Origin: Flavobacterium sp.
GTDB lineage: Bacteria > Bacteroidota > Bacteroidia > Flavobacteriales > Flavobacteriaceae
Length of the DNA stretch: 64,000 nucleotides
Assembly: GCF_044371705.1 (NCBI RefSeq)
Contig: NZ_JBILTE010000001.1
Location: forward strand, 2,570-66,569
Reading direction: 5' to 3'
Part shown: positions 1 through 64,000 of the stretch, one piece after another
Layout of the letters: the number at the start of each line of letters is the position of its first letter
Numbering within the stretch: the first letter of the stretch is position 1
The notes under the pieces: model-generated
Told to the model about the DNA's origin: nothing
Databases searched by the model: none
The model's input: only the letters and a program-made list of their open reading frames with translations
Made by a program: the position numbers and the translations under genes

Positions 1-132
1 TTAAGGTTTTTTTTACTAAGTCTTATTAAGAGAGTCTTTTGACAGAATATAAACTGAAATATTTTTAAACATTATGAATAAAAGAATGTATCAGTAATAT
101 TCGTTAAGAAATGTTGTGATTAGAAAATTAAA

Positions 133-537
133 TTAAGGTTCAAGCATTTTAAAATACTCATTTACCAATGGCTTAACTGATTTTGTAATATTATCAGTAT
201 AAAAATTTATTAACAATCCTTGAGGCTTTTCAAGCAAGCTCATGTACGTTAATAATTGAGCTTCATGGACAGGAAGCAAACTTTCAATCGATTTTATTTC
301 AACAATCACTGTATTATTTACAATTAAATCGAGTCTTAACTCTGTTTCAATCAATAAATCTCTATACTCTAGTTTAACTTTTCTCTGGGTTTCAACATAA
401 AAACCATTATACTCTAACTCTTTTGCAAGACATTTTTCATAAACTGATTCAAGTAAGCCGGGACCCAATGTTTTGTGAACGGAAATCGCACAACCAACAA
501 TATCATAACTTAATTAGGTTACCTCTTTTTTTGTCAT
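133..537 (-). pseudogene. GxxExxY protein (PD-(D/E)XK nuclease-like) interrupted by an in-frame TAA at codon 8
   Basis: Reading from ATG at 537 gives MTKKEVT*LSYDIVGCAISVHKTLGPGLLESVYEKCL..., in frame with the 133..468 ORF. The GxxExxY motif (GLLESVY) and a D-x-I-V-E-x-K core (RLDLIV...IVEIK) are present. The stop is at 514..516. Confidence 0.8.
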
Positions 538-563
538 ATTTATTGAATAAAAAATGGAGTTAA

Positions 564-633
564 AATTAAGGTTGTTAAATAGATTTTAAACTTAATTCCC
601 TTAATGAACCAACCTTAATTCCTTAATGTTAAG
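564..633. repeat. Degenerate CTTAAT/ATTAAG short-repeat cluster with an 11-bp inverted repeat
   Basis: CTTAAT occurs at 591, 600, 614 and 622. AATTAAGGTTG (564..574) is the reverse complement of CAACCTTAATT (610..620). AATTAAGGTT recurs at 131..140 and TTAAGGTT at 1..8. Confidence 0.7.
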
Positions 634-634
634 A

Positions 635-2938
635 CTATACGGTTACCAAACTATTCGGCTCCACCAAAATTTCTTTTCCGTTAACAAAAACAATAATAGG
701 TTTATTTCCTTCCAACGAAAACTTTGTTTCATTAGATTGAACTGAAACTTTTAAAATTTGATTTCTGAAATTAATTTTAAATGAAAATCCTTTCCATTGT
801 GATGGAATTTTTGGATCAAAATGTAAAGCTTCATTTTTCACACGCATGCCACCAAAACCTTCTACAATACTCATCCATGTTCCGGCCATTGAAGTAATGT
901 GTAAACCTTCGTGCACTTCTTTATTGTAATCATCTAAGTCCAAACGGGAGGTTCGTAAATAAAAGGTGTACGCTTGTTCCATTCTGCCTAAACCAGCCGC
1001 TTGGATTGAGTGAACACAAGGGGAAAGTGAACTTTCATGAACGGTAAACGGCTCATAAAAATCGAAATGTTTTTCCAATTGTTCTTTGCTGAAATGGTCT
1101 TCAAAGAAGTAAAATCCTTGCAAGGTGTCTGCCTGTTTGATGTAAGGCGAACGCAAAATTCTGTCCCAAGACCATTTTTGATTAATGGGTCGCTGACTTT
1201 TATCTAAATCAGTAACTTTTACTAGTTCTTTATCTAAAAACCCATCTTGTTGCAAATAGACATCATGTTCTTCCGAATAGGGAAAATACATATTGTCTGC
1301 TACTTCTTTCCAATGATTGATTTCTGATTGCGAAAGTTTTACTTTATTTAAAATTCGGGTATAATCAGTTGAATACTCTTTTTCGATTTTATTAATCTGT
1401 TGCACTGTATAATCAATACACCATTTCGCAATATAATTGGTATAGAAATTATTGTTCACATTGTTTTCATATTCATTCGGACCGGTAACACCTAATATTA
1501 CATATTGATTTCTATAGGTTGAATAGGTGGCTCTTTGATGCCAAAAACGGGCAATTCCGATTAAAACTTCTAGCCCTTTTTCAGGAATATAGCTGTAATC
1601 TCCGGTAAAACGGTAATAATTAAATATAGCAAAAGCAATAGCTCCGTTTCGATGAATTTCTTCAAAGGTAATTTCCCATTCATTGTGACATTCTTCGCCG
1701 TTCATCGTTACCATTGGATACAAAGCTGCTCCGTTTTTGAAACCTAATTTCCCTGCATTTTCAATGGCTTTATCCAATTGATTATACCGATAGGTCAGTA
1801 AATTTCTAGCCACTTGCTGGTCTTTGGTTGCCATATAAAAGGGAATGCAATAAGCTTCCGTATCCCAATAAGTTGACCCACCATATTTTTCGCCGGTAAA
1901 TCCTTTTGGGCCAATATTTAAGCGAGAATCTTTTCCAAGATACGTTTGATTGAGTTGAAAAATATTGAAACGAATACCTTGCTGAGCTTTCACATCGCCA
2001 TCGATGGTAATATCACTCATTTCCCAAATTTTTGCCCAAGCTTTGATTTGATTTTCAAGTAATTTGTCGTAACCTATTTTTAAGGCATCAGCAATTGCTT
2101 TTTGAGCAGCTATTTGTGTGTTTTCATGATTCATGGAAACCGTGTATCCGCCTATTTTTTGAATTGTTGTAGTTTGATTTTTGGAAATAGATACTTCATA
2201 TGAAAATTCAATGGTTTCATTGGAAGACGCAACATTGAAAGGCGATGTATTTACAGATATACCATCAACCAAAATGGTGTTTTGCATGAAAGTAGTTGCT
2301 GTAAAATGTGTTTTGAATGTTCTTGCGGTTACGAAAGCTTCGTTTCCATTGTTTTTAACTTCTAATGGTTCCCAGAATTTTTCTTCCCAGTTGGCATCTT
2401 CGTTATGCACGCCGGCATCAATATAAGGTTTGAAAACAATTGTAGTATCCTGATTTAATGCAGTTATTTGATAATTAATCACACCTACTTCATCCAAATC
2501 AATGGAAAGAAAACGACGCACTTGCACCTCAATTTCGGTTCCGTTTTGAAGAATTGCATTAAAAGAGCGATGGTACCATCCTTCTTTCATGTTTAATTCT
2601 CTGCGAAAACTTTTCACGGCTACACAGTTGGCTAAATCTAAATTTTCGCCGTTGATTTCGATATTGATTCCAATCCAATTGGGGGCGTTCAATACTTTGG
2701 CAAAATATTCCGGATAACCGTTTTTCCACCAACCTACTTTTGTTTTATCGGGATAGTAAATTCCGCCGATATAACTACCTTGGAATGTTTTTCCGGAGTA
2801 GTATTCTTCAAAATTCGCACGTTGTCCCATCGCACCGTTTCCAATGCTGAACAAACTTTCAGAAGACTTAACCAGGTCTTGCTCAAATCCTTCTTCAATA
2901 ATCGACCAGTTATCTGGTTTTATATAATCTTGGTTCAT
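635..2938 (-). CDS. Glycoside hydrolase family 65 protein (maltose phosphorylase-like)
   Basis: 767 aa with GH65 motifs GPKGFTGEKYGGSTYWDTE, GPNEY and KQAD; adjacent to beta-PGM. Confidence 0.92.
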   Translation of the reverse strand: MNQDYIKPDNWSIIEEGFEQDLVKSSESLFSIGNGAMGQRANFEEYYSGKTFQGSYIGGIYYPDKTKVGWWKNGYPEYFAKVLNAPNWIGINIEINGENLDLANCVAVKSFRRELNMKEGWYHRSFNAILQNGTEIEVQVRRFLSIDLDEVGVINYQITALNQDTTIVFKPYIDAGVHNEDANWEEKFWEPLEVKNNGNEAFVTARTFKTHFTATTFMQNTILVDGISVNTSPFNVASSNETIEFSYEVSISKNQTTTIQKIGGYTVSMNHENTQIAAQKAIADALKIGYDKLLENQIKAWAKIWEMSDITIDGDVKAQQGIRFNIFQLNQTYLGKDSRLNIGPKGFTGEKYGGSTYWDTEAYCIPFYMATKDQQVARNLLTYRYNQLDKAIENAGKLGFKNGAALYPMVTMNGEECHNEWEITFEEIHRNGAIAFAIFNYYRFTGDYSYIPEKGLEVLIGIARFWHQRATYSTYRNQYVILGVTGPNEYENNVNNNFYTNYIAKWCIDYTVQQINKIEKEYSTDYTRILNKVKLSQSEINHWKEVADNMYFPYSEEHDVYLQQDGFLDKELVKVTDLDKSQRPINQKWSWDRILRSPYIKQADTLQGFYFFEDHFSKEQLEKHFDFYEPFTVHESSLSPCVHSIQAAGLGRMEQAYTFYLRTSRLDLDDYNKEVHEGLHITSMAGTWMSIVEGFGGMRVKNEALHFDPKIPSQWKGFSFKINFRNQILKVSVQSNETKFSLEGNKPIIVFVNGKEILVEPNSLVTV

Positions 2939-2954
2939 TAATTTTTGGTTTAAA

Positions 2955-2982
2955 AAGTTTCAAGTTTCAAGTTTCAAGTTTT
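2955..2982. repeat. Tandem heptamer repeat (AAGTTTC)x3 plus one near-perfect copy
   Basis: AAGTTTC AAGTTTC AAGTTTC AAGTTTT lies in the pgmB-GH65 spacer. Confidence 0.9.
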
Positions 2983-3022
2983 TGTTGAATAATTTTAAAA
3001 TCCCGAAAACTTTAATTTTTTA

Positions 3023-3679
3023 CTATTTATTTATAAGGTTTTGGATAAAATTCAAATCGATGAACGTAAAATCTGAAAATACGAAATGAGCTTCATGTAA
3101 AATGTTTTCTTCTCCAATTCCAACACTCGTCATGCCTGCACTATTTGCCGCTTGAATTCCTGCAACAGAATCTTCAAAAACAATGCATTTTTCGTTCGGG
3201 AAATGTACCTTTTTAGCTCCTTGAAGAAAAACTTCTGGGTCAGGCTTAGCGTTCGTAACATCGTTTCCATCAACAACAGCATCAAAATAGTCTATTACTT
3301 TTGCTTTTTCTAAAATAGGTCTGGCATTCTTACTGGCAGAACCCAACACGATTTTTTGTTGGTGTTGTTTTAAATAATCCAACACAGGCAAAACACCCGG
3401 CAGCACTTCGCTTTCATCCATAGTTACCAAATAGGAGAGATATTCATCGTTTTTTTGCTTAAGCCAAATTTCTTTGTCTTCTTGTGAGGCTGCAATATTT
3501 CCCAATGCAAGGATAATTTCTAACGACCGAACGCGGCTTACGCCTTTTAACTCTTCATTGTGTTCGGGTGTAAAATCAATACCGAGTTGTTGAGCCAATT
3601 TTTGCCAAGCTAAAAAATGATATTTAGCCGTGTCAACGATTACTCCATCTAAATCGAATATAAATGCTTTTTGATTCAT
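3023..3679 (-). CDS. pgmB: Beta-phosphoglucomutase (HAD family)
   Basis: FDLDGVIVDTA motif I, KPDPEVF and VFEDS motifs; located next to GH65. Confidence 0.93.
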   Translation of the reverse strand: MNQKAFIFDLDGVIVDTAKYHFLAWQKLAQQLGIDFTPEHNEELKGVSRVRSLEIILALGNIAASQEDKEIWLKQKNDEYLSYLVTMDESEVLPGVLPVLDYLKQHQQKIVLGSASKNARPILEKAKVIDYFDAVVDGNDVTNAKPDPEVFLQGAKKVHFPNEKCIVFEDSVAGIQAANSAGMTSVGIGEENILHEAHFVFSDFTFIDLNFIQNLINK

Positions 3680-5025
3680 TAGTTCTGTACTACATCATCC
3701 ACATCTTGAACTTTGTAAACTAACGCAGCAGCAATTAAAAAGCTTACTCCACTGGTAACTAAAGCAAAAATGGCATGATCATTATATAAATATTTGACAA
3801 GTAATCCTCCGATGAGGGCATTAATAATTTGTGGAATTACGATAAAGAAATTGAAAATTCCCATGTAGACACCCATTTTCTTTGGTTGAATAGAACCGGC
3901 TAAAATAGCATAAGGCATCGATAAAATACTTGCCCAGGCAATCCCTATACAAATCATGGAAAAAACAAGAGCTTCTTTGTTTGGCATGAAATAAATAGAT
4001 ATTAATCCAATTCCTCCAATAATTAAAGAAGTAGCATGTGTTTTCTTTCTTCCAATTTGTTTAGCAATATACGGAAGTGTAAAAGCGAAAATCATGGATA
4101 CAAAGTTGTAAACGCCAAAAAGAATTCCAACCCAATTTCCTGCATCATCAAACAAAGGGTTTTTAACATCATCAGACGCTAAACCATAAATGTGCTGTGC
4201 AATAGCAGGAGTGGTAAAAACCCACATTCCGAAAAGTCCAAACCAAGAAAAGAATTGTACCATACTTAATTGCCGCATGGTTGTTGGCATTTTAGCAAAA
4301 TCTTGAAAAATGTCTAGTAAACGTGCAGGTTTTTCATCATTGATAGCTTCCTTATGAGCTTTTTCATCAGTGAAGTTTTCTAATTCTTGTGGTGAATATT
4401 CTTTGGTGGTTACCACCGTAACCAAAATGGTAAGTATTAGTATAATTGCACCAATTATAAAAGACCAAATCAAATCATTCGGAATTCCGGAAACGGTTTC
4501 GCCTGTTATGCCAACCCATCTTAAAAAAGAAGGTAAAACAGAACCAACAACAGCTCCCATTCCGATTAACGCGGTTTGAACGCTAAATCCTAAAGTTCTT
4601 TGATCTGTTCTAAGATTATCACCAACTAAGGCACGAAAAGGTTCCATGGCAATGTTGAACGAAACATCCATAATCATAAGCATTCCGGCACCAACCCAAA
4701 GAGCAGGTAAAAATGCGACGAAAATTTCAGATTGCGGCATTAAAATTAAACCAATCGACGCAAGAATAGCACCAACCAGAAAAAATGGTTTTCTTCTACC
4801 AAATCGACCCCATGTATTATCACTATAATGACCAATAATAGGCTGAACTATGAGTCCGGTTAGTGGAGCAATAATCCAAAACCACGAAAGTTCATGCACG
4901 TCTGCACCGAATTTTTGAAGAATTCTACTGGCATTTGCATTTTGAAGAGCAAAACCCATTTGTATTCCTAAGAAACCGAAACTCATGTTCCAAATTTCCC
5001 AGAAACTTAACTTACGCTTTTCCAT
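3679..5025 (-). CDS. MFS sugar transporter (GPH/sucrose-maltose type)
   Basis: About 12 hydrophobic segments; QPIIGHYSD...GRRKPF motif; TAATG stop/start overlap with pgmB. Confidence 0.9.
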   Translation of the reverse strand: MEKRKLSFWEIWNMSFGFLGIQMGFALQNANASRILQKFGADVHELSWFWIIAPLTGLIVQPIIGHYSDNTWGRFGRRKPFFLVGAILASIGLILMPQSEIFVAFLPALWVGAGMLMIMDVSFNIAMEPFRALVGDNLRTDQRTLGFSVQTALIGMGAVVGSVLPSFLRWVGITGETVSGIPNDLIWSFIIGAIILILTILVTVVTTKEYSPQELENFTDEKAHKEAINDEKPARLLDIFQDFAKMPTTMRQLSMVQFFSWFGLFGMWVFTTPAIAQHIYGLASDDVKNPLFDDAGNWVGILFGVYNFVSMIFAFTLPYIAKQIGRKKTHATSLIIGGIGLISIYFMPNKEALVFSMICIGIAWASILSMPYAILAGSIQPKKMGVYMGIFNFFIVIPQIINALIGGLLVKYLYNDHAIFALVTSGVSFLIAAALVYKVQDVDDVVQN

Positions 5026-5114
5026 TATCGTAATTAAAAGATTAGTACTACGATAAGCGGTTGAAGGCTTATCAAAACTTGTGGGTTCGAAGTAAAATAC
5101 AAGTTTTGATTAGA

Positions 5115-5122
5115 CAAATATA
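5115..5122 (-). promoter_or_regulatory. Bacteroidota sigma70 -7 box (TATATTTG) for the MFS-pgmB-GH65 operon
   Basis: Exact TAnnTTTG match on the minus strand, about 90 bp upstream of the MFS start. Confidence 0.6.
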
Positions 5123-5220
5123 TAATAAATCTAATAGAAAAAATTATTTTTTGTTTAATTTAAGTGCCGCTTGGAGAATTTATAAAATACAATTATTTAT
5201 GGGAAGAGCGATTGACAAAA

Positions 5221-6249
5221 CTACAACGTTCGCGTAGATTCTCTGACAACTAATTGTGTTTCGATTATTTCTGTAACATATTTTTCATCTTCCTCATCTT
5301 CTTCTGATTCTAAGCGGGCGATTAGCATTTTTGCAGCTTTACCACCCATTTCCATGCCGTTTTGTCCAACCGTTGTAATGCTTGGGGTTGAGTATTTCGA
5401 AATGATTCCATCCGTAAAACCAATAACAGAAATATCTTCAGGAACTTTTTTTCCTAATTTTGACGCTAATTTGATAGCAGTAACAGCAAAAAGTTCGTTT
5501 ACCGCAAAAACAGCATCTATATCATTATTTCGAAGTAAATCAGCAATCAATTCTTCAGCAGCATCTATATCTTCAATTTTGATAATTAGATGGTCATCAA
5601 TCGGAATTCTATGGGATTCAAGTGCTTTGATGTAACCGTCAGTTCTTAGTTTTCCGACACTTACGTAATCTACAGTTGTAATAAGAGCTATTTTTTTTAA
5701 ACCGGAGTTCAGCAAAGATGTTACTGCCAGGTAAGATGCTTGAAAATCGTCAATAATCACTTTGTCGCATTCAATTTCGTTGGTTACACGATCAAAAAGA
5801 ACTACCGGCATTCCTTGATTAATGACCTCCGAAATGTGATGAAAATCTTTCTTCTGCTGGGTTTCTTTGGAAAGCGACATGATAAATCCATCGATGCTTC
5901 CATTTGCCAGCATTTCCATATTAATGACTTCTTTATCAAAAGACTCATCTGAAAGACATACAATAACGTTGTACCCAAATTGATTGGCCACATTTTCTAC
6001 ACCGCTAATAACTGTAGCAAAAAAATGATGCACAATTTCCGGAATAATCACCCCAATTGTTTTAGTCTTTTTGTTCTTTAAACTTAAAGCAATATTGTTG
6101 GGTTTGTAGTTGTAAAGTTTTGCAAAAGCCTGCACTTTTAGGCGGGTGTCCTCACTTATTTCTGAGCTGTCTTTCAATGATTTTGAAACAGTTGAAATGG
6201 AAACGTCGAGTTCTTTTGCAATCTGTTTTAAAGTTACTTTTCTCTTCAT
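5221..6249 (-). CDS. LacI-family transcriptional regulator (likely maltose/starch repressor)
   Basis: N-terminal HTH VTLKQIAKELDVSISTVSKSL, hinge YKPNNIALSL, and a periplasmic-binding-protein-like sensor domain. Confidence 0.95.
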   Translation of the reverse strand: MKRKVTLKQIAKELDVSISTVSKSLKDSSEISEDTRLKVQAFAKLYNYKPNNIALSLKNKKTKTIGVIIPEIVHHFFATVISGVENVANQFGYNVIVCLSDESFDKEVINMEMLANGSIDGFIMSLSKETQQKKDFHHISEVINQGMPVVLFDRVTNEIECDKVIIDDFQASYLAVTSLLNSGLKKIALITTVDYVSVGKLRTDGYIKALESHRIPIDDHLIIKIEDIDAAEELIADLLRNNDIDAVFAVNELFAVTAIKLASKLGKKVPEDISVIGFTDGIISKYSTPSITTVGQNGMEMGGKAAKMLIARLESEEDEEDEKYVTEIIETQLVVRESTRTL

Positions 6250-6350
6250 TTTGATACTAGCAATTATTAATTTGTCAATAAAGATAAATTATTTTTTTTG
6301 AATGGGTATTTTAGTGCTGTAAATATAAGAATATGTAAAAGTTTTCAACA

Positions 6351-6364
6351 CGAAAACGTTTTCG
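6351..6364. promoter_or_regulatory. Candidate LacI-family operator CGAAAACGTTTTCG
   Basis: Perfect 14-bp palindrome with an AAnCGnTT core, between the divergent lacI and susC genes. Confidence 0.7.
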
Positions 6365-6473
6365 GAGTCGGTTTAACATATGTTCATGAAATTTAATCAA
6401 AATTTTGCTTAAATTTAACATTCGAAGTAAAATACAAGCATACAAAACTCAATTTTTAACCTAAACAAACTGT

Positions 6474-9410
6474 ATGAAAACAATTTATAAAAAGTTGTTA
6501 TTTGCGTTGCTCTTGTTGCCGCTTTCAATGCTGGCACAGAGTACTTTAACAGGAAATGTGTCCGATTCTGGATCGGGTCAACCATTACCTGGAGTAAACG
6601 TTATTATTAAAGGTACTACTAAGGGTACCACCACTGACTTTGATGGTAATTTCACACTGTCAAGTGTCACCAAAGGCGATGTGATTGAATTCTCATTCGT
6701 GGGTTACAAAACACAAGATATCTCCTACGATTCTCAAAAAACAATTACTGTTAAGTTACAAGAAGATTTAACACAATTAGATGAAGTAACTTTAGTTGCG
6801 GTAGGTTACGGTACCGTTAAGAAAAAAGATGCAACAGGAGCTGTCACAACAGTTTCGGCAAAAGACTTTAATAAAGGGGCAAATGTAACAGCAGAAAGTT
6901 TATTAAACGGTCGTGTTGCGGGTGTAACCATCAATCAAAGTGGTGCTCCGGGTTCAGGTTCTGAAATCAGAATTCGTGGAGGGTCTTCGCTTTTAGCATC
7001 AAATGATCCGTTGATTGTTATTGATGGTTTGCCTGTATCCAATTCAACAGGCGAAGGCTCAACTTCTATTTTGTCTTCTATCAATCCAAATGATATTGAA
7101 AGTTTTACGGTATTGAAAGATGCTTCTGCAACCGCTATTTATGGTTCTCGTGCATCCAATGGTGTAATTATCATTACTACCAAAAGAGCCGGTAAAAAAC
7201 TTCAGGTGGACTACAACTTCCAATATGGCTCAGGAAAAAAATTCAATCAAGTAGATGTTTACGATGCCGACCAGTTTAGAGCTCTTATTGGCAATGAGTT
7301 TGCCGGTAATGCTCCGGTTCTTGCAAAATTAGGCTCAGCAAATACTGATTGGCAAGACGAAATTTACAGACGAACCGATTTTGTAGATAACAACTTATCA
7401 ATTAAAGGTAATTTATTTAAAACAATTCCAACGCGTCTTTCCGTAGGTAACACCTATCAGGAAGGTTTGCGTTTAACCAATAATTTTAATAGAAATTCTA
7501 TTTCGTTAAATTTATCACCGGAGTTTTTTGAAAATCATTTAAAATTTAGAGTAGCGGCCAATTATACCAATCAGCAAAACAGATTTGCCGCAGGTGTTGA
7601 GGGTTCTGCTATTCGTTTTGACCCCACACAGCCGGTTTATGATGCAAATTCGCCTTACGATGGATTTTTTGAGTACAGAAATGGTCAACCAGGAACCGCT
7701 AACTTCTTAGCTCCTGCCACACGTAACCCAGTTGCTCAATTGCTGCAAACAGACGATACAGGTGTGAATAATAGATTCTTTGGAAACTTTGAAATAGATT
7801 ATAAATTCCATTTCTTACCCGAATTAAGAGCAGTAGTCAACATGGGTTATGACCAACAAAAAGGGAACAGAAGTATTCAGGTGAGTAGAAATGCTTTAAC
7901 TGGATTTATCAATGGTACGACACTTTATGGAAATGATTCCTACTCCGAGAGCACAACAACCAATAAATTGTTAGATACTTATTTAGTGTATAACAACGAA
8001 GTTGGTAATTTAGTGTATGAAGTGACGGGTGGTTACTCCTACCAAAAATTTGAAAATGAAGGAAACTTTACCAGAAACAGAAATAATCCTCAAGATGTCC
8101 CCGGATCGTATATAAATGACGATATTGTTTTAATTGGTTTCTTTGGTAGAGCGAATTTAAATTTCAGCAATAAATATTTATTAACCTTAACCTACAGACG
8201 TGACGGTACTTCTCGTTTTGGCGAAGACAATCGTTGGGGTAATTTCCCATCTGTGGCTTTTGCTTGGAAGTTAAAAGAAGATTTCTTTGCAGAAAGCAGC
8301 AAATTGTCCGATTTAAAACTTCGTTTAGGTTGGGGTATCACAGGTCAGCAAGATATTTCCGCAGGAACCTTCTTCTTACCTAAGTATAATATTGGAGATC
8401 CTTTTTCTCAATACATTATTGGCGGAGCAGTTTATCCGGTAGGAACACCTGACTCATACGGTCCTGTGAAGTGGGAAGAGACCTATTCATACAACGCAGG
8501 TATCGATTTTGGATTTATGGAGAATAGATTAACTGGTGCATTGGATGTTTTCTACAAACAATCGTATGACTTGTTTCAAACAGCTCCTTTTGCTGATGGG
8601 GGTAACTTTGGTAACCAAGGTCCGCAAAACATTGGAGATATGACCACACAAGGTGTCGAATTTTCGATTGCATATGATGTTATTAAAAAAGAAGATATCA
8701 CTTGGAATGTGTCTTTTAATGCTACAAAATTTGAAAGAAGAATTGATGAGTTAGCACTTGGTCAACCACTATTTACCGGTTTTACGGGTGCTGGAACAGG
8801 AGGTACATCTCAAATTTTACAAGAAGGATTTACACCTAATTCGTTCTTTGTTTACAAACAATTGTATGATGTAAGTGGTACTCCTATTGAAGGTGCTTTT
8901 GCAGATTTAGATGGAAACGGTATTATCAATGGTGAAGACCGCTACATTTACAAAAACCCGGATCCTGATTTTCTGTTAGGCTTCGCTACAAATGTAAACT
9001 ACAAAAACTTTGATTTAGGGTTTAACCTAAGAGCAAGTGTAGGTAATCGTATTTTGAATACTACCAAGTCTACAAGATCCTATAGCAGTACTTTACAAGA
9101 GGGTCAAGCTTTGGAAAATATTTCAACTTTCTATGAATTTACCGGATTCCAGCAACAAAATGGAGAAAATGTTTTATCTGATTTGTTCGTTGAAAATGGT
9201 TCGTTTTTACGAATGGACTATGCAACTTTAGGGTATACTTTCCCAAAATGGTTAGAAGGTAAAGCTTCCTTACGCTTGTTTACTTCGGTTCAAAATCCAT
9301 TTATTATTACAGAATATGATGGATTGGATCCTGAAATTACTGGTGGAATTGATGCAACAATATATCCAAGACAAAGACAGTTTTTGTTAGGAGCAAACGT
9401 GAAATTTTAA
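6474..9410 (+). CDS. susC: SusC/RagA-family TonB-dependent outer-membrane transporter
   Basis: Signal peptide, N-terminal carboxypeptidase-regulatory-like domain, plug motif LKDASATAIYGSRASNGVIIITTK, C-terminal GANVKF. Confidence 0.96.
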   Translation: MKTIYKKLLFALLLLPLSMLAQSTLTGNVSDSGSGQPLPGVNVIIKGTTKGTTTDFDGNFTLSSVTKGDVIEFSFVGYKTQDISYDSQKTITVKLQEDLTQLDEVTLVAVGYGTVKKKDATGAVTTVSAKDFNKGANVTAESLLNGRVAGVTINQSGAPGSGSEIRIRGGSSLLASNDPLIVIDGLPVSNSTGEGSTSILSSINPNDIESFTVLKDASATAIYGSRASNGVIIITTKRAGKKLQVDYNFQYGSGKKFNQVDVYDADQFRALIGNEFAGNAPVLAKLGSANTDWQDEIYRRTDFVDNNLSIKGNLFKTIPTRLSVGNTYQEGLRLTNNFNRNSISLNLSPEFFENHLKFRVAANYTNQQNRFAAGVEGSAIRFDPTQPVYDANSPYDGFFEYRNGQPGTANFLAPATRNPVAQLLQTDDTGVNNRFFGNFEIDYKFHFLPELRAVVNMGYDQQKGNRSIQVSRNALTGFINGTTLYGNDSYSESTTTNKLLDTYLVYNNEVGNLVYEVTGGYSYQKFENEGNFTRNRNNPQDVPGSYINDDIVLIGFFGRANLNFSNKYLLTLTYRRDGTSRFGEDNRWGNFPSVAFAWKLKEDFFAESSKLSDLKLRLGWGITGQQDISAGTFFLPKYNIGDPFSQYIIGGAVYPVGTPDSYGPVKWEETYSYNAGIDFGFMENRLTGALDVFYKQSYDLFQTAPFADGGNFGNQGPQNIGDMTTQGVEFSIAYDVIKKEDITWNVSFNATKFERRIDELALGQPLFTGFTGAGTGGTSQILQEGFTPNSFFVYKQLYDVSGTPIEGAFADLDGNGIINGEDRYIYKNPDPDFLLGFATNVNYKNFDLGFNLRASVGNRILNTTKSTRSYSSTLQEGQALENISTFYEFTGFQQQNGENVLSDLFVENGSFLRMDYATLGYTFPKWLEGKASLRLFTSVQNPFIITEYDGLDPEITGGIDATIYPRQRQFLLGANVKF

Positions 9411-9420
9411 ATAAAAAACT

Positions 9421-11016
9421 ATGAAAAAAATGAATGTTAAATTAATCGCTTTACTAGGGTTTGCTTTTTTAATGCAATCATGCGTAAACGATTTGGATGT
9501 AGCGATTGAAGATCCGTTTTCGGACACAGTCGAAGAATTCTACAGCCGACCTAATGCTTATGAGGAAGCAATAGCGGGTGTTTATGGTAATTTATCTTTG
9601 ACAGGTACTGATGGTGCAGGTTCTTCCAACATCGGAGGGATTGATGCCGGAACCAGTCAATATGGACGTACCTTGTGGTACATGCAAGTATTAGCTACGG
9701 ATGAGGTTATTTGGAGTTATGAAAATGACCCGGGGACTCGTGAAATTCAGCGTAATATATGGAATGCTGCCAATCCTATTTTCAGAGGAATGTTCAGTAG
9801 AGGAATGTTTCATGTGGCAGTAGCTAATGAGTTTTTAAAACAAACTACTCCAGAAAAATTAGCCGGAAGAGGCGTAACGGATCCTGCAAGAATTGCTAAA
9901 ATTGGGGAGTATAGAAACGAAGCTCGTGCTCACAGAGCCTTAGCATACTACCATATGATGGATTTATTTGGTAAAGCTCCTTTTGTTACTGAAAATGACC
10001 CAATTAACACTGCAGGGCCGGAGTATAACAGACAGCAATTGTTTGATTTTATTGAGTCGGAACTATTGGAGATTCTTCCAAATTTAAAAGCTCCCAGAAC
10101 CAATGAAGCAGGTAGATTAGACCAAGGTTTCGCTCGAATGATTTTGGCAAAAATTTATCTGAATGCAGAGGTTTACATCAACGAAAACAGATATGCAGAT
10201 TGTGTGGATCAGTGTACTGCTATTATTGGTTCGAGTTATACTTTAAATTCTAATTACTTGCATAATTTTACAGCAGATAATAATATATCACCTGAAATGA
10301 TTTTTGCCATTCAGTCTGACGGACAAGTTACTCAAAATTATGGACCAACTACTGTAATGATTAATGGTAGTGTTGGTTCAATTGAGCAAAACGGAGCTTC
10401 TTTAGGCGTTGGTTCAGGAGGTTGGGGTGGTGCTCTTCGCCTAAGAAAACAGTTTGTGCAAAAATTTGATGGAGCAGATTTCGATAATGATGCTAGAAAC
10501 ACAATTATATCCGGATCTAGAAATATTGATATTACGGATGTAGCAGACAGAGATTCAGGCTATATTTTGGCAAAATTCTCAAATGTTTCTTCTACAGGAC
10601 AACCGGGTATCAACTCTACATTTGTAAATACTGATTTTCCTTTATTCCGTTTAGCAGACGCCCATTTAATGTATGCTGAATGTGCTTTGCGTGGAGCCGG
10701 AAGTGCAGCTACTGCTCTTACTTATGTTAACGCATTGAGAACAAGAGCCAATAATGGTTCAACTGCAGCTAATATTTCAGCATCTGAATTGACTTTAGAT
10801 TTTATTCTGGATGAAAGAGCAAGAGAATTACATTGGGAATCACACAGAAGACAAGATTTAATTCGTTTCAACAAATATACCGGTGGTGTTTACAATTGGG
10901 CATGGAAAGGAAATGGAAGTAATGGAATTTCAATACCTTCTCATTTGAAATTGTACCCTATTCCAGAAGCATCATTGGCATCAAATCCGAATCTTACTCA
11001 AAATCCTGGTTATTAA
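9421..11016 (+). CDS. susD: SusD/RagB-family lipoprotein
   Basis: Lipobox LMQSC; FRLADAHLMYAE and ILDERARELHWESHRRQDLIRF motifs; C-terminal QNPGY. Confidence 0.95.
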   Translation: MKKMNVKLIALLGFAFLMQSCVNDLDVAIEDPFSDTVEEFYSRPNAYEEAIAGVYGNLSLTGTDGAGSSNIGGIDAGTSQYGRTLWYMQVLATDEVIWSYENDPGTREIQRNIWNAANPIFRGMFSRGMFHVAVANEFLKQTTPEKLAGRGVTDPARIAKIGEYRNEARAHRALAYYHMMDLFGKAPFVTENDPINTAGPEYNRQQLFDFIESELLEILPNLKAPRTNEAGRLDQGFARMILAKIYLNAEVYINENRYADCVDQCTAIIGSSYTLNSNYLHNFTADNNISPEMIFAIQSDGQVTQNYGPTTVMINGSVGSIEQNGASLGVGSGGWGGALRLRKQFVQKFDGADFDNDARNTIISGSRNIDITDVADRDSGYILAKFSNVSSTGQPGINSTFVNTDFPLFRLADAHLMYAECALRGAGSAATALTYVNALRTRANNGSTAANISASELTLDFILDERARELHWESHRRQDLIRFNKYTGGVYNWAWKGNGSNGISIPSHLKLYPIPEASLASNPNLTQNPGY

Positions 11017-11046
11017 AAAAAATTGTATAATATAAATATTAATAAA

Positions 11047-12090
11047 ATGAAAAATAAATTTAAAATAGTATTAATTGCCCTTTTGTCAATTGGGTTTTGG
11101 TCTTGTGAAGATGAACAAGAACTGTTGTTTTCAACGCCGGCAGCTGAATTTGCCATGATAACTCCAGATGCAGGAACAGCAGTTGTTTTAACTCCAGAGT
11201 TAGGAACAAATCCTGCTTTAACAGTAACATGGGAAGATGCTGATTACGGCACGCCTACTGCTGTAACTTATACAGTAGAAATTGCGGAAACAGGTACAGA
11301 ATTCGAAGATATTATTGAAGCCGCTACAACAAACGGCACAACTGTTACTTGGTCAGTTTTAGAATTAAATGGTGCAGCAGTTGCGGCTGGATTAACACCT
11401 TTCGTTGAAGGAGGTCTAGATATTAGAATTCGTGCAAACGTTGGGACTACGGGTTCTCAACCAACTTACTCCGATGAAAGAACAGTTTTAGTTACTACTT
11501 TTTCAACTGATTTGCCTAAACTCGCAGTTCCAGGAAACCACCAAGGTTGGAATCCACCGACGGCTCCAAGAATTGCAGCTTCTGCATTTGGTGAAACTGA
11601 CTACGAGGGTTTTATTTGGTTAGATGGTGGACATAAATTTGTTGGTCCTGATGCAGCTGGTAATTTCAATTGGGGTAATACTGACTGGGGTTGGAATGGT
11701 TCTGTAGCAGGTGTATTAGTTGAAACTGGCGAGCAAGATTTAAATGCTCCAGCAGGCTATTATAGAGTACGTGCGGATACTGATGCTTTAACATATTCAG
11801 AAGTTCTTACAACTTGGGGAATTATTGGAGCGGCTACACCAAACGGTTGGGATAGTAGTACACAATTAACGTATAATCCAACCACGAAATTTTGGGAAGG
11901 TACCGTTGTTATGACTGCCGGTGAATTCAAGTTTAGAGCGAATAATGATTGGGCAATCAATTTTGGTGGTCCTTCTGACGCGATGACTTACGATGGGCCA
12001 AATTTATCTGTAAATGCTGCCGGAACTTATATGGTTAAACTGGATTTAACAAATCCTAGAGAATACACTTATACGCTTACAGCTCAATAG
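11047..12090 (+). CDS. SusE/SusF-like surface starch-binding lipoprotein
   Basis: Lipobox FWSC followed by acidic EDEQE; CBM-like motifs GNHQGWNP, IIGAATPNGWD and KFRANNDW. ATG at 11047 is preferred over the TTG at 11023. Confidence 0.85.
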   Translation: MKNKFKIVLIALLSIGFWSCEDEQELLFSTPAAEFAMITPDAGTAVVLTPELGTNPALTVTWEDADYGTPTAVTYTVEIAETGTEFEDIIEAATTNGTTVTWSVLELNGAAVAAGLTPFVEGGLDIRIRANVGTTGSQPTYSDERTVLVTTFSTDLPKLAVPGNHQGWNPPTAPRIAASAFGETDYEGFIWLDGGHKFVGPDAAGNFNWGNTDWGWNGSVAGVLVETGEQDLNAPAGYYRVRADTDALTYSEVLTTWGIIGAATPNGWDSSTQLTYNPTTKFWEGTVVMTAGEFKFRANNDWAINFGGPSDAMTYDGPNLSVNAAGTYMVKLDLTNPREYTYTLTAQ

Positions 12091-12104
12091 TAGATTCAAA
12101 ATTC

Positions 12105-12136
12105 AAAAGAGGGCTGTTCATTCAGCCCTTTTTTTT
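12105..12136 (+). terminator. Rho-independent terminator after the susE-like gene
   Basis: Stem AGGGCTG/CAGCCCT followed by a T run. Confidence 0.75.
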
Positions 12137-12149
12137 CTAAAAATTGACC

Positions 12150-15032
12150 ATGAAAAAGATTTACTCAATAGTAATTGTATTCCTTTTGGTGTCTATTCAT
12201 ATACAGGCACAAGTTACAACCGTTCCTACTGTGCCCGAAGCGAACGCAGCTGTAACGATAAATTTTAATAAAACAGGTACGCCTTTAAGTACCTATAATG
12301 GAGTAATTTATGCTCATATCGGTGTCACGGTGAACGGACAACAATGGCAAAATGTTATTGGGTCTTGGGGTAATAACACCACACAGCCTGCATTGACATT
12401 GGTTTCAGGATCAAATTACACATTAAGTTTAACACCCGACTTGTTTACCAAATTTGGTGTACCAACATCAAGTTCAATTACCCAAATTTGTGTTGTTTTT
12501 AGAGCTGCCGCAGGATCTCCACAAACAGTGGATTACTTTTTAAATGTGGGTGCTTTTCAAGCAAACTTAGTATCGCCCGCAACAAATAGTACGTCCATTC
12601 TCAGTTCAGGTTCAAATTTGGCTATATCTGCCAATAATACTAACGGAAATGCAAATTATAATTTGTTGGCCAATGGCACAAGCATTCATACGTTTACAGG
12701 CAGTACTTATTCCTATACAGATAGCAATATTACTACAAACAAAAATTACGAATTACAAATTTCCCAAGGTGCAACAACACTTGTCAGAAAGTTTTCGGTA
12801 GTTGTGAATCCCGGAACTGTCACTCAGGCCATACCTGCCGGACTTCAAGACGGGATTAATTATAATTCTTCAGACCCTACAAAAGCAACATTGGTTTTAG
12901 ATGCTTTTAATAAAGATTTTATTTATGTTGCCGGAAGTTTTAATAACTGGCAACCTAACACTACCTATGCGATGAAGAAAGATCCTTCATCTACAAAATT
13001 TTGGCTCGAATTAACCGGTTTAACACCCGGACAAATATATACCTATCAATATTGGGTGGTCAAACAAACGCCAATAGCCAATTCTCCGGCTTTGGTTAAA
13101 GTTGCCGATCCTTATTCTACACTGGTTTTATCACCGTTTGATGATCCGGGGATTCCTGCATCATCTTTTCCTAATTTACCCGCTTATCCGCAAGGACAAG
13201 AGCGTGAAGTAACTGTTTTGCAAACAGGTCAAACGCCTTACGCATGGAGTGCAGCCACTACTAATTTTGTCAAGCCTAAAAAAGAAGATTTGGTAGTTTA
13301 TGAGGTTTTGGTAAGAGACTTTGACGCCAACAGAAATTACCAAGATTTGATCAATAAGATTGACTATTTTAAAAATTTAAAGGTCAATGCCATTCAATTA
13401 ATGCCTGTAATGGAGTTTGAAGGAAATGAAAGTTGGGGATATAATACCGCCTTTCACATGGCATTAGATAAATTTTATGGCACACCCACAAAGTTTAAAG
13501 AATTTGTTGACTTATGCCATCAAAACGGAATTGCTGTTATTTTAGATTTGGCACTAAACCATGCTTTTGGAAGAAATTCCCTAACACGAATGTGGATGAA
13601 CGATCCCGATGGTGATGGTTGGGGCGGACCAAGTGCAGAAAATCCCTATTTTAACCAATCAGCGATGCATAGTTATAATGTAGGAGATGACTTTAATCAC
13701 CAACAACCACGAACAAAGAATTACACCAAAAGAGTAATCGACCATTGGATTAATGAATATAAAATTGATGGGTTCCGTTGGGATTTAACCAAAGGATTTA
13801 CTCAAAATTGTCCGTCAAATGTGGCTGGAGGTCAGGAAAACTGTACCAACCAAACACAGGCAGACAGAGTAGCTGTGCTAAAAGACTATGCCGATCATTC
13901 TTGGTTGGCAGACCCTAATCACTATGTGATTTTTGAACATTTAGGGTCCGATAGTGAAGAAAAGCAATGGGCAGATTATCGCTTAAATGAAGGTAAAGGA
14001 ATTATGCTTTGGGGTAAAATGACTAATGAGTATAATCAGCTTTCGATGGGTTTTGCGTCCAATGCCAGTATAAATCGTGCAGGACACGTCAGTCGTAATT
14101 TTCTTAACAAGCGACTGATGGCCTATGCTGAAAGTCATGATGAAGAGCGATTGATGTATAAGAATTTACAATTTGGGAACAATTCTCAAGCGGCTCATAA
14201 TGTTCGTAATTTAAATGTTGCATTATCAAGAATGTCAGCCATTGGAGCAGTATTATTTACAATTCCCGGGCCAAAAATGATTTGGCATTTCGGAGCATTA
14301 GGTATGGAAAATTCAATTTTCACTTGTACAGACGGAACATTTAATGATCCTAGTGCTACCCTACCCGGTGATTGTAAATTGAGTACCAAACCACAACCTC
14401 AATGGGTGAATAATTGGTTGGGGAACGTCAATAGAGTGAAGATTTATAATGATTGGGCCAAACTAATTTCGTTAAAGGTAAACGAACCGGTTTTTGAAGG
14501 AAGTTATACCATTAGTCCCGAAGTTGTGAGTGGTTCAACAGATAATTTGCGTCAGAGAATTTATGTTTTTGATACATCATTACCCGAAACGAGTTTAAAA
14601 AATGTGGTGGTACTTGCAAATTTTGCTACTACAGCAGTAAGTATCAATCCAAACTTTCCATTTACCGGCGAATGGTATGATTTGATGGATAATTCAGCTT
14701 ATCAAGTAAATAATACTGCAACACCTATTAGTATTCCTCCGGGACAATTCAGAATTTTTGGAAACAAACAAGCTCTTCTATCATCAGAAGACTTGCAGTT
14801 TGCATCCACAGTCACTTTGGCTCCAAACCCAACAACCGACTTCTTCACACTGAATTCAGAGGTTGAAAGAGTTGAGGTCTATTCGTTAACAGGTCAATTG
14901 GTCAAATCCTTTACAAAAACGTATTCAATAGACTATCAATATGATGTTAATGATTTAAATACTGGGATTTATTTGGTAAAAGCTATCAATGAAAATAACC
15001 AAAGTAAAACAATGAAGTTAGTTAAAAAATAG
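12150..15032 (+). CDS. GH13 alpha-amylase with T9SS C-terminal sorting domain
   Basis: Signal peptide; GH13 catalytic regions DGFRWDLTKGF, IFEH and SHDEER; CTD-like tail LAPNPTT...YSLTGQLVK...GIYLVK...KLVKK. Confidence 0.92.
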   Translation: MKKIYSIVIVFLLVSIHIQAQVTTVPTVPEANAAVTINFNKTGTPLSTYNGVIYAHIGVTVNGQQWQNVIGSWGNNTTQPALTLVSGSNYTLSLTPDLFTKFGVPTSSSITQICVVFRAAAGSPQTVDYFLNVGAFQANLVSPATNSTSILSSGSNLAISANNTNGNANYNLLANGTSIHTFTGSTYSYTDSNITTNKNYELQISQGATTLVRKFSVVVNPGTVTQAIPAGLQDGINYNSSDPTKATLVLDAFNKDFIYVAGSFNNWQPNTTYAMKKDPSSTKFWLELTGLTPGQIYTYQYWVVKQTPIANSPALVKVADPYSTLVLSPFDDPGIPASSFPNLPAYPQGQEREVTVLQTGQTPYAWSAATTNFVKPKKEDLVVYEVLVRDFDANRNYQDLINKIDYFKNLKVNAIQLMPVMEFEGNESWGYNTAFHMALDKFYGTPTKFKEFVDLCHQNGIAVILDLALNHAFGRNSLTRMWMNDPDGDGWGGPSAENPYFNQSAMHSYNVGDDFNHQQPRTKNYTKRVIDHWINEYKIDGFRWDLTKGFTQNCPSNVAGGQENCTNQTQADRVAVLKDYADHSWLADPNHYVIFEHLGSDSEEKQWADYRLNEGKGIMLWGKMTNEYNQLSMGFASNASINRAGHVSRNFLNKRLMAYAESHDEERLMYKNLQFGNNSQAAHNVRNLNVALSRMSAIGAVLFTIPGPKMIWHFGALGMENSIFTCTDGTFNDPSATLPGDCKLSTKPQPQWVNNWLGNVNRVKIYNDWAKLISLKVNEPVFEGSYTISPEVVSGSTDNLRQRIYVFDTSLPETSLKNVVVLANFATTAVSINPNFPFTGEWYDLMDNSAYQVNNTATPISIPPGQFRIFGNKQALLSSEDLQFASTVTLAPNPTTDFFTLNSEVERVEVYSLTGQLVKSFTKTYSIDYQYDVNDLNTGIYLVKAINENNQSKTMKLVKK

Positions 15033-15058
15033 AGTTAGTTAGTAGTTATTCTATTTTC

Positions 15059-15088
15059 AAAAACCTTTTCTTCGGAAGAGGTTTTTTT
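15059..15088 (+). terminator. Rho-independent terminator after the amylase gene
   Basis: AAAACCTTTTC-TTCG-GAAGAGGTTTT stem with a UUCG loop and a T run. Confidence 0.8.
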
Positions 15089-15141
15089 GTACTTTTATCT
15101 CAAATATAATAGTAGTGCAACCGATTAATAGACAGAAGCAT

Positions 15142-17907
15142 ATGAAGAACAGCTTTAAATTTTATGCAGTTAAATCTTTAAAAATAGTTGGAATTACTCT
15201 TGCAGTCTTGCTGTTACTACTATTTTTATTACCCAAAATTTTTCCCGGTAAAATAAAAGAACAAGTAGAACTTTTTGCAAATGAAAAATTGGAAGGCGAT
15301 TTATCTTTTGGAGAAACGCACCTTTCTTTCTTTGCTCACTTTCCTTCGCTAACGGTAACTCTTGATGATTTTTTGCTAAAAGGCTCCCTCCCATTTGAAA
15401 AAGATACTTTAGTTTCGTCTAAGGATGTTGCTTTTGGAATTAATTTAAAAACACTTCTATTCAAAAGTAAAATTTCAATTGATGAAATTTATTTAAATGA
15501 CGCTTTTGTTAACATTAAAGTGGATACAAAAGGAAATCCAAATTATAATGTGTACAAAAGTGCACCATCAAATGAACCGGAAGATGCTTCTGAAACTTCT
15601 ATAAAATTAGCACGGATTCAGATAAAAGACACGAGGCTTATTTATGACGATCAATCGTCAAAAGTGCTCGTAAAAGCAAAAGGGTTCAATTATTTAGGAA
15701 AAGGTGATTTAGAAAAAGCAATCTTCGATTTGTATACCGAGGCGGCTATTGAATCGTTTGATTTTTCATATGATGGTGAACAATATTTGAAAAGTAAAAA
15801 AGTAAATGCTTCTCTGATTACCAAAATTAATACCAGTTCCCTTGCATTTGTTTTTGAAGAAAATGATTTAAAAATTAATAAACTTCCTGTTGATTTTAAA
15901 GGAAAATTTGATTTTCTCAAGGATGGTTACCGCATGGATTTTCTTGTTCAATCGAAGAATGCTAATTTAAACGATTTCTTCACTGCTTTACCACCCGTTT
16001 ATTTAAAATGGCTCGAGCAAACAAAAATTAAAGGTAAAACAGATTTGTTTTTTCAATTAAAAGGAGATTATAATTCGGCCAATAACAAAATGCCCAACAT
16101 GCATTTCAATATGAAAGTAAGAGATGGTTTCATTTCTAATCAAGATACGCCCTATCCTGCAGAAAATATATTTTTAAATTTTGATACGAAGTTACCATCG
16201 CTTGATCCTGAAAAATTAGTAGTTAAAATAGACTCCATTTATTTTGATGTCGAGAAGGATTATTTTAATGGCAATGTGATTGTGGAAGGGCTTTCGAAAC
16301 CCAAAATAGATGTACGTGTACGTTCAAAACTTGATCTGGCAAAACTCGATAAAGCAGTAGGACTTAAAGATTTTGGCATTCAAAAGTTACAAGGACTGCT
16401 AAACACCACGATTGTTTCTAAAGGAGTGTATGATGCAGCGAGCAAGCAGTTTCCTGTGACAAAAGGGAATTTGGAATTAAAAAACGGACTCATTCAAACA
16501 GACTATTATCCAACGGCTATTCAAAACATCAATCTTGTTTCTTCTATTTCTTCTGCAAATGGAACTTTAAAAGACTTAGAAGTGAAAGTCAGTCCGGCCT
16601 CGTTTGTTTTTGAAGGAAAACCATTTACAGTGGATGCTTCCTTTCAAAATTTTGAAGATATTGCTTATAACATCAAAGCAAAAGGTGAATTGGATATTGA
16701 AAAAATCTATAAAGTGTTTTCGCAAAAAGGACTTGATGTCACAGGTTATGTAAAAATGGATGTTGCATTTCAGGGAAAACAAAGCGATGCTACCAATGGA
16801 AATTATGGAAATTTAAATAATAAAGGAACAATGGAATTAAGGGAGATTAAAACAACATCCGACTATTTTCCAAAACCTTTAGTGATTAACGAAGGCATTT
16901 TTGTTTTTAACCAAGATCAAATGCGTTTTTCTAATTTTAAAGCAACTTACGGCCAATCAGATTTTCTTATGAATGGCTCAATGTCAAATGTAATTAATTT
17001 TGCATTGTCTGATTCGGAGGTTTTAAAAGGGAACTTTACTGTAAGTTCAAACTACATCAATGTGGATGAATTTATGTCAGAAACACCAATTGCCGCAACA
17101 AATACAACAACAACTGAGCCGGTAGCAACAACAGAAACCGGGGTAATAGTGATTCCTAAGACATTTGATTTTAAATTAAATGCTTCCGGTAAAAAATTAA
17201 ACTTTGACGATTTAGCTATTGAAAACTTGAAAGGCAATTTATTAATCAATAAAGGACGCTTAATACTTCAAAATACTAATTTCAGTTTAATTGGCACCAA
17301 AGTAAGCATGAGTGCTGATTATTATGCCGAAAACTCCTCCAAAGCCGTTTTTGATTATACAATAAATGCGACTGACTTCGATATTAAACGAGCGTATAAC
17401 GAAGTGAAGATGTTCAGAGAAATGGCTTCAGCTGCGGAGTATGCCGAGGGAATTGTATCATTAAACTATAAAATTGCAGGTGTTTTGGAAGCGGATATGA
17501 TGCCTAATTATCCCTCGTTAAAAGGGGGAGGAGACTTAACGGTGAAGCAAGTAAAAATGAAAGGGTTCAAACTTTTTAACGCAGTTAGTAAAAAAACAGA
17601 CAACGAAGGCCTAAAAGATCCCGATATTTCAAAAGTGACCATTCAAACAACTATAAAAAATAATATCATTAAAATTGAGCCGTTTAAGTTCAAAGTTGCC
17701 GGTTTTAGACCAAAAATTCAAGGAGAATCTAGTCTAGACGGCAAACTAAATATCAAAATGCGTTTGGGACTTCCACCTTTAGGGATTATTGGCATTCCAA
17801 TCAAAATTACAGGTAACCAAGACAATCCTATCATTGGTGTAGGTAAAAAATCCGAAGATTTAGAGGAAACGGAATATGAGGAAGGAACAACTCCGGTAAT
17901 TAAGTAA
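15142..17907 (+). CDS. AsmA-family protein
   Basis: Single N-terminal TM anchor, long beta-rich body and an AsmA-like C-terminus. ATG at 15142 is preferred over the GTG at 15115. Confidence 0.8.
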   Translation: MKNSFKFYAVKSLKIVGITLAVLLLLLFLLPKIFPGKIKEQVELFANEKLEGDLSFGETHLSFFAHFPSLTVTLDDFLLKGSLPFEKDTLVSSKDVAFGINLKTLLFKSKISIDEIYLNDAFVNIKVDTKGNPNYNVYKSAPSNEPEDASETSIKLARIQIKDTRLIYDDQSSKVLVKAKGFNYLGKGDLEKAIFDLYTEAAIESFDFSYDGEQYLKSKKVNASLITKINTSSLAFVFEENDLKINKLPVDFKGKFDFLKDGYRMDFLVQSKNANLNDFFTALPPVYLKWLEQTKIKGKTDLFFQLKGDYNSANNKMPNMHFNMKVRDGFISNQDTPYPAENIFLNFDTKLPSLDPEKLVVKIDSIYFDVEKDYFNGNVIVEGLSKPKIDVRVRSKLDLAKLDKAVGLKDFGIQKLQGLLNTTIVSKGVYDAASKQFPVTKGNLELKNGLIQTDYYPTAIQNINLVSSISSANGTLKDLEVKVSPASFVFEGKPFTVDASFQNFEDIAYNIKAKGELDIEKIYKVFSQKGLDVTGYVKMDVAFQGKQSDATNGNYGNLNNKGTMELREIKTTSDYFPKPLVINEGIFVFNQDQMRFSNFKATYGQSDFLMNGSMSNVINFALSDSEVLKGNFTVSSNYINVDEFMSETPIAATNTTTTEPVATTETGVIVIPKTFDFKLNASGKKLNFDDLAIENLKGNLLINKGRLILQNTNFSLIGTKVSMSADYYAENSSKAVFDYTINATDFDIKRAYNEVKMFREMASAAEYAEGIVSLNYKIAGVLEADMMPNYPSLKGGGDLTVKQVKMKGFKLFNAVSKKTDNEGLKDPDISKVTIQTTIKNNIIKIEPFKFKVAGFRPKIQGESSLDGKLNIKMRLGLPPLGIIGIPIKITGNQDNPIIGVGKKSEDLEETEYEEGTTPVIK

Positions 17908-17947
17908 GAAAAACGACATTCAGCTGCAAAAGACTCCATTAAATAGC

Positions 17948-17977
17948 AAAAAACCCATCACTAATTGATGGGTTTTT
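17948..17977. terminator. Bidirectional terminator between asmA and tRNA-Phe
   Basis: AAAAACCCATC/GATGGGTTTTT inverted repeat between convergent genes. Confidence 0.8.
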
Positions 17978-17980
17978 CTG

Positions 17981-18053
17981 TGGTACCTCCAGGAATCGAA
18001 CCAGGGACACATGGATTTTCAGTCCATTGCTCTACCAACTGAGCTAAGGTACC
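17981..18053 (-). tRNA. tRNA-Phe (GAA)
   Basis: GGTACCTTAGCTCAGTTGGTAGAGCAATGGACTGAAAATCCATGTGTCCCTGGTTCGATTCCTGGAGGTACCA folds as a cloverleaf with anticodon GAA and a TTCGA T-loop; CCA is not encoded. Confidence 0.98.
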
Positions 18054-18069
18054 GTTGCTAACGCGGGTG

Positions 18070-18077
18070 CAAATATA
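18070..18077 (-). promoter_or_regulatory. -7 box (TATATTTG) of the tRNA-Phe promoter
   Basis: Exact TAnnTTTG, 17 bp upstream of the tRNA 5' end. Confidence 0.7.
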
Positions 18078-18152
18078 GAACGATTTTTATTTTATCCAAA
18101 ACAATTACTTAAAAAAATCTATTTGTACATTCGTATTTTAATTATCAACTTT

Positions 18153-18887
18153 ATGTTAGTAGCAATTGATGTTGGAAATACCAGAATTAAAGCAGCTGTA
18201 TTTGAGGGTTATAGCTTACTAAAGCTATACTTATTAGAAAAAGAAACCTTCCAAGATGACCTAAAAAATATTTTTTCAAATCACGAAAAAATAACTAATG
18301 TGTGGGTTTCTGCTGTAACTTCAATTGAAAAAAAGGCTTTTGAAGGTCTTTCGGATAAAATTCAAATTCATTTCATCAGTCATTTGGACGTATTTCCATT
18401 TCATAATCTATATGCTACACCAACAACTTTGGGATTAGACCGAATGGTTCTGGCGGCCGGAGCAGTTTTACAATACCCACAAAAAAATAGATTAATAATT
18501 GATGCTGGAACTTGCATTACGTTTGATTTTGTAGATGAAAATGATAATTATTTGGGGGGTGCCATTTCTCCCGGGTTAAGATTACGTTATGAATCTTTGC
18601 ACCAATACACTTCAAAATTACCTTTGTTAACACTGGAAATACCCGAAAAGTATATTGGAAATTCCACAAATCAATCCATACATTCAGGTGTAGTGCTTGG
18701 AGTGGTGCACGAAATCGAAGGTTATATTTCAAGGTTTACAGAAGATTATGAAAACTTTACAATAATTTTAACGGGAGGTGACTCAGATTTTTTGGCTAAA
18801 CGATTAAAAAGTACCATATTTGCCAATTCAAATTTCCTTCTGGAGAGTTTGAATCATTTATTTCAATTTTATACCTATAATGATTAA
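18153..18887 (+). CDS. coaX: Type III pantothenate kinase
   Basis: IDVGNT, LGLDR, IIDAGTCIT and GGAISPG motifs. ATG at 18153 is preferred. Confidence 0.93.
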   Translation: MLVAIDVGNTRIKAAVFEGYSLLKLYLLEKETFQDDLKNIFSNHEKITNVWVSAVTSIEKKAFEGLSDKIQIHFISHLDVFPFHNLYATPTTLGLDRMVLAAGAVLQYPQKNRLIIDAGTCITFDFVDENDNYLGGAISPGLRLRYESLHQYTSKLPLLTLEIPEKYIGNSTNQSIHSGVVLGVVHEIEGYISRFTEDYENFTIILTGGDSDFLAKRLKSTIFANSNFLLESLNHLFQFYTYND

Positions 18888-20148
18888 AAATTTCGCAGTT
18901 TATATTGTTTTGCTATTTTCAGTAGTTACAATGGCTCAAGAAAGTACAGCTTCACCCTATTCCTATTACGGTCTGGGACAATTAAGTTTTAAAGGAGCTT
19001 TTGAAAACAGAATCATGGGTGGAGTTAATGTGTTTAAAGATTCCTTGCGAATTAATTTTTTGAATCCTGCATCGTACGCTCATTTAAAAAGAACCACTTT
19101 TACTATTGGAGGAACGCAAAACATAACCACCTTTAATCAAGCCGATGGTTCCAAAGAAAGGGCTAATAGATCTTCGTTAAATTATGTTGGTGTTGGAATA
19201 CCTCTACGTAAATCGGCTTTTGTACTAGGGGTTATGCCTTATACAGTAGTTGGTTACAAAATCGAGAATCAATCTATTGACGAAGATAATGATTTTGAGC
19301 GAATTAGAAGATTTACAGGTAGCGGCGGCGTCAACAGAGCATTTTTGGGCTACGGATATGCAATTACGCCCTCTTTGTCTTTCGGAGTGGAAGCAGCTTA
19401 TAATTTCGGAAATATTTCTACAAACTCCGCTGAAGCTATTTCTAACGTTCAATATGGAACTTCAGAATTAAACGAATCAAGAGTAGATGGTTTTACATTT
19501 AATACGGGATTAGCCTACAATAAGAAATTGAATGAAAAATATACAATCTTCGGAAACGTTGCTTATACTCCACAAAGTTCTGTAACTTTTTACAATACAA
19601 CAACTATTTCTATTGTTCAATACTTAAGTAATGGGTCATTTGTTGTTGTAAATCCTGACGAATCAGAAGTTACCAAAGTAAATCAAAAAATTAAGAATCC
19701 ATCTAAATTTAGTTTCGGATTGGGGATAGGAGATGAGACAAAATTTGGCATTGGAGCTCAATTAACGCTTACCGACTTTAATGAGTTTGGCAATAGATAT
19801 TCCGAAATTGAAAGTGGCACCTTTGAAAATGGAACAAAAATAGGATTTGGCGGATATTATATTCCAAAATATAATTCCTTTACAAACTATTGGAATAGAG
19901 TCACATATAGAGCCGGCTTTAATTACGAGAATACAGGATTAGTAGTGCGTGAGGAAAGCATAATCGATTATGGCATAAATTTTGGTTTAGGTTTGCCGGT
20001 GCCGGGTTCTATTTCAACATTTACTGTTGGCTTTGAATTTGGCTCCAGAGGTACAACAAGTGCAAATCTTATCAAAGAAAACTATTTTAATTTATTAATT
20101 AGTTTAAATTTGAACGATAAATGGTTTGTAAAAAGCAAGTATAATTAA
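18880..20148 (+). CDS. Outer-membrane beta-barrel protein (FadL-like fold suspected), function unknown
   Basis: Signal peptide, SPYSYYGLG N-terminal motif, alternating amphipathic strands and an aromatic C-terminus. Confidence 0.7.
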   Translation: MIKNFAVYIVLLFSVVTMAQESTASPYSYYGLGQLSFKGAFENRIMGGVNVFKDSLRINFLNPASYAHLKRTTFTIGGTQNITTFNQADGSKERANRSSLNYVGVGIPLRKSAFVLGVMPYTVVGYKIENQSIDEDNDFERIRRFTGSGGVNRAFLGYGYAITPSLSFGVEAAYNFGNISTNSAEAISNVQYGTSELNESRVDGFTFNTGLAYNKKLNEKYTIFGNVAYTPQSSVTFYNTTTISIVQYLSNGSFVVVNPDESEVTKVNQKIKNPSKFSFGLGIGDETKFGIGAQLTLTDFNEFGNRYSEIESGTFENGTKIGFGGYYIPKYNSFTNYWNRVTYRAGFNYENTGLVVREESIIDYGINFGLGLPVPGSISTFTVGFEFGSRGTTSANLIKENYFNLLISLNLNDKWFVKSKYN

Positions 20149-20162
20149 AAGTAAATAAAAAA

Positions 20163-21530
20163 ATGAAAACTAAAGTAATTGTATTTATAGCAGTTCTGGC
20201 TAATTTTTTGAATGTTAATGCTCAGACAGAGTGTACGGATAAGTTATCCATCTTTGTCGAGTTGGCAAAATCTAAAAATTACAATGATGCGTATCCGGCT
20301 CTGGTTGAGTTAAGAAAAATCTGTCCATCTTTTCATAAGGCTATTTATGCGTATGGTGAACCAACCATTGAATATTTTATTGATAACGCTAAAACGAAGG
20401 AAGAAAAGGAAAAATTCGTTAGAGAACAAATGGGTTTATTTGATGATTACGACAAGTATTTTCCAGACAATGGTAAAGGGAATTCCATCAAAAAAGCATT
20501 AGCATTATTTGATAACAATGTAGGTTCGGTGCAAGAAGTATATAAAATTTTAGACACTACTTTTAAAACAGATAAAGCCAATTTTACAAATCCTAAAGCA
20601 TTATTATTATACTTTCAAATATATGTAGATGGATATGAAGCTGGCACGCAGAATATTCAACTGCAAGATGTATTTGACAAATATGATATTATTGCAGAAA
20701 AAGTTGAAGAAGAAGCAAAAGTTTTATCCGATGCTAAGGATGAGTTGTTGAAAAAACAAGACGCAGGTCAAGCTTTAACAACCAAAGAACAAAAAGACTT
20801 TGACAGATATGAAAGCAATCTTGAAGCTTTTGAAACAGTTGCAACAAGTATGGATGCTAAAATTGAATTATTAGCAACTTGCGATCGTTTGATTCCGTTT
20901 TACAGCAAAAGTTTTGAAGAGAAAAAAGGCGATGCTGAATGGTTAAGAAGAGCAGCCCAACGTTTGGACAGAAAAAATTGTTCTACTGACCCATTGTTTG
21001 CAAAAATTTCAGAAACTTTACACGCTTTGAACCCTACAGCGGAGTCAGCTTATAACTTGGGGGTATCGTATTACAACAAGAAAAACACCACAAAAGCTCT
21101 TGAGTATTTAAATCAATCAGCTGATTTGCAAAAAGATAATGGTAAAAAAGCTAATGTTTATTATACTATTGCGGCAAATATTTATGGCAGCAGTAACAAG
21201 TCACAGGCAAGATCGTATGCAGAAAAAGCATTAGCAGCTCAGCCATCATTTGGTAAAGCATATTTATTCATTGCTCAATTATATGCAAATAGTGTGAATG
21301 AATGTGGAACTACTCCTTTTGAAAAAAGAGCTGTGAACTGGTTGGCTGCACAAACAGCAAGAAGAGCTGGTCAGGTGAATTCTTCTTTAAAAGCAACAGC
21401 TGATCAAGCAGCTTCATCTTATGAGCAAAGAGCTCCGACAAAAGGAGATATTTTTAATGAAGGTATGGCTGGAAAACAAATTTGCTTCAAATGTTGGATT
21501 GGTAAATGTATTATGGTTCCGAGTTTGTAA
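20163..21530 (+). CDS. Secreted tetratricopeptide-repeat protein
   Basis: Signal peptide; TPR-like helices (AYNLGVSYY..., ALAAQPSFGKAYLFIAQLY); Cys-rich ends. Confidence 0.75.
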   Translation: MKTKVIVFIAVLANFLNVNAQTECTDKLSIFVELAKSKNYNDAYPALVELRKICPSFHKAIYAYGEPTIEYFIDNAKTKEEKEKFVREQMGLFDDYDKYFPDNGKGNSIKKALALFDNNVGSVQEVYKILDTTFKTDKANFTNPKALLLYFQIYVDGYEAGTQNIQLQDVFDKYDIIAEKVEEEAKVLSDAKDELLKKQDAGQALTTKEQKDFDRYESNLEAFETVATSMDAKIELLATCDRLIPFYSKSFEEKKGDAEWLRRAAQRLDRKNCSTDPLFAKISETLHALNPTAESAYNLGVSYYNKKNTTKALEYLNQSADLQKDNGKKANVYYTIAANIYGSSNKSQARSYAEKALAAQPSFGKAYLFIAQLYANSVNECGTTPFEKRAVNWLAAQTARRAGQVNSSLKATADQAASSYEQRAPTKGDIFNEGMAGKQICFKCWIGKCIMVPSL

Positions 21531-21531
21531 A

Positions 21532-22089
21532 ATGAATTCAAAAATAAAAAATACATTTTTTATAGGTGTCACAGCGTTTGTTGTGACACTCTTTTTTTCA
21601 TGTGAAAGCAACTTTAAAGAGGTACAGAAATTCAATTTTTCAGAATTCATGCCCTCGGGCGAAGCCGACACGATTAATTTGAAATACACCGATTCCGGCA
21701 GAATTAAAGCCATTATGTATAGCCCTAAAATGGTGGATTATGCAACCGTAAAATACCCCTTTACTGAATTTACCGAAAGTATTGATGTGACTTTATATGA
21801 AATCAATGGAAAGAAAAGTTTCATTCGTTCAGATTATGCTATTTCATTCAAAGGAACGGACATTATTGATTTAAGAGGGAATGTAAAGTTTACCACCCCT
21901 GAAGGTCAGATTCTGGAAACAGAACAAATATATTACGACCAAAAAAATGAATGGTTTTTTACAGAGAAAAAGTTTAAATTTACAGATTCCAATAAAGGTT
22001 TTACTACGGGTGAGGGTATAGATTTTAGTAAAGATTTGTCCAAAATCAATTACCAGAAAGTATACAGTGAAATCAATGAAGCGGAATAA
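21532..22089 (+). CDS. lptC: LPS export ABC transporter periplasmic protein LptC
   Basis: Lipobox-like FFSC, YTDSG motif and a beta-jellyroll pattern. ATG at 21532 directly follows the TPR stop; the ORF-track start at 21421 overlaps that gene. Confidence 0.75.
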   Translation: MNSKIKNTFFIGVTAFVVTLFFSCESNFKEVQKFNFSEFMPSGEADTINLKYTDSGRIKAIMYSPKMVDYATVKYPFTEFTESIDVTLYEINGKKSFIRSDYAISFKGTDIIDLRGNVKFTTPEGQILETEQIYYDQKNEWFFTEKKFKFTDSNKGFTTGEGIDFSKDLSKINYQKVYSEINEAE

Positions 22090-22117
22090 TTTTTTTGCAA
22101 TTTAAAAATCAACAATC

Positions 22118-22312
22118 ATGACATATCTAAAATACATTCAATATTTTTATTTATTTGCAGCCGGATTTTTCATCTATTTAGGGATCACTTCACTTAGTTC
22201 TGAAGAACGAAATCCTTGGATCATGTTTTTATTTGCGGGAATAGCAATATTTATGTTCTTTTTCAGAAGACATTTTTATACCAAATTTCAAGATAAAAAT
22301 AAAAAACAGTAG
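22118..22312 (+). CDS. Small two-TM membrane protein, function unknown
   Basis: 64 aa with two hydrophobic segments and a basic tail; its TAG stop overlaps the GTG start of the next gene. Confidence 0.7.
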   Translation: MTYLKYIQYFYLFAAGFFIYLGITSLSSEERNPWIMFLFAGIAIFMFFFRRHFYTKFQDKNKKQ

Positions 22313-23580
22313 TGGAAATCACTGTTATCATAATTTGTCTGCTTTTTTCTGCATTCTTTTCAGGAATGGAAATAGCCTTTGTGTCTTCAAACAAAGTCTA
22401 CCTAGGAATAGAAAAACTGCAAGAAAACTTTAGTGCTAAAATTTTACAAAAATTAACCGAAAAGCCATCTAAGTTTATTGCTGCCATGCTGGTGGGAAAT
22501 AATATTGCTCTGGTAGTATACGGTTTTATGATGGGGGATTTGATTATTAAATTTATTTTTCCTGAATATAATACTCAAAAAGAGGATCTTCCGATTCAAA
22601 TTATTTTAATCCAAACGCTACTATCCACTGCAGTAATACTTGTTACGGCTGAGTTTTTACCAAAAGTTTTTTTTCAAATATATGCCAATTCATTTTTCAA
22701 ATTCTTCGCAGTACCGGCTTATGTTTTATACTTAGTTTTATATATTTTTTCCAGTTTTACCATTTGGATCTCTGATATTATTTTAAAAAAATTCTTCAAA
22801 ACAGAAGGTGACGAAGTGCAATTGCTCTTTAGTAAAGTTGAATTAGGAAACTATATTTCAGAACAAATGGATGGTGTGCATGCAAATGATTTTGTAGATT
22901 CTGAGATACAAATATTTCAAAATGCTTTGGATTTTACGAGTGTAAAAGCTCGCGATGTTATGAATCCTAGAACGGATATTGCAGCTGTTGAAATTCATGA
23001 TTCGGTGACGGATTTGAAAGAAAAATTTATAGAGACCGGTTATTCAAAAATTTTGGTTTATCGTGATTCTTTAGATGATATTATCGGTTACGTACATTCC
23101 TTCGATTTATTCAAAAAGCCAAAAACAATACATTCCGTTTTAATTCCTGTTGAATTTGTTCCCGAAACAATGTTTATAAAAGATGTTTTAAAACTTTTGA
23201 CAAAAAAAAGAAAAAGTGTAGCTATAGTTTTAGATGAATATGGTGGAACGTCGGGAATGTTAACCATTGAAGATATCGTAGAGGAACTTTTTGGCGAAAT
23301 TGAAGATGAACATGATGAAGAGGAAGCACTCATTGAAGAAGAAGTAAACGAATTTACCTATCGATTTTCCACACGGTTAAAAGTGGAGTACTTAAACGAA
23401 ATGTACAAATTTAACCTACCTGAAAGTGACTCTTATTCCACTCTTGGAGGTTTGATAGTTGATCATACCAATGAAATTCCCCAAGTAGGTGAAGAAATTT
23501 CTATTGAGCCTTTTCATTTTACCATTGAAGAAGCTTCTAATAAAAAAATTGAATTGATCAAATTGGTAATTAAGAACTAA
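22312..23580 (+). CDS. Hemolysin/CorC (CNNM-CBS-CorC) family protein
   Basis: FFSGMEIAFVS (DUF21), paired CBS domains (GYSKILVY, DEYGGTSGMLTIEDIVEELFGEIEDEHD) and a CorC tail. Confidence 0.9.
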   Translation: MEITVIIICLLFSAFFSGMEIAFVSSNKVYLGIEKLQENFSAKILQKLTEKPSKFIAAMLVGNNIALVVYGFMMGDLIIKFIFPEYNTQKEDLPIQIILIQTLLSTAVILVTAEFLPKVFFQIYANSFFKFFAVPAYVLYLVLYIFSSFTIWISDIILKKFFKTEGDEVQLLFSKVELGNYISEQMDGVHANDFVDSEIQIFQNALDFTSVKARDVMNPRTDIAAVEIHDSVTDLKEKFIETGYSKILVYRDSLDDIIGYVHSFDLFKKPKTIHSVLIPVEFVPETMFIKDVLKLLTKKRKSVAIVLDEYGGTSGMLTIEDIVEELFGEIEDEHDEEEALIEEEVNEFTYRFSTRLKVEYLNEMYKFNLPESDSYSTLGGLIVDHTNEIPQVGEEISIEPFHFTIEEASNKKIELIKLVIKN

Positions 23581-23783
23581 TTTTATAAGTATTGCAGTAG
23601 TTGTTTTCGCAGCAATCTGCTCTTTTTTTTACTTCAAATAATCAGATTTTCAACGATTCATTTAATTTGAAACCACCAGCAATTTCAGCTATTCAAAAAA
23701 AATAGTAAATTATCTTTCATTCATTATTATTATTTCATAGATAATTGTATTTTCGCAAACTGAATTAAAAAAATTTAATAGAA

Positions 23784-25886
23784 ATGGCGATTTTAGGCAA
23801 AATTAGACAGCGTTCATTTATTCTTATAGTAATCATAGCTTTAGCACTTTTTTCATTTGTTTTGGCAGATGTCATTCAAAGTGGTGGATTTAGTCAAACT
23901 TCAAGAAATGTCGGGTCTGTAAACGGTACCGATATATCATTTGATGAGTTCAATGTTAAAGTTAATAATGTTGAAAAAAGCGGACAAGATATTACAACTA
24001 TTCAAGCGATGAATAGAGTTTGGGATCAAGAAGTAAATCTTGCCTTATTAAATGACGAATTAAAAAAATTAGGAATTAGAATTTCAGAATCTCATTTAGT
24101 TGAAGCCTTGAAAAGTGATCAAAATGTGGGTTCAAATCCAAGATTTGCGAATGAACTAGGTCAATTTGACATCAATAAATACAGAGAGTATTTCAAATCA
24201 AGTTCCAATGCACAAGAAAAAGAATATATTGAAAGTCTTGAATTGAATGCAAACATAACTGCGAAATATCAGATTTATACTTCATTAATTAAAGGGGGTC
24301 ATTTTGTAACTAAAAATGATGCAAAATTTAAATATGAATTGGAAAATAACAAAGTAACTTTTGATTACGTTGCGGTTCCATTCTCATCTATCAATGACAG
24401 TGAAGTTAAAGTTTCAGAAACTGAAATTATTGACTACATGAAAAAGAACGAGAAAAAATACAAAGCGGAAGAAACCAGAGAAATTGAATACGTGGTTATT
24501 GGTGATACACCAACCGACAAAGACAGATCTGAAATTAAAGACAAATTAAATGCTTTGTTAGGTTCAAGAGTAATCTATAATAAAGAAACGGGTGTTAACG
24601 ATACTTTACCCGGATTTAAAAATACTACAAACGATATTGACTTTGTAAATACAAATTCTGATTTCCCTTACGACTCAACGTATATCGCTAAGTCGGATTT
24701 ACCAACAGAATTTGCAGAACAATTATTCAACTTGCCTCAAGGGGAGGTTTTCGGTCCTTATGAATTTGGAACCTATTTAGCATTATCAAAATCACTAGGT
24801 CGTAAAGCAGGAGCAAAAGCAAAAGCAAGTCACATTTTGATTAGTTATGAAGGAACTCCAATCAAAACGAAAGAAATCAGAAACAAAGAACAAGCAAAAG
24901 CAAAAGCAGAAGAATTATTCGCTAAAATTAAAGCAAACAAAGAAGAATTTTTAATGTTGGCTTTTACTGAGTCTGAAGATCAAGGTTCTGCTCAAAAAGG
25001 CGGAGATTTAGGATTTTTTGGTCCAAACGATATGGTGAAGCCATTTAATGATTATGTATTCAATAACCCGGTTGGTTCTATTGGTTTAGTAGAGTCAGAG
25101 TTTGGTTTCCATATTATCAATATTGTTGATAAGCAAGATGCAGTGCGTCTAGCTACTATCGCTCAAAAAATTGAAGCTTCTGAAGAAACAACAGAAAGTG
25201 CCTATACACAAGCGATGAAATTTGAGTTATTAGCTAACGAAAAAGCATTTGCAGATGCAGCCAATCAATTCAAATTGACTATTGCTCCAGCAGTAAAAGC
25301 AAAAGGTTTAGATGAGGCTGTGGGTGAATTAGGTAATCAAAGACAAATTGTTCGTTGGGCTTTTAACAAGGATACGGATTTGGATGATGTGAAAAGATTT
25401 GAGATTCCAAAAGTAGGTCATGTAATTGCGAAATTGAAAAAAATCAATGAAGAAGGTTTATTAGCTATGGCAGAGGCAAAAATTCAAGTAGAACCAATTT
25501 TGAAAAATCAGAAAAAAGCGGAACTAATCAAAGCTAAAATGAAGGGAACTTCATTAGATGCTATCGCTAAAGCAAATAATGTAACGATTCAAAATGCTGC
25601 GGGTATCAGTGTTGATAATCCATCGATTCCAAATGTTGGATTCGAACCTGCTGTTGTTGGTGATGCTATCGCTTTAGAGAAAAGCAAATTGTCAACTGCA
25701 ATTGTTGGAAATACTGCAGTTTATGTAATCAAAACAGCAGAAGTACAAAAAGCTCTTCCAACAGAAGATTATACTACACAATTAACTGGTTTGAAATCAC
25801 AAAGTGCAAATGCTGTAAACAGACTTTTTGTAGCTCTAAAAGATCAAGCGAAAGTGAAAGATAAAAGAATAGAGTTTAATTACTAA
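23784..25886 (+). CDS. Membrane-anchored parvulin-type peptidyl-prolyl isomerase (PpiD/SurA-like)
   Basis: N-terminal TM, SurA-N-like region and rotamase motifs KASHILI...GGDLG...MVKPF...ESEFGFHII. Confidence 0.88.
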   Translation: MAILGKIRQRSFILIVIIALALFSFVLADVIQSGGFSQTSRNVGSVNGTDISFDEFNVKVNNVEKSGQDITTIQAMNRVWDQEVNLALLNDELKKLGIRISESHLVEALKSDQNVGSNPRFANELGQFDINKYREYFKSSSNAQEKEYIESLELNANITAKYQIYTSLIKGGHFVTKNDAKFKYELENNKVTFDYVAVPFSSINDSEVKVSETEIIDYMKKNEKKYKAEETREIEYVVIGDTPTDKDRSEIKDKLNALLGSRVIYNKETGVNDTLPGFKNTTNDIDFVNTNSDFPYDSTYIAKSDLPTEFAEQLFNLPQGEVFGPYEFGTYLALSKSLGRKAGAKAKASHILISYEGTPIKTKEIRNKEQAKAKAEELFAKIKANKEEFLMLAFTESEDQGSAQKGGDLGFFGPNDMVKPFNDYVFNNPVGSIGLVESEFGFHIINIVDKQDAVRLATIAQKIEASEETTESAYTQAMKFELLANEKAFADAANQFKLTIAPAVKAKGLDEAVGELGNQRQIVRWAFNKDTDLDDVKRFEIPKVGHVIAKLKKINEEGLLAMAEAKIQVEPILKNQKKAELIKAKMKGTSLDAIAKANNVTIQNAAGISVDNPSIPNVGFEPAVVGDAIALEKSKLSTAIVGNTAVYVIKTAEVQKALPTEDYTTQLTGLKSQSANAVNRLFVALKDQAKVKDKRIEFNY

Positions 25887-25910
25887 TTCAACTGCTGATA
25901 CTATACATAG

Positions 25911-25937
25911 GAGCCTCGATTTATCGGGGCTTTTTTT
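25911..25937 (+). terminator. Rho-independent terminator after the PPIase gene
   Basis: GAGCCTCGAT-TT-ATCGGGGCTT stem followed by a T run. Confidence 0.7.
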
Positions 25938-26856
25938 ATGATTTTAAAATCATTTCATCATAGGTTAGCAAGGTAGTGTAACCTCTTTCTTCAAAATACT
26001 CTTTTGGATTTGTTTTGGAAATGACCATAGCAAAATCACCACCCCAAGCTCCTAGACTTTTCACAACTCCTTTGAAATCATCAAAAAATGCTTCTTTAAC
26101 CGTATTCATTTCTAAAACTTCACTTAACAAGCTTTCATGTTTTTCAATTTGATACATAAATGTTTTCAAATCATTTGTTGATACAATGGTTTCAGTAATC
26201 TTATTGATGACAGTAATTGTTTTGGAAAGATCATTTTGCTTATTGATGTAGTTTGAAATTGCCGATTTGCTGCTTTGTTTTCTGTTTAGATAGACAAAGT
26301 ACAATTGATTGCGAAACTCCGGCAAATAAGGAACCTGATGAGTCAGCGGAGCCTCATTTAGCAGCTGATAGATAATTGGCGAATTGTTTTGAGCACAAGC
26401 TATATCATAACCACTACCGCCAAAACTATTGTTTAAAAGTGTAAACGCATTAATGCCTAACCACTGACCAATATTGTTGATTAACGTAGAGGAAGTGCCT
26501 AAGCCCCACTTTTTTGGAAAAGACAGTTGGGTTTTGATTGCATAGCCTTTATTGCCTTCCAAAAAAATTGGATTCAATAGATAAGCTTCATGTAAAATTT
26601 CCAGTAATGTTTTTAAAACTGCATTTTCACCGGTATACTTTTTTGGAAAAAGAATGTTTTCAAACGGAATTGTATCTGTAAACCACAAACTACCATCCGA
26701 ATCGTAACTTTTCCAATGGATTTCATTAGCTGTTCCGGATTCTACAACTAGATTTTGGCCGAATTTTGTTGGTAGAGCAAGTGCTTTTGCACCGTCTAAA
26801 ACCACATATTCACCGGTGATTAATAATTTTCCGTTGCTGTAAAAAGTTTGTTTCAA
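25936..26856 (-). CDS. GYDIA-family GHMP kinase (mevalonate-pathway kinase candidate)
   Basis: GKLLITGEY, WGLGTSS, GSGYDIA and KSLGAWGGDF motifs; co-oriented with HMG-CoA reductase. Confidence 0.88.
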   Translation of the reverse strand: MKQTFYSNGKLLITGEYVVLDGAKALALPTKFGQNLVVESGTANEIHWKSYDSDGSLWFTDTIPFENILFPKKYTGENAVLKTLLEILHEAYLLNPIFLEGNKGYAIKTQLSFPKKWGLGTSSTLINNIGQWLGINAFTLLNNSFGGSGYDIACAQNNSPIIYQLLNEAPLTHQVPYLPEFRNQLYFVYLNRKQSSKSAISNYINKQNDLSKTITVINKITETIVSTNDLKTFMYQIEKHESLLSEVLEMNTVKEAFFDDFKGVVKSLGAWGGDFAMVISKTNPKEYFEERGYTTLLTYDEMILKS

Positions 26857-26862
26857 GGCTTT

Positions 26863-28179
26863 TTATTTTCGTAAGAGTTCTAAATATTCAGCAACTGATG
26901 CATGCGAAATGGTGGTATCTTTAAAATACTCCAGTACTTTTATTCGCTCTTCACCCGTTGCATGGTATTGATTTAAAATATTATTTAAGTGCATTTTCAT
27001 GTGACCCTCCTGAATGCCTTTTGTAGTTAACGAACGCAAAGCTGCAAAATTTTGTGCCAATCCAACTGCTGCAACCACTTGCATCAGTTGTTGGGCGGAA
27101 GGTTTTTCGAGTATTTCTAAATTTAATTTAACCAAAGGATGTAACGATGTTAATCCGCCAACGGTTCCCAGAGCTAACGGAATTTCCAACCAAAAACTAA
27201 AAATACCGTTTTCAATTTTAGCATGTGATAAGCTACTGTATTTTCCATTTCTACTGGCGTAAGCGTGTGCACCGGCTTCCACAGCTCTAAAATCATTGCC
27301 GCTTGCCAAAACCACAGCATCTACACCATTCATAATTCCTTTATTGTGGGTAACGGCTCGGTACGGTTCTATTTCCGCAATTTGAACAGCACGCACAAAT
27401 TTTTCGGCAAATTCAGTTGGGTTTTCGATGTGTTTTTCTGCCAACGCAGCAACAGGGCATGAAACTTCTGCTCGTACGATACAATTAGTTACATAATTGG
27501 AAAGAATGCTCATAACTACTTCAATGTTCTTTTCTTCTTCAGAAAAAGGAGCATAATTTTGAGCTTCTGCTTTCAAGGTTTTAGCAAATTGTTCTAGACA
27601 AGAATTGATAAAATTGGCTCCCATGCTATCCTTGGTTTCAAAAGTAGCATGTAATTGGAAGTAATTTTCTAAATCGGACGTTTTGTCTTTTAGAACTATA
27701 TCTAAAATTCCGCCACCTCTTTTTTGCATGTTTTTGGTAATGCTTTCGGTTTCAGAATAAAATTTTGATTTGGTTTGCTTGAAAAAGGTATCTAACTTCG
27801 AGGTGTCGCCTTTATAAATGAAGTGTACTTGTCCGATTTTTTCGGTATTCAAAACAGTAGTTTTAAATCCGCCTCGATTGGACCAGAATTTGGCTGATTT
27901 TGCAGCTGCGGCAACTACAGAGCTTTCTTCAATAACCATCGGAACAGTATAATTTTTCCCGTTGATGTTGAAGTTTGGTGCAATTCCTAACGGTAAATAA
28001 AAATTAGAAATGGTATTCTCAATGAATTCATCGTGCAATTGCTGCAATTTTTCATCACTGTTCCAATAGTTTTGAAGTAATGCAACGGCAACTTTAGGTT
28101 CTGAAAAATAGTTTTGAGCAATCCAATTGATCTTTTCAATCTTGGATAATTTTGAAAATCCGGAAACTTCGTGGTTCAT
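26863..28179 (-). CDS. mvaA: Class II hydroxymethylglutaryl-CoA reductase
   Basis: ENTIS, PMVIEESSVVAA, DSMGANFIN, RAVTHNKGIMNG and GIQEGHMKMH motifs. Confidence 0.93.
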   Translation of the reverse strand: MNHEVSGFSKLSKIEKINWIAQNYFSEPKVAVALLQNYWNSDEKLQQLHDEFIENTISNFYLPLGIAPNFNINGKNYTVPMVIEESSVVAAAAKSAKFWSNRGGFKTTVLNTEKIGQVHFIYKGDTSKLDTFFKQTKSKFYSETESITKNMQKRGGGILDIVLKDKTSDLENYFQLHATFETKDSMGANFINSCLEQFAKTLKAEAQNYAPFSEEEKNIEVVMSILSNYVTNCIVRAEVSCPVAALAEKHIENPTEFAEKFVRAVQIAEIEPYRAVTHNKGIMNGVDAVVLASGNDFRAVEAGAHAYASRNGKYSSLSHAKIENGIFSFWLEIPLALGTVGGLTSLHPLVKLNLEILEKPSAQQLMQVVAAVGLAQNFAALRSLTTKGIQEGHMKMHLNNILNQYHATGEERIKVLEYFKDTTISHASVAEYLELLRK

Positions 28180-28224
28180 GCTGAGTGCTTAATTTTGTAA
28201 AGATACTGGTTATGAGGATAAAAA

Positions 28225-28506
28225 TTAAAGCGAATTTTTGTATTTAATTAAACCAAATACAATTATTTCTTTAGTATCCATTTTTACTTTGTATACAATG
28301 GTATAACCTTTGAAAATGTAATCTCTTACTGATTCATCATTAAAATAAATTGAGTTTCTAAAATGAAAAGGATTTTTTAAGTCCTTTAGGAGGTTTTTTT
28401 GCAGATCATTTTTGAATTTTCGTGCAGCTTTTGGTTTGTCTTTTGCAATGAATTCAACTTGATCGGCTAGGGAATTAATAAATTTTTCAGAAAAACTAAT
28501 CTTCAT
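28225..28506 (-). CDS. Type II toxin, RelE/ParE family
   Basis: 93 aa, basic; pattern ...FIAKDKPKAARKF...RDYIFKGYTIVY...; 11-bp overlap with the upstream gene. Confidence 0.8.
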   Translation of the reverse strand: MKISFSEKFINSLADQVEFIAKDKPKAARKFKNDLQKNLLKDLKNPFHFRNSIYFNDESVRDYIFKGYTIVYKVKMDTKEIIVFGLIKYKNSL

Positions 28507-28729
28507 ATTTTGAGATTATTTTTTCCATTACCAAATCCAATTCTTCTATTGAAATACACTTTGATTTTCCACTCTCAATATTTTCCAGTTCCGTATGCAA
28601 AATGTTTTTATTCTTTTCAAAAAATGGATCTTCTTGAATAATTTGAACTTCATTCTCTGGAAATGAACTCAGTAAGGCAAGAATTTTTGCTTTTAAATTA
28701 GCTTGAAATTGAATTCTGATAGTTTCCAT
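28496..28729 (-). CDS. Putative antitoxin cognate to the RelE/ParE toxin
   Basis: 77 aa with an acidic C-terminal half (IESGKSKCISIEELD), directly upstream of and overlapping the toxin. Confidence 0.7.
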   Translation of the reverse strand: METIRIQFQANLKAKILALLSSFPENEVQIIQEDPFFEKNKNILHTELENIESGKSKCISIEELDLVMEKIISKYED

Positions 28730-28748
28730 TTGATTGCGTTTTTATTTA

Positions 28749-28766
28749 CAAATTTAATCAAATTTA
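28749..28766 (-). promoter_or_regulatory. Tandem TAAATTTG boxes upstream of the TA pair
   Basis: CAAATTTA at 28749..28756 and 28759..28766; each is a TAnnTTTG match on the minus strand, with a 10-bp period. Confidence 0.5.
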
Positions 28767-28891
28767 AAATCCGATGTTTAATTTTCATATAACAAACACA
28801 CTAAAAATTCTAATATTGCTATTTAACACATAAAACCACGAATTATTCCATTTTTTTCACTAAAATTGAACGTTTTTTTAACATACCAAAA

Positions 28892-31066
28892 ATGAATCAG
28901 TTTAAAAAGGTACTATTCTTATTTTTAGTCAGTTCATTAACTGCCTTAGCACAACAAAAAATAACATTGGAAGACATTTGGGCTTCCGGTACGTTCCGAA
29001 CCAAAGGAATGGATGCTCTGCAATCCTTAAAAAACACCAATCAATACACGGTTTTGAATTATGATAGAGTCGCCAAGACTTTTCAAATTGATTTGTATGA
29101 TTTTGCGACTTTAAAAAAGATTCATACACTTTTAGATACTAAAAATCATGCGGAGCTTACTTCGATTGACAGTTATACTTCTAATGCAACCGAAACGCAA
29201 TTATTAATTGGCTTGAATTCAGATCCAATCTATCGGCATTCATCGGTTGCCGATTTTTATATTTATGACATTGCTTTAAAATCATTACAAAAGGTAGCCG
29301 ATTACAAAATTCAAGAGCCAACTTTTTCTCCCGATGGAAAGAAAATTGCTTACGGTTATCAAAATAATCTGTACGTTTTTGATAGTGCCTCAAAAAAGCA
29401 CACGCAGATTACCAATGATGGTGTGAAAAATTCAGTAATCAATGGTATCACAGATTGGGTGTATGAAGAGGAATTTGCCTTTGTTAGAGCTTTTGATTGG
29501 AATACCTCGAGCACACATATTGCCTACATTAAATTTGACGAAACAGCTGTTCCTGAATGTTCAATGGATGTTTTTGGAAATGAATTATATCCTTCGCAAG
29601 AGGTATTTAAATATCCAAAAGCAGGTGAAAAGAATGCTTTGGTTTCTTTGCATGTTTACGAGGTAGCTACAAATGCAACCAAAACAATTAATTTAAGTCA
29701 GTACAATGATTTTTATATTGCTCGAATGAAATGGACGAATGACGCAAATACTTTAAGTATTCAAGTATTAAATCGCTATCAAAACAATTTGGATTTACTT
29801 TTTGTGGACGCTAAAACCGGTAGCACAAAAGTGGTTTTGAATGAAAAAGATGCCGCTTATGTAGATGTTACCGATAATTTGACCTTTTTAAAAGATAATA
29901 GTTTTATTTGGACTTCCGAAAAAGATGGCTTCAATCATATCTATCATTATGACAAAAGCGGGAAACTTCGCAATCAAATAACCAAAGGAAATTGGGAAGT
30001 GACCTCCTATTATGGTTTTGATGAGAAAAACGGTCAGGTTTATTACCAATCGGTCGAAAATGGTTCCGTTAACAGAGATGTTTATAAAATCAAATTAGAT
30101 GGGAAAAGTAAAGTTCGTTTAACTCAAAAAATGGGAACAAACAAAGCGACTTTCAGTCCGAATTTTCAATATTTTATCAATTCGTTCTCTAGTTCAACCG
30201 AACCAACAGTTTTTACTTTGCATGAATCAAAAGACGGTAAACAAATTCAATCAATAGTTGATAATACTGAGTTGGCTTCAAAATTGGAAAAATACAATCT
30301 TCCTACCAAAGAATTTTTCGAACTCACTACCGAAAAAGGACACAAGTTGAATGCATACATCATCAAACCAAAAGATTTTGATGCTTCTAAAAAATATCCC
30401 TTACTTTTATTTCAGTATAGCGGACCTGGTTCTCAGCAAGTAGCCAATCAATGGTTGAATTCAAATGATTATTGGCACATGCTACTGGCTCAACAAGGTT
30501 ATTTAGTAGCTTGTGTAGATGGACGAGGAACGGGATTTAAAGGAGCTGCTTTTAAAAAAGTAACTCAAAAGGAATTGGGTAAATATGAAGTAGAAGACCA
30601 AATTGATGCAGCAAAAGTTCTAGGAAATTACGCGTATATTGACAAAACTAGAATCGGCATTTGGGGTTGGAGCTATGGCGGATTTATGTCGAGTAACTGT
30701 ATCCTAAAAGGAAACGATGTGTTTAAAACCGCTATTGCAGTTGCCCCCGTAACCAACTGGCGTTTTTACGATTCCATTTACACCGAGCGTTACATGCAAA
30801 CACCACAAGAAAATGCAAGTGGTTATGATGATAATTCTCCTATTAATCACGTAGATAAACTCAAAGGCAATTATTTGATTATTCACGGTACAGCCGATGA
30901 CAATGTACATTTTCAAAATGCAACGCGAATGATTCGAGCCTTGCAATTGGCTAATAAACAGTTTGACCAAGCCATCTATCCGGATACCAATCACGGTATT
31001 TATGGAGGAAAAATTCGCTTGCAATTGTATACTAAAATGACTAACTATATTAAAGAAAACCTATAA
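28892..31066 (+). CDS. S9B peptidase, dipeptidyl-peptidase IV
   Basis: Signal peptide; DWVYEEE motif; GWSYGG nucleophile; DDNVH and DTNHGI catalytic D/H. Confidence 0.95.
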   Translation: MNQFKKVLFLFLVSSLTALAQQKITLEDIWASGTFRTKGMDALQSLKNTNQYTVLNYDRVAKTFQIDLYDFATLKKIHTLLDTKNHAELTSIDSYTSNATETQLLIGLNSDPIYRHSSVADFYIYDIALKSLQKVADYKIQEPTFSPDGKKIAYGYQNNLYVFDSASKKHTQITNDGVKNSVINGITDWVYEEEFAFVRAFDWNTSSTHIAYIKFDETAVPECSMDVFGNELYPSQEVFKYPKAGEKNALVSLHVYEVATNATKTINLSQYNDFYIARMKWTNDANTLSIQVLNRYQNNLDLLFVDAKTGSTKVVLNEKDAAYVDVTDNLTFLKDNSFIWTSEKDGFNHIYHYDKSGKLRNQITKGNWEVTSYYGFDEKNGQVYYQSVENGSVNRDVYKIKLDGKSKVRLTQKMGTNKATFSPNFQYFINSFSSSTEPTVFTLHESKDGKQIQSIVDNTELASKLEKYNLPTKEFFELTTEKGHKLNAYIIKPKDFDASKKYPLLLFQYSGPGSQQVANQWLNSNDYWHMLLAQQGYLVACVDGRGTGFKGAAFKKVTQKELGKYEVEDQIDAAKVLGNYAYIDKTRIGIWGWSYGGFMSSNCILKGNDVFKTAIAVAPVTNWRFYDSIYTERYMQTPQENASGYDDNSPINHVDKLKGNYLIIHGTADDNVHFQNATRMIRALQLANKQFDQAIYPDTNHGIYGGKIRLQLYTKMTNYIKENL

Positions 31067-31084
31067 CTAACCAAAACAAATTTT

Positions 31085-32800
31085 ATGAGTGAAGTAGCAG
31101 TAAAATCAGGACATCCAAAGGGGCTTTGGGTACTATTCGGAACCGAAATGTGGGAAAGGTTCAATTTCTATGGAATGCGGGCCATCTTAACTTTGTTCAT
31201 GGTAAACGCCTTATTAATGAAAGAAGAAGAAGCTTCTATTATTTATGGCGGATTTTTAGGACTTTGTTATTTGACACCTATGTTAGGTGGTTTTATTGCA
31301 GACCGTTTCTTCGGAAATAGAAATTGTATCATGCTTGGAGGAGTGATGATGGCAGTAGGACAAATTATGTTGTTTTTCAGTGCAAGCATTTTCAGTACAA
31401 ATTTGGGCTTGGCAAATACCTTATTATGGTCAGCATTAGGAATTATTGTTTTTGGAAACGGCTTTTTCAAACCAAATATTTCCTCGATGGTGGGAAGTTT
31501 ATATCCAAAACAAGAGAAAAGCAAATTAGATACAGCTTTCACTATTTTCTATATGGGGATAAATATTGGAGCTTTCCTTGGTCAGTTCATTTGTCCATTT
31601 GTGGGAGATGTTAACAATGAAGTAGTTTTAGCAGACGGATCATTAGGTATGATAAGAGATATACATGCTTTTAAATACGGATTTTTAGCAGCAGGAATCG
31701 CAATGATTATCGGAACTGCCATTTTTTATTTCTTAAAAAATAAATATGTAGTGAGTCCAGATGGCAAACCTATTGGTGGATTACCATCAGGTCATGATTC
31801 AGGAGATTATGAAGAAGGGGAGTCTATGAAGGCGGTGTTTTCAACGAAATCAATAATGATTGCAATTGCTGTTTTTCTAGCGGTTTTCTTTGCTTTTAAT
31901 TTATATACTGAAGGAGATAATGTTGTGAAGCTTTATATTTATCCATTTATTTATGGCAGTGGTGTGGCACTTGCAACACTAATTTTATTGGATAGTACAT
32001 TGACAAAGGTAGAAACACACAGAATTTGGGTGATTTATATTATGTCATTTTTTATCATTTTCTTTTGGGCAGCTTTTGAACAAGCAGGTTCTTCCTTAAC
32101 TTTTATTGCTGATAACCAAACGGATAGAGATATATTCGGGTGGAATATGCCACCATCAATGGTGCAAATATTTAATGGACTTTTCGTTGTAATGTTAGCT
32201 TTTCCGTTTAGTATGTTATGGGATAAATTGCGAGAAAGAAATATAGAACCATTATCAACAGTTAAACAATCAATTGGATTATTATTAATTGCGGTTAGTT
32301 ATTTTATCATTGCAAATAATGTAAAAGACCTCGGTAACACAGGTTTATTAGCAATTAAATGGTTGATATTATTATATTTAATACAAACTGTTGCTGAATT
32401 ATGTTTGTCACCTATCGGTTTGTCGCTAGTAGGTAAATTGGCTCCAAAACGATTTGCATCTCTTGCATATGGAGTATTCTTTATTTCAAGTGCGGCAGGG
32501 TATGCTTTGTCAGGAACATTGGGTTCAATTCTTCCGGCAACAGGAGATAAATTCAAAAAAGCAAATGAATTAGGAATTGACTTGCAAGGTGTTTTAGATA
32601 AATCAATTACGCCAACTGCTGAACAACTTAAATTATTGGCTGATAATCAAATTAACGATCATTATTCAATGTTTGCCGGTTTTGAAATTCAAAATTTATA
32701 CGATTTCTTTATGGTGTTTGTTGTACTTTGTGGTATTGCAGCATTAATATTGTTTCTTTTGACACCATTTATCAAAAAAATGATGCACGGTGTTCGCTAA
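31085..32800 (+). CDS. POT/PTR proton-dependent oligopeptide transporter (paralog 1)
   Basis: EMWERFNFYGMR, GNGFFKPNIS, FYMGINIGA, FEQAGSS and AELCLSPIG motifs. Confidence 0.95.
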   Translation: MSEVAVKSGHPKGLWVLFGTEMWERFNFYGMRAILTLFMVNALLMKEEEASIIYGGFLGLCYLTPMLGGFIADRFFGNRNCIMLGGVMMAVGQIMLFFSASIFSTNLGLANTLLWSALGIIVFGNGFFKPNISSMVGSLYPKQEKSKLDTAFTIFYMGINIGAFLGQFICPFVGDVNNEVVLADGSLGMIRDIHAFKYGFLAAGIAMIIGTAIFYFLKNKYVVSPDGKPIGGLPSGHDSGDYEEGESMKAVFSTKSIMIAIAVFLAVFFAFNLYTEGDNVVKLYIYPFIYGSGVALATLILLDSTLTKVETHRIWVIYIMSFFIIFFWAAFEQAGSSLTFIADNQTDRDIFGWNMPPSMVQIFNGLFVVMLAFPFSMLWDKLRERNIEPLSTVKQSIGLLLIAVSYFIIANNVKDLGNTGLLAIKWLILLYLIQTVAELCLSPIGLSLVGKLAPKRFASLAYGVFFISSAAGYALSGTLGSILPATGDKFKKANELGIDLQGVLDKSITPTAEQLKLLADNQINDHYSMFAGFEIQNLYDFFMVFVVLCGIAALILFLLTPFIKKMMHGVR

Positions 32801-32829
32801 TCATTTTTTAAAAATATTTTCATAACTTT

Positions 32830-32858
32830 CAAACCTGCGAAACAATTTTGCAGGTTTG
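32830..32858 (+). terminator. Intergenic hairpin between the two POT genes (terminator or processing/stability element)
   Basis: CAAACCTGC/GCAGGTTTG inverted repeat with only a weak T tail. Confidence 0.5.
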
Positions 32859-32877
32859 TTATTTAATCTAATTATTT

Positions 32878-34536
32878 ATGTGGAAAAGTCATCCTAAAGC
32901 ACTGCCGTATTTATTTTTGTCTGAAATGTGGGAACGTTTCGGGTATTATTTAATGATTGGTATTTTTACCCTATACCTAAAAGATGTCGAAGCCGGTTAT
33001 GCAATGACCGAAAAAGAAGCATCCGACTTATATGGAACATTTATCGCATTGGTTTTTCTTACGCCATTTATTGGAGGTTTAATTGCGGATAGATACTGGG
33101 GTTACAAAAAATCAATTGTAATCGGTGGACTAATGATGGGAGTGGGTTATTTTTTAATGGGAGTTCATAACATAACAGTTCTGTATATTGCCATGTCGCT
33201 CGTTATTGTAGGGAATGGTTTTTTTAAGCCTAATATTTCAACGCTACTTGGTAATTTTTATAATGAAGATAAATACAAAGAGAAAAAAGATGAAGGCTAT
33301 AATATATTCTATATGGGAATAAATATTGGAGCATTTATTTGTAATTTCTTTGGTGCTGCGTTAAAAATTCTGTTCGGTTGGGAGTATGCATTTATGGCAG
33401 CTGGGGTCGGAATGTTTATTGGTGTTATTGTTTTCATTTTAGGAACGAAACATTACGGCAATAAAACTGATAAGAAAGGTGTACAAGAAGGCGATATGCC
33501 GTTTTATAAAATTGTTTTGTTTATATTAGTGCCGTCGGCACTTTTTGGTGTGATAGGTTGGTTTTTAAACGGTGTGCAATCAGAAGCAAATCCCAATTGT
33601 TCAATTTTTGGTTCAGATAGTACAGATGCTTTTATTTTTGCATGTATACCGGTTATTTTCTTTTATGCCAGTTTATATTTCAAAGCGAAAAAAGAAGACA
33701 AGCGACCCATTGGAGCGTTGTTAACTATATTTGGCGTAGTTATTTTGTTTTGGGCGGTTTTTAAATTAAATGGTTCGGCGTTGAATAATTGGGGAGATAA
33801 ATATACCGACAGAGAATTAACGGGTGTTTCTCAAACAATTGCTTCAAAATTGGTTTTAACTGACACTTTAGTATACAAAAAAGATTCTGTAGCTCTTTAT
33901 GACGAAGCTTTCAGGATTCAAAAGGAAGAAGGGAAAGTCATCAAAGTAGTGGATTATCCATTGTATTTTAGAAATGTTAAAAAAGAAAAACTGCCTGAAG
34001 AGGGAAGTAAAGTCTTTACATGGTCGGCAAATTTAAGCCAATCCATTAATCCGGGTTGGGTCATCATTTTAACACCACTTGTTGTTGCTTTTTTTACCTT
34101 TTTAAGAGGTAGGAAAAAGGAACCAAGTACACCAACTAAAATTGCTTTTGGGTTACTCATTTCAGCCTTATCTGTTTTAGTGATGGTTGCAGCTGTGAAT
34201 ATGGGTGGAAATGGTTCAGAAAAGGTGAGCGTTTGGTGGTTGGTTGCGAATTATGGTGTGATTACCATTGGTGAGTTATTCTTGAGTCCCATGGGATTGT
34301 CGATTGTTTCGAAATTGAGTCCAACTAATATTACATCATTGATGATGGGTGGCTGGTTTTTGGCAACGTCTATCGGAAATAAGTTGAGCGGTGTTTTAGC
34401 CAGTTTATGGGATACCTATGATAATAAAGCTGATTTCTTCTGGATAAATTTTGGATTGTTAATGTTTGCAACTTTGCTTATGTTTGTTTTGTTAAAACAA
34501 CTCAATAAAGTGATGAAAGAAAAGGGAATTAATTAA
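32878..34536 (+). CDS. POT/PTR oligopeptide transporter (paralog 2, divergent)
   Basis: EMWERFGYY, GNGFFKPNIS, FYMGINIGA and GELFLSPMG motifs; TM7 reads FKLNGS instead of FEQAGS. Confidence 0.93.
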   Translation: MWKSHPKALPYLFLSEMWERFGYYLMIGIFTLYLKDVEAGYAMTEKEASDLYGTFIALVFLTPFIGGLIADRYWGYKKSIVIGGLMMGVGYFLMGVHNITVLYIAMSLVIVGNGFFKPNISTLLGNFYNEDKYKEKKDEGYNIFYMGINIGAFICNFFGAALKILFGWEYAFMAAGVGMFIGVIVFILGTKHYGNKTDKKGVQEGDMPFYKIVLFILVPSALFGVIGWFLNGVQSEANPNCSIFGSDSTDAFIFACIPVIFFYASLYFKAKKEDKRPIGALLTIFGVVILFWAVFKLNGSALNNWGDKYTDRELTGVSQTIASKLVLTDTLVYKKDSVALYDEAFRIQKEEGKVIKVVDYPLYFRNVKKEKLPEEGSKVFTWSANLSQSINPGWVIILTPLVVAFFTFLRGRKKEPSTPTKIAFGLLISALSVLVMVAAVNMGGNGSEKVSVWWLVANYGVITIGELFLSPMGLSIVSKLSPTNITSLMMGGWFLATSIGNKLSGVLASLWDTYDNKADFFWINFGLLMFATLLMFVLLKQLNKVMKEKGIN

Positions 34537-34546
34537 ATTTCGGCAC

Positions 34547-34554
34547 TATATTTG
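34547..34554 (+). promoter_or_regulatory. -7 box (TATATTTG) for the thioredoxin-fold pair
   Basis: Exact TAnnTTTG, 24 bp upstream of the ATG at 34578. Confidence 0.6.
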
Positions 34555-34577
34555 AAAACGACTAAAAAATTAAATTT

Positions 34578-35042
34578 ATGAAACAATTACTGATTACACT
34601 TGCAATGGTTTTTACAACTGTTGCAACGCAAGCTCAAGAAATAAAATGGATGACTTTTGATGAAGCAATTGCTATGCAAAAGAAAAGTCCGAAACCTATT
34701 TTTATGGATGTGTATACCGATTGGTGCGGTCCGTGCAAAATGTTGGATAAAAACACCTTTCAAACCAAAGAATTTTCAGAATTTATCAATGCAAATTATT
34801 ATGCTGTAAAATTCAATGGCGAAGGCAATACCGAAGTAAATTATAAAGGTAAAAAGTATACCAATCCAGGTTTCGACCCCAGTAGAACAGGACGAAATAG
34901 CATGCATGAATTTACAGGATTTTTAAAAGTAGAAGGATATCCATCAATGTATATTTTGGATAGAAGTGGTGAAATTGCAAAAGTGATTGTTGGTTATTAT
35001 CAAACAGAACAACTGCTTGCGGAATTAAAAAGTGTGAAGTAA
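34578..35042 (+). CDS. Exported thioredoxin-fold protein (CGPC)
   Basis: Signal peptide, YTDWCGPCK and GYPS cis-Pro loop. Confidence 0.88.
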   Translation: MKQLLITLAMVFTTVATQAQEIKWMTFDEAIAMQKKSPKPIFMDVYTDWCGPCKMLDKNTFQTKEFSEFINANYYAVKFNGEGNTEVNYKGKKYTNPGFDPSRTGRNSMHEFTGFLKVEGYPSMYILDRSGEIAKVIVGYYQTEQLLAELKSVK

Positions 35043-35043
35043 A

Positions 35044-35508
35044 ATGAAAAAGTATTTTTTTCTTTTTGTGTTTTTTGGAATGTTTCAGGTTGCTTCCTCA
35101 CAGGAGCTGACTTGGCATACCGATATTAACAAAGCCATCGAATTAGCAACAAAGGAAAATAAACCTTTATTTTTATTTTTTACAGGCAGCGATTGGTGCG
35201 GTTGGTGTATTCGTTTGCAAAATGAAGTATTCAAAAAGCCTGAATTTGCCACATGGGCAATTAAAAATGTTGTTTTAGTAGAACTAGATTATCCCCGTAA
35301 AACGAAGTTAGAAGAAAGTTTGCAAGCCCAAAACAACGAGATGCAAAAAATATTCAATGTAACCGGATATCCAACTGTTTGGTTTGTAAAACCTCAAACG
35401 ACTCCCAACGGAATTAATTTGCAGCAAATGGGTAAAATGGGCTATTTAGCCGGTGGGGCTCCAACATGGATAATGGCTGCAGATCGAATAATTACTATTG
35501 TACAATAA
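35044..35508 (+). CDS. Exported thioredoxin-fold protein (CGWC)
   Basis: Signal peptide, FTGSDWCGWCIRL and GYPT. Confidence 0.88.
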   Translation: MKKYFFLFVFFGMFQVASSQELTWHTDINKAIELATKENKPLFLFFTGSDWCGWCIRLQNEVFKKPEFATWAIKNVVLVELDYPRKTKLEESLQAQNNEMQKIFNVTGYPTVWFVKPQTTPNGINLQQMGKMGYLAGGAPTWIMAADRIITIVQ

Positions 35509-37533
35509 TTAATCGATTACAATTTTATAATATCCCTTTTCGTTTGTCGAATGAAAAGGGATATTCGTTTTTAGACAAATTTTCGACCATTCTTCCACTA
35601 CAGATGGATAATTACTTCCGTCAGCAACAACTATTTTAGGTTGTAATTCTGAAAGCATCCGTTCAAAATTGATTTTTGGTGATTGGATAAGCAGAACCAA
35701 ATCGGGATTCTTACCAATAGCATAGATGTTTTTTTGGTCAATTATTAAAACTCTCTGATTGCCAAATACGTAGACATTTTTTAAAGAATCGATGGATTCA
35801 ATAGACCCAAAATTACCATTTAAATAATTTTTAATTACATAATTACTGTTTATTAAAGTATCAGAAGTCATCAGGCGAATCTTATTGCTTCTTTTTTCAG
35901 CAATGATTGTTCTTTTTGGGTACTGAAAAATAATAATTTCGTCCGATTGAATATGGTAGTATTTGGATCCAATATAGCAAAGCTGAAAAACCAACAAACT
36001 AAATAAAGCGAATTGTAATCTTTTTGCATTTGGTTTTTTAAACCATAAATAGAAACCTACTGAAAGTATAAACGTGCCAAAAAGCAAATAGAAATTAAAA
36101 GGTATATCTTTTAAAACAAAGTTTTCAAACGAGGCAATCCAACTTACATAACCGTTCATGAAAAGTATAATTCGCGAAAGTAATTCAGTAATGATCATCG
36201 GAATCCAACCAAAAAAACTAAATATAACAGCAATAATTCCGCCTATTAAAATGACTGTAAGCATGGGAATGATTACAAGATTTGTAAGGAAAAACAACCC
36301 AGGAAACTGATGAAAATAGTAAATACTCAGCGGCAAAACCCCAATTTGTGCAGCAAAAGAAACAGTGAGTATATCATAAAAATAACCAATAATTTTATTT
36401 TGAGGTTTCCATAATTTCACAAATAGCGGTTGAATACTTACAATCGCAAAAACCGCACTGTAACTCAATTGAAATCCAACATCAAATAAAAAGTTCGGCT
36501 TGAACAGCAGTATTAGTAGGATCGAACTAGCTAAGGTGTTATAAATACTTGTGTATCTTCTCAAATAAAGCCCAATACCAACAAAACTAAACATTGTGAC
36601 CGCTCTTACCACCGAAGGTGACATTCCGGCTACCACAGCATACAACCAAAGAAGTGAAATTAATAGTAGTAGCTGAATAATCTTGCCATTTTTGAAGCGG
36701 CTAATCGGATTCAAAATTGTTTTAAAAAAGAACAAAAGTATGCCAATATGCAAACCGGAAATGGCAAGAATATGAATCGCTCCGGCCATTGAGTATTCTT
36801 GAATGGTAGTTTGTTCTAAATCTTGCCTTTGACCTAATAATAATGCTTTAAGAATAGAAAGTGCTTCACTGTCCATTTTGTTTCGTTCCAATGCCGTAAT
36901 AATTCCAAATCTAATTTGATTGATGTAGTAAGCAGAGTTTTTTTCAAGATCAATAACTCTAAAATTTTGATTTTCTAGATAAATTTGATGAAAAACATCC
37001 TTTTTTTCTAAGTAATTGGCATAATCAAATTGGTTGGGGTTATTGGGTTTGATTAAAGACTTTAACTGACAGTTGGCTAGCACTTTTTGACCAACGTCTA
37101 GTGGTTTTTCACTATTTTTTTTAGAAAAATTTACCAAAACCTTTCCTTTTACTGGCTTTGGGTTGATAGATTTTATTTGCAGATAGTACTTATGTGAATA
37201 AGCATTCGGTTTTAAAACTTCAGATACTGTGCCAATTATAAGTACATTTTCTTCCTGTAAATTCTGACTGTAATGATTTTTATGGTTTACAGGATAGTGC
37301 AAATTGAAAACCAGACTTCCAAGAACAAACGAAGTCAAATAACTTGCAATTCCAAAGTACAATTGAACTTTTTTGTTGCGTTTACAAAATAGATAGAGTA
37401 GTGTAACTGTAACAACCGAAATACCAGAAATAATAAATAAGGAGGTCGTGTCGGGTTTGAAGTAGTTGGCTACTAAAATTCCCAACGCAAAGGAAAGTGT
37501 GATGACAATGGTTGGAAATTTTAATGCCTTCAT
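35509..37533 (-). CDS. comEC: ComEC/Rec2-family competence protein
   Basis: DUF4131-like N-terminus, HILAISGLHIG, SPSVVRA, GFQLSYSAV and multiple TMs. Confidence 0.92.
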   Translation of the reverse strand: MKALKFPTIVITLSFALGILVANYFKPDTTSLFIISGISVVTVTLLYLFCKRNKKVQLYFGIASYLTSFVLGSLVFNLHYPVNHKNHYSQNLQEENVLIIGTVSEVLKPNAYSHKYYLQIKSINPKPVKGKVLVNFSKKNSEKPLDVGQKVLANCQLKSLIKPNNPNQFDYANYLEKKDVFHQIYLENQNFRVIDLEKNSAYYINQIRFGIITALERNKMDSEALSILKALLLGQRQDLEQTTIQEYSMAGAIHILAISGLHIGILLFFFKTILNPISRFKNGKIIQLLLLISLLWLYAVVAGMSPSVVRAVTMFSFVGIGLYLRRYTSIYNTLASSILLILLFKPNFLFDVGFQLSYSAVFAIVSIQPLFVKLWKPQNKIIGYFYDILTVSFAAQIGVLPLSIYYFHQFPGLFFLTNLVIIPMLTVILIGGIIAVIFSFFGWIPMIITELLSRIILFMNGYVSWIASFENFVLKDIPFNFYLLFGTFILSVGFYLWFKKPNAKRLQFALFSLLVFQLCYIGSKYYHIQSDEIIIFQYPKRTIIAEKRSNKIRLMTSDTLINSNYVIKNYLNGNFGSIESIDSLKNVYVFGNQRVLIIDQKNIYAIGKNPDLVLLIQSPKINFERMLSELQPKIVVADGSNYPSVVEEWSKICLKTNIPFHSTNEKGYYKIVID

Positions 37534-37571
37534 CTTAAACGAAGGTAAGAAAAATAATCTAAAAAATGTAG

Positions 37572-38210
37572 TTAATTTAAAATTCGATTAGCTTGAGCAA
37601 AAGTTCGCTGATAATAAGGTTCTTTCGTAGAAGAAACGATTACACCTCTTTGAACAGAAGAATGGATAAAAATAATTTCATCAACTTTTACTTCGGTTAC
37701 CAAACCTACATGATTGATAACACTTCGTCCGTTAGTTCTAAAAAAGACTAAATCACCCTTTTGAATTTCTTCACGCTTCAATTTTTTTCCAACTTTCGAC
37801 ATATCGTTAGAGCTTCTGGGTAGAGAAATGTCATATGCTTTGAAAACGGTAGTAACTAATCCCGAACAATCCATTCCTGCAGGAGTTGTTCCACCACTTC
37901 TGTATTTTACACCATCATATTCCATTGCCGTATAAATAATTTGCTTCACCAAATAAGGTGTTTCATCTGAATCTAGGTCATAGTCAGATTCTTCATTCTC
38001 AACAAGTTTGTTTATCGAAGATTTTTTACTTGCAATAATTGGTGTTTCCTCTGAATTTGCAGTCGCTGTGTTTTTAGTTGCAAATGTTTTCGGTAATTCT
38101 TTATAGGTTCCCTGCTTCTGCGACACTTGTTTAGATGTCACAATAGTAGAACTTGGTTTGCAAGAAACCAATACAAGCAGTAGAAATAATATATAAAAAA
38201 GCTGTTTCAA
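37572..38210 (-). CDS. NlpC/P60 (C40) peptidoglycan peptidase lipoprotein
   Basis: Lipobox LVSC; DCSGL, HVG and HSS catalytic residues. Confidence 0.9.
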   Translation of the reverse strand: MKQLFYILFLLLVLVSCKPSSTIVTSKQVSQKQGTYKELPKTFATKNTATANSEETPIIASKKSSINKLVENEESDYDLDSDETPYLVKQIIYTAMEYDGVKYRSGGTTPAGMDCSGLVTTVFKAYDISLPRSSNDMSKVGKKLKREEIQKGDLVFFRTNGRSVINHVGLVTEVKVDEIIFIHSSVQRGVIVSSTKEPYYQRTFAQANRILN

Positions 38211-38222
38211 AAGTTTCTATTT

Positions 38223-39338
38223 TTAAATTTTTATTGATTCATAAATTAGATGTGCCACTTTTTTACTGGCACCGTCGCCACCTAATTTTTGTTCCAAAAG
38301 TTCGTATTCGCCAAGCATTCTTGAACGATTTTCGGGTTGTAATAGTTTGTGTAACTCTTCTTTAATTCGTTTTTTGTTGCACTGATCCTGAATTAGTTCC
38401 GTCACTACTTCTTTGTCCATTATTAAATTTACTAAAGAAATATATTTTAAAGTAATGATGCGTTTGGCAATTTGATAGGAAATCCAATTCCCTTTATAGC
38501 AAACTATTTCCGGCACTTTGTGTAAGGCAGTTTCCAACGTTGCAGTTCCTGAAGTAACTAATGCTGCCATTGAAACACTCAATAAATCATACGTTTTATT
38601 CGAAATTAAATGAACGCTTTTCTTTTTTAAAAATTGCTCGTAATAGGACAATTCTTGTCCCGGTGCTCCGGCAATGACGAACTGATAGTCTTTAAAATCA
38701 TCCACAACAGCTAGCATTTGTTCAAGCATTTTGCTAATTTCTTGTTTTCTGCTTCCGGGGAGCAAAGCTATAATCGGCTTTTCATCCAAGTTATTCTCTG
38801 TGCGGAATTTAGCGTCATCCAGTTTCAGACGATTATGAATTGCATCTATTAAAGGATGACCGACAAATTCCACCGGAAAATGATGTTTCTTTTCGTAAAA
38901 ATCTTTTTCAAAAGGCAAAATTACATACAATTTATCAAAATCTCTTTTGATGGCTTTGATTCTATTTTCTTTCCAAGCCCAAATTTGCGGAGAAATGTAA
39001 TAGTGTGTTTTAATGTTTCGTTCTTTCGCCCATTTGGCAATTCGCATATTAAAACCGGGATAATCAATAAAAATAATGACATCAGGTTTATATTTTACAA
39101 TATCTGCTTTGCAAAATTTGATATTATTTAGAATGGTACTCAAGTTCATAATCACTTCGGCAAAACCCATAAAAGCAAGTTCTTTATAGTGTTTGACTAA
39201 AGTTCCGCCAACAGTTTGCATCAAGTCGCCACCCCAAAATCGAATGTCAGCTTTTGAATCTTCCTCAAAAAGAGCTTTCATTAAATTGGAACCGTGCAAA
39301 TCACCGGATGCTTCACCTGCAATGATATAGTACTTCAT
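38223..39338 (-). CDS. lpxB: Lipid-A-disaccharide synthase
   Basis: AGEASGDLHG, IDYPGFN, SPQIWAW, LLPGSR and SGTATLE. ATG at 39338 is preferred over the TTG at 39347. Confidence 0.95.
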   Translation of the reverse strand: MKYYIIAGEASGDLHGSNLMKALFEEDSKADIRFWGGDLMQTVGGTLVKHYKELAFMGFAEVIMNLSTILNNIKFCKADIVKYKPDVIIFIDYPGFNMRIAKWAKERNIKTHYYISPQIWAWKENRIKAIKRDFDKLYVILPFEKDFYEKKHHFPVEFVGHPLIDAIHNRLKLDDAKFRTENNLDEKPIIALLPGSRKQEISKMLEQMLAVVDDFKDYQFVIAGAPGQELSYYEQFLKKKSVHLISNKTYDLLSVSMAALVTSGTATLETALHKVPEIVCYKGNWISYQIAKRIITLKYISLVNLIMDKEVVTELIQDQCNKKRIKEELHKLLQPENRSRMLGEYELLEQKLGGDGASKKVAHLIYESIKI

Positions 39339-39339
39339 C

Positions 39340-39612
39340 TTAAACAAACAATGTTATCAAAGTTACCAATACAGTTGCCAATACAACTCCTCTTGCCATC
39401 AATTCTTTTTTAAGTTTTAGTAAAACAAAAAAAGTAATAATATTTAAAACCGCCCCTAAAGCAATTAATTTTCCTAATGAATTTTGGGATTTCAAAATAC
39501 GAATACCTTCCAAGAATTCATAATCTGTAAAAATCAGAATGAATAGAATAGTCCCTATCAATGCTGCAATTAATCCAATCAAAATTCCAATAAATACCTC
39601 TTTTTTTTCCAT
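39340..39612 (-). CDS. Small three-TM membrane protein, function unknown
   Basis: 90 aa hydrophobic ORF between surE and lpxB, co-oriented with both. Confidence 0.7.
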   Translation of the reverse strand: MEKKEVFIGILIGLIAALIGTILFILIFTDYEFLEGIRILKSQNSLGKLIALGAVLNIITFFVLLKLKKELMARGVVLATVLVTLITLFV

Positions 39613-39639
39613 GACTTTTGATCAGATAGTTTGAATAGT

Positions 39640-40419
39640 TTATTTTTTATTGAAATTATATGTATTTAATTTTTGTACAAAATGATGAGCCGTCATATCG
39701 AATTGAACTGGGACCACAGATACATAATCGTTTGCTAATGCCCATTCATCAGTGTCTTCCCCTTGATCTTGGTTAACAAATTCGCCTGTTAACCAATAAT
39801 AATCTCGGCCTTGAGGTGTTTGTCGCTTGTCAAATTTTTCCATCCAATAGGCTTTTGCCTGCCTGCAAACTTTAATGCCTTTGATTTCATTTGCCTGCTT
39901 TTTAGGAAAATTTACATTTAGAATAACGCCTTCCGGAAGGCCATTTGTTAAAACTTCGGATATTATTTGTCGAACAAATTTTTTCACGGCCTTAAAATCT
40001 GCATTCCAATTATAATCTAATAATGAAAATCCAATCGCAGGAATTCCTTCGATTCCTGCTTCAACAGCAGCACTCATGGTTCCTGAATATATGACATTGA
40101 TTGAGGAATTCGATCCGTGATTGATACCTGAAACACATAGATCAGGTTTTCTTTTTAAAATTTCATTGACTGCCAATTTTACACAATCTACCGGAGTCCC
40201 CGAACAACTGTATTCTTGGACAGTAGCATTTTCATCCGTAATTTTATTAATAAAAAGGGTGTTATTGATTGTAATTGCATGACCTGTGGCACTTTGCGGA
40301 CTGTCTGGTGCAACTACAACTACAGTTCCAAATTCTTGCATGATACTAATCAGCATTCGAATTCCCGGAGCTGTGATGCCATCGTCATTGGTTACTAAAA
40401 TCAAAGGTGTTTTTGTCAT
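39640..40419 (-). CDS. surE: 5'/3'-nucleotidase SurE
   Basis: ILVTNDDGI, GTPVDCV, SGINHGSN and YSGTM motifs. Confidence 0.96.
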   Translation of the reverse strand: MTKTPLILVTNDDGITAPGIRMLISIMQEFGTVVVVAPDSPQSATGHAITINNTLFINKITDENATVQEYSCSGTPVDCVKLAVNEILKRKPDLCVSGINHGSNSSINVIYSGTMSAAVEAGIEGIPAIGFSLLDYNWNADFKAVKKFVRQIISEVLTNGLPEGVILNVNFPKKQANEIKGIKVCRQAKAYWMEKFDKRQTPQGRDYYWLTGEFVNQDQGEDTDEWALANDYVSVVPVQFDMTAHHFVQKLNTYNFNKK

Positions 40420-40472
40420 TCTTTTGTTTTAATTGAATTTTGTTTGAAATAGATAATTCAATAAAAGTTTTT

Positions 40473-40480
40473 CAAAAATA
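40473..40480 (-). promoter_or_regulatory. -7 box (TATTTTTG) upstream of surE
   Basis: TAnnTTTG match on the minus strand. Confidence 0.45.
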
Positions 40481-40687
40481 AACCTATTCAAAGAATATAA
40501 AAAAAATTACGTGCTAAAGTTATGTTATCTTGCGGCATTAAGTCAAAATTAACTAATTTTAGAGGATTACAATGGTTGATTTTTATAACTTTGTTTCCAA
40601 ATGAAGTTATTTGATTTTTATTTAAAGTAGTAGATACTCTTATAATAATTGGCATAATTTTTAATGATTAAAGTGATAATGACCTAA

Positions 40688-42928
40688 ATGGATGCTATTT
40701 TATTTTTTATGAAAAAGAATTTTAAAACCTTACTATTGGTGATTGGCCTTTCGGCATCACTATTGGCTTTCAGTGTAATTGATTTTAAGCAAGAAGTTCA
40801 AAACGATCCTGAGAAGGATAAAATGCTTTTGGAATTATTAACTTTTGTTATAGAACGGGGTCATTATGATCCGATTGCTATTGATGATAACTTTTCAAAA
40901 GGTGTTTATAAGGATTATATCGAATCATTAGACCCATCCAAAAGATATTTTTTGCAATCAGATATTGATCAGTTTGCTCAGTATGAAACATTGATTGACG
41001 ATCAAATTAAAAATAAAGATTTAACTTTTTTTGATTTGACTTACGCTACGTATTTAAAAAGAATGGAAGAAAGCACAAAATTCTATAAAGATATTTTGAG
41101 TAAACCTTTTGATTTTTCTGTAAAGGAAGAATTAGATACCGACTATGAAAAAGCACCTTATGCCAAAAATGAAAATGAATTGAAAGAAAGATGGAGAAAA
41201 CAAATTAAATTATCCACCTTATCATCTTTAGTTGATAAATTGAGTCTTCAAGAAGGTAGTTCAAATGTTGCATCAGTTGAATTAGGAGATGAGGTATTCG
41301 CTCCAAAAAAAGAAGAAAAAAAGTCGGATAAAGTAATTGAAAAGAAATCCTATGAGGTATTGGAAAAAGAGGCTAGAGAGAGTTCTTTAAATTCATTGAA
41401 TGATTATTTCAACTTCATGAAAGATTTAGACCGAAATGATTGGTTTGGTTTGTATATCAATGCCATTGCATCTCGTTTTGACCCTCACACTAATTATATG
41501 GCTCCCGATGATAAAGAGCGTTTTGATGTAAGTATGAGTGGAAAATTTGAAGGAATTGGAGCTCGTTTACAAAAGAAAAATGACCTTACTGAAATAATTG
41601 AACTTATTTCTGGTGGGCCTGCTTGGCGAGGTAAAGAGTTAGAGCAAGGTGATGTGATATTGAAAGTTGCTCAGGGGAATGAAGAACCGGTGGATATTGT
41701 TGGCATGCGTTTGGATGATGTTGTTAAGAAAATAAAAGGGCCAAAAGGAACAGAAGTTCGATTAACAGTTAAAAAAGTAGATGGTACAATCGTTGTAATT
41801 TCTTTAATACGTGATACAGTAGAAACGGAAGAAACGTATGCTAAGTCAAGTGTTATCGAAAGAAATGGAGTTAAATATGGTATTATTTATTTACCAAAAT
41901 TCTATATAGATTTTGAAAATAAAGACAGTCGCGATGCAGCCAAAGATGTAGCAATAGAAGTTGAGCGACTAAAAAAAGAAGGAGTCAAGGGAATTATCAT
42001 GGACGTTCGTGATAATGGCGGCGGTTCATTGAAAACAGTGGTTGACATTACAGGTTTATTTATTGAGCAAGGTCCAGTAGTACAAATTAAATCGGCTGGT
42101 GCACGAAAAGAAGTGTTATTTGATCGTGATCCTCAAGTGCAGTGGGATGGACCTCTAGTGGTGATGATTAATAATTTTTCTGCCTCAGCTTCTGAAATTT
42201 TAGCTGCAGCTATCCAAGATTATAAAAGAGGAGTGGTTATTGGAAGCAAACAATCCTACGGTAAAGGAACCGTGCAAAATGTAATTGATTTGAATCAGTT
42301 TGTACGCGGCAATAGTGCAGGTGATTTAGGAGCATTAAAAACAACAACCCAGAAGTTCTATAGAATTAATGGAGGATCTACTCAGCTGGAAGGCGTTTCG
42401 AGTGATGTTGTGATGCCTGATAGATATTCATACATTGATATTGGCGAAAGAGATATGGAAAATGCTATGCCTTGGACAAAGATTGATCCTGCAAATTATT
42501 CTGTTTGGAACAAAACCAATAATTTTGATAAAGCCGTTGAATCAAGTAGAAAGAGAATTGAAAATAATGAACAATTTCAGTTGATTGATAAAGGAGCACA
42601 GTGGACTAAAGAACGTAGAGATGTGACTGTTTACAGCTTGAATTTAGAAGAATTTAAATCGGCCCAAAAAGAGCTTGAAGTAAAAAGTAAAGAATACAAA
42701 GTGCTTTCGGATTATACGAATAATTTAGTTTTCAAACCTATTACATTTGATGAGGAACTAATGAAAACGGATGTTTCTTTCAAAGAAAAAAGAGAACGTT
42801 GGTTTGAAAACTTAGGAAAAGATATTTACGTAGAGGAAGCTTTAAATGTTTTGGATGATTTACAAACAAATCCGGTAATCAAAGGACAAGTAAATTTTAA
42901 AAAGAAAGATAAATTAGTGAAATCGTAA
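40688..42928 (+). CDS. Carboxy-terminal processing protease (S41, Prc/Tsp-type)
   Basis: PDZ region GIGA...; DVRDNGGGSL, SASASEI and YGKGTVQ motifs. The start could instead be the ATG at 40709. Confidence 0.93.
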   Translation: MDAILFFMKKNFKTLLLVIGLSASLLAFSVIDFKQEVQNDPEKDKMLLELLTFVIERGHYDPIAIDDNFSKGVYKDYIESLDPSKRYFLQSDIDQFAQYETLIDDQIKNKDLTFFDLTYATYLKRMEESTKFYKDILSKPFDFSVKEELDTDYEKAPYAKNENELKERWRKQIKLSTLSSLVDKLSLQEGSSNVASVELGDEVFAPKKEEKKSDKVIEKKSYEVLEKEARESSLNSLNDYFNFMKDLDRNDWFGLYINAIASRFDPHTNYMAPDDKERFDVSMSGKFEGIGARLQKKNDLTEIIELISGGPAWRGKELEQGDVILKVAQGNEEPVDIVGMRLDDVVKKIKGPKGTEVRLTVKKVDGTIVVISLIRDTVETEETYAKSSVIERNGVKYGIIYLPKFYIDFENKDSRDAAKDVAIEVERLKKEGVKGIIMDVRDNGGGSLKTVVDITGLFIEQGPVVQIKSAGARKEVLFDRDPQVQWDGPLVVMINNFSASASEILAAAIQDYKRGVVIGSKQSYGKGTVQNVIDLNQFVRGNSAGDLGALKTTTQKFYRINGGSTQLEGVSSDVVMPDRYSYIDIGERDMENAMPWTKIDPANYSVWNKTNNFDKAVESSRKRIENNEQFQLIDKGAQWTKERRDVTVYSLNLEEFKSAQKELEVKSKEYKVLSDYTNNLVFKPITFDEELMKTDVSFKEKRERWFENLGKDIYVEEALNVLDDLQTNPVIKGQVNFKKKDKLVKS

Positions 42929-42941
42929 GGTTTCAAATTTA

Positions 42942-44048
42942 ATGAGTCAACAACCACAATCATTAACAGGAATTGCACTCCGGAAATTTAAAAAAAATTT
43001 CTGGGGTGTTTTTAGTTTTGGATTCATAGTACTGGTTCTATTTGTTGCTATTTTTGCCTATGTTTTAGCACCTGATTCTTCAGAAAACGCCAATCAAATG
43101 CATCTTTCTATTTATTCCAAAAGTCCGGGTTTTGAAGTAAAAATGCTTGTAATTCCGCAAGAAGGAGCAGTAAACAAATCATTTAAAGATTTTTTTATCG
43201 GACACACCCATCAGTCCACAGAAATTCCTATCAGCAATTATAAACTCATAGAAAACGGTATACAATATGTAGAGTATTCTGAAGATCCAAGTCTACAATT
43301 GACCAAAGAAATTTATCTAGATAAATTTCCGGGTTTTACAACAATCAAAGAAGTGGAAGATCAATTAATTGTGACTAAGAAGTTTATTTTAGGAACCGAT
43401 AAATACGGACGTGATTTACTAAGCCGAATGATTATTGGCTCAAGAGTATCCATTTCAATCGGTTTTGTTGCCGTACTTATTTCTGTTATTGTTGGTTTGT
43501 TTTTTGGGGCTTTAGGTGGTTATTATGGTGGTAAAGTGGATGCTTTTGTTATGTGGTTAGTTAATGTTATTTGGTCCATTCCAACACTTTTATTAGTAAT
43601 TGCTATTACTTTAGCCTTAGGAAAAGGATTTTGGCAGGTATTTGTTGCGGTAGGTTTAACCATGTGGGTAGAAGTTGCTCGTGTAGTGCGTGGCCAAATC
43701 ATCAGTGTTAAGGAAATGCAATATGTTACTGCTGCAAGAGCATTAGGTTTTTCAAATCCCAGAATTATCATCAATCATATATTGCCTAATATTATGGCAC
43801 CGGTTATTGTCATATCAGCAGCAAATTTTGCTTCGGCAATATTGGTTGAAAGCGGTTTGAGTTTTTTGGGTTTAGGTGCACAACCACCTATTCCAAGTTG
43901 GGGAGGCATGATCAAAGATCATTACAATTATATTATTCTGGGCAAACCGTATTTAGCTTTAGTACCGGGAACTGCAATTATGTTGATTACTTTAGCGTTT
44001 ATGATGACCGGTAACGCTTTAAGAGATGCTTTGGATGTTAAGTCCTAA
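42942..44048 (+). CDS. ABC transporter permease (DppC/OppC-like)
   Basis: LGTDKYGRDLLSR, EAA-like loop EMQYVTAARALG, ESGLSFLGLG and PSWG. Confidence 0.9.
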   Translation: MSQQPQSLTGIALRKFKKNFWGVFSFGFIVLVLFVAIFAYVLAPDSSENANQMHLSIYSKSPGFEVKMLVIPQEGAVNKSFKDFFIGHTHQSTEIPISNYKLIENGIQYVEYSEDPSLQLTKEIYLDKFPGFTTIKEVEDQLIVTKKFILGTDKYGRDLLSRMIIGSRVSISIGFVAVLISVIVGLFFGALGGYYGGKVDAFVMWLVNVIWSIPTLLLVIAITLALGKGFWQVFVAVGLTMWVEVARVVRGQIISVKEMQYVTAARALGFSNPRIIINHILPNIMAPVIVISAANFASAILVESGLSFLGLGAQPPIPSWGGMIKDHYNYIILGKPYLALVPGTAIMLITLAFMMTGNALRDALDVKS

Positions 44049-44090
44049 CTGTTAATTTTCTTTTATATTATTGCTTTATTCGTCCGAATT

Positions 44091-44894
44091 ATGACCTACT
44101 TGAAACTTTCTATTTTTACTTTTTTTCTTTTTTATATCGAAAGTTGTAAAGAAGTTAGCTTAGATGAGAAGTCTACAACTCCTACAATTTCTAACGAAGT
44201 ATTTTCAACGGATTTCAATTATTTGCCTACTTCTACAACCAACCAAATAATTGAACATCAATTTTACACATTATCCTATTCAGAACTGCATGAACAGGCT
44301 GAGTGGGTTGCTTATGAACTAAAGAAGGAATTTATATCTTCAAGAAATCTCAAAAGACCCTATTTTAATCAAGATGTCAAAGTTGGCACAAAATCAGCTG
44401 ATTGGAGGAATTATAAAAATTCGGGTTATGATAGAGGACATCTAGTACCTGCCGGTGATATGAAGTTTTCTGAAGATGCATTTACGGACACTTTTTTTAC
44501 TTCGAATATTTCGCCGCAATTGACAAGTTTTAACAATGGTGTTTGGAATCGTTTGGAACAAAAAGTGCGGTATTGGGCCGATAAATATGACGGTATTTAT
44601 GTTATTACAGGAGGTGTTTTAGAATCGGAATTGCGAACCATTGGTGAAGAAGAAGTAGCAGTTCCAAACTACTTTTATAAGGTGCTTTTGGATACAGATG
44701 TAACAACTAATCATGTAAAAATGATTGCTTTTCTGGTGCCACACGAAAGCAGTAATCAGCCTCTTTACGAATTTGTAGTTTCAGTTGATGAATTGGAACA
44801 GCTTACAGGCATTGATTTTTTCCCAAATATTTCTAATCAGCTAGAAACTGAATTAGAACGTAAATCCGATTACAAATCTTGGAGTTTTAACTAA
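44091..44894 (+). CDS. DNA/RNA non-specific endonuclease (His-Me finger), probable lipoprotein
   Basis: YDRGHLVPA active site, NISPQ...FNNGVW and VPNYFYK; IESC lipobox-like. Confidence 0.92.
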   Translation: MTYLKLSIFTFFLFYIESCKEVSLDEKSTTPTISNEVFSTDFNYLPTSTTNQIIEHQFYTLSYSELHEQAEWVAYELKKEFISSRNLKRPYFNQDVKVGTKSADWRNYKNSGYDRGHLVPAGDMKFSEDAFTDTFFTSNISPQLTSFNNGVWNRLEQKVRYWADKYDGIYVITGGVLESELRTIGEEEVAVPNYFYKVLLDTDVTTNHVKMIAFLVPHESSNQPLYEFVVSVDELEQLTGIDFFPNISNQLETELERKSDYKSWSFN

Positions 44895-44903
44895 TTAAAT
44901 GAT

Positions 44904-45734
44904 ATGAAAAAGTATTTAATACTATTGTTTTTATTATTTTCATTAGTGGTTGCATCACAAAATTATAAAGTGATGACCTACAATATCCGCCTCGATGTAG
45001 CCAGTGATGGCGAAAACGCATGGAATTTACGTAAAAATCATGTAGCTGATTTACTTCAGTTTTACCAGCCTGATATCCTTGGAATTCAAGAGGGTTTGCC
45101 ACACCAAGTTCATTATTTAGATTCACTTCTAATTGGTTATCAGGTAATTGGTCAGGGAAGAGATGGCGGTAAAAAAGGGGAACAAAGTGCTATTTTTTTT
45201 AATCACCAAACATTTGATGTTTTAGAATCGGATACATTTTGGCTATCCGAAACACCTGAAAAGGTTTCTAAAGGTTGGGACGCACAATTGAATAGAATTT
45301 GTACGTATGCATTGTTTAAAAATAAAATAACAAAAGAGGTATTTTGGGTTTTTAATACTCATTTAGATCATGTGGGTGTAGTTGCTAGAGAAAAAAGTGT
45401 ACAACTGATTCATCAAATGATAGAATCAAAAAATAGTAAAAAATATCCTGTGGTTGTGATGGGTGATTTGAATTCTGACCCTACTACCAATCAGGTCAAG
45501 TTCTTGTCTGAAAAATATTTGAATGCCAAAAAAGAAGCCGCTTTTGTATACAATGCAACTGGAACTTTTAATGGTTTTGATTTTTTCAAATCGGTCACAA
45601 CCGAAATAGATTTTATTTTTTTGAGTAGAGAAAAAATAACTATTCAAAAATATGCAGTCTTAACAGATAGTTATAATTGTAAATATCCTTCCGATCACTT
45701 TCCGGTTTTGGTAGAATTTCAGTTCACAAAATAA
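44904..45734 (+). CDS. Exported endonuclease/exonuclease/phosphatase-family protein
   Basis: Signal peptide; VMTYNI, LGIQE, NTHLDH, GDLNS and SDHFPV motifs. Confidence 0.9.
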   Translation: MKKYLILLFLLFSLVVASQNYKVMTYNIRLDVASDGENAWNLRKNHVADLLQFYQPDILGIQEGLPHQVHYLDSLLIGYQVIGQGRDGGKKGEQSAIFFNHQTFDVLESDTFWLSETPEKVSKGWDAQLNRICTYALFKNKITKEVFWVFNTHLDHVGVVAREKSVQLIHQMIESKNSKKYPVVVMGDLNSDPTTNQVKFLSEKYLNAKKEAAFVYNATGTFNGFDFFKSVTTEIDFIFLSREKITIQKYAVLTDSYNCKYPSDHFPVLVEFQFTK

Positions 45735-45735
45735 A

Positions 45736-46989
45736 TTACCATTCATTCACTTTATTGGCATCTAACTTTAAAAATATAAAAAGTAAGATGGTAAAGGCCC
45801 ATAAACTAGAACCTCCGTAGGAAAAGAACGGAAGAGGCACTCCAATCGTAGGGAACAATTTAATAAGCATTGCGATATTCACAAAAAAGTGTGTGAATAA
45901 AATAGTAGCCACACTATATCCATAAATTCTACTGAATTTAGTTTTTTGGTATTCTGCTAAATAAAGTATCCGAAACAATAATAATACATACAAACCAATT
46001 ACAATCAAGCAACCAATGAATCCCCATTCTTCACCAACAGTTGTAAAAATATAATCGGTGTGTTGTTCGGGTACAAAACCACCTTTGGTTTGGGTGCCTT
46101 CTAAAAATCCTTTACCAAACCAACCACCGGAACCAATAGCAATCATGGATTGATTTAAGTTATATCCTTCAGCTTTTAAATCGACGGTATCATCAAATAA
46201 TACATTAATACGGTCTTTTTGATGGGGTTCTAAAACATTGTCGTAAACAAAATCTACAGAGAGCACAAAAGATGAAGCTGCAATAAATACTATTAGATAG
46301 GCGAGTGGATTTCGATAAGCTCTTTTTGTTTTCAGAAAGTGAAAAATCATCAGTAAAAGTATGACAGCCAAAATGTATATAGGTTGGATAAACAATGAAC
46401 TAAAGAATAATACAAAGGCAAAAAAGCCCGTCCACAAATACCAGTCAGGAAGTCCTTCACGGTTTAAAACTAAAATTAACGAAACGAAAATCATTGCACT
46501 ACCGGCATCTGGTTGAAGCAATATCAAAACAAAGGGAAGCCCAATGATTGCAAAGGCTATAATCTGATGTTTGGTATTTTTTAGATTAATTTGTGCATCA
46601 CTTAGAAATTTTGCCAGCAATAGTATGGTAGTTGTTTTAACAAACTCCGAAGGTTGGAGACTAAAGGCACCTATTCCATACCAGTTGGTTTGACCTTTCA
46701 CCGTTTTCCCAAAAACGAAAAGTCCCATTAGCAATAGGATCCCGAGTCCGTAAAGCACAAAGGAATACTTTTCATAAAATTTTGCATCAATTGAAAGCAC
46801 AATTGTTATCAATGGAATGGTTAGGCAAATGAAAATTAGTTGTTTGCCATATTCTCTTGTAAAATCAAATCCCATGGAATCATTAGGGAGTGAAGAGGAA
46901 TAAATATTCATCCAACCCATGATAACCAATGTTGCAAACAACAATACAGTTATCCAGTCCAGATTCGCTACAACACTTTGATTTTTCAC
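45736..46989 (-). CDS. rodA: Rod shape-determining protein RodA (SEDS)
   Basis: LQPSEFVK, QPDAGS, PEQHTDYIF, GEEWG and PFFSYGGSS; follows mrdA. Confidence 0.96.
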   Translation of the reverse strand: MKNQSVVANLDWITVLLFATLVIMGWMNIYSSSLPNDSMGFDFTREYGKQLIFICLTIPLITIVLSIDAKFYEKYSFVLYGLGILLLMGLFVFGKTVKGQTNWYGIGAFSLQPSEFVKTTTILLLAKFLSDAQINLKNTKHQIIAFAIIGLPFVLILLQPDAGSAMIFVSLILVLNREGLPDWYLWTGFFAFVLFFSSLFIQPIYILAVILLLMIFHFLKTKRAYRNPLAYLIVFIAASSFVLSVDFVYDNVLEPHQKDRINVLFDDTVDLKAEGYNLNQSMIAIGSGGWFGKGFLEGTQTKGGFVPEQHTDYIFTTVGEEWGFIGCLIVIGLYVLLLFRILYLAEYQKTKFSRIYGYSVATILFTHFFVNIAMLIKLFPTIGVPLPFFSYGGSSLWAFTILLFIFLKLDANKVNEW

Positions 46990-48843
46990 TTACTTATTAA
47001 TTATAAAAGGCTGTCCGCTTAAAACTTTGGCATACTCACTTTCCAAACTTGTGGCAAACATTCTAGTTTCAAGATCGGTTCTTGTAATCTTTCCTTTTAA
47101 ATATTTTTCTATCATTAAACTTGCAATCGGCCCGGCAATTCGTGCACCCCAATACCCATTTTCTACAAAAACTGCAATGGCAATTTTTGGATTGTCTTTG
47201 GGTGCAAAAGCCACAAAAATAGAATGGTCAGTCAGCTGAACTCTTTTGCCATCAATTTTAGTAAAATTTTCTGCTGTACCGGTTTTGCCACAAATTTCAA
47301 TTCCTTCTACTTGCAAACGAGAAGCAGTTCCCATATTGTACACATCATGCAGTCCATTGATAACCGGTTGAAAATATTGCTTATCTATAGTTGTTTCATG
47401 TTTGGTAGTGAACTTTGGATCGATTGTACTGTCTTTAATTTTTTTTATAATATGAGGCGTGTAGTAATGTCCATGATTAGCCACTGCAGCCATCACATTA
47501 CAAAGTTGAATAGGTGTTGTTAGTACTTCTCCTTGTCCAATGGCATTCGATATAATGGTGGTACTTCTCCAACCACCGGCTGAATAATATTTGTTGTATA
47601 GTTTTGTGGTAGGTACTTTTCCTCTTTTGCCTGGAGGTAAATCATAACCCATAAAATCTCCTAAACCAAAACTTTTCAAATGGTTGCTCCATGCGTCGAC
47701 ACCGTAGGCGGGTTTTGGGTATTTTTCAATTGTTTTTTTATACGTATTTGCAAAATAGGTATTGCAGGAGCTGTAAATGCCATTATTCAAACTAAAGGTT
47801 CCCGAATCGTGGCATTTCATAAAACGATTTCCATATGCAAACCCATGTCGGCAAACAAAAGATGTTTGTTCGTCAATAACTTCTTCTTGCAAACCAACAA
47901 GAGCTGTCAAAATTTTAAAGGGTGAACCCGGCGGATATTCAGCTAAAAGACCTCTATCAAATAATGGTTTGGCAATGCTATCATTGTACAATGCAGTGTA
48001 ATTTTTTGAACGTTGTCTTCCCACAAGTAAGGCGGGATCATAGGTTGGAGCAGAAATCAAGGCTAATATTTCACCTGTTTTGGGCTCGATAGCAACAATT
48101 CCGCCTCTTTTGTTAACCATTAATTCTTCGCCGTATTTTTGAAGATCAATGTCTAATGTAATTGTAATATCCTGGCCTTGTTTGGCAATCGTATCATAGA
48201 TGCCATTTTTATAGGAACCAATAATTCGATTAAATTTATCTCTTTGATAATATTTAACTCCTTTTTGGCCTCTCAATACTTCTTCGTACTCTTGCTCAAT
48301 GCCTTGTTTGCCTATTAAATCACCACTTTTATAATACGGATTATTATCTATAATTGCTTGGTTCACTTGCGTGATATAACCAAAAACATTGGCTCCCACG
48401 GCAACCTGATAGTCTCTTAAGTTTCTTTTTTGAATTTCAAATCCTTTGTATTTTCCAATTTTTTCCTGAAAGGCGGCAAAATCTTTTCGATTTAATTGTG
48501 TCAAAAAAGGTGACGGAAGTCTTCTGCTATGATTAATTGCTTTTTTTAATATTTTGTCATATTCTTCTTTTGAAATATCAACGAGTTTACAGAATTCCAT
48601 GACATCTATATCCTTCACCTCATTTGGAATAACCATTAAATCGTAGGAAGGCTGATTGGCGATTAAAAGTTTGTTGTTTCGGTCATAAACATATCCACGT
48701 TCGGGATATTCGTAAGCTATTTTAATAGCATTGTTTTCCGATTTAAGTTTGTAATCCTCATCAACTATTTGCAAATAAAAAAGCCTTACCAAAAGTAGCA
48801 CACTGGTAATTGCAATTAAAGAAGGTAATAAATATTTTCTCAT
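46990..48843 (-). CDS. mrdA: Penicillin-binding protein 2
   Basis: PGSPFK (SxxK), SCN and KTGT motifs; lies in the mre operon. Confidence 0.96.
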   Translation of the reverse strand: MRKYLLPSLIAITSVLLLVRLFYLQIVDEDYKLKSENNAIKIAYEYPERGYVYDRNNKLLIANQPSYDLMVIPNEVKDIDVMEFCKLVDISKEEYDKILKKAINHSRRLPSPFLTQLNRKDFAAFQEKIGKYKGFEIQKRNLRDYQVAVGANVFGYITQVNQAIIDNNPYYKSGDLIGKQGIEQEYEEVLRGQKGVKYYQRDKFNRIIGSYKNGIYDTIAKQGQDITITLDIDLQKYGEELMVNKRGGIVAIEPKTGEILALISAPTYDPALLVGRQRSKNYTALYNDSIAKPLFDRGLLAEYPPGSPFKILTALVGLQEEVIDEQTSFVCRHGFAYGNRFMKCHDSGTFSLNNGIYSSCNTYFANTYKKTIEKYPKPAYGVDAWSNHLKSFGLGDFMGYDLPPGKRGKVPTTKLYNKYYSAGGWRSTTIISNAIGQGEVLTTPIQLCNVMAAVANHGHYYTPHIIKKIKDSTIDPKFTTKHETTIDKQYFQPVINGLHDVYNMGTASRLQVEGIEICGKTGTAENFTKIDGKRVQLTDHSIFVAFAPKDNPKIAIAVFVENGYWGARIAGPIASLMIEKYLKGKITRTDLETRMFATSLESEYAKVLSGQPFIINK

Positions 48844-49346
48844 CTTTTAGCAGGCTTAAACAAATAAATGATAATAATGCAAAATAGTAATGTAAAAACA
48901 GAACTTAAAAGTGTTCGCAATAAAATGTCAAAAATGAAACTAAATTTGAATATTTCTAATATAAATAGCACTAAGTGATGTGTTAAAATTGTAATTAATA
49001 AAAACGAAAAACGCTCAGGCGTGAGGCGATCATTAATTTTTACCGTTTGATACTCGTAACTTAAACCAAACGAAAATTTAAAAAATGCAGGTCTAAAATA
49101 GGCAAGTGTGACACATGCTGCGGCATGAACACCGCCCGAATCACTGAACATATCCATTAGTAATCCTAAAAGAAAACTTGCAAATATCAGTCCAGATTTA
49201 TTTCCATTTACCGGATATAAAAGTATAAAAAGTATGTATGGATAGGGATTAATATATTTTAAAAACCCAATTTGATCAAATAAAATTACTTGAAAAAACA
49301 GAAGCAGTAAAAAACGTGCACTATTGATTAATAAGGTACTATTCAT
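48840..49346 (-). CDS. mreD: Rod shape-determining protein MreD
   Basis: Hydrophobic 168 aa protein between mreC and mrdA; GLLMDMFS motif. Confidence 0.85.
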   Translation of the reverse strand: MNSTLLINSARFLLLLFFQVILFDQIGFLKYINPYPYILFILLYPVNGNKSGLIFASFLLGLLMDMFSDSGGVHAAACVTLAYFRPAFFKFSFGLSYEYQTVKINDRLTPERFSFLLITILTHHLVLFILEIFKFSFIFDILLRTLLSSVFTLLFCIIIIYLFKPAKR

Positions 49347-50161
49347 TATTGTTTTGTTGATTCGAGTTTTTCTATTTCTTCTCTGTTTTTATTTTCAATC
49401 ACATACACATGATTGATGCTGGTCATGTCATTAAAAAGCTTAACATCCATTGTAAACAAATTTGTTTTTTTATCTACATAAATTTTGCTGATAATGCCAA
49501 CATTTATATTTTCAGGAAAAATAGATTGTGCACCGGTTACGATAGTATCTCCCTTTTTTACTGTTGCCAATCTTGGAACATCAATTAATTGCACATTCCC
49601 TGCGTTTCTGCCGTTCCAGGTTAAAGTACCAAAATGATTTGATTTTTTTACCTTTGCATTGATTTTTGATTGGGTGTTTAAAACACTTCGCACAGTTGCA
49701 TATTTTTTGTTAGCAATATCTATGATACCAATAATACCTTTGCTATTTACCACCCCCATATCTGGTCCGATGCCGTGATTCGTGCCCGAATTAATAGTCA
49801 GAAAATTTTCTTGAATGTTATAAGAGTTTTTGATAATCTTAGATTGAATAACTTTGTAGTCACCTTCAAGTGATAATTGATTTTTTGCAAGTACTTTGAG
49901 GGTATCTTTTTGATTGTAGAGTAAACTTTTTAGTCGTGCATTCTCAGCTGCCAGACCTTCGTTTTCAGATTTTAAACTCAAGTAGTCTTTAAAAGCACTC
50001 ACCCGTTCGTAAACTCCTCCTGAAATAGTATTTGCCGAATTGATGACTTTGCTGCGATGGTACGAATGAGATTGGATGGTAAGAAGTAATGAAATGCCTA
50101 AAAGCAGCAAAAACAGTAACTTAGTACTGTTTTTTATTATATAATTTATAATTTGCTGCAT
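49346..50161 (-). CDS. mreC: Rod shape-determining protein MreC
   Basis: TM plus coiled coil; GVVNSKGIIG, GDTIVTG and FPENINVG. Confidence 0.92.
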   Translation of the reverse strand: MQQIINYIIKNSTKLLFLLLLGISLLLTIQSHSYHRSKVINSANTISGGVYERVSAFKDYLSLKSENEGLAAENARLKSLLYNQKDTLKVLAKNQLSLEGDYKVIQSKIIKNSYNIQENFLTINSGTNHGIGPDMGVVNSKGIIGIIDIANKKYATVRSVLNTQSKINAKVKKSNHFGTLTWNGRNAGNVQLIDVPRLATVKKGDTIVTGAQSIFPENINVGIISKIYVDKKTNLFTMDVKLFNDMTSINHVYVIENKNREEIEKLESTKQ

Positions 50162-50239
50162 GTGTATTTTACTTCATTAATTGTTTGTGAGCTTTTTAAA
50201 AAAAGGGTCTGTAAAAAGAACAATCAATTAGATTTCTTT

Positions 50240-51268
50240 CTATTTAATTAAAATACTTCTGTATTTGGCAATATTTTTCAAAGCAATTCCTGTTCCTCTT
50301 ACAACCGCACGTAATGGATCTTCGGCAATATAAACAGGCAAATCTGTTTTCAAAGAAATTCGCTTGTCTAAACCTCTTAACATTGAACCTCCGCCGGCTA
50401 AATAGATACCTGTGTTATAAATATCTGCTGCTAATTCAGGAGGAGTTTGTGACAAGGTTTCCATCACGGCATCTTCAATTCTTTGAATGGACTTGTCTAA
50501 AGCTTTTGCAATTTCACGGAAGGAGACGTCTACTTGCTTAGGTTTTCCGGTTAGTAAGTCACGTCCTTGAACTGACATTTCATCGGGTGCAGATTCTAAA
50601 TCTTCGATAGCCGCTCCAATTTCAATTTTTATTTTTTCTGCGCTACTTTCTCCAACAAATAAATTGTGTTGCGTACGCATATAGTAAACAATATCGTTTG
50701 TGAAAACATCACCAGCAATTTTCACTGATTTATCACAAACAATTCCACCTAATGCAATTACGGCAATCTCAGTAGTACCACCACCTATATCCACAATCAT
50801 GTTTCCTTTGGGTTGCATGATATCGATGCCGATACCGATGGCTGCTGCCATAGGCTCATGTATCAAATAAACTTCTTTTCCGTTTACACGTTCACAAGAT
50901 TCTTTAACTGCACGCATTTCCACTTCCGTAATTCCGGATGGAATACATACAACCATTCGTAATGCAGGTGTGAATAATCGCTTCTTTAGAGCAGGAATAC
51001 TTTTGATGAACATATTGATCATCTTTTCTGAAGCATCAAAATCAGCAATTACACCGTCTTTTAACGGGCGAATCGTTTTGATGTTTTCGTGTGTCTTTCC
51101 TTGCATTAAGTTGGCTTCTTTTCCAACAGCAATGATTTTTCCGGTTATTCGGTCACGGGCTACAATTGACGGACTGTCAATCACAACTTTGTCATTATGA
51201 ATAATTAGGGTGTTTGCTGTACCAAGGTCAATTGCTATATCCTCGGTCATGAAATCAAAAAATCCCAT
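50240..51268 (-). CDS. mreB: Actin-like MreB
   Basis: IDLGTANT, RPLKDGVIADF, DIGGGTTE and AGGGSMLRGL. Confidence 0.98.
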   Translation of the reverse strand: MGFFDFMTEDIAIDLGTANTLIIHNDKVVIDSPSIVARDRITGKIIAVGKEANLMQGKTHENIKTIRPLKDGVIADFDASEKMINMFIKSIPALKKRLFTPALRMVVCIPSGITEVEMRAVKESCERVNGKEVYLIHEPMAAAIGIGIDIMQPKGNMIVDIGGGTTEIAVIALGGIVCDKSVKIAGDVFTNDIVYYMRTQHNLFVGESSAEKIKIEIGAAIEDLESAPDEMSVQGRDLLTGKPKQVDVSFREIAKALDKSIQRIEDAVMETLSQTPPELAADIYNTGIYLAGGGSMLRGLDKRISLKTDLPVYIAEDPLRAVVRGTGIALKNIAKYRSILIK

Positions 51269-51309
51269 AGGTTTATTTAGGGTTTATTAGGTTTGTACTA
51301 CGTAACAAG

Positions 51310-51317
51310 CAAAGGTA
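51310..51317 (-). promoter_or_regulatory. -7 box (TACCTTTG) of the mre operon
   Basis: Exact TAnnTTTG in the purH-mreB spacer. Confidence 0.6.
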
Positions 51318-51323
51318 TAAAAA

Positions 51324-52850
51324 TTAATGTTTAAAATGACGTGTTCCGGTAAATACCATTGCCAAATTATTTTCATTACAATACGCGATACTCAACTCGT
51401 CTTTTATTGAACCTCCTGGTTGAATTACAGCTGTAATTCCCGCAAGATGAGCAATTTCTACACAATCCGGAAACGGAAAGAAAGCGTCGCTCGCCATTAC
51501 GGCTCCATTTAAATTGAAATTAAACGAATTGGCTTTTTCAATGGCTTGTTTTAATGCATCAACTCTTGAGGTTTGACCGGTTCCGGCTGCAATTAATTGT
51601 CCATTTTTTGCAAATACAATTGTGTTGGATTTGGTGTTTTTACAGATTTTAGAGGCAAACAATAGATCTTCAATTTCTTGATTGGTAGGTTCTTTAGTCG
51701 TAACTGTTTTTAAACCTTCTTTATTGTCTGTAACTGCATTTTTATCTTGAATTAATAATCCGTTTAAACAAGTTCGTACTTGCTTTTGAGGTAATTCAAC
51801 TTCATTTTGAATTAAAATGATTCTGTTTTTCTTTTCTTGAAGTATTTCAACAGCTTTTTCATCATAACTTGGAGCAATCACCACTTCACAGAAGAGTTGA
51901 TTAATTTCTAAAGCTGTTTCCGTATCAATAGTTCCGTTAGCAATTAATACACCACCGAAAGCTGAGGTTGGATCACCAGCCAATGCGTCTAAATAAGCTT
52001 GTTTCATTGTTGATCTGGTTGCCAACCCACAGGGGTTATTGTGTTTTAAAATAGCAAAAGTTGGATCATTGTGTTTGAATTCTAAAATTAAATTCACTGC
52101 TGCGTCAACATCAAGTAGGTTGTTGTATGACAATTCTTTTCCGTGAACTTTAGTAAACATTTGGTCAAAATCTCCAAAAAAGTAACCTTTTTGATGCGGA
52201 TTTTCTCCGTAACGTAAAATTTGGCCGTTTGCAATACTCTGTTTATAATAGGTTTCGTCGCTATTAAAATAATTGAAAATGGCTGAGTCGTAATGCGAGG
52301 AAACATGAAAAGCTTTTGTTGCTAATAACTTTCTTTGCTCCAAAGTAGTCGCACCATTTTGAGTGGAAATCAAATCTAATAAATAATTGTATTCATTCAC
52401 TGAAGATACAATCACGGTATCTTTGAAGTTTTTGGCAGCAGCACGAATTAATGAAATACCACCAATATCAATTTTTTCAATAATATCGGCTTCCGAAGCT
52501 CCTGAAGCAACCGTTTTTTCGAAAGGATACAAGTCAACAATCACTAAATCTATTTGAGGGATTTCATACGCTCTCATTTGTTCAACATCACTCGGATTAT
52601 CCTGGCGGTTTAGAATGCCCCCAAAAATTTTTGGATGTAATGTTTTTACTCTCCCTCCTAAAATAGATGGATACGAAGTAACATCTTCAACGGGAACAAC
52701 GGGGATTCCCAGATTTTTGATAAAATCTTCTGTTCCACCTGTCGAATATATAATGACATTTTGACTGTTCAGTTGTTTTACAATTGGATCTAAACCCGTT
52801 TTGTCAAATACAGAAATTAAGGCGGATTGTATGGTTTTAGTGTTGCTCAT
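51324..52850 (-). CDS. purH: Bifunctional AICAR transformylase/IMP cyclohydrolase
   Basis: ALISVFDK, STGGT, RVKTLHP, IDIGG, LRYGENPHQ, ASDAFFPF and RHFKH. Confidence 0.98.
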   Translation of the reverse strand: MSNTKTIQSALISVFDKTGLDPIVKQLNSQNVIIYSTGGTEDFIKNLGIPVVPVEDVTSYPSILGGRVKTLHPKIFGGILNRQDNPSDVEQMRAYEIPQIDLVIVDLYPFEKTVASGASEADIIEKIDIGGISLIRAAAKNFKDTVIVSSVNEYNYLLDLISTQNGATTLEQRKLLATKAFHVSSHYDSAIFNYFNSDETYYKQSIANGQILRYGENPHQKGYFFGDFDQMFTKVHGKELSYNNLLDVDAAVNLILEFKHNDPTFAILKHNNPCGLATRSTMKQAYLDALAGDPTSAFGGVLIANGTIDTETALEINQLFCEVVIAPSYDEKAVEILQEKKNRIILIQNEVELPQKQVRTCLNGLLIQDKNAVTDNKEGLKTVTTKEPTNQEIEDLLFASKICKNTKSNTIVFAKNGQLIAAGTGQTSRVDALKQAIEKANSFNFNLNGAVMASDAFFPFPDCVEIAHLAGITAVIQPGGSIKDELSIAYCNENNLAMVFTGTRHFKH

Positions 52851-52872
52851 TTTGTGTCTTTATTTAAAGGTG

Positions 52873-52880
52873 CAAAAGTA
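52873..52880 (-). promoter_or_regulatory. -7 box (TACTTTTG) of purH
   Basis: Exact TAnnTTTG, 23 bp upstream of the start. Confidence 0.6.
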
Positions 52881-53083
52881 CCATTTGTATGATTAATTAT
52901 CAAACGATTAAAGGATTTGTTTTTTATTTTTTTTGGTTTCAGTCAGTTCTTTTCAAAGACAAAAGATTGTCCTTCAGTTTTGTCAAATTACGCAATTGTC
53001 ATTTTTATTTTTTCTTATAAAAGTTGTAACAATTTGACTGTTTTAACTACCTATGGTAACAATAAATTATCATAAAATAGCTG

Positions 53084-54337
53084 ATGTTAGTATATCTCCG
53101 ACTGCTTAAAGAAAGTTTTAGTTTTGCAATGAATGCCTTGCGAAACAATAAGTTGCGAACTTTTTTATCGCTTCTGGGAGTTACCATCGGGATATTTTCA
53201 ATAATTGCTGTATTGGCAGCAGTGGATTCATTGGATAAAAAGATTAAAGATGATTTGAATGATTTAGATAAAAACACTATTTACCTTTTTAGTTCCTCAT
53301 TTGGACCGAGTGATATTCCAAGATGGAAAAGAGAACAATTTCCTGATGTAACTTTTGAGGAATATGAGTATTTGAAACGTTCTATTTCTGATGCTGATAA
53401 AATGGCTTTCAACCTTTTTACAAGAAATGAAAATATAAAATTTGAAGACAAAACGGTGAGTTCTGTTCGTGTTACACCAACAACCTTTGAGTATGAAGGA
53501 ATTGATGGGATTAAAATAAGTAACGGGCGGTTTTTTAATGAAGCGGAATCCAATTCCGGTACTGCCGTTATTATATTGGGTTTTGATGTAGCGGAGGGAC
53601 TTTTTGAAAATTTAGAACAAGCTATCGGGCAAAAAGTTCGCCTGTATGGACAACGTTTTACAGTAATAGGTGTTACTGATAAACAGGGTTTTTCAACTTT
53701 TGGTGACAGTCGTGACAATGCAGTTTTTATCCCCATGAATTTTATCAGAAGACTTTATGGTGAAAATAGTGATTTAATAACGCCGGTTATAATTATTAAA
53801 CCTAAAAAAGGAATTGATATAGAAGCTTTTAAAGGCGAAATCACACAGAAATTGCGAACTTACAGAGGATTAAAAGTAACTGAAATTGATAATTTTTTTA
53901 TCAATGTATTGTCTGGTTTTACAGATTTCATTGATCAAATAGTGGGCAATTTAAACATCGGAGGTTGGCTCATTGCCGGATTTTCTCTTTTGGTAGGCGG
54001 TTTCGGAATTGCAAATATTATGTTTGTATCGGTGAAAGAACGAACCAATTTGATTGGCATCCAAAAATCATTAGGTGCTAAAAACAGGTTTATATTGTTT
54101 CAGTTTTTGTTTGAAGCAGTTATACTTTCGGTCATAGGTGGCATCATTGGACTTTTAATGGTTTGGGGTATTGCGGTACTAATGACAAAGATTTTAGACT
54201 TTGAATTTATCTTAAGTTTAAGTAATATATTGTTAGGAGCTGGTTTAGCAGGCGTAATTGGATTAATATCCGGAATTATTCCAGCAATTTCAGCTTCTAA
54301 ATTAGATCCGGTAGAAGCCATCCGGAGTGGTTTTTAA
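53084..54337 (+). CDS. ABC transporter permease, MacB/FtsX type
   Basis: RTFLSLLGVTIGI, periplasmic MacB-PCD-like region, VGGFGIANIM...ERTNLIG...LGA and DPVEAIR. Confidence 0.9.
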   Translation: MLVYLRLLKESFSFAMNALRNNKLRTFLSLLGVTIGIFSIIAVLAAVDSLDKKIKDDLNDLDKNTIYLFSSSFGPSDIPRWKREQFPDVTFEEYEYLKRSISDADKMAFNLFTRNENIKFEDKTVSSVRVTPTTFEYEGIDGIKISNGRFFNEAESNSGTAVIILGFDVAEGLFENLEQAIGQKVRLYGQRFTVIGVTDKQGFSTFGDSRDNAVFIPMNFIRRLYGENSDLITPVIIIKPKKGIDIEAFKGEITQKLRTYRGLKVTEIDNFFINVLSGFTDFIDQIVGNLNIGGWLIAGFSLLVGGFGIANIMFVSVKERTNLIGIQKSLGAKNRFILFQFLFEAVILSVIGGIIGLLMVWGIAVLMTKILDFEFILSLSNILLGAGLAGVIGLISGIIPAISASKLDPVEAIRSGF

Positions 54338-54350
54338 AATAGTATAGCAT

Positions 54351-54382
54351 AAAAAATCCCGATTTTACTCGGGATTTTTTTT
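54351..54382. terminator. Bidirectional terminator between the permease and accD
   Basis: AAAAAATCCCGA/TCGGGATTTTTT 12-bp inverted repeat. Confidence 0.85.
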
Positions 54383-55235
54383 ATCTAACAGTTTGATTCA
54401 AAATTAAATCAATGTATAAATTGACTTTGTCTTTCAACTCTTTTCTGTGGGTTATAAAATCTAAAAACCCATGTTCTAGCAAGAATTCCGAAGTTTGAAA
54501 ACCTTCCGGCAAATCTTTTCCGGTGGTATCTTTTACTACTCGTGGACCGGCAAAGCCAATTAAAGCTCCCGGTTCGCCAATATTAATATCTCCTAACATT
54601 GCATAAGATGCTGTTGTTCCACCCGTAGTTGGATCGGTACATAGTGAAATATAAGGAATACCGGCATCGGCTAATTGTGCTAATTTTGCTGAGGTTTTGG
54701 CTAATTGCATCAACGAGTAAGCAGCCTCCATCATTCGAGCTCCACCAGATTTTGAAATCATCATAAATGGAACTTTATTTTTAATTGAATAATCAATTCC
54801 GCGAGCAATTTTTTCACCAACTACAGCACCCATGGAACCTCCAATAAAGGTGAAATCCATGCAGCAAACAACTAAATCTTTTCCTTTTGATTTTCCAACA
54901 CCTGTTCGTACCGCGTCTTTCAATCCGGTTTTTTCCATGACGTCTTTCAAACGGTCCGCATACTTCTTGGTATCAGTAAATTTCAAAGGATCTTTAGACG
55001 TCATTTTTGCATCTAATTCTTTGAATTCATTATTGTCAAACAATATTTGAAAATATTCTGAACTTCCAATTCGTACATGAAAATCATCTTCCGGACTTAC
55101 CCATAAATTTTTTGCCAATTCATCTTGATCCACAATTTTACCTGTTGGTGATTTGTACCAAAGTCCTTTTGGCACATCTTTTTTGTCTTCTGTAGGGGTT
55201 TGAATTCCTTTTTCTGTTCTTTTAAACCAGGCCAT
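54381..55235 (-). CDS. accD: Acetyl-CoA carboxylase carboxyltransferase beta subunit
   Basis: MAWFKR start at 55235; [18 protein letters not shown] and IGFAGPRV. The ORF-track extension to 55295 crosses a repeat element. Confidence 0.96.
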
Positions 55236-55252
55236 AATTTTAAATTTTGGTT

Positions 55253-55311
55253 GGAAGATGGGAGATGGAAGACGGAAGAAAACTTCCTGCTTCACACTTC
55301 ACTCTTCCTGC
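55253..55311. repeat. Two inverted arrays of four heptamers (GGAAGAN x4 / CTTCMNN x4)
   Basis: GGAAGAT GGGAGAT GGAAGAC GGAAGAA AA CTTCCTG CTTCACA CTTCACT CTTCCTG fills most of the fbaA-accD spacer. Confidence 0.85.
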
Positions 55312-56379
55312 TTATAAAGTGTTCACATTGTTTAAATCAGCAAATGCTTGCTCTAACCTTTTGTTGAAAGTTAATTCACCTTCGCGAATCCACTTTCTTG
55401 GGTCGTAGTGTTTTTTGTTGGGAGAATCGGCACCATCGGGGCTTCCAATCTGCGTTCGCAAATAATCAATTTTTGAGGTCATATAATCACGAATACCTTC
55501 GGTATAGGCAAATTGTAAGTCGGTATCGATATTCATTTTTACTACACCGTATGAAATAGCTTCTCTAATTTCTTCTAATGTAGAACCTGAACCACCGTGG
55601 AATACAAAGTCAATCGGATTTGAGCTTGTTTTGAATTTATTTTGAACATATTCCTGAGAATTTTTCAAAATTACAGGAGTCAATTTTACATTTCCGGGTT
55701 TGTAGACACCGTGGACATTTCCAAAAGCAGCTGCAATTGTGAATTTCGGACTTATTTTTGAAAGTTCTTCATAAGCATAAGCCACTTCCGCCGGTTGAGT
55801 GTATAATTTTGAGCTATCAACATCAGAATTATCCACACCATCTTCTTCACCACCGGTTACTCCTAATTCGATTTCAAGAGTCATTCCCAATTTACTCATA
55901 CGAGCTAAATATTTTTTACAAATTTCAATGTTTTCTTCGATGGGTTCTTCAGATAAATCAATCATATGAGAGGAGAACAACGGTTTACCTGTTTCTGCAA
56001 AATGCTTTTCAGAAGCATCTAAAAGACCGTCAATCCAAGGAAGCAACTTTTTTGCACAATGGTCTGTATGTAAAATTACCGTAGCTCCATAAGCTTCTGC
56101 AAGCGTATGAATGTGTTTGGCTCCTGCAACTGCACCTAAAATTGCAGCTTTTTCATCTGCATTTGATAATCCTTTACCCGCATTATAAACAGCACCGCCA
56201 TTTGAAAACTGGATAATTACCGGAGCATTTAATTTGGCGGCAGTTTCTAATACACCATTAACAGTACTCGATCCAATAACATTCACCGCCGGAAGTGCAA
56301 ATCCTTTTTCTTTCGCATATTTAAATAGTTCCTGTACTTGATCTCCGGTAGCAACACCTGGCTTAATATTGTGGGACAT
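55312..56379 (-). CDS. fbaA: Class II fructose-bisphosphate aldolase
   Basis: PAVNV, HTDHC, HMIDLS, FGNVHGVY, VFHGGSG and KMNIDTD. Confidence 0.97.
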   Translation of the reverse strand: MSHNIKPGVATGDQVQELFKYAKEKGFALPAVNVIGSSTVNGVLETAAKLNAPVIIQFSNGGAVYNAGKGLSNADEKAAILGAVAGAKHIHTLAEAYGATVILHTDHCAKKLLPWIDGLLDASEKHFAETGKPLFSSHMIDLSEEPIEENIEICKKYLARMSKLGMTLEIELGVTGGEEDGVDNSDVDSSKLYTQPAEVAYAYEELSKISPKFTIAAAFGNVHGVYKPGNVKLTPVILKNSQEYVQNKFKTSSNPIDFVFHGGSGSTLEEIREAISYGVVKMNIDTDLQFAYTEGIRDYMTSKIDYLRTQIGSPDGADSPNKKHYDPRKWIREGELTFNKRLEQAFADLNNVNTL

Positions 56380-56408
56380 AATGGTTAAGTATTAAATAAG
56401 TTAAGCAA

Positions 56409-56416
56409 CAAAAATA
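56409..56416 (-). promoter_or_regulatory. -7 box (TATTTTTG) of fbaA
   Basis: TAnnTTTG match 30 bp upstream of the start. Confidence 0.5.
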
Positions 56417-56499
56417 ATAATTTAAAAAGGTTTGGTAAAATAATTAGGTAAAAATCCGCATTTTATAAGGCTTTTTTTTAAATACTTTAAGGAATTTGA

Positions 56500-59067
56500 T
56501 TAGAACGGATAATTGATTCCGATATTCAGAACAGAATTACTGAAATTGTATTCATTAAACCATCTTCTATCCATTTCATTCGCCGGATTATAGGTTTTAA
56601 AACCGATGTCAAAACGAACAACGAAGAAACTGAAATCGTATCTTAATCCAAAGCCGGTACCTAAAGCAATGTCTTTCAATGACTCTAAGTCTTCAAAAAC
56701 AGCACCTGGAATTGTAACATTATCCATAAAGTTCCAAATATTCCCGGCGTCGGCAAATAGTGCTCCTTTGAAATTTCCAAAAAGTTTAAACCGATATTCT
56801 GCACTTAAAGCTATTTTTAAGTTGGCATCATTAAAGTCATCTCGAGCTCCGCTGCTACCCGGACCTAGACTGTAGGGTTGCCAAGCTCTATTGTCGTTAG
56901 AACCACCGGCAAAGTAACTTCGTGCAAATGGAATATTTTGTGCATTACCATAAGGTATTGCAACCCCCAAGAAGTAGCGAGTGGCAAATATATTTTCTTT
57001 CTGTAAATCAAATAACTTCACAAATTCAAATTCTGTTTTAACATATTGTGAAAACTCAACACCCATAAATGTTTTGTTTCCATTGGGTCCTAGAGCTGGA
57101 TTTGTAATATTTGCTAATAAGTCTAACGTGTTCCCGGCAAGTTCAACCTTAGCTTTAAAATTGTAAAATGCATTATCTAGCAAATTACTTTTAGTAGTTA
57201 TTGAATAACTAAAGCTAGAAGCCATAATGAAGTTGTTTTCGGTTAACCTAGATTTTCGTTCATCAATACTTCGTACTGTTTCAAAATCTTCATCGCTTAC
57301 CACGACCACCACAGGATTAGATAAAACATCGTTTATAAAACCATCAGTGCCTAAGGTAATAATCAAATTACCTTCGCCATTTTCTCCGTCATAGTAAAGA
57401 TCATTAACATCGTCATAGTTTTTTGAAACAGCATTCAATGCATTGTAAGAAGATCTGTATACATTAAAATAATTGTCAACATTCAGATTATTAACATATT
57501 GAAGATTGATTAATTCAAATTTTGCAGTTCTGAAACGCTTGGGAGTCCAATTGTAGGTTAAACCTCCCGTGAAATTTTCCTTATCAAGTCCCACATTTGT
57601 TTGGCTGGAAAAACCGGCACTGATAACAGATGAAGGAATCATGTTTTTAGGAATGATTTTTTCAGTTTTTAATGGGAAAAAGATTCTTGGGAAGCTCAAT
57701 CTACCGTCGACACCTAATTCTAAAATGTTAAAAAACACGTTGTTTGGATTGGCATTATCGCGAGATGAACCTATATTTCCTCTAACAGCAACTTCAAATG
57801 TTTCAGCACCGTTAAATACGTTTCGAATAGTAACAGAGGTGTTTCCCGCAATACCAAATTCCTGAATGTTGGAATGTGTCAAATCTAGAGTAGCACCCCA
57901 AGTGATTTTCTTTCTTGGGTTTAGATAGATATTGGCTATTAAACTTGTTCCGGTGGAGTCTTTTGGATCCTGTTCATACTTAATCGAAGGATAATTAAAT
58001 ACCTTTAAATTACTTAAAAATCGCGAAGTTAGATTGTTTCTAAAGTCGGCATATACGCCACCTTTATTGATAAACACCGCATCTGTTATTGCTTTTGGTT
58101 TAAATCGTAGTTTTTCGATACTATAAAGATTAAAACCATTATATGAAACACTATCTGTTATCGTTTTTTTATCTTTAGAAGAAGGATTGTCAGTAAAAAT
58201 ATTAACTTCACTAATTTTATAAATATGAAAAGGAGCGGTTTTTAAAGTGTCGTTTTCACGGTAGTTAAAATCTCCTATCACGGTAGTGATATTAGGTCTT
58301 TTGCTTAAATTTATAGTGTCTACATCAAAGGTAATATAGTTTTGTTGAAAATTATATGCACCGTTATTTCTGAAATAAGTTGTCAAACGGTTCCGTTCTT
58401 CTTCAATTATTTTAGAATTGTATTGTTGTCCGCTTTTTATGACTGACTGACTTTTTGTTACTTGATACAAAGAATCCAAATCAGGTGATGTGATTGTAGC
58501 TTTAATGGAATCTAGAATATAAGGACTTTTTAAATCGATAATGTATTTTACTTTACCCTTTTTATAACCAACAGAGTCGGTCTCCGACTTTACCTCAACG
58601 TCAAAAAAGCCATTATTGAAGAAATGTGATCTTAATTTAAACTCACTTCGTTTTGTTCGAGTACTATCTATAATTATGGGCTTTTCTCCGGTTGATTTCA
58701 GTAATTCGTGGAAGCCTTTCATGTAAAAAGATTCGCCCAAGCGATACACTTGTTTTTCAGAATAGATAGCAGACATTCTCTTAAAGCGTATGGTATCTTC
58801 AATATATTTAGCTCTAAAAACAGAATCCGGATTTGGTCTTGCCCAATTGTAAATATGCAAGCCAAAAGGCACTTTCAATATTCGAGCATTTGGTTTTTGA
58901 AATATAAAGCCGGTCAAATCCTCTTTGATTTTAGAATTCCCGTCAACAGTTATTTCAACTTTTGTTAAGAGTTGTTTGTTATCCGGAACTCTTTTTACAG
59001 AATCGCAGGAATAAATTAATCCAATGATAACAATTAATAATGTTATTTTTGTAAGTATCTTTTTCAA
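56500..59067 (-). CDS. Omp85-family outer-membrane protein (TamA/TamL-like lipoprotein)
   Basis: Lipobox IYSC, POTRA-like region, AGGSNDNRAW (VRG-like loop), GFGLRYDF and C-terminal INYPF. Confidence 0.9.
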   Translation of the reverse strand: MKKILTKITLLIVIIGLIYSCDSVKRVPDNKQLLTKVEITVDGNSKIKEDLTGFIFQKPNARILKVPFGLHIYNWARPNPDSVFRAKYIEDTIRFKRMSAIYSEKQVYRLGESFYMKGFHELLKSTGEKPIIIDSTRTKRSEFKLRSHFFNNGFFDVEVKSETDSVGYKKGKVKYIIDLKSPYILDSIKATITSPDLDSLYQVTKSQSVIKSGQQYNSKIIEEERNRLTTYFRNNGAYNFQQNYITFDVDTINLSKRPNITTVIGDFNYRENDTLKTAPFHIYKISEVNIFTDNPSSKDKKTITDSVSYNGFNLYSIEKLRFKPKAITDAVFINKGGVYADFRNNLTSRFLSNLKVFNYPSIKYEQDPKDSTGTSLIANIYLNPRKKITWGATLDLTHSNIQEFGIAGNTSVTIRNVFNGAETFEVAVRGNIGSSRDNANPNNVFFNILELGVDGRLSFPRIFFPLKTEKIIPKNMIPSSVISAGFSSQTNVGLDKENFTGGLTYNWTPKRFRTAKFELINLQYVNNLNVDNYFNVYRSSYNALNAVSKNYDDVNDLYYDGENGEGNLIITLGTDGFINDVLSNPVVVVVSDEDFETVRSIDERKSRLTENNFIMASSFSYSITTKSNLLDNAFYNFKAKVELAGNTLDLLANITNPALGPNGNKTFMGVEFSQYVKTEFEFVKLFDLQKENIFATRYFLGVAIPYGNAQNIPFARSYFAGGSNDNRAWQPYSLGPGSSGARDDFNDANLKIALSAEYRFKLFGNFKGALFADAGNIWNFMDNVTIPGAVFEDLESLKDIALGTGFGLRYDFSFFVVRFDIGFKTYNPANEMDRRWFNEYNFSNSVLNIGINYPF

Positions 59068-59085
59068 GCAGAAAATTATTTAATT

Positions 59086-59093
59086 CAAAAGTA
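59086..59093 (-). promoter_or_regulatory. -7 box (TACTTTTG) of the Omp85-family gene
   Basis: Exact TAnnTTTG 19 bp upstream of the TTG start at 59067. Confidence 0.55.
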
Positions 59094-59103
59094 CATTATT
59101 TCT

Positions 59104-59832
59104 ATGGTTAGTAAAAACCAAATAAAATTAATTACCGGTTTAGTTCAAAAAAAAAATCGGACCGAGCAGCAACTTTTTATCGCTGAAGGAATTAAAGTGA
59201 TACAAGAACTATTCCAATCTGATTTTGAATTGGTTCATTTGTATACGGTAGCAAATTTAAACATTCAGGTTCCATCTGATAAAATTACTCAAATAACTAA
59301 CAATGAATTAAAAAGAATTAGTGCTTTAACAACACCTAATGAGTGTTTGGCTCTTTTTAAAATTCCAATAAGCAGTAAAATTAATGATCATGAGCTAATT
59401 GTAGCATTAGATGACATTAGAGATCCGGGAAATTTGGGCACAATAATTAGACTTTGCGACTGGTTTGGCGTTAAACAATTAATTTGTTCTGAAACAACTG
59501 TGGACGTTTTTAATCCAAAAGTGGTTCAAGCAACCATGGGTTCGCTTGCAAGAGTTAGGATTGTGTATGCAGACTTGGTAGATGTGCTTAAAAAAACAAA
59601 ACTTCCTATCTATGGCACTTTTATGGACGGAAATAATATCTATACTGAGCAAAAAACAAGAGAAGGAATTATCGTAATGGGGAATGAATCCAATGGTATT
59701 TCAAAAAATATAGAACAATTGATTCAGCGAAAAATCACTATTCCTCGATTTGGAACGCAACAAAAAACAGAAAGTTTAAACGTAGCAACAGCCACCGCCA
59801 TCACACTAAGTGAGTTTTGCAGAAATTCTTAG
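59104..59832 (+). CDS. TrmH/SpoU-family RNA methyltransferase
   Basis: DDIRDPGNLGTIIR, ATMGS, GNESNGIS and ESLNVATA. Confidence 0.93.
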   Translation: MVSKNQIKLITGLVQKKNRTEQQLFIAEGIKVIQELFQSDFELVHLYTVANLNIQVPSDKITQITNNELKRISALTTPNECLALFKIPISSKINDHELIVALDDIRDPGNLGTIIRLCDWFGVKQLICSETTVDVFNPKVVQATMGSLARVRIVYADLVDVLKKTKLPIYGTFMDGNNIYTEQKTREGIIVMGNESNGISKNIEQLIQRKITIPRFGTQQKTESLNVATATAITLSEFCRNS

Positions 59833-60527
59833 TGAAATGTAAAATTGATTAAAATTCCTCTTGTTTTCATCGAGTCGATGTTACCGGTCCACGGACTATC
59901 GGCAGTGTTATCTCGAATCAATTCATCGCTTAAACCAAATACTCCTCTAATGGAAGGAGAAAATTTAAAGTATTCAAAATAAAAGTCTACACCAAATCCT
60001 ACTTGATAATCATACGTCCATGTCTTCATTCGGAAACGGTTGTTAAAATTATCATCGCTTGCACGCTCATTACTTGATAAATTCAAAGTGGCTGAAGCTC
60101 CACCCACTAAATAAGGTCTCACATTACCAACTCTTTTTGAAGAAAATTTAACCAATAGAGGAAACATAATATAGGTTGATTTTACTTCTCTTAAAGCGTC
60201 AAATGGGTCTTCTATTTCTGGGTAGGTTAAATTTCTTTGTGTGTAATATAAACCGGGCTCAAAACGAAGATTGATGTATTCTTGCAATCGTAAATTTCCA
60301 ACCAAACCCACATTAAATCCCGTGGTTGGACTCACATCTATATCTTCAGTTACGCTTAAGTAATCAAATTTAAAATCTAATGAATTAAAACCAAGAAAAT
60401 AACCCCAGTGAACTCGTTGTTTGTCAAAATTTTCCAGGTTTATAATAGGATCTTTTGCAAACATTGACTTTTGAGCATGCGAATCAAAAGCAAATAAGAA
60501 CAGAAGTATAAAAACTATTTTTTTCAT
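59829..60527 (-). CDS. porT: T9SS/gliding outer-membrane protein PorT (SprT)
   Basis: Signal peptide; VHWGYFLG, LRFEPGL and FEYFKFSPSIRG; typical trmH-porT-menG context. Confidence 0.85.
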   Translation of the reverse strand: MKKIVFILLFLFAFDSHAQKSMFAKDPIINLENFDKQRVHWGYFLGFNSLDFKFDYLSVTEDIDVSPTTGFNVGLVGNLRLQEYINLRFEPGLYYTQRNLTYPEIEDPFDALREVKSTYIMFPLLVKFSSKRVGNVRPYLVGGASATLNLSSNERASDDNFNNRFRMKTWTYDYQVGFGVDFYFEYFKFSPSIRGVFGLSDELIRDNTADSPWTGNIDSMKTRGILINFTFH

Positions 60528-60531
60528 TGTA

Positions 60532-61260
60532 TTATTTAGTAGCTGAATATATTGTTGCTACCCCAAAAGTTTGCGGATAGGATTCAACATTAGTAAACCC
60601 AATATTACGCAAAATATTGTTTAATTTTTCTCCATACGGAAAAGCATTAGCAGATTCCGATAAATAGGCATAAGCAGAATTGTCTTTTGAAAATAGTTTT
60701 CCGATGACTGGGAGTATGTTTTTTGAGTAAAAATTATAGCCTTGTTTGAACGGAAATTTTTCGGGCACTGATGTTTCTAAAATAACAAAAACGCCATTTG
60801 GTTTAAGAACCCTAAGAATTTCGATCAATCCTTTTTCTAATGTTTCAAAATTTCTAACACCAAAAGCTACCGTAATCGCATCAAAAAAATTGTCTTCAAA
60901 AGGCATGTTTTCAGAATCGCCCAAAATCATTTCAATGCGATTTGAAAGGTTTTTTTGTGCAATTTTTTTTCTTCCTACGTCTAGCATACCTGCAGAAATA
61001 TCTATACCTATAATTTTTGTAGCTTCAATTTCCGACATTAATAATGCTAAATCTCCGGTTCCAGTGGCAATATCTAAAATAGTTGTTGGATTTTTTTTCT
61101 TTACAATTGCAAGTACTTTTTTTCGCCATTCAACATCCGTTCCAAAAGAGATGACTCTATTCAAGCCATCATAATTTGTTGAAATAGCATCAAACATTTG
61201 AGCAACTTGTTCTTTTTTTCCTAATGTAGAATCTTTATAAGGAGTGATGTTTTTTGACAT
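60532..61260 (-). CDS. menG: Demethylmenaquinone methyltransferase (UbiE/MenG)
   Basis: [30 protein letters not shown] and AYAYLSES. The start is set at ATG 61260 because a TATATTTG box lies in the ORF-track extension. Confidence 0.93.
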
Positions 61261-61275
61261 ACGGGCAATTTTTTG

Positions 61276-61283
61276 CAAATATA
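61276..61283 (-). promoter_or_regulatory. -7 box (TATATTTG) of menG-porT
   Basis: Exact TAnnTTTG 16 bp upstream of ATG 61260. Confidence 0.6.
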
Positions 61284-61348
61284 AGGGATTCTCTAAGTAT
61301 AACAATATTGTTTTTATGTTTAACTAAAGCATGAAAAAAATAAACAAA

Positions 61349-61370
61349 ACATCACTAAATTTAGTGATGT
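61349..61370. promoter_or_regulatory. Perfect 22-bp palindrome, candidate operator
   Basis: ACATCACTAAA|TTTAGTGATGT lies in the divergent spacer between menG and the hypothetical gene. Confidence 0.5.
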
Positions 61371-61442
61371 AAAAAAAATCCCTAAAAGTGGGTATTGTAA
61401 AAGTGGTTTAATAAAATGAAATTTACAACACATCAGTAAGGT

Positions 61443-61757
61443 ATGTTTATAAGAATTATTAAATCTGAAATGAAGTGGTTGCTTTTGGCATTAGCAATTA
61501 CTTTGGTATTGACAAACGTTATTAATGCCAATACTTTAGCAAGAGGTGTGCACGTTGATGCACCTCAAACGTTCTTAGGGTTAAATTTGTTTTTGGAAAT
61601 TTTAGTTTTTTTTGCCTTTAATACCTTTGTGGTATTTGGTATTAAAGGTTTCTTTGAGATGTACTCTCAAAGATTTGCCAATGCCATTATCTTCTTTTCC
61701 GGAGTATTTTTGGCAGTGGTTATTTTTATTTTAAGTTATCAAATACTGATGATTTAA
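61443..61757 (+). CDS. Small membrane protein, function unknown
   Basis: 104 aa with three hydrophobic segments, followed by a terminator. Confidence 0.65.
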   Translation: MFIRIIKSEMKWLLLALAITLVLTNVINANTLARGVHVDAPQTFLGLNLFLEILVFFAFNTFVVFGIKGFFEMYSQRFANAIIFFSGVFLAVVIFILSYQILMI

Positions 61758-61781
61758 AAACTTTGCATACTTTACTTGATT

Positions 61782-61810
61782 AAAAACATCCTCAAAAGGG
61801 ATGTTTTTTT
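61782..61810. terminator. Bidirectional terminator between the hypothetical gene and folA
   Basis: AAAAACATCC/GGATGTTTTT inverted repeat. Confidence 0.75.
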
Positions 61811-62291
61811 ATTTTCTATGAAATGTTTGATAAGTAAATGAATAGTTGTGTTTGTCATCTTTTGGATGAAATTCTTCATTGGTCAATTCCCAAACTGTAG
61901 GGACTATTTCGGGGAAGAAAGTATCAGCTTCAAAAGTATCATGCACTCGCGTAATTTCTAAAATATCTGCAATACCTATAGATTGATTGTATATTTCTCC
62001 GCCACCAATAATGTAAGTGTCTTCATTTTTCGGACAAAGGTGCATTGCTTCTTGTAATGTATTGGCAATTAAACATCCTTCGGGTGTGTAGTTTTTTTGA
62101 CGGGTGATGATTACATGTGTTCGATTGGGTAATGGTTTCGGAAAACTTTCAAATGTTTTTCTACCCATGACAATGTAATGACCGGAAGTGAGTAGTTTGA
62201 ATCTTTTAAAATCATCGGGTAAGTGCCAAACTAAGTCGTTGTTTTTACCCAAGGCGTTATTTTCAGCAACTGCTGCAATTATAATAATCAT
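61809..62291 (-). CDS. folA: Dihydrofolate reductase
   Basis: IAAVAENNALG, WHLPDD, VMGRKTFES, PLPNR, IIGGGEIY and DTFFP. Confidence 0.97.
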   Translation of the reverse strand: MIIIIAAVAENNALGKNNDLVWHLPDDFKRFKLLTSGHYIVMGRKTFESFPKPLPNRTHVIITRQKNYTPEGCLIANTLQEAMHLCPKNEDTYIIGGGEIYNQSIGIADILEITRVHDTFEADTFFPEIVPTVWELTNEEFHPKDDKHNYSFTYQTFHRK

Positions 62292-62644
62292 TGTGTATTC
62301 TCATTTTTATCGTTCCATTCATTTTCAACTTTTGTTTTCAATTGTTCCAGACGTTTGTTTTGTTTGGCAATTAAACGATCTATTTGTTCACGCTCCCAAT
62401 CTTTATTCATAAAACGATCGGTGATGTACACTTTAATGAAATGTAAAATGAATAGAAAAAACCAGATAGTTAATGCCCAAATATACCAACCTTCAAAAGG
62501 TTGCACATCGTAAATTTTTTCAATGACAATAAAAAACAAACTTCCTACTAAGAATAATATGAAATGATAATACAATCTTTTTTTCTGTTTAATTCTTTTT
62601 CGGGCATATTCGTATTTTTCGTGTTGTTCTCGATCTATTTCCAT
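62288..62644 (-). CDS. 2TM domain-containing protein
   Basis: YEYARKRIKQKK..YYH then two TMs and WEREQI; ATGA overlap with folA. Confidence 0.8.
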   Translation of the reverse strand: MEIDREQHEKYEYARKRIKQKKRLYYHFILFLVGSLFFIVIEKIYDVQPFEGWYIWALTIWFFLFILHFIKVYITDRFMNKDWEREQIDRLIAKQNKRLEQLKTKVENEWNDKNENTQ

Positions 62645-62886
62645 GGTTCTTTGATTTTTCTGAATTGAAAGGTATACTTTTTTTAAAAAATAAAAAAATC
62701 TATTTTAATGATAATGAAATACGAAACCGTTTTTTTATTTACAATATTCAATCTAACTTATTATAAATTAACAATGTAACTTTTTTTTAATAGTGTTTTT
62801 AAGAATATGATAAAACGTATGCTAACTATTTGATTTCCATAATTCTATTCGTTCCTTTGTACCATAATTCTAAAAATTAGATAGTT

Positions 62887-63183
62887 ATGGCAATTAAGAA
62901 ACAATTTATAAAATCGAAACCAGTTTGTAAAGTAACTTTTTCGATAGAAGCTACTGAAGCTACTACTGCTGCAGTAATTGGTGATTTCAACAATTGGAAT
63001 CCAACAGCAGGAGAATTAAGCAAGTTGAAAAACGGTACTTTCAAAGCTACTTTTGAATTACCTGCTTCAAATTCGTATGAGTTCCGTTATTTAGTTGATG
63101 GTCAATTCATCAATGATACAGACGCGGATGATTACAAATGGAACGAGTTTGCTGCAGCTGAAAATAGCGTGGTAACCGTTTAA
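62887..63183 (+). CDS. Stand-alone isoamylase early-set / CBM48-like glycogen-binding domain protein
   Basis: 98 aa; VIGDFNNW and YEFRYLVDG motifs; no signal peptide. Confidence 0.85.
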   Translation: MAIKKQFIKSKPVCKVTFSIEATEATTAAVIGDFNNWNPTAGELSKLKNGTFKATFELPASNSYEFRYLVDGQFINDTDADDYKWNEFAAAENSVVTV

Positions 63184-63205
63184 TTCTCGATTTTAAAGAA
63201 AATTT

Positions 63206-63240
63206 AATCCGTTTGGTTTTTAACTAAACGGATTTTTTTT
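63206..63240. terminator. Bidirectional terminator between the CBM48-like gene and the tonB-domain gene
   Basis: AATCCGTTTGGTT-TTT-AACTAAACGGATT stem with a T run. Confidence 0.75.
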
Positions 63241-63669
63241 AATTTAAAGAAAAACTTATCGGAATTGACATCGTTACTCTAACGGGATCTTCCATGAAAT
63301 ATCCGTGAGTCATTTGAGGTAGTAACAAAATTATTCTTTTTGCTTCTTCTTCTAAAATTGGATCTGGTCCTCTAACTTTATCTATGGAAATAGAACCATC
63401 TTTTTCAATAACAAATGTTACAAGAACTTTCCCTTGGATGTTTTTTTTACTGCCTTTTTGGGATAATTAAAATTTTTAATGATATGTTCTTGAATTTTTT
63501 TATTAAAACATTGTCTTCTTTCATTCATTGGTAATTGTTCACAGCCTGGAAATATTGGAACGTTTTCAATGATTTGAAAACCTACTGTTTCCTGGCTCTC
63601 AGCTTCGGAATCAGTAGTTTGACCAACAACTGTCAACGAAAAAAATAAAAAATAAAAAATATATTTCAT
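63239..63669 (-). pseudogene. TonB C-terminal-domain protein split by a one-base frameshift in an A8 run
   Basis: The 5' frame MKYIF...IENVPIFPGC...FNYPKKAVKK continues in the -1 frame as NIQGKVLVTFVIEKDGSIS..VRGPDPILEEEAKRII..LP...PVRVTMSIPISFSLN* (143 aa when joined). The run is T8 at 63441..63448 on the + strand. Confidence 0.85.
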
Positions 63670-63678
63670 AAAATAATT

Positions 63679-64000
63679 TTAAACGGCTACTATTCCTTTA
63701 ATGTGCGGGTGCGGATCATAACCAACTAACGTAAAATCTTCAAAAGTAAAATCAAAAATATTTTTAATTTCCGGATTTAAAATCATTTTTGGTAAGGGTT
63801 TTGGCTCGCGTGAAAGTTGCAATTCTACTTGTTCAAAATGGTTGTTGTAGATGTGAGCATCACCAAAAGTGTGAATAAATTCTCCCGGTTGTAAATCGCA
63901 AACTTGAGCAACCATTAATGTAAACAATGCATACGAAGCAATGTTAAAGGGTACGCCTAAAAATATATCGGCACTTCGCTGGTACAATTGGCAACTTAAT
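63679..64000 (-). CDS. thyA: Thymidylate synthase, 3' part (5' end lies outside the window)
   Basis: [32 protein letters not shown] and YDPHPHIK; the frame stays open to the window edge. Confidence 0.97.

What the first reader, a model, noticed from the sequence alone, without database searches (positions are those of the whole stretch)
1..634. Solitary GxxExxY nuclease-like gene bracketed by its own family of short direct and inverted repeats
Seen in sequence: ATTAAG/CTTAAT-type units cluster in both flanks (positions 1, 25, 104, 132 | 565, 591, 600, 614, 622, 629). AATTAAGGTT sits on the stop codon (131..140) and again upstream (564..573). There is an 11-bp inverted pair (564..574 / 610..620) and a near-duplicated 15-16-mer (591..606, 614..628). 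The gene lies directly downstream of the GH65 gene but has no carbohydrate role. Established: GxxExxY proteins are an uncharacterised PD-(D/E)XK-like family. Inference: gene plus repeats form a compact, transposase-free insertion unit that drops into operon spacers, with the repeats acting as recognition sites or an RNA scaffold. The repeat arrays at 2955 and 55253 may be empty or related sites of the same class.
Basis: partly seen in the sequence, partly recalled or inferred. Interest (0 to 1): 0.7.

Follow-up and report, generated by a model that had tools for sequence, protein, structure and literature searches.

The report
Repeat-armed GxxExxY nuclease gene cassette
A small nuclease gene bracketed by mirror-image rows of TTAAG repeats was inserted between two starch-use genes of a lake Flavobacterium; it belongs to a little-described class of gene-plus-repeat cassettes that may explain both an orphan protein family and many intergenic repeats.

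Summary
TTAAG/CTTAA units occur 10 times in 248 non-coding bases, against 1.8 in shuffles (0 of 2000 reach 10).

The feature is a 642-bp cassette spanning window -11..630, so it runs off the window's left edge. It holds a GxxExxY (PF13366/TIGR04256, Cas4-like PD-(D/E)XK) gene between inverted arms of four phased TTAAG units. It fills the GH65-GH13 spacer of a maltose operon.

- **Insertion:** the three closest relatives have 58-75 bp spacers without the cassette.
- **Other sites:** the same gene clade with the same arms sits at four or more other spacers in the genus. One is hemA|hemC, where the ancestral state is overlapping stop and start codons.
- **Arms track the protein:** arm word maps onto the protein tree with the minimum possible number of changes.
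- **Gene-less copies:** at least 7 TTAAG hairpins without a gene exist in this genome.
- **The in-frame TAA:** it is a young polymorphism. Near-identical strains carry CAA.

How the cassette moves is not shown. An RNA-stem role found no support.

This scan has noted such cassettes many times on other DNA. I found no paper that describes them. The nearest published systems are Ssn nucleases with their repeats and REP/RAYT.

The parts
1..30 (-). Outer 3' arm of the cassette. It holds four CTTAA-type units, one of them decayed to CTTAGT. The arm continues to window -11 (C26:2558), and its terminal 20-mer is the inverted partner of 611-630.
   Evidence: The best ungapped inverted match of the two flanks is 18 of 20, score 15. 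The sequence beyond the window edge was read. An 18-mer is shared with the gene-less hairpin at G000:C13.
102..138 (-). Inner, decayed 3' arm that starts on the stop codon. In sense it reads CCTTAAT, then TCTAAT, then CTTAAC.
   Evidence: Read from the sequence. Intact relatives have their 3' arm 1-3 nt after the stop.
133..537 (-). GxxExxY / PDDEXK_3 nuclease gene, 134 codons plus the stop. The catalytic set E30, D70, E80, K82 is present.
   Evidence: Pfam and NCBIfam matches. Invariant columns in a 30-sequence alignment. AlphaFold model with pLDDT 95. The best PDB fold match is Cas4 SSO0001.
514..516 (-). In-frame TAA at codon 8. It is a polymorphic nonsense allele: other strains have CAA (Gln), which is the clade consensus.
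   Evidence: A>G at window 516 in contigs of runs X8 and X12, while X1 and X2 keep TAA. The exact 134-aa Q8 protein is called on 4 read contigs of other samples. L111 and L112 are 99.1-99.5% identical and carry C on the sense strand.
564..574 (-). Single 3'-type unit upstream of the ATG.
   Evidence: DNA fold of 538-640 gives -10.3 kcal/mol, z = -2.05. The same layout is seen in L031 and L037.
591..630 (-). 5' arm with four TTAAG units. It starts 4 nt after the GH65 stop codon.
   Evidence: The same 4-unit AACATTAAG variant occurs in the gene-less hairpins at G000:C13 and C277.
635..2938 (-). GH65 (maltose-phosphorylase-type) gene. It is the upstream host gene, not part of the element.
   Evidence: Pfam GH65 N, central and C domains; NF010380 at 1168 bits.

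Best explanation
Window -11..630 is one copy of a repeat-armed GxxExxY cassette. It carries a 134-codon Cas4-like PD-(D/E)XK nuclease gene between two inverted arms, each built of phased TTAAG words (8-10 bp spacing in the canonical three-unit relatives). It was inserted into the spacer between the GH65 and GH13 genes of a maltose operon and points the same way as the operon, so it is most likely transcribed by read-through. Shown: gene and arms are gained, lost and relocated as one block, and the arm word tracks the protein clade. The same arms also exist as gene-less hairpins, which are frequent mainly in genomes that hold this gene clade. Inferred: the nuclease recognises its own arm words on DNA. 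Breaks made at cognate hairpins or arms are then repaired from a gene-bearing copy, with the arms serving as homology (a homing-like copy-in). Under this reading, insertion needs no transposase, and different hairpin families replace one another exactly between the arm ends. This particular copy is young and is just starting to decay: a nonsense allele is segregating, one arm unit has degenerated, and an inner 3' arm is eroded.
For: Identity of the gene. Arms: 18 of 20 inverted termini, score 15, against 500 control genes of the same genome (median 8.5; 0.4% reach 15). The 32 genus cassettes have a median of 19. Insertion: the three closest relatives (GH65 C-terminal 440 aa 95-96% identical) have 58-75 bp spacers holding unrelated hairpins. 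On the GH65 tree the filled state needs 6 changes (at least 4 forced), and a single clade is rejected at p-AU 1.6e-67. Relocation: the same clade (60-71% aa) with the same ACCATTAAG...CTTAATGGT arms lies after GH13, between hemA and hemC, and at another site. At hemA|hemC, seven species have overlapping TAATG stop/start, so the occupied state is derived. Co-variation: 8 arm-word types map on the protein tree with 7 changes, the minimum possible (shuffled mean 16.3; 0 of 200 as low). Gene-less copies: at least 7 TTAAG hairpins in G000, one with perfect 27/27 arms. Of the genomes with this gene clade, 13 of 14 have >=10 arm matches, against 18 of 107 without it. DNA level rather than RNA level: 29 G-T against 30 A-C mismatches. 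Orientation: 31 of 32 upstream and 30 of 32 downstream neighbours are co-directional. No promoter or terminator signal above chance. Exact swap between the ACCAT...ATGGT ends in G008 against G098, whose hemA ends are 98% identical.
Against: No movement was seen between near-identical strains: all 99%-identical contigs are filled and no skipping joint appeared. No target-site duplication was found. The GxxExxY tree does not reject one ancient insertion per site (p-AU 0.33 and 0.42), so the moves may be few and old. Arm-protein co-variation could be plain linkage. Eighteen genomes have many TTAAG hairpins but no cognate gene. Hairpin families such as TCGCAAAG in G000 have no gene at all. Unrelated four-helix-bundle genes sit in the same kind of frame, so the nuclease is not needed for the frame to exist. 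A PD-(D/E)XK nuclease alone cannot join DNA. No biochemical data exist for this family.
Confidence: 0.5

Rival explanations
1. The phased-word hairpins are the primary entity. They are either intercistronic elements kept by the host or mobilised by some other enzyme. GxxExxY and four-helix-bundle genes are then mere passengers lodged in or beside hairpins, with no recognition between protein and arms.
For: Gene-less hairpins far outnumber gene-bearing ones, and many word families in G000 have no gene. Eighteen genomes are rich in TTAAG hairpins without the gene clade. Six of six four-helix-bundle genes have analogous frames built from other words. The same spacers hold a hairpin of some family in most species. 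G000 has 3 Y1-transposase genes that could act in trans.
Against: Arm word and protein clade match perfectly over 8 word types. Arm abundance is strongly associated with presence of the cognate gene clade (13 of 14 against 18 of 107). The catalytic residues are invariant, which argues for a selected activity. One trans-acting enzyme could hardly serve ten or more unrelated words.
Confidence: 0.25
2. This is an Ssn-like arrangement. The protein would be a host-serving, sequence-specific nuclease whose targets are the dispersed cognate hairpins, for example on single-stranded or incoming DNA. The repeats around its own gene would then be regulatory or incidental, and the cassette would not spread by its own action.
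For: The published precedent is Ssn: GIY-YIG nuclease genes flanked by their own hairpin repeats on both sides in 42% of homologues, with repeat-rich genomes usually holding the gene (PMC11893778). The same two associations are seen here.
Against: The gene shows patchy presence, several copies of different clades per genome, nonsense alleles and relocation between spacers. This looks like a dispensable or selfish gene rather than a maintained host function. The fold also differs.
Confidence: 0.15
3. This is an RNA-level element like the ORF-bearing intervening sequences of 23S rRNA. The arms would pair in the operon transcript, and RNase III would cut the stem and release or silence the inserted ORF.
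For: The architecture (an ORF between long inverted arms, co-oriented with the host transcript) resembles rRNA intervening sequences. Their ORFs belong to the four-helix-bundle family that shares this frame type (recalled knowledge of intervening sequences).
Against: There is no excess of G-U-compatible mismatches on the sense strand (29 against 30). There is no Rfam match. In this copy the arm pairing is weak (18 of 20 outer; local stem z = -2.05). Spacers between the words are often not complementary.
Confidence: 0.07

Closest known systems
Ssn nucleases with their NTS/SRM repeats (PMC11893778)
   Same: Both have a small nuclease gene flanked on both sides by its own hairpin-forming repeat. 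In both, the same repeat is dispersed gene-less in the genome, and repeat abundance is correlated with presence of the gene.
   Different: Ssn has a GIY-YIG fold, whereas this is a Cas4-like PD-(D/E)XK. Ssn repeats are single short hairpins, not inverted arrays of 3-4 phased words. Ssn activity (ssDNA cutting) has been shown; here there are no biochemical data.
REP/REPIN elements with RAYT genes (REPtrons; PMC3116915, PMC3733652, as named in earlier scan notes)
   Same: Both have a single gene bracketed by inverted copies of a palindromic repeat that also occurs many times without the gene in extragenic spaces.
   Different: RAYT is an HUH/Y1 transposase able to cut and join ssDNA. The gene here is a nuclease with no known joining activity. 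The arms here are AT-rich phased words, not REP hairpins. G000's own Y1 genes lie elsewhere.
Free-standing homing endonuclease genes (recalled knowledge: phage seg/mob genes, PD-(D/E)XK I-Ssp6803I)
   Same: Both are nuclease genes wedged between conserved genes, with filled and empty alleles, patchy distribution and a degeneration cycle.
   Different: Homing genes have no inverted arms and no gene-less derivatives. Cutting of an empty allele has not been tested here.
ORF-bearing 23S rRNA intervening sequences (recalled knowledge; PMC4990558 named in an earlier scan note)
   Same: Both have a small ORF enclosed by long inverted arms inside a transcribed unit. The four-helix-bundle family of those ORFs shares this frame type in G000.
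   Different: This element lies in a protein-operon spacer, not in rRNA. There is no sign of selection on an RNA stem.
MITEs and their parent insertion sequences
   Same: Both have terminal inverted repeats, gene-less short derivatives, and intergenic landing.
   Different: Here there is no transposase and no target-site duplication was found. The arms are arrays of words rather than a single repeat.

Membership tests
GxxExxY protein family (TIGR04256 / Pfam PF13366 PDDEXK_3) | Profile score above the curated cut-off | tested here: met
   TIGR04256 scores 137.2 bits (cut-off 35) and PF13366 scores 134.7 bits (cut-off 22).
GxxExxY protein family (TIGR04256 / Pfam PF13366 PDDEXK_3) | GxxExxY motif and the PD-(D/E)XK catalytic D...ExK | tested here: met
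   G27-E30-Y33, D70, E80 and K82 are invariant in 30 sequences and present in the window copy.
GxxExxY protein family (TIGR04256 / Pfam PF13366 PDDEXK_3) | Restriction-endonuclease-like (Cas4/RecB-type) fold | tested here: met
   AlphaFold model with pLDDT 95 and pTM 0.88. The best PDB match is Cas4 SSO0001 (E 1.8e-3, TM 0.56), followed by lambda exonuclease and Hjc. Weak Cas4 profile hits were also found.
REPtron (RAYT gene flanked by REPs) | The enclosed gene is a Y1/HUH transposase (PF01797) | tested here: not met
   The enclosed gene is PF13366. The PF01797 genes of G000 are at C84, C4 and C86, not here.
REPtron (RAYT gene flanked by REPs) | Inverted copies of a dispersed palindromic repeat on both sides of the gene | tested here: met
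Ssn / SRM system | GIY-YIG nuclease | tested here: not met
   No GIY-YIG match was found; the fold is PD-(D/E)XK.
Ssn / SRM system | The gene is flanked by its own repeat, and the repeat is abundant in genomes that hold the gene | tested here: met
Ssn / SRM system | Site-specific cleavage of single-stranded DNA at the repeat | not testable with these tools
   Needs enzyme assays.
Insertion sequence / MITE | Transposase (DDE, Y1, serine or tyrosine type) in the autonomous copy | tested here: not met
   GxxExxY is the only ORF with a family match in the 642-bp unit; the others are short and unannotated.
Insertion sequence / MITE | Target-site duplication at the junctions | tested here: inconclusive
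   No direct repeat was seen outside the arms in filled-versus-empty comparisons. However, no pair is close enough to align the spacers base by base.
Homing endonuclease gene | Filled and empty alleles of one site among relatives | tested here: met
Homing endonuclease gene | The nuclease cuts the empty allele | not testable with these tools
   Needs assays.
23S rRNA intervening sequence | Located within the 23S rRNA gene and excised from the RNA | tested here: not met
   It lies between GH65 and GH13. No Rfam match. No strand bias in arm mismatches.
Intrinsic terminator | G+C-rich stem followed by a T run | tested here: not met
   Zero terminator-like sites in L004:2450-3300.

The most novel reading that the evidence does not exclude
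GxxExxY cassettes, and the parallel four-helix-bundle cassettes, would be an undescribed superfamily of transposase-free elements with palindromic arms. Each protein clade would recognise its own phased arm word. The nuclease would trigger copying of the cassette into cognate hairpins. The decay products would be the abundant 7-9-bp phased intergenic repeats of Flavobacterium and many other bacteria.
Probability: 0.2. Interest if true: 0.85.

Novelty: new variant of a known kind. Interest (0 to 1): 0.6.

Why it matters
PF13366/TIGR04256 is a large protein family found in prokaryotes and viruses (PMC3424549), and no function is assigned to it. Phased short repeats between Flavobacterium genes are likewise unexplained. 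Tying the two together gives both a concrete hypothesis that can be tested: a small nuclease with a programmable arm word of 5-9 bp. If the nuclease does read its arm word, the many clade/word pairs would form a natural library of sequence- or structure-specific nucleases, as was argued for Ssn. It would also show how selfish DNA can colonise the tightest operon junctions, even overlapping stop/start codons, without a transposase.

Tried and rejected
1. **RNA-stem selection.** I counted mismatch types between the arms in 32 cassettes. There were 29 G-T/T-G against 30 A-C/C-A, so no strand bias. The Rfam scan was empty.

2. **Old pseudogene.** Rejected. The TAA is polymorphic, and the Q8 protein is on record elsewhere. 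The long end branch of this copy on the protein tree (0.48, against 0.11-0.14 for most clade mates and 0.35 for L038) therefore cannot be put down to pseudogene decay and stays unexplained.

3. **Many genus copies carry an in-frame TAA.** Mostly an artefact. In 14 of the 19 loci that could be read (of 20 fetched), the 'internal' stop is the true stop of a shorter protein. Only 5 have real internal stops.

4. **Site history from the protein tree.** One clade per site is not rejected (p-AU 0.33 and 0.42), so repeated independent insertion at one site is not shown.

5. **Recent transfer between G094 and G050.** The cassette is 0.89 identical, against 0.83 and 0.76 for the flanks. This is suggestive only.

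6. **Within-species empty allele.** No skipping joints were found in four metagenome runs. The exact-protein look-up of GH65 found nothing.

7. **Other searches.** There is no solved close homologue, no defence-system family beyond weak Cas4 similarity, and no promoter or terminator signal.

8. **Literature.** Searches for GxxExxY, PF13366, Flavobacterium palindromic repeats and intervening-sequence proteins found no description of the cassette.

9. **Chance.** Rejected by shuffles and by genome-wide density.

Full report
**Observation.** The non-coding part of the GH65-GH13 spacer (248 nt) holds 10 TTAAG/CTTAA units. Dinucleotide shuffles give 1.8 +/- 1.3 (max 7; 0 of 2000 reach 10). The genome averages 0.40 per 250 nt, and this locus is among the ~10 densest of 21,033 windows. 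The ORF at 133-537 (minus strand) is a GxxExxY/PDDEXK_3 protein. The genes upstream on the same strand are an MFS transporter, beta-phosphoglucomutase and GH65. The window is G000:C26:2570-66569. Reading the contig beyond the window edge shows a GH13-like gene starting at window -19.

**Anatomy.** In the gene's sense, the element has these parts:
- The 5' arm starts 4 nt after the GH65 stop. It is window 630..591 and holds four TTAAG units.
- A lone 3'-type unit follows at 574..564.
- The ATG is at 537.
- The ORF ends in a unit that supplies the stop codon, and this unit begins an eroded inner 3' arm (138..102).
- About 70 nt further on lies the outer 3' arm (30..-11), which ends 7 nt before the GH13 ATG.

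The outer 20-mers of the two arms are 18 of 20 inverted. The unit is therefore 642 bp and fills almost all of the 653-bp spacer.

**The protein.** A 30-sequence alignment has invariant G27, E30, Y33, D70, E80 and K82, all present here. The AlphaFold model is confident (pLDDT 95). Its best PDB match is Cas4 SSO0001, followed by lambda exonuclease, Hjc and splicing endonucleases. There is no close solved homologue. Codon 8 is TAA, where clade mates have CAA. Contigs of two independent runs carry G at window 516 (= CAA), and two others keep TAA. The exact 134-aa Q8 protein is called on 4 read contigs from other samples. L111 and L112 are 99.1-99.5% identical to the locus and carry CAA. The stop is therefore a young, segregating allele in a lake-water population.

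**Insertion, not ancestry.**
- A DNA search of 120 genomes of the genus shows that the three closest relatives (GH65 C-terminal 440 aa 95-96% identical) have spacers of 58-75 bp. These hold unrelated hairpins of other word families.
- Five more distant species have a GxxExxY gene of the same clade (60-70% aa) at this spacer.
- On a GH65 tree the filled state needs 6 changes (at least 4 forced by strong branches), and one clade is rejected (p-AU 1.6e-67).
- Filled G103 is sister to G041, which keeps TTAAG arms but has another hairpin in place of the gene.

**The cassette moves as a block.**
- The 14 closest homologues in the genus all carry arms of the form ACCATTAAG-(2)-ATTAAG-(4)-ATTAAG ... 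mirror image, with spacings of 8 and 10.
- They lie at four or more kinds of site: GH65|GH13, after GH13, hemA|hemC, and one other.
- At hemA|hemC, seven species have overlapping TAATG stop/start codons. The many occupied states are therefore derived. These include gene-less CATATAAG hairpins (five in tandem in G105), gene-less TTAAG hairpins, TTAAG cassettes and a CACGAATTT hairpin.
- G008 and G098 are 98% identical at the hemA end, yet they differ by an exact swap between the ACCAT and ATGGT ends.

**Arms track the protein.**
- Over 32 cassettes, the 8 arm-word types map on the protein tree with 7 changes, the minimum possible (shuffled mean 16.3; 0 of 200 as low). The caveat is that gene and arms are linked, so this alone does not prove recognition.
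- All 32 have inverted arms: median score 19, and 75% reach 15. For 500 ordinary G000 genes the median is 8.5, and 0.4% reach 15.
- G000's two other GxxExxY genes (C42, C246) have arms of other words.

**Gene-less copies.**
- G000 has at least 7 gene-less TTAAG hairpins. One has perfect 27/27 arms. Two share the 4-unit AACATTAAG variant of this cassette.
- In the genus, 13 of 14 genomes with this gene clade have 10 or more arm matches (median 21.5). Among those without it, 18 of 107 do (median 1). Fisher p = 2.5e-8, but the kin are not independent.
- Those 18 genomes, and word families without any gene in G000, show that hairpins persist without a cognate gene.

**Level of action.**
- Mismatches between the arms are 29 G-T type against 30 A-C type. 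No sense-strand RNA stem is under selection.
- There is no Rfam match and no terminator or promoter signal above chance.
- The gene is co-directional with its upstream neighbour in 31 of 32 loci and with its downstream neighbour in 30 of 32. This fits expression by operon read-through.

**Wider class.** All six four-helix-bundle (TIGR02436) genes of G000 are framed by inverted phased-word arrays of other words. One word, GTTTCAAG, is that of the array at window 2955, which has only a decayed partner. The 55253 array is a GGAAGA/TCTTCC hairpin. They belong to the same broad class but are not empty TTAAG sites.

**Mechanism.**
- Shown: block-wise gain, loss and relocation; arm-protein concordance; gene-less derivatives; DNA-level symmetry.
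- Inferred: the nuclease reads its arm words, and breaks at cognate arms are repaired from a gene-bearing copy.
- Against: no move was seen among near-identical strains. No target duplication was found. One old insertion per site is not rejected. A non-nuclease cargo also uses the same type of frame.

**Known relatives and novelty.** Literature searches found no description of this cassette. PF13366 is listed with unknown function (PMC3424549). The nearest published logic is Ssn with its repeats (PMC11893778) and REP/RAYT. This scan has flagged such cassettes many times on other DNA. I re-tested the main claims here independently.

**Verdict.** It is a new variant of the nuclease-plus-own-repeat kind.

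Noticed in passing
G000:C10:5676-6002, C216:3101-3421, C199:1788-2108, C247:237-557, C245:3124-3414, C172:31988-32290: All six four-helix-bundle (TIGR02436) genes of this genome sit between inverted arrays of phased short words. Each uses a different word: CCTTAGT, GTTTCAAG, GTTGCGGG, GTTTAAA, GTTGTA and TCAAAAATCAA.
   Followed up: partly
window 2955-3015: A GTTTCAAG x3-4 direct array lies between the GH65 start and the beta-phosphoglucomutase stop, with only a decayed inverted partner (AATCCCGAAAACTT). The word is the one that frames the four-helix-bundle gene at C216.
   Followed up: partly
window 55253-55311: A GGAAGA / TCTTCC phased-word hairpin of yet another family.
   Followed up: no
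L063 (G105 hemA|hemC spacer): Five tandem copies of a CATATAAG-type hairpin fill a spacer that is zero-length (overlapping TAATG) in seven other species.
   Followed up: no
G000:C96:2686-2735 and C43:2744-2850: Two pure tandem arrays: (CTTAATA)x7, and a 15-mer GGTTTCAAGTTTAAG x7. Both contain the same words as the hairpin arms but have no inverted partner.
   Followed up: no
G000:C4:18371-19070: A Y1-transposase (PF01797) gene lies next to a G+C-rich hairpin. This may be a separate REP/RAYT-like system in the same genome. Two more PF01797 hits are at C84 and C86.
   Followed up: no
L004:700-2550 versus L009-L013: The GH13 gene after GH65 in G000 and its three closest relatives is only ~40% identical to the GH13 gene at that position in other species of the genus. 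The downstream neighbour was therefore exchanged or rearranged in this lineage.
   Followed up: no
L034 (G090), L091 (G012), L094 (G019), L092, L095, L105: Other GxxExxY copies in the genus carry true in-frame stops. Examples are TGA inside the GPGLLE motif, a stop replacing the catalytic E of ExK, and CAA>TAA at codon 4. This suggests recurrent decay.
   Followed up: partly
L004:3201-3211 (loose ends in run X8): The same metagenome holds contigs of a related strain or species whose GH65 end is followed by a TCGCAAAG-type hairpin instead of this cassette.
   Followed up: no
L052 (G040) and G000:C42:2620-3154: The same spacer in two species holds GxxExxY genes of different clades with different arm words (CACAGAG against CACGGATTT).
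   Followed up: no

Follow-up and report, generated by a model that had tools for sequence, protein, structure and literature searches.

A co-varying element in the susC and MFS leaders of a Flavobacteriaceae alpha-glucan locus suggests mRNA–mRNA pairing and, possibly, a toehold switch

The regulation of polysaccharide utilisation loci (PULs) is usually attributed to transcription factors, and control at the RNA level in Bacteroidota is only starting to be mapped. In Bacteroides, cis-encoded antisense RNAs of the DonS type act on susC-type mRNAs, and GibS is reportedly a small RNA of this genus that acts in trans. These regulators are dedicated non-coding RNAs, which either overlap the 5′ end of susC or are encoded elsewhere. 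Two general models of RNA pairing are also relevant here: kissing interactions of the CopA/CopT type and anti-antisense opening of leaders of the DsrA–rpoS type. Finally, direct contact between two coding messages has been described in Listeria monocytogenes, in which the hly 5′ UTR base-pairs in trans with the prsA2 mRNA, coupling expression (PMC8722363).

The window analysed in this work (the whole stretch of 64,000 nucleotides from a Flavobacterium sp.) contains an alpha-glucan utilisation locus, whose features are collected in Table 1. The susC operon, whose amylase carries a T9SS tail, and the MFS operon are divergent with lacI between them, and each has its own conserved -7 box, which points to two separate mRNAs. 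The 18-nt sequence TTCGAAGTAAAATACAAG is found exactly, and in + strand orientation, on both sides of lacI (copies A and B), as the initial annotation had stated; the other coordinates given there hold as well. It is probable, in our judgement, that the susC leader base-pairs in trans with the MFS leader. Such pairing would resemble the reported hly–prsA2 case in that two separately transcribed and functionally linked coding mRNAs meet without a dedicated small-RNA gene. In comparison with it, the present case belongs to another phylum, has no sequence relation, and places both pairing regions in the 5′ leaders of divergent operons of one locus; one of these regions is displayed in a hairpin loop, and the support comes from family-wide co-variation, which is comparative and not experimental. 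As in the Bacteroides systems, the proposed control would act at the RNA level on the 5′ region of a PUL susC mRNA in Bacteroidota. Unlike in those systems, pairing would involve the leader of a second mRNA and there is no overlapping antisense unit: instead of lying opposite to the susC leader and overlapping it, as for a cis-antisense RNA, the complement is located 1335 nt (1.3 kb) away in the leader of the other operon. With CopA/CopT and DsrA–rpoS the locus shares a complement displayed in a loop, suited to fast docking, and a proposed pairing that enters the stem and refolds a start-masking leader; here, in contrast, the activator would be the 5′ end of an mRNA instead of a small RNA, and the predicted gain in accessibility is modest. 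Rfam 15 covariance models run on both strands of positions 4900-6600 gave only chance-level matches (E above 1, far below gathering scores), and no paper matching such leader pairing was found.

Table 1. Positions of the genes, promoter boxes, predicted hairpins and element copies within the window.
Feature	Position	Strand	Remarks
Alpha-glucan utilisation locus			GH65, pgmB and MFS leftward; lacI; susCDE and amylase rightward
MFS sugar transporter gene	3679..5025	-	heads the operon MFS, beta-phosphoglucomutase, GH65 maltose phosphorylase
MFS start codon AUG	5025-5023	-	
Hairpin 3	5023..5056	-	3′ arm of hairpin 2 (UUAUCGU...) pairs with ACGAUAA, directly ahead of and into the MFS AUG
Hairpin 2	5052..5073	-	GAUAAGC / GCUUAUC, loop variable; 3 nt in common with the 3′ arm of hairpin 1
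Hairpin 1, MFS leader	5071..5110	-	12-bp stem (5099-5110 / 5071-5082), 16-nt loop, extreme 5′ end of the predicted transcript
Copy A	5086..5103	-	MFS leader bears the reverse complement of the same 18 nt
Predicted sigma-A -7 box of MFS operon	5115..5122	-	TATATTTG on the minus strand; predicts TSS ~5110
LacI-family regulator gene lacI	5221-6249	-	between copies A and B
LacI-type palindrome and conserved block	6338..6364	.	CGAAAACGTTTTCG (6351-6364) plus AAAGTTTTCAACA; likely operator
Predicted -7 box of susC operon	6410..6417	+	TAAATTTA; predicts TSS ~6421-6423
Copy B	6421..6438	+	sense element, predicted 5′ end of susC mRNA
susC-like TonB-dependent transporter gene	6474..9410	+	heads the operon susC, susD, susE, amylase

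The element is practically private to this locus. A genome-wide count, which the initial annotation had suggested, gives these two exact copies only in 2.68 Mb, and the window holds no further copy at up to three mismatches (0.24 expected). The closest near-matches in the genome are two sequences with two mismatches each, both within long ORFs, and the 11-nt core TTCGAAGTAAA, which occurs 11 times in the genome, is found outside ORFs at the locus only; a genome-wide regulator motif was discarded as a candidate on these grounds. The identity is sharply bounded, as the copies have unrelated flanks. Copy B is composed of two blocks, TTCGAAGT (block 1) and ATACAAG(C) (block 2), joined by an A-rich linker. 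In copy A, 13 of the 18 nt fall in the loop of hairpin 1, in agreement with the initial annotation, and the other 5 nt in its 5′ arm. The element is neither a palindrome nor a helical-phase direct repeat; its only palindromic part is the 6-bp TTCGAA, which is missing in other genera.

Regarding transcription, copy B lies just after a -7-like box, as had been proposed; the gap is 3 nt, and the box reads TAATTTTG or TAAATTTG in relatives. In Flavobacterium psychrophilum, the -7 box is placed at -12..-5 (PMC9723704), and in F. johnsoniae the spacing from box to transcription start site (TSS) is 4-5 nt. From the conserved box and this spacing alone, we infer that the susC mRNA starts at the 5′ edge of the element. 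In 21 other genera, the 5′ edge of the identity is found 5 nt past the -7 box, at the predicted susC +1. The element is also present in the genetically tractable F. johnsoniae UW101, a strain in which GFP reporter plasmids have been employed (PMC6847099) and whose MFS, lacI and susC genes are Fjoh_1403, Fjoh_1404 and Fjoh_1405, respectively. The TSS of Fjoh_1403 at 1603076, a Rockhopper prediction from published RNA-seq coverage and not a mapped 5′ end, is located 4 nt past the -7 box and 1-2 nt ahead of hairpin 1, so the antisense element is contained in the predicted 82-nt leader, in the loop and 5′ arm of the 5′-terminal hairpin. Fjoh_1405 is absent from the expressed gene set that was given TSS calls. 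A + strand promoter at copy A would make both copies sense; however, the 8 nt upstream of it are variable and hold no -7 box. Similarly, there is no conserved promoter box on the minus strand from which copy B would be read, and the -7 box of lacI is near the lacI ATG. A scan for sigma-70 promoters and terminators, which is uninformative for Bacteroidota, returned no terminator-like site.

Like a LacI-family operator, the element is located in regions that control a sugar locus regulated by LacI. Operators of this family are 14-20 bp palindromes with a central CG that recur in the regulon, whereas the 18-mer is non-palindromic and has no other intergenic copy in the genome. The CGAAAACGTTTTCG region is the likely LacI-type operator instead; its palindrome precedes copy B by exactly 70 nt in essentially all of the 94 Flavobacterium genomes.

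The two leaders differ in their predicted structure. The MFS leader folds with a minimum free energy (MFE) of -23.4 kcal/mol (z -3.85), while the susC leader is predicted to be unstructured (z 0.11). The stem of hairpin 1 is retained in relatives, with G-U wobbles if it is read as minus strand, and as minus-strand RNA it is the stabler in 73 of 107 sequences; this strand test is positive in the genus and neutral in other genera (10 vs 10), and neither count is corrected for relatedness. Hairpin 2 has a loop of 5-9 nt or longer and a stem that is invariant across 75 sequences; an extension to ~10 bp, with a 6-nt overlap with hairpin 1, is possible in other genera. According to the predicted fold, hairpin 3 masks the MFS start region, and its equivalent in other genera is built from a different sequence pair (AUAGUAU / AUACUAU). 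RNAalifold applied to the MFS leader recovered hairpin 2 alone and detected no co-variation, since the sequence hardly changes in the stems of hairpins 1 and 2. In rich medium the Fjoh_1403 mRNA is poorly translated (ribosome density of 0.040). This low value is compatible with a leader that masks its own start codon; technical causes may also lower the ribosome density of an mRNA encoding a membrane protein.

The evidence that carries the pairing model comes from the comparison of genomes. In 207 of 401 Flavobacterium genomes, a composite pattern for site A is found a single time per genome (controls near zero), and both copies are present in all 94 loci of the genus that were analysed, the position of copy B being kept throughout. 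The matched element measures 17-22 nt at both sites in these 94 genomes and in 26 of 29 other genera. Within Flavobacterium, block 1 is invariant and block 2 changes between species while being matched within each genome (ATACAAGC, GTATAAGC, GTACAAGC, ATATAAGC, GTATACG, GTTAAG, xTAAAA and others). The longest shared word after TTCGAAGT has a mean of 7.6 nt within genomes and of 5.3 nt across genomes, and none of 2000 permutations, which do not take relatedness into account, reached the observed value. When phylogeny was considered, by means of ~33 edge-disjoint contrasts, the within-genome pair was the closer in ~20 and the cross pair in ~4 (sign test, p ~0.0015); independent-pair tests on single traits were consistent in direction and individually underpowered. 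The F. johnsoniae clade has a weaker match, limited to 12 nt and a further 5-9 nt that contain one or two mismatches. The internal A-versus-B transitions are compatible with G-U pairing in 26 cases and incompatible in 6 for a duplex of susC sense and MFS antisense RNA (uncorrected for relatedness).

These data also bear on another proposal of the initial annotation, a non-palindromic DNA site for a second regulator. Such a double-stranded site for a non-LacI protein, one per promoter region, would cover susC +1..+18 and ~+8..+25 of the MFS operon and would act as a repressor or roadblock. Both copies are indeed directly downstream of predicted promoters, they have the same + strand orientation everywhere, and an invariant block 1 is what a protein site would show in the genus. 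Nonetheless, other positions vary repeatedly and still match within genomes, which would require the specificity of the protein to drift in step again and again. The linker differs in length between the copies of a single genome (+2 nt in L010, +1 nt in L054), the identity in other genera begins at the predicted susC +1 and not earlier, and a G-U bias of the mismatches in one strand combination is meaningless for DNA. Neither the lack of an additional genome copy nor the lack of palindromic or helical-phase symmetry helps this proposal. The regulator site fits poorly, and we regard it as unlikely.

The comparison was extended to other genera of Flavobacteriaceae. The strict Flavobacterium pattern gave only chance-level matches there; one of them, in G489, looked promising and was rejected because it lies within a coding region. 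Loci were instead fetched through their LacI orthologues and both flanks compared, which showed that 26 of the 29 genera share the architecture but have another core, GAGAAGT[R]AAAATATAA, at the position of copy B. In a column-by-column analysis of 21 genera, the R column is concordant between copies in 21 of 21, against 10.7 expected, and the columns directly beyond the 17 nt are concordant at chance level only. Rare variants are common to both copies (CGAAAAGTGAATC, AAGAAGT, AGGAAGT, ATATTAA), and in one genus both have the identical 2-nt deletion.

Two direct repeats placed exactly on either side of a single gene could also be explained by a process at the DNA level that keeps them alike while their identity has no function of its own, either gene conversion between them or remnants of the site-specific recombination or insertion that brought lacI. 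It is this second form that the initial annotation had contemplated as a duplication scar, and it is refuted by a pair that is conserved and co-evolving in 26 of the 29 other genera. The pair is maintained in those genera and in Flavobacterium across LacI proteins diverged down to 64-70% identity, and the co-variation, the fixed spacing and the presence of the pair in 94 genus genomes are not those of a target-site duplication or att scar. Repeats of 17-22 nt with unrelated flanks are not long enough for their internal mismatches to undergo efficient homologous conversion, no recombinase or mobile-element genes were found at the locus, and the copies keep fixed positions relative to promoter boxes, hairpins and operator. 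For these reasons, a DNA-level origin of the likeness appears extremely improbable.

A third factor, namely an RNA-binding protein or an unlinked small RNA, might bind both RNAs independently. In Flavobacterium, the two RNAs both hold the self-complementary UUCGAA, which one single-strand-specific binder could recognise, and Bacteroidota possess global RNA-binding proteins that act on PUL mRNAs, RbpB reportedly being one of them. However, beyond this 6-nt palindrome the two RNAs are complementary rather than identical, the core GAGAAGU of other genera is not palindromic, and the genome holds no third copy, sense or antisense, outside ORFs. This explanation is therefore considered very unlikely. 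Leader–leader pairing, which the initial annotation had listed among its options, is favoured by the co-variation that it had recommended looking for, found both within the genus and across the family, by the content of the predicted MFS transcript in F. johnsoniae and by the G-U bias. Pairing of the susC and MFS leaders is the most likely explanation because both copies change together across the whole family; through it, the two messages would coordinate the two halves of starch use.

With regard to mechanism, each copy would supply one strand of an intermolecular RNA duplex: the susC mRNA would open with the sense element, and the hairpin loop and upper 5′ arm of the MFS–pgmB–GH65 mRNA would offer its exact complement. 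In cells, the free 5′ end of the susC mRNA would dock on the loop of hairpin 1 in a toehold-like manner and then invade the upper stem (block 2, ...AAGC with GCUU), opening the 5′-terminal hairpin. The downstream MFS leader would be remodelled, with hairpin 2 being formed and the structure that masks the start codon weakened. In this way, the inner-membrane and cytoplasmic arm would depend for its translation, and probably for the fate of its mRNA, on the presence of the outer-membrane uptake mRNA.

Thermodynamically, the pairing is feasible: the mean duplex energy is -23.2 kcal/mol within genomes, -18.4 across genomes and -8.0 +/- 2.6 with shuffled partners. The full hairpin 2 is predicted in 4 of the 94 genus leaders alone and in 53 of them with the partner. 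With the partner, the unpaired probability of positions -3..+12 around the MFS AUG goes from 0.447 to 0.547 in the genus, with 76 increases and 10 decreases; in other genera it goes from 0.374 to 0.494, with 15 increases and no decrease. Neither tally is corrected for relatedness; this partition-function gain in start-site accessibility is consistent and modest. A simple switch between hairpins 2 and 3 that unmasks the AUG was also considered and set aside: under MFE folding it holds for only about half of the genus leaders, and neither for the window nor for other genera; the AUG-proximal hairpin stays closed with the partner in the window and in most other genera. Since the MFE support is partial and only the ensemble effect is consistent, the sign of regulation is one that we infer. 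Our best guess is that the hairpin is opened by pairing and that access to the MFS start codon is thereby improved, activation of MFS translation being the favoured sign; the main alternative outcome of pairing would be a coupled cleavage of the duplex by RNase III. A conserved mRNA–mRNA toehold switch, in which the susC 5′ end opens the MFS–pgmB–GH65 hairpin and licenses translation, is thus put forward tentatively, as a possibility to which we give somewhat less than even weight.

Whereas the known cases of RNA-level control in Bacteroidota rely on dedicated small or antisense RNAs, here one pathway has two arms whose own mRNAs are the proposed partners, and the element is conserved across Flavobacteriaceae. 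The signal of co-variation is, moreover, strong enough for the interacting nucleotides to be defined beforehand. If the switch is real, the machinery for cytoplasmic maltose uptake and catabolism would be produced only in the presence of the outer-membrane uptake mRNA; it would amount to a post-transcriptional AND gate without a small-RNA gene, in a phylum that, to our knowledge, lacks Hfq. It would represent a rare natural case of direct mRNA–mRNA coupling, and a simple, testable design rule for keeping outer-membrane capture and inner-membrane uptake in step.

The 18-mer TTCGAAGTAAAATACAAG has only two exact copies in the 2.68-Mb genome, one in the lacI–MFS spacer (copy A) and one in front of susC (copy B). 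Both lie on the plus strand at the positions reported by the initial annotation, whose 18-mer was to be counted genome-wide. No third match with up to three mismatches is found in the window (0.24 expected), the two closest near-matches fall within long ORFs, and the sequences flanking the two copies are unrelated. The gene content is that of a Flavobacteriia-type alpha-glucan locus, with susC divergent to the minus-strand genes and followed by susD, susE, and an amylase with a T9SS tail. An identical gene order is found in the alpha-1,4-glucan PUL of Gramella forsetii, in which the intracellular and the membrane operons differ in their substrate responses (PMC4069401).

Coordinates of the genes and sequence features of the locus in the window
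Feature	Position	Strand	Sequence or remark
GH65 maltose phosphorylase	635-2938	minus	
HAD / beta-phosphoglucomutase	3023-3679	minus	
MFS transporter	3679-5025	minus	
MFS start	5023-5056	minus	ACGAUAAUG
Hairpin 1, 12-bp stem	5099-5110 / 5071-5082	minus	predicted
Copy A	5086-5103	plus	TTCGAAGTAAAATACAAG
MFS-leader TSS	~5110	minus	predicted
MFS promoter box	5122-5115	minus	TATATTTG
Palindrome-like site	5221-5237		CTACAACGTTCGCGTAG
LacI regulator	5221-6249	minus	
Conserved block	6338-6364		AAAGTTTTCAACA upstream of palindrome
LacI-type palindrome	6351-6364		CGAAAACGTTTTCG
susC promoter box	6410-6417		TAAATTTA
Copy B	6421-6438	plus	TTCGAAGTAAAATACAAG
susC	6474-9410		divergent

On the susC side, copy B begins 3 nt downstream of the TAAATTTA box. 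Its counterpart in relatives is TAATTTTG or TAAATTTG, which is the sigma-A -7 consensus of Bacteroidota (TAnnTTTG). The -7 box occupies positions -12 to -5 in Flavobacterium psychrophilum (PMC9723704), and the gap between box and TSS is 4-5 nt in F. johnsoniae (PMC6847099); from the position of the box and this published spacing, the 5′ end of the susC mRNA is predicted within the first 1-3 nt of the element. The susC leader has no predicted structure (z 0.11). The LacI-type palindrome CGAAAACGTTTTCG, preceded by the conserved AAAGTTTTCAACA, is an element distinct from the 18-mer, which itself lacks the defining features of a LacI operator; the distance from the palindrome to copy B is exactly 70 nt in nearly every one of the 94 genus genomes. 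One large clade has CTAYCACGTTTTCG as its version of the palindrome. The location of the palindrome upstream of the susC -33 region is unusual for a simple repressor; it may belong to the divergent lacI promoter or work from an activator-like position. Upstream of the MFS promoter, a further palindrome-like site, CTACAACGTTCGCGTAG, overlaps the stop codon of lacI, and its counterpart in relatives (CGAAAACGTTTTTT or CTACAAGGTTGTAG) lies approximately 92-98 nt from copy A. Four more exact GAAAACGTTTTC palindromes are present on other contigs of the genome (C124:2801, C167:34593, C210:541, and C210:3447) and probably belong to the regulon of this LacI or of paralogous ones; contig C236 encodes a paralogous LacI with 47% identity.

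On the MFS side, the minus-strand box places the predicted TSS at the first base of hairpin 1. Thirteen nucleotides of the reverse-complemented 18-mer lie in the 16-nt loop of this hairpin, as had been noted from the sequence, and the remaining 5 nt form the top of the 5′ arm. The 101-nt MFS leader has a predicted fold of -23.4 kcal/mol (z -3.85), composed of hairpin 1 and a start-codon structure in which the 3′ arm of hairpin 2 (GAUAAGC/GCUUAUC) pairs with ACGAUAA at the MFS AUG, forming hairpin 3. The MFS start ACGAUAAUG is invariant in 75 genus sequences and complementary to the hairpin 2 3′ arm GCUUAUCGU; codons 3-4 (AAGCG) can additionally pair with CGCUU. In other genera, an equivalent start-proximal hairpin is formed by a different pair, AUAGUAU/AUACUAU.

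The locus is kept within Flavobacterium. Of 401 genus genomes, 207 have a single match to a composite site-A pattern, with controls near zero; F. johnsoniae UW101 is among them, and its coordinates agree with the published gene table. Across 94 loci, the element consists of a near-invariant block 1 (TTCGAAGT) at both sites, an A-rich linker of 2-6 nt whose sequence and even length may differ between the copies of one genome, and a block 2 of about 8 nt that varies across species and agrees between copies within a genome. In the variable part, the longest word common to sites A and B averages 7.6 nt within genomes versus 5.3 nt across them; none of 2000 permutations, in which kinship was ignored, reached the within-genome value. 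Since relatives are not independent, the LacI tree was used to select edge-disjoint genome pairs differing at both sites; in about 33 such pairs the within-genome copies were closer in about 20 and the cross-genome copies in about 4, with about 9 ties (sign test, p about 0.0015). Single-state tests pointed in the same direction and were underpowered.

A strict pattern search in other genera of the family did not find the element. Comparison of the two flanks of LacI orthologues fetched from 29 of these genera revealed the same architecture with a different core, namely ...CTTATCAAAACTTA-N-GAGAAGT[G/A]AAAATATAAGTTTTGA at site A and TTTACATAnnTTTAAC-N-GAGAAGT[G/A]AAAATATAA at site B. The matched pair was present in 26 of the 29, and the reverse-complement control gave words of 7-11 nt only. 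It was not found in three genera: L144, which may be a paralogue, is devoid of the hairpin signature, L154 is interrupted by a contig end, and L147 has the site-A signature and no shared word of at least 10 nt. Column by column in 21 genera, the identity between sites spans exactly 17 columns; concordance is at chance level in the two columns 5′ of it and in all columns 3′ of it. In the G/A column, which has A in 9 genera and G in 12 at either site, all 21 genera are concordant versus 10.7 expected; the column changed four times on the tree, each time in step. Rare variants are also common to both copies: CGAAAAGTGAATC (locus L137), AAGAAGT (L139 and L145), AGGAAGT (L141), ATATTAA (L157), and an identical 2-nt deletion (L142). 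The two copies thus co-vary in relatives, within the genus and beyond it. The 5′ edge of the identity in other genera lies 5 nt past the -7 box, at the predicted susC +1; given this edge and the GAGAAGT[G/A] core, the TTCGAA palindrome is incidental to Flavobacterium. A duplication scar left by recombination or insertion, one of the initial proposals, is contradicted by how short the repeat is and by its conservation at fixed positions across the family, and is highly improbable; the locus also lacks the defining features of an insertion scar.

The two-site element is real, conserved, and co-varying, and it is probably a duplex in which the leaders of the two starch-locus operons pair as separate RNA molecules. 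In F. johnsoniae, an RNA-seq-based Rockhopper prediction places the TSS of the MFS gene Fjoh_1403 at 1603076, 4 nt downstream of TACTTTTA and 1-2 nt short of hairpin 1, giving an 82-nt leader that contains the antisense element. Among transitions between sites A and B, 26 are G-U-compatible in the duplex of susC sense and MFS antisense, and 6 are incompatible; for an A at site A, the base at site B is G in 23 cases, T in 21, and C in 6. This wobble asymmetry is not expected under a DNA-identity model. Variants in the hairpin 1 stem are G-U on the minus-strand RNA and A-C on the plus strand, and the hairpin folds better as the minus strand in 73 of 107 sequences; the same strand test is neutral in other genera (10 vs 10). 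Predicted duplexes average -23.2 kcal/mol within genomes, -18.4 across genomes, and -8.0 +/- 2.6 with shuffled partners. That the element is a DNA site bound by a second regulator is unlikely: the repeated matched changes, the identity edge at +1, and the wobble bias fit it poorly, further sites are absent, and linker-length differences between copies, which a bulged RNA duplex would easily accommodate, would be awkward for a protein site. Binding of both RNAs by a common third factor is very unlikely, as the RNA sequences are complementary and non-identical and there is no third copy.

Regarding the consequence of such a leader–leader duplex, the complement would be displayed in the hairpin 1 loop and pairing would continue into the upper part of the 5′ arm, a layout suited to toehold-mediated strand invasion. 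When Flavobacterium MFS leaders were folded together with the initial 40 nt of the susC leader, the mean gain was -14.6 kcal/mol; hairpin 2 was fully formed in 53 of 94 when the partner was present versus 4 of 94 alone, and leaders with a masked AUG decreased from 87 to 47. In the MFE structures of the window itself and of most other genera, the AUG-proximal hairpin is retained despite the partner. The ensemble calculation was more consistent across leaders: the unpaired probability of positions -3 to +12 around the AUG rises from 0.447 to 0.547 in 93 genus leaders (76 up, 10 down) and from 0.374 to 0.494 in 20 leaders of other genera (15 up, none down). Published RNA-seq and ribosome profiling of F. 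johnsoniae (locus L048, Fjoh_1401-1405) in rich medium show a fairly abundant MFS mRNA (0.37 reads per nt) with a ribosome density of 0.040, the raw ratios for lacI and susC being about 0.2. RNA coverage is about 11-fold lower in the next two genes of the MFS operon, a pattern suggestive of polarity caused by the poor translation of its first gene. These data fit a self-repressed MFS leader. Based on the ensemble AUG accessibility and the ribosome data, the favored hypothesis is that the susC leader would activate translation of the MFS operon; coupled RNase III cleavage or 5′-end protection are possible alternative outcomes of pairing.

No matching Rfam family was detected for positions 4900-6600 on either strand, and no account of the element turned up in the literature searches. 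The features that define a cis-antisense pair are missing from the locus. To our knowledge, the susC-directed RNA regulators of Bacteroidota are dedicated antisense or small RNAs. From the part of the literature consulted, the closest known kind appears to be trans-acting mRNA–mRNA pairing, such as that of the Listeria hly 5′ UTR with prsA2 (PMC8722363), and in its sequence the locus appears to carry the features of such a pair. Pairing between mRNAs is already known as a kind, and the flavobacterial element would be a variant of it that is new in the literature searched.

Follow-up and report, generated by a model that had tools for sequence, protein, structure and literature searches.

Inverted heptamer arrays in the fbaA-accD spacer of Flavobacterium: a member of a genus-wide stem-loop class and a candidate RNase III-type site

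Heptamer repeats and intervening sequences

Short tandem repeats with a seven-nucleotide unit have been noticed for decades, in cyanobacteria, in Beggiatoaceae, in Xanthomonas, and as typing markers of a fish pathogen. To our knowledge, no function or origin has been established for them. Hairpins in transcribed operon spacers are also familiar from the REP and BIME sequences of enterobacteria, which fold imperfectly and can stabilise the upstream mRNA; REP sequences are conserved and are spread by the RAYT transposase.

The Coxiella 23S rRNA intervening sequence (IVS) is a stem-loop with terminal inverted repeats, which contains an S23p ORF and is excised by RNase III. Heptameric repeats that vary between strains lie at its 5' cut site, and the cut is made at the first repeat (PMC4990558). 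The STRR sequences of cyanobacteria are 7-bp repeats that form, among others, a hairpin between hupS and hupL; transcript stability or translational coupling have been proposed as their function (PMC2670836). In Beggiatoaceae, cyanobacteria and five Bacteroidota, arrays of TAACTGA precede start codons by a few nucleotides; "other heptamer direct repeats" occur close to them, and a role as leaders for S1- or Csp-type proteins was suggested for them (MacGregor 2015, PMC4679880). The account given there is of direct repeats of a single word, with one indirect set and no hairpin architecture, and the survey took in no Flavobacterium genome (PMC4679880). Heptanucleotide repeats are the most common class of long SSRs in many bacteria, and slippage is given as their origin (Mrazek 2007, as quoted in PMC4679880). 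In F. psychrophilum, 10 of the 12 VNTR typing loci consist of 7-8-nt repeats, nearly all of them intergenic; the units include AAATCTA, AATTCAT, AATCTGA, ATTTTAG and TTTCTAAT, and copy number is polymorphic between isolates (PMC4501049).

The fbaA-accD element

The window analysed here, that is, the whole stretch of 64,000 nucleotides of Flavobacterium sp. DNA, contains at 55253-55311 a 59-nt element: on the + strand, four heptamers of the form GGRAGAN are followed by an A-rich loop and then by four of the form CTTCNNN. An initial annotation of the window gave both the sequence and these coordinates exactly. It also placed the element between the fbaA stop and a point 17 bp before the accD ATG, which stands, except that the orientation had to be corrected: both genes are on the minus strand, so that the RNA is the reverse complement of the + strand heptamers. 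The parts of the locus are as follows.

55312-56379, minus strand: fbaA, class II fructose-bisphosphate aldolase, the upstream cistron (ORF; Pfam PF01116 F_bP_aldolase, E 3.9e-84)
55312-55314, minus strand: TAA stop codon of fbaA, adjoining the element
55283-55311, minus strand: 5' arm of the RNA hairpin, CAGGAAG AGTGAAG TGTGAAG CAGGAAG (from sequence and fold)
55279-55282, minus strand: hairpin loop UUUU, AAAA on the + strand (from the folds; the same in the nearest relative, genome G023)
55253-55280, minus strand: 3' arm, CTTCCGT CTTCCAT CTCCCAT CTTCCAA (from sequence; + strand unit GGAAGAT/GGGAGAT)
55236-55252, minus strand: A-rich leader AACCAAAAUUUAAAAUU before the accD start, unpaired in the folds and the same in G023
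54381-55235, minus strand: accD, acetyl-CoA carboxylase carboxyltransferase beta, the downstream cistron (PF01039 Carboxyl_trans, E 3.3e-21)
First array on the + strand: GGAAGAT 55253-59, GGGAGAT 55260-66, GGAAGAC 55267-73, GGAAGAA 55274-80, then AA
Second array on the + strand: CTTCCTG 55283-89, CTTCACA 55290-96, CTTCACT 55297-303, CTTCCTG 55304-10

The element thus fills the spacer from the stop codon to the 17-nt A-rich leader. Its 5' arm, made of four degenerate heptamers that are G/T-rich in the sense strand, directly follows the fbaA stop, and its other end is separated by 17 nt from the accD ATG at 55235. Each arm has four units, where at least three head-to-tail 7-nt copies define a heptamer tandem repeat; Tandem Repeats Finder (TRF) reports period 7, 4.0 copies and 85% matches at C26:57821-57848.

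The 59-nt sense RNA folds with a free energy of -21.9 kcal/mol (z -4.3; 0 of 200 dinucleotide shuffles were as good), and with flanks, at 95 nt, it reaches -23.2 kcal/mol (z -3.3). The fold is a chain of short helices of 4-6 bp, about 20 pairs over 59 nt, split by internal loops of 1-3 nt; pairing is confined to the 5-nt GGAAG/CTTCC cores, the stem is broken about every 7 nt, and the 3' arm is fully engaged in it. Sequence and sense-RNA fold therefore bear out the description of a repeat-built hairpin whose stem is interrupted every 7 nt or so. In Rfam 15 no family reaches its gathering threshold with the element (the best, mir-3572, scores 20.2 bits where 100 are required, E 0.24), and the element has no match to the sigma-70 promoter or terminator consensus.

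The same spacer in other species

We compared the fbaA-accD spacers of 24 genomes of the same genus and 4 of other genera, and then of 80 more loci with organism names. The spacer is 40-200 nt long in 84 of 104 species, and lag 7 gives the strongest autocorrelation in 80 of these 84, against 1 in 8 expected by chance; as the species share ancestry, the 80 are not independent events. Of the 24 same-genus spacers, 20 fold at z -2.5 or lower relative to shuffles, within a range of -0.6 to -7.9. The two arms are complementary in each lineage, and the words of which they are made differ by lineage:

GAAG/CTTC types: the genome studied and a few relatives
GTTTCAR/AACYTGA, TTTTAGA/ATCTAAA, AGTTATG/CATAACT, CAATTGA/TCAATTG and GTTGTCG/CGACAAC: other lineages
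ACTGAAY types, with MacGregor's TAACTGA among them: other lineages

Period and fold clearly persist at fbaA-accD through complete replacement of the words. Array copy number, which varies from 3 to about 30, also differs between species, each represented by one genome. Most orthologous spacers form near-continuous stems; the geometry of four modules separated by internal loops, on which the initial annotation dwelt, is real, but only this species and the relative closest to it show it. The idea that the whole element might be unique to the strain, with no similar arrays elsewhere, fails, since hairpins occupy this spacer in most of the Flavobacterium species sampled.

Between the genome studied and G023, the spacer is 93% identical (5 of 76 positions differ) and the flanking coding DNA 82%. 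Four of the differences are in the 3' arm and one is in the 5' arm; loop and leader are unchanged. In Crocinitomicaceae, Fluviicola, Arenibacter, Chryseobacterium, Myroides and Flagellimonas the fbaA-accD spacer is only 0-45 nt long and has no arrays. Kordia has a spacer of 378 nt without 7-nt periodicity, and arrays are found at this junction in one Aequorivita and one Nonlabens MAG.

Heptamer arrays across the genome

The genome studied (2.68 Mb in 279 contigs, 35% G+C) has well over 100 tandem arrays of period 7 and period 8, mostly between co-directional genes. Period 7 and its multiples predominate at every TRF score threshold, and a strict lag-k scan finds 55 arrays at lag 7, 7 at lag 6, 15 at lag 8 and none at lag 9. 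With crude gene calls (ORFs of at least 90 aa; 88% coding), and with an array region defined as a 21-nt stretch of at least 80% lag-k identity, 48 intergenic regions pass at lag 7 and 40 at lag 8, against 0-5 at lags 4, 5, 6 and 9 and about 2 in the coding control. Co-directional genes flank 41 of the 48 lag-7 regions, where the baseline is 66% (Fisher p 0.003). By TRF count, 8% of period-7 arrays are in divergent regions, which account for 21% of intergenic regions; in convergent spacers the frequency of arrays is close to the baseline. Many arrays stand alone, without a partner. Together with the hairpins found in the same spacer across the genus, the genome-wide preference for co-directional genes bears out the suggestion of a class of operon-spacer elements.

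The commonest units are GTTTCAR, AAATTCC, GGAAGAT, GTTGCGG and GTTGTAG, and the octamer AGGTNCTR/ACCTYAGN. GGRAG/CTYCC arrays, the family of the fbaA-accD element, are present at about 19 loci, and a BLAST search with the element finds GGAAGAT/GGGAGAT arrays on many contigs, at several contig ends among other places. The words are specific to lineages. A search for (GGRAGAT)3 gives 130 matches in the genome studied and 34 in G023; three other species have none. For (ATCTAAA)3 there are no matches in the genome studied, and 47 and 14 in the two species whose fbaA-accD spacers contain this word. Across the genus, 64 genomes of 151 have (GTTTCAR)3, with at most 211 matches, and the reversed control gives almost none; none of the 11 other genera sampled from the family has it, and in the rest of the phylum its occurrence is sporadic. 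The words that each lineage uses at fbaA-accD are also dispersed elsewhere in its own genome. Purely local slippage does not account for this sharing of words among the loci of a genome.

Four distant Bacteroidota (G188, G434, G268 and G232) have tens of arrays of (GTTTCAR)3 or of the reversed word, so that expansions of heptamer arrays are sporadic across the phylum and not confined to Flavobacterium. In the genome studied, GGAAGAT/GGGAGAT arrays of 13-31 copies were seen at C20:4-168, C31:324-428, C68:1-206, C23:2181-2339 and C121:8140-8355; three of the five are at contig ends, which indicates that the repeats break short-read assembly. C103:3480-3645 and C149:697-867 are near-identical intergenic regions of about 170 nt, each ending in (CAGCGAA)x3.7, and look like a duplicated non-coding segment.

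Within the window there is a second member of the class:

2939-3022, minus strand: array hairpin with a degenerate 5' partner (from TRF and fold)

Its array at 2955-2982 (AAGTTTC x4; AACTTGA x4 in sense) ends 16 nt before the next ATG, and the orthologous spacers of 17 genomes are mostly of period 7 or 8, with other units. The initial annotation had linked to the fbaA-accD element both this repeat, which indeed belongs to the same class, and a repeat at 564-633, which is no convincing member of it, its fold being no better than shuffles (z -0.8). Around the latter, at 545-640, are CTTAAT/ATTAAGG motifs and a 12-bp inverted repeat just downstream of the minus-strand ORF 635-2938.

Order of arrays and position relative to genes

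In the sense strand, the usual layout is a stop codon, a G/T-rich array, a short loop, a complementary A/C-rich array and an A-rich tail. The G/T-rich array starts a median of 5 nt after the stop codon; the A/C-rich array often has more copies than its G/T-rich partner, and the median distance from its end to the next ATG is 22 nt for period 7 and 7 nt for period 8. Adjacent inverted arrays have the G/T-rich one first in 18-19 cases versus 1 (p 8e-5), a rule that the fbaA-accD element follows. The G/T-first order is its own reverse complement and thus does not reveal the direction of transcription; its use as evidence for transcript orientation was rejected for this reason.

Octamers of the family AGGTNCTR (5' arm)/ACCTYAGN (3' arm) have the same stop-to-start layout, as at C231:1528-1637, C111:4108-4198 and C64:17525-17601, and lone ACCTYAGN arrays 4-10 nt before start codons are far commoner than the reverse type, 17 versus 5. 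The notion that 7- and 8-nt units with stop codons serve as three-frame stops was unsupported (31 sense versus 25 antisense).

The proximity of A/C-rich arrays to start codons raises the question of a role in translation. The A/C-rich array might be a structure-free leader, or one for S1- or Csp-type proteins, at an accD gene poor in Shine-Dalgarno sequence, with the upstream complementary array merely masking or tuning it; the same proposal has been made for the TAACTGA repeats (PMC4679880). The multimeric protein-binding site suggested in the initial annotation would come under this reading. Arrays that end less than 30 nt from a start codon are A/C-rich in sense in 38 cases and G/T-rich in 5, and lone period-8 arrays are split 17 to 5 in the same direction. 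Further, of the two periodic segments of the fbaA-accD spacer, the 3' one is the longer in 51 species and the shorter in 25 (p 4e-4), and three species (L046, L047 and L053) keep only the 3' array, with units (T/C)AACTGA. On the other hand, the polarity is symmetric under reverse complement and mostly silent on gene direction, lone period-7 arrays are split evenly (17 versus 17), the 3' arm of the fbaA-accD element is entirely taken up by the stem, and there is no known binding protein. The only asymmetries that are informative about the strand, those of the lone period-8 arrays and of the longer 3' segment, are modest, and we regard a leader or protein-binding platform as distinctly unlikely.

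Genes for IVS proteins inside array hairpins

The genome has six genes of the four-helix-bundle family 23S_rRNA_IVP (PF05635; IVP below):

C10:5643-6008
C216:3065-3454
C247:195-590
C199:1755-2147
C245:3067-3435
C172:31976-32272

All six are between co-directional genes and oriented as their neighbours. In five, a G/T-rich arm of the 7-nt type follows the upstream stop and a complementary A/C-rich arm precedes the next ATG, so that the gene is enclosed in an array hairpin; the flanks of these five co-fold with -24 to -69 kcal/mol. The sixth, at C172, has degenerate arms of about period 6 and an internal TGA.

The C245 junction can be followed across species. It holds an IVP gene in the genome studied and in G014, G009 and G017, a gene-less heptamer hairpin in six species, and neither in eight. 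The four IVP proteins are orthologues, 60-88% identical to each other versus 30-38% to the paralogues in the genome studied. In a tree of flanking proteins, the genome studied (filled) is the sister of G019 (gene-less hairpin) with 100/100 support, and G014 (filled) is the sister of G023 (nothing). From this placement, loss of the gene that leaves a gene-less hairpin is the parsimonious reading at this junction.

The initial annotation had considered that the fbaA-accD element might be the collapsed empty site of a small gene. For the class as a whole the idea has substance, given the five IVP genes in hairpins and the loss at C245. Applied to fbaA-accD, it would mean that a cassette with an IVS-protein gene formerly lay between the two genes and that the element is what its collapse has left; the filled forms in the same genome and the sister species with only a gene-less hairpin provide a precedent. 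But none of the fbaA-accD spacers of the 104 species contains an IVP gene or a remnant of one (tblastn E 0.2 or worse), small ORFs are absent from them with a single unrelated exception, and the filled allele that the annotation envisaged there was thus not found; the loop of the element is only 4 nt, and gene-less hairpins outnumber the six IVP genes about ten to one. Such an origin at fbaA-accD is improbable in our view, and it is compatible with the explanation that we prefer (below). The exception is one Bacteroidota MAG (L058, JBDLWE010000022.1), in which the fbaA-accD spacer is 686 nt long and has an ORF of 116 aa, with flanks that lack heptamer arrays and with no similarity to IVP proteins.

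Transcription of the spacer

In F. psychrophilum THC02-90, the only transcription start mapped is a SigA start 17 nt upstream of fbaA (PMC9723704 supplements). The 61-nt fbaA-accD spacer of this species is classed as "intra", i.e., as part of a polycistronic mRNA; fbaA and accD belong to the same expression clusters, both at about 13.2 log2, and the spacer is at about 11.6 (PMC9723704). The dip in the spacer could reflect excision, or equally poor hybridisation of a structured A+T-rich probe, and equal levels of fbaA and accD show no differential stability. By orthology with F. psychrophilum, fbaA and accD are expected to be co-transcribed in the genome studied as well.

The "intra" class and the level expression argue against termination. 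A stable hairpin directly after the fbaA stop might be taken for an intrinsic terminator or attenuator of fbaA, and the roughly baseline rate of arrays in convergent spacers would agree with that. Yet the hairpin is followed by the A-rich tail AACCAAAAUUUAAAAUU and not by a U tract, the terminator consensus is unmatched, and the orthologous spacer in F. psychrophilum is intra-operonic, with accD as abundant as fbaA. A terminator is accordingly very improbable, and the initial annotation was right that this is not a normal one.

Selection on the transcript or a process in DNA

If the sense transcript were the object of selection, its fold could be better than that of the antisense strand. Across the 24 orthologous spacers, the mean is -19.7 kcal/mol for sense and -20.9 kcal/mol for antisense, and the sense strand has the better fold in 8 of the 24 (Wilcoxon p 0.17), so that selection acting on the sense transcript in particular is not indicated. 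G.U pairs number 48 in sense and 61 in antisense; as they are not enriched in sense, the arms owe their complementarity to Watson-Crick pairs. Either selection on the fold or the copying of one arm from the other as template could be the reason, and a process at the DNA level could keep the arms complementary. The lack of a sense preference neither supports nor excludes a role of the element in RNA.

A serious rival is that the arrays are a neutral or selfish by-product of slippage and template switching in DNA, tolerated in spacers and of no consequence for fbaA or accD. Besides the lack of a sense-over-antisense advantage and of a G.U excess, the fast turnover of words, the range of copy number from 3 to about 30 and the many arrays without a partner all agree with it. 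So do the rank of heptanucleotide repeats as the commonest long SSRs, which has been explained by slippage (Mrazek 2007, as quoted in PMC4679880), and the polymorphism of heptamer VNTRs within F. psychrophilum (PMC4501049). What it does not readily account for is that an inverted-array hairpin is kept at fbaA-accD in most Flavobacterium sampled, despite their small genomes, when most other genera sampled make do with 0-45 nt. Nor would it predict that the spacer is more conserved than its coding flanks between the two closest species, or that the arrays show strict polarity and are depleted from divergent, promoter-bearing regions (8% versus 21%). We consider the neutral reading possible, but doubtful.

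Comparison with known systems

The element resembles the 23S rRNA IVS of Coxiella and Leptospira in being a stem-loop with terminal inverted repeats, here with a stem interrupted by internal loops, and the likeness extends to the PF05635 genes in the loops of heptamer-array hairpins elsewhere in the genome. Unlike the IVS, it lies between protein-coding genes and is not inserted in a helix of 23S rRNA; its loop has 4 nt and no S23p/IVP ORF; and its arms are long tandem arrays with fast word turnover. With STRR sequences it shares 7-bp tandem repeats, a few dispersed families per genome, intergenic position and a hairpin between co-transcribed genes. The dispersal of one unit family over many intergenic loci, by which STRR and SSR families are recognised, is seen here in the roughly 19 GGRAG/CTYCC loci. 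Phylum and words differ, and the STRR description used here includes neither a fold that is conserved while its words turn over, nor an order with the G/T-rich arm first, nor an association with IVP genes.

Like the TAACTGA repeats, the element has a forward heptamer array close upstream of a start codon, its 3' arm being 17 nt before the accD ATG and so within the 1-43 nt or so that is typical of those repeats. Its unit is, however, CTTCCNN/GGAAGAT, and (T/C)AACTGA is found at this spacer in other species. The VNTRs of F. psychrophilum and long SSRs in general are likewise intergenic tandem repeats of 7-8 nt; the former have been used as typing markers only, without analysis of inverted pairing, position rules or orthologous conservation. 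From REP and BIME sequences the element differs in that its sequence is not conserved and its arms are tandem arrays.

The class is therefore not wholly undescribed, as had been proposed, for it has kin in the STRR and other heptanucleotide repeats, the F. psychrophilum VNTRs, the TAACTGA repeats and the stem of the Coxiella IVS. It is rather a variant among known heptamer repeats than something categorically new. In a literature search of incomplete coverage, with few subscription journals, we found no published account of the inverted-array architecture, of conservation through word turnover, of the polarity or of the IVP link in Flavobacterium.

Proposed role

The explanation that we prefer, with a probability of about one half, is that the element belongs, without a gene of its own, to a class of stem-loops spread through the genus Flavobacterium, with inverted arrays of 7-nt, sometimes 8-nt, units, and that it serves as an RNase III-type site. 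A role in processing or stability is probable by analogy: it is suggested by the anatomy of the element, by the parallel with the IVS and by the presence of an rnc gene in the genome.

The steps might be as follows. Arrays would grow, shrink and homogenise by replication slippage, in line with the copy-number polymorphism recorded for the heptamer VNTRs of F. psychrophilum, and the arms would stay complementary either because the fold is selected or because one arm serves as template for correcting the other. Transcribed within the polycistronic fbaA-accD mRNA, the element would form an imperfect stem of about 20 bp, a double-stranded feature between the two cistrons. RNase III-type processing or stabilisation, as in the IVS, may then separate or insulate the cistrons and leave the accD leader single-stranded. 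The stem of this species, being interrupted every 7 nt, would be a weaker substrate for RNase III than the continuous stems of its relatives.

A broader and more tentative proposal, which we think rather unlikely as it stands, is that all array hairpins form a single system of "operon punctuation" in Flavobacterium, with IVS-like stems cut from polycistronic transcripts by RNase III. The stems would be born as the ends of a gene cassette that encodes a four-helix-bundle IVS protein and no transposase, and they would outlast the loss of the gene as gene-less hairpins. Polarity and lineage-specific word families would then reflect directional, possibly protein-guided writing or homogenising of the arrays, and at fbaA-accD we would be looking at an old copy that has become fixed without a gene and now takes part in mRNA processing.

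In one housekeeping spacer, then, a fold and a 7-nt period are found genus-wide while the words change, together with a polarity rule for the arms and, elsewhere in the genome, stems that enclose IVP genes. This connects three bodies of literature, on STRR and SSR repeats, on TAACTGA leaders and on rRNA intervening sequences. There is also a practical side, since the arrays break short-read assemblies, and several contigs of this very genome end in them.
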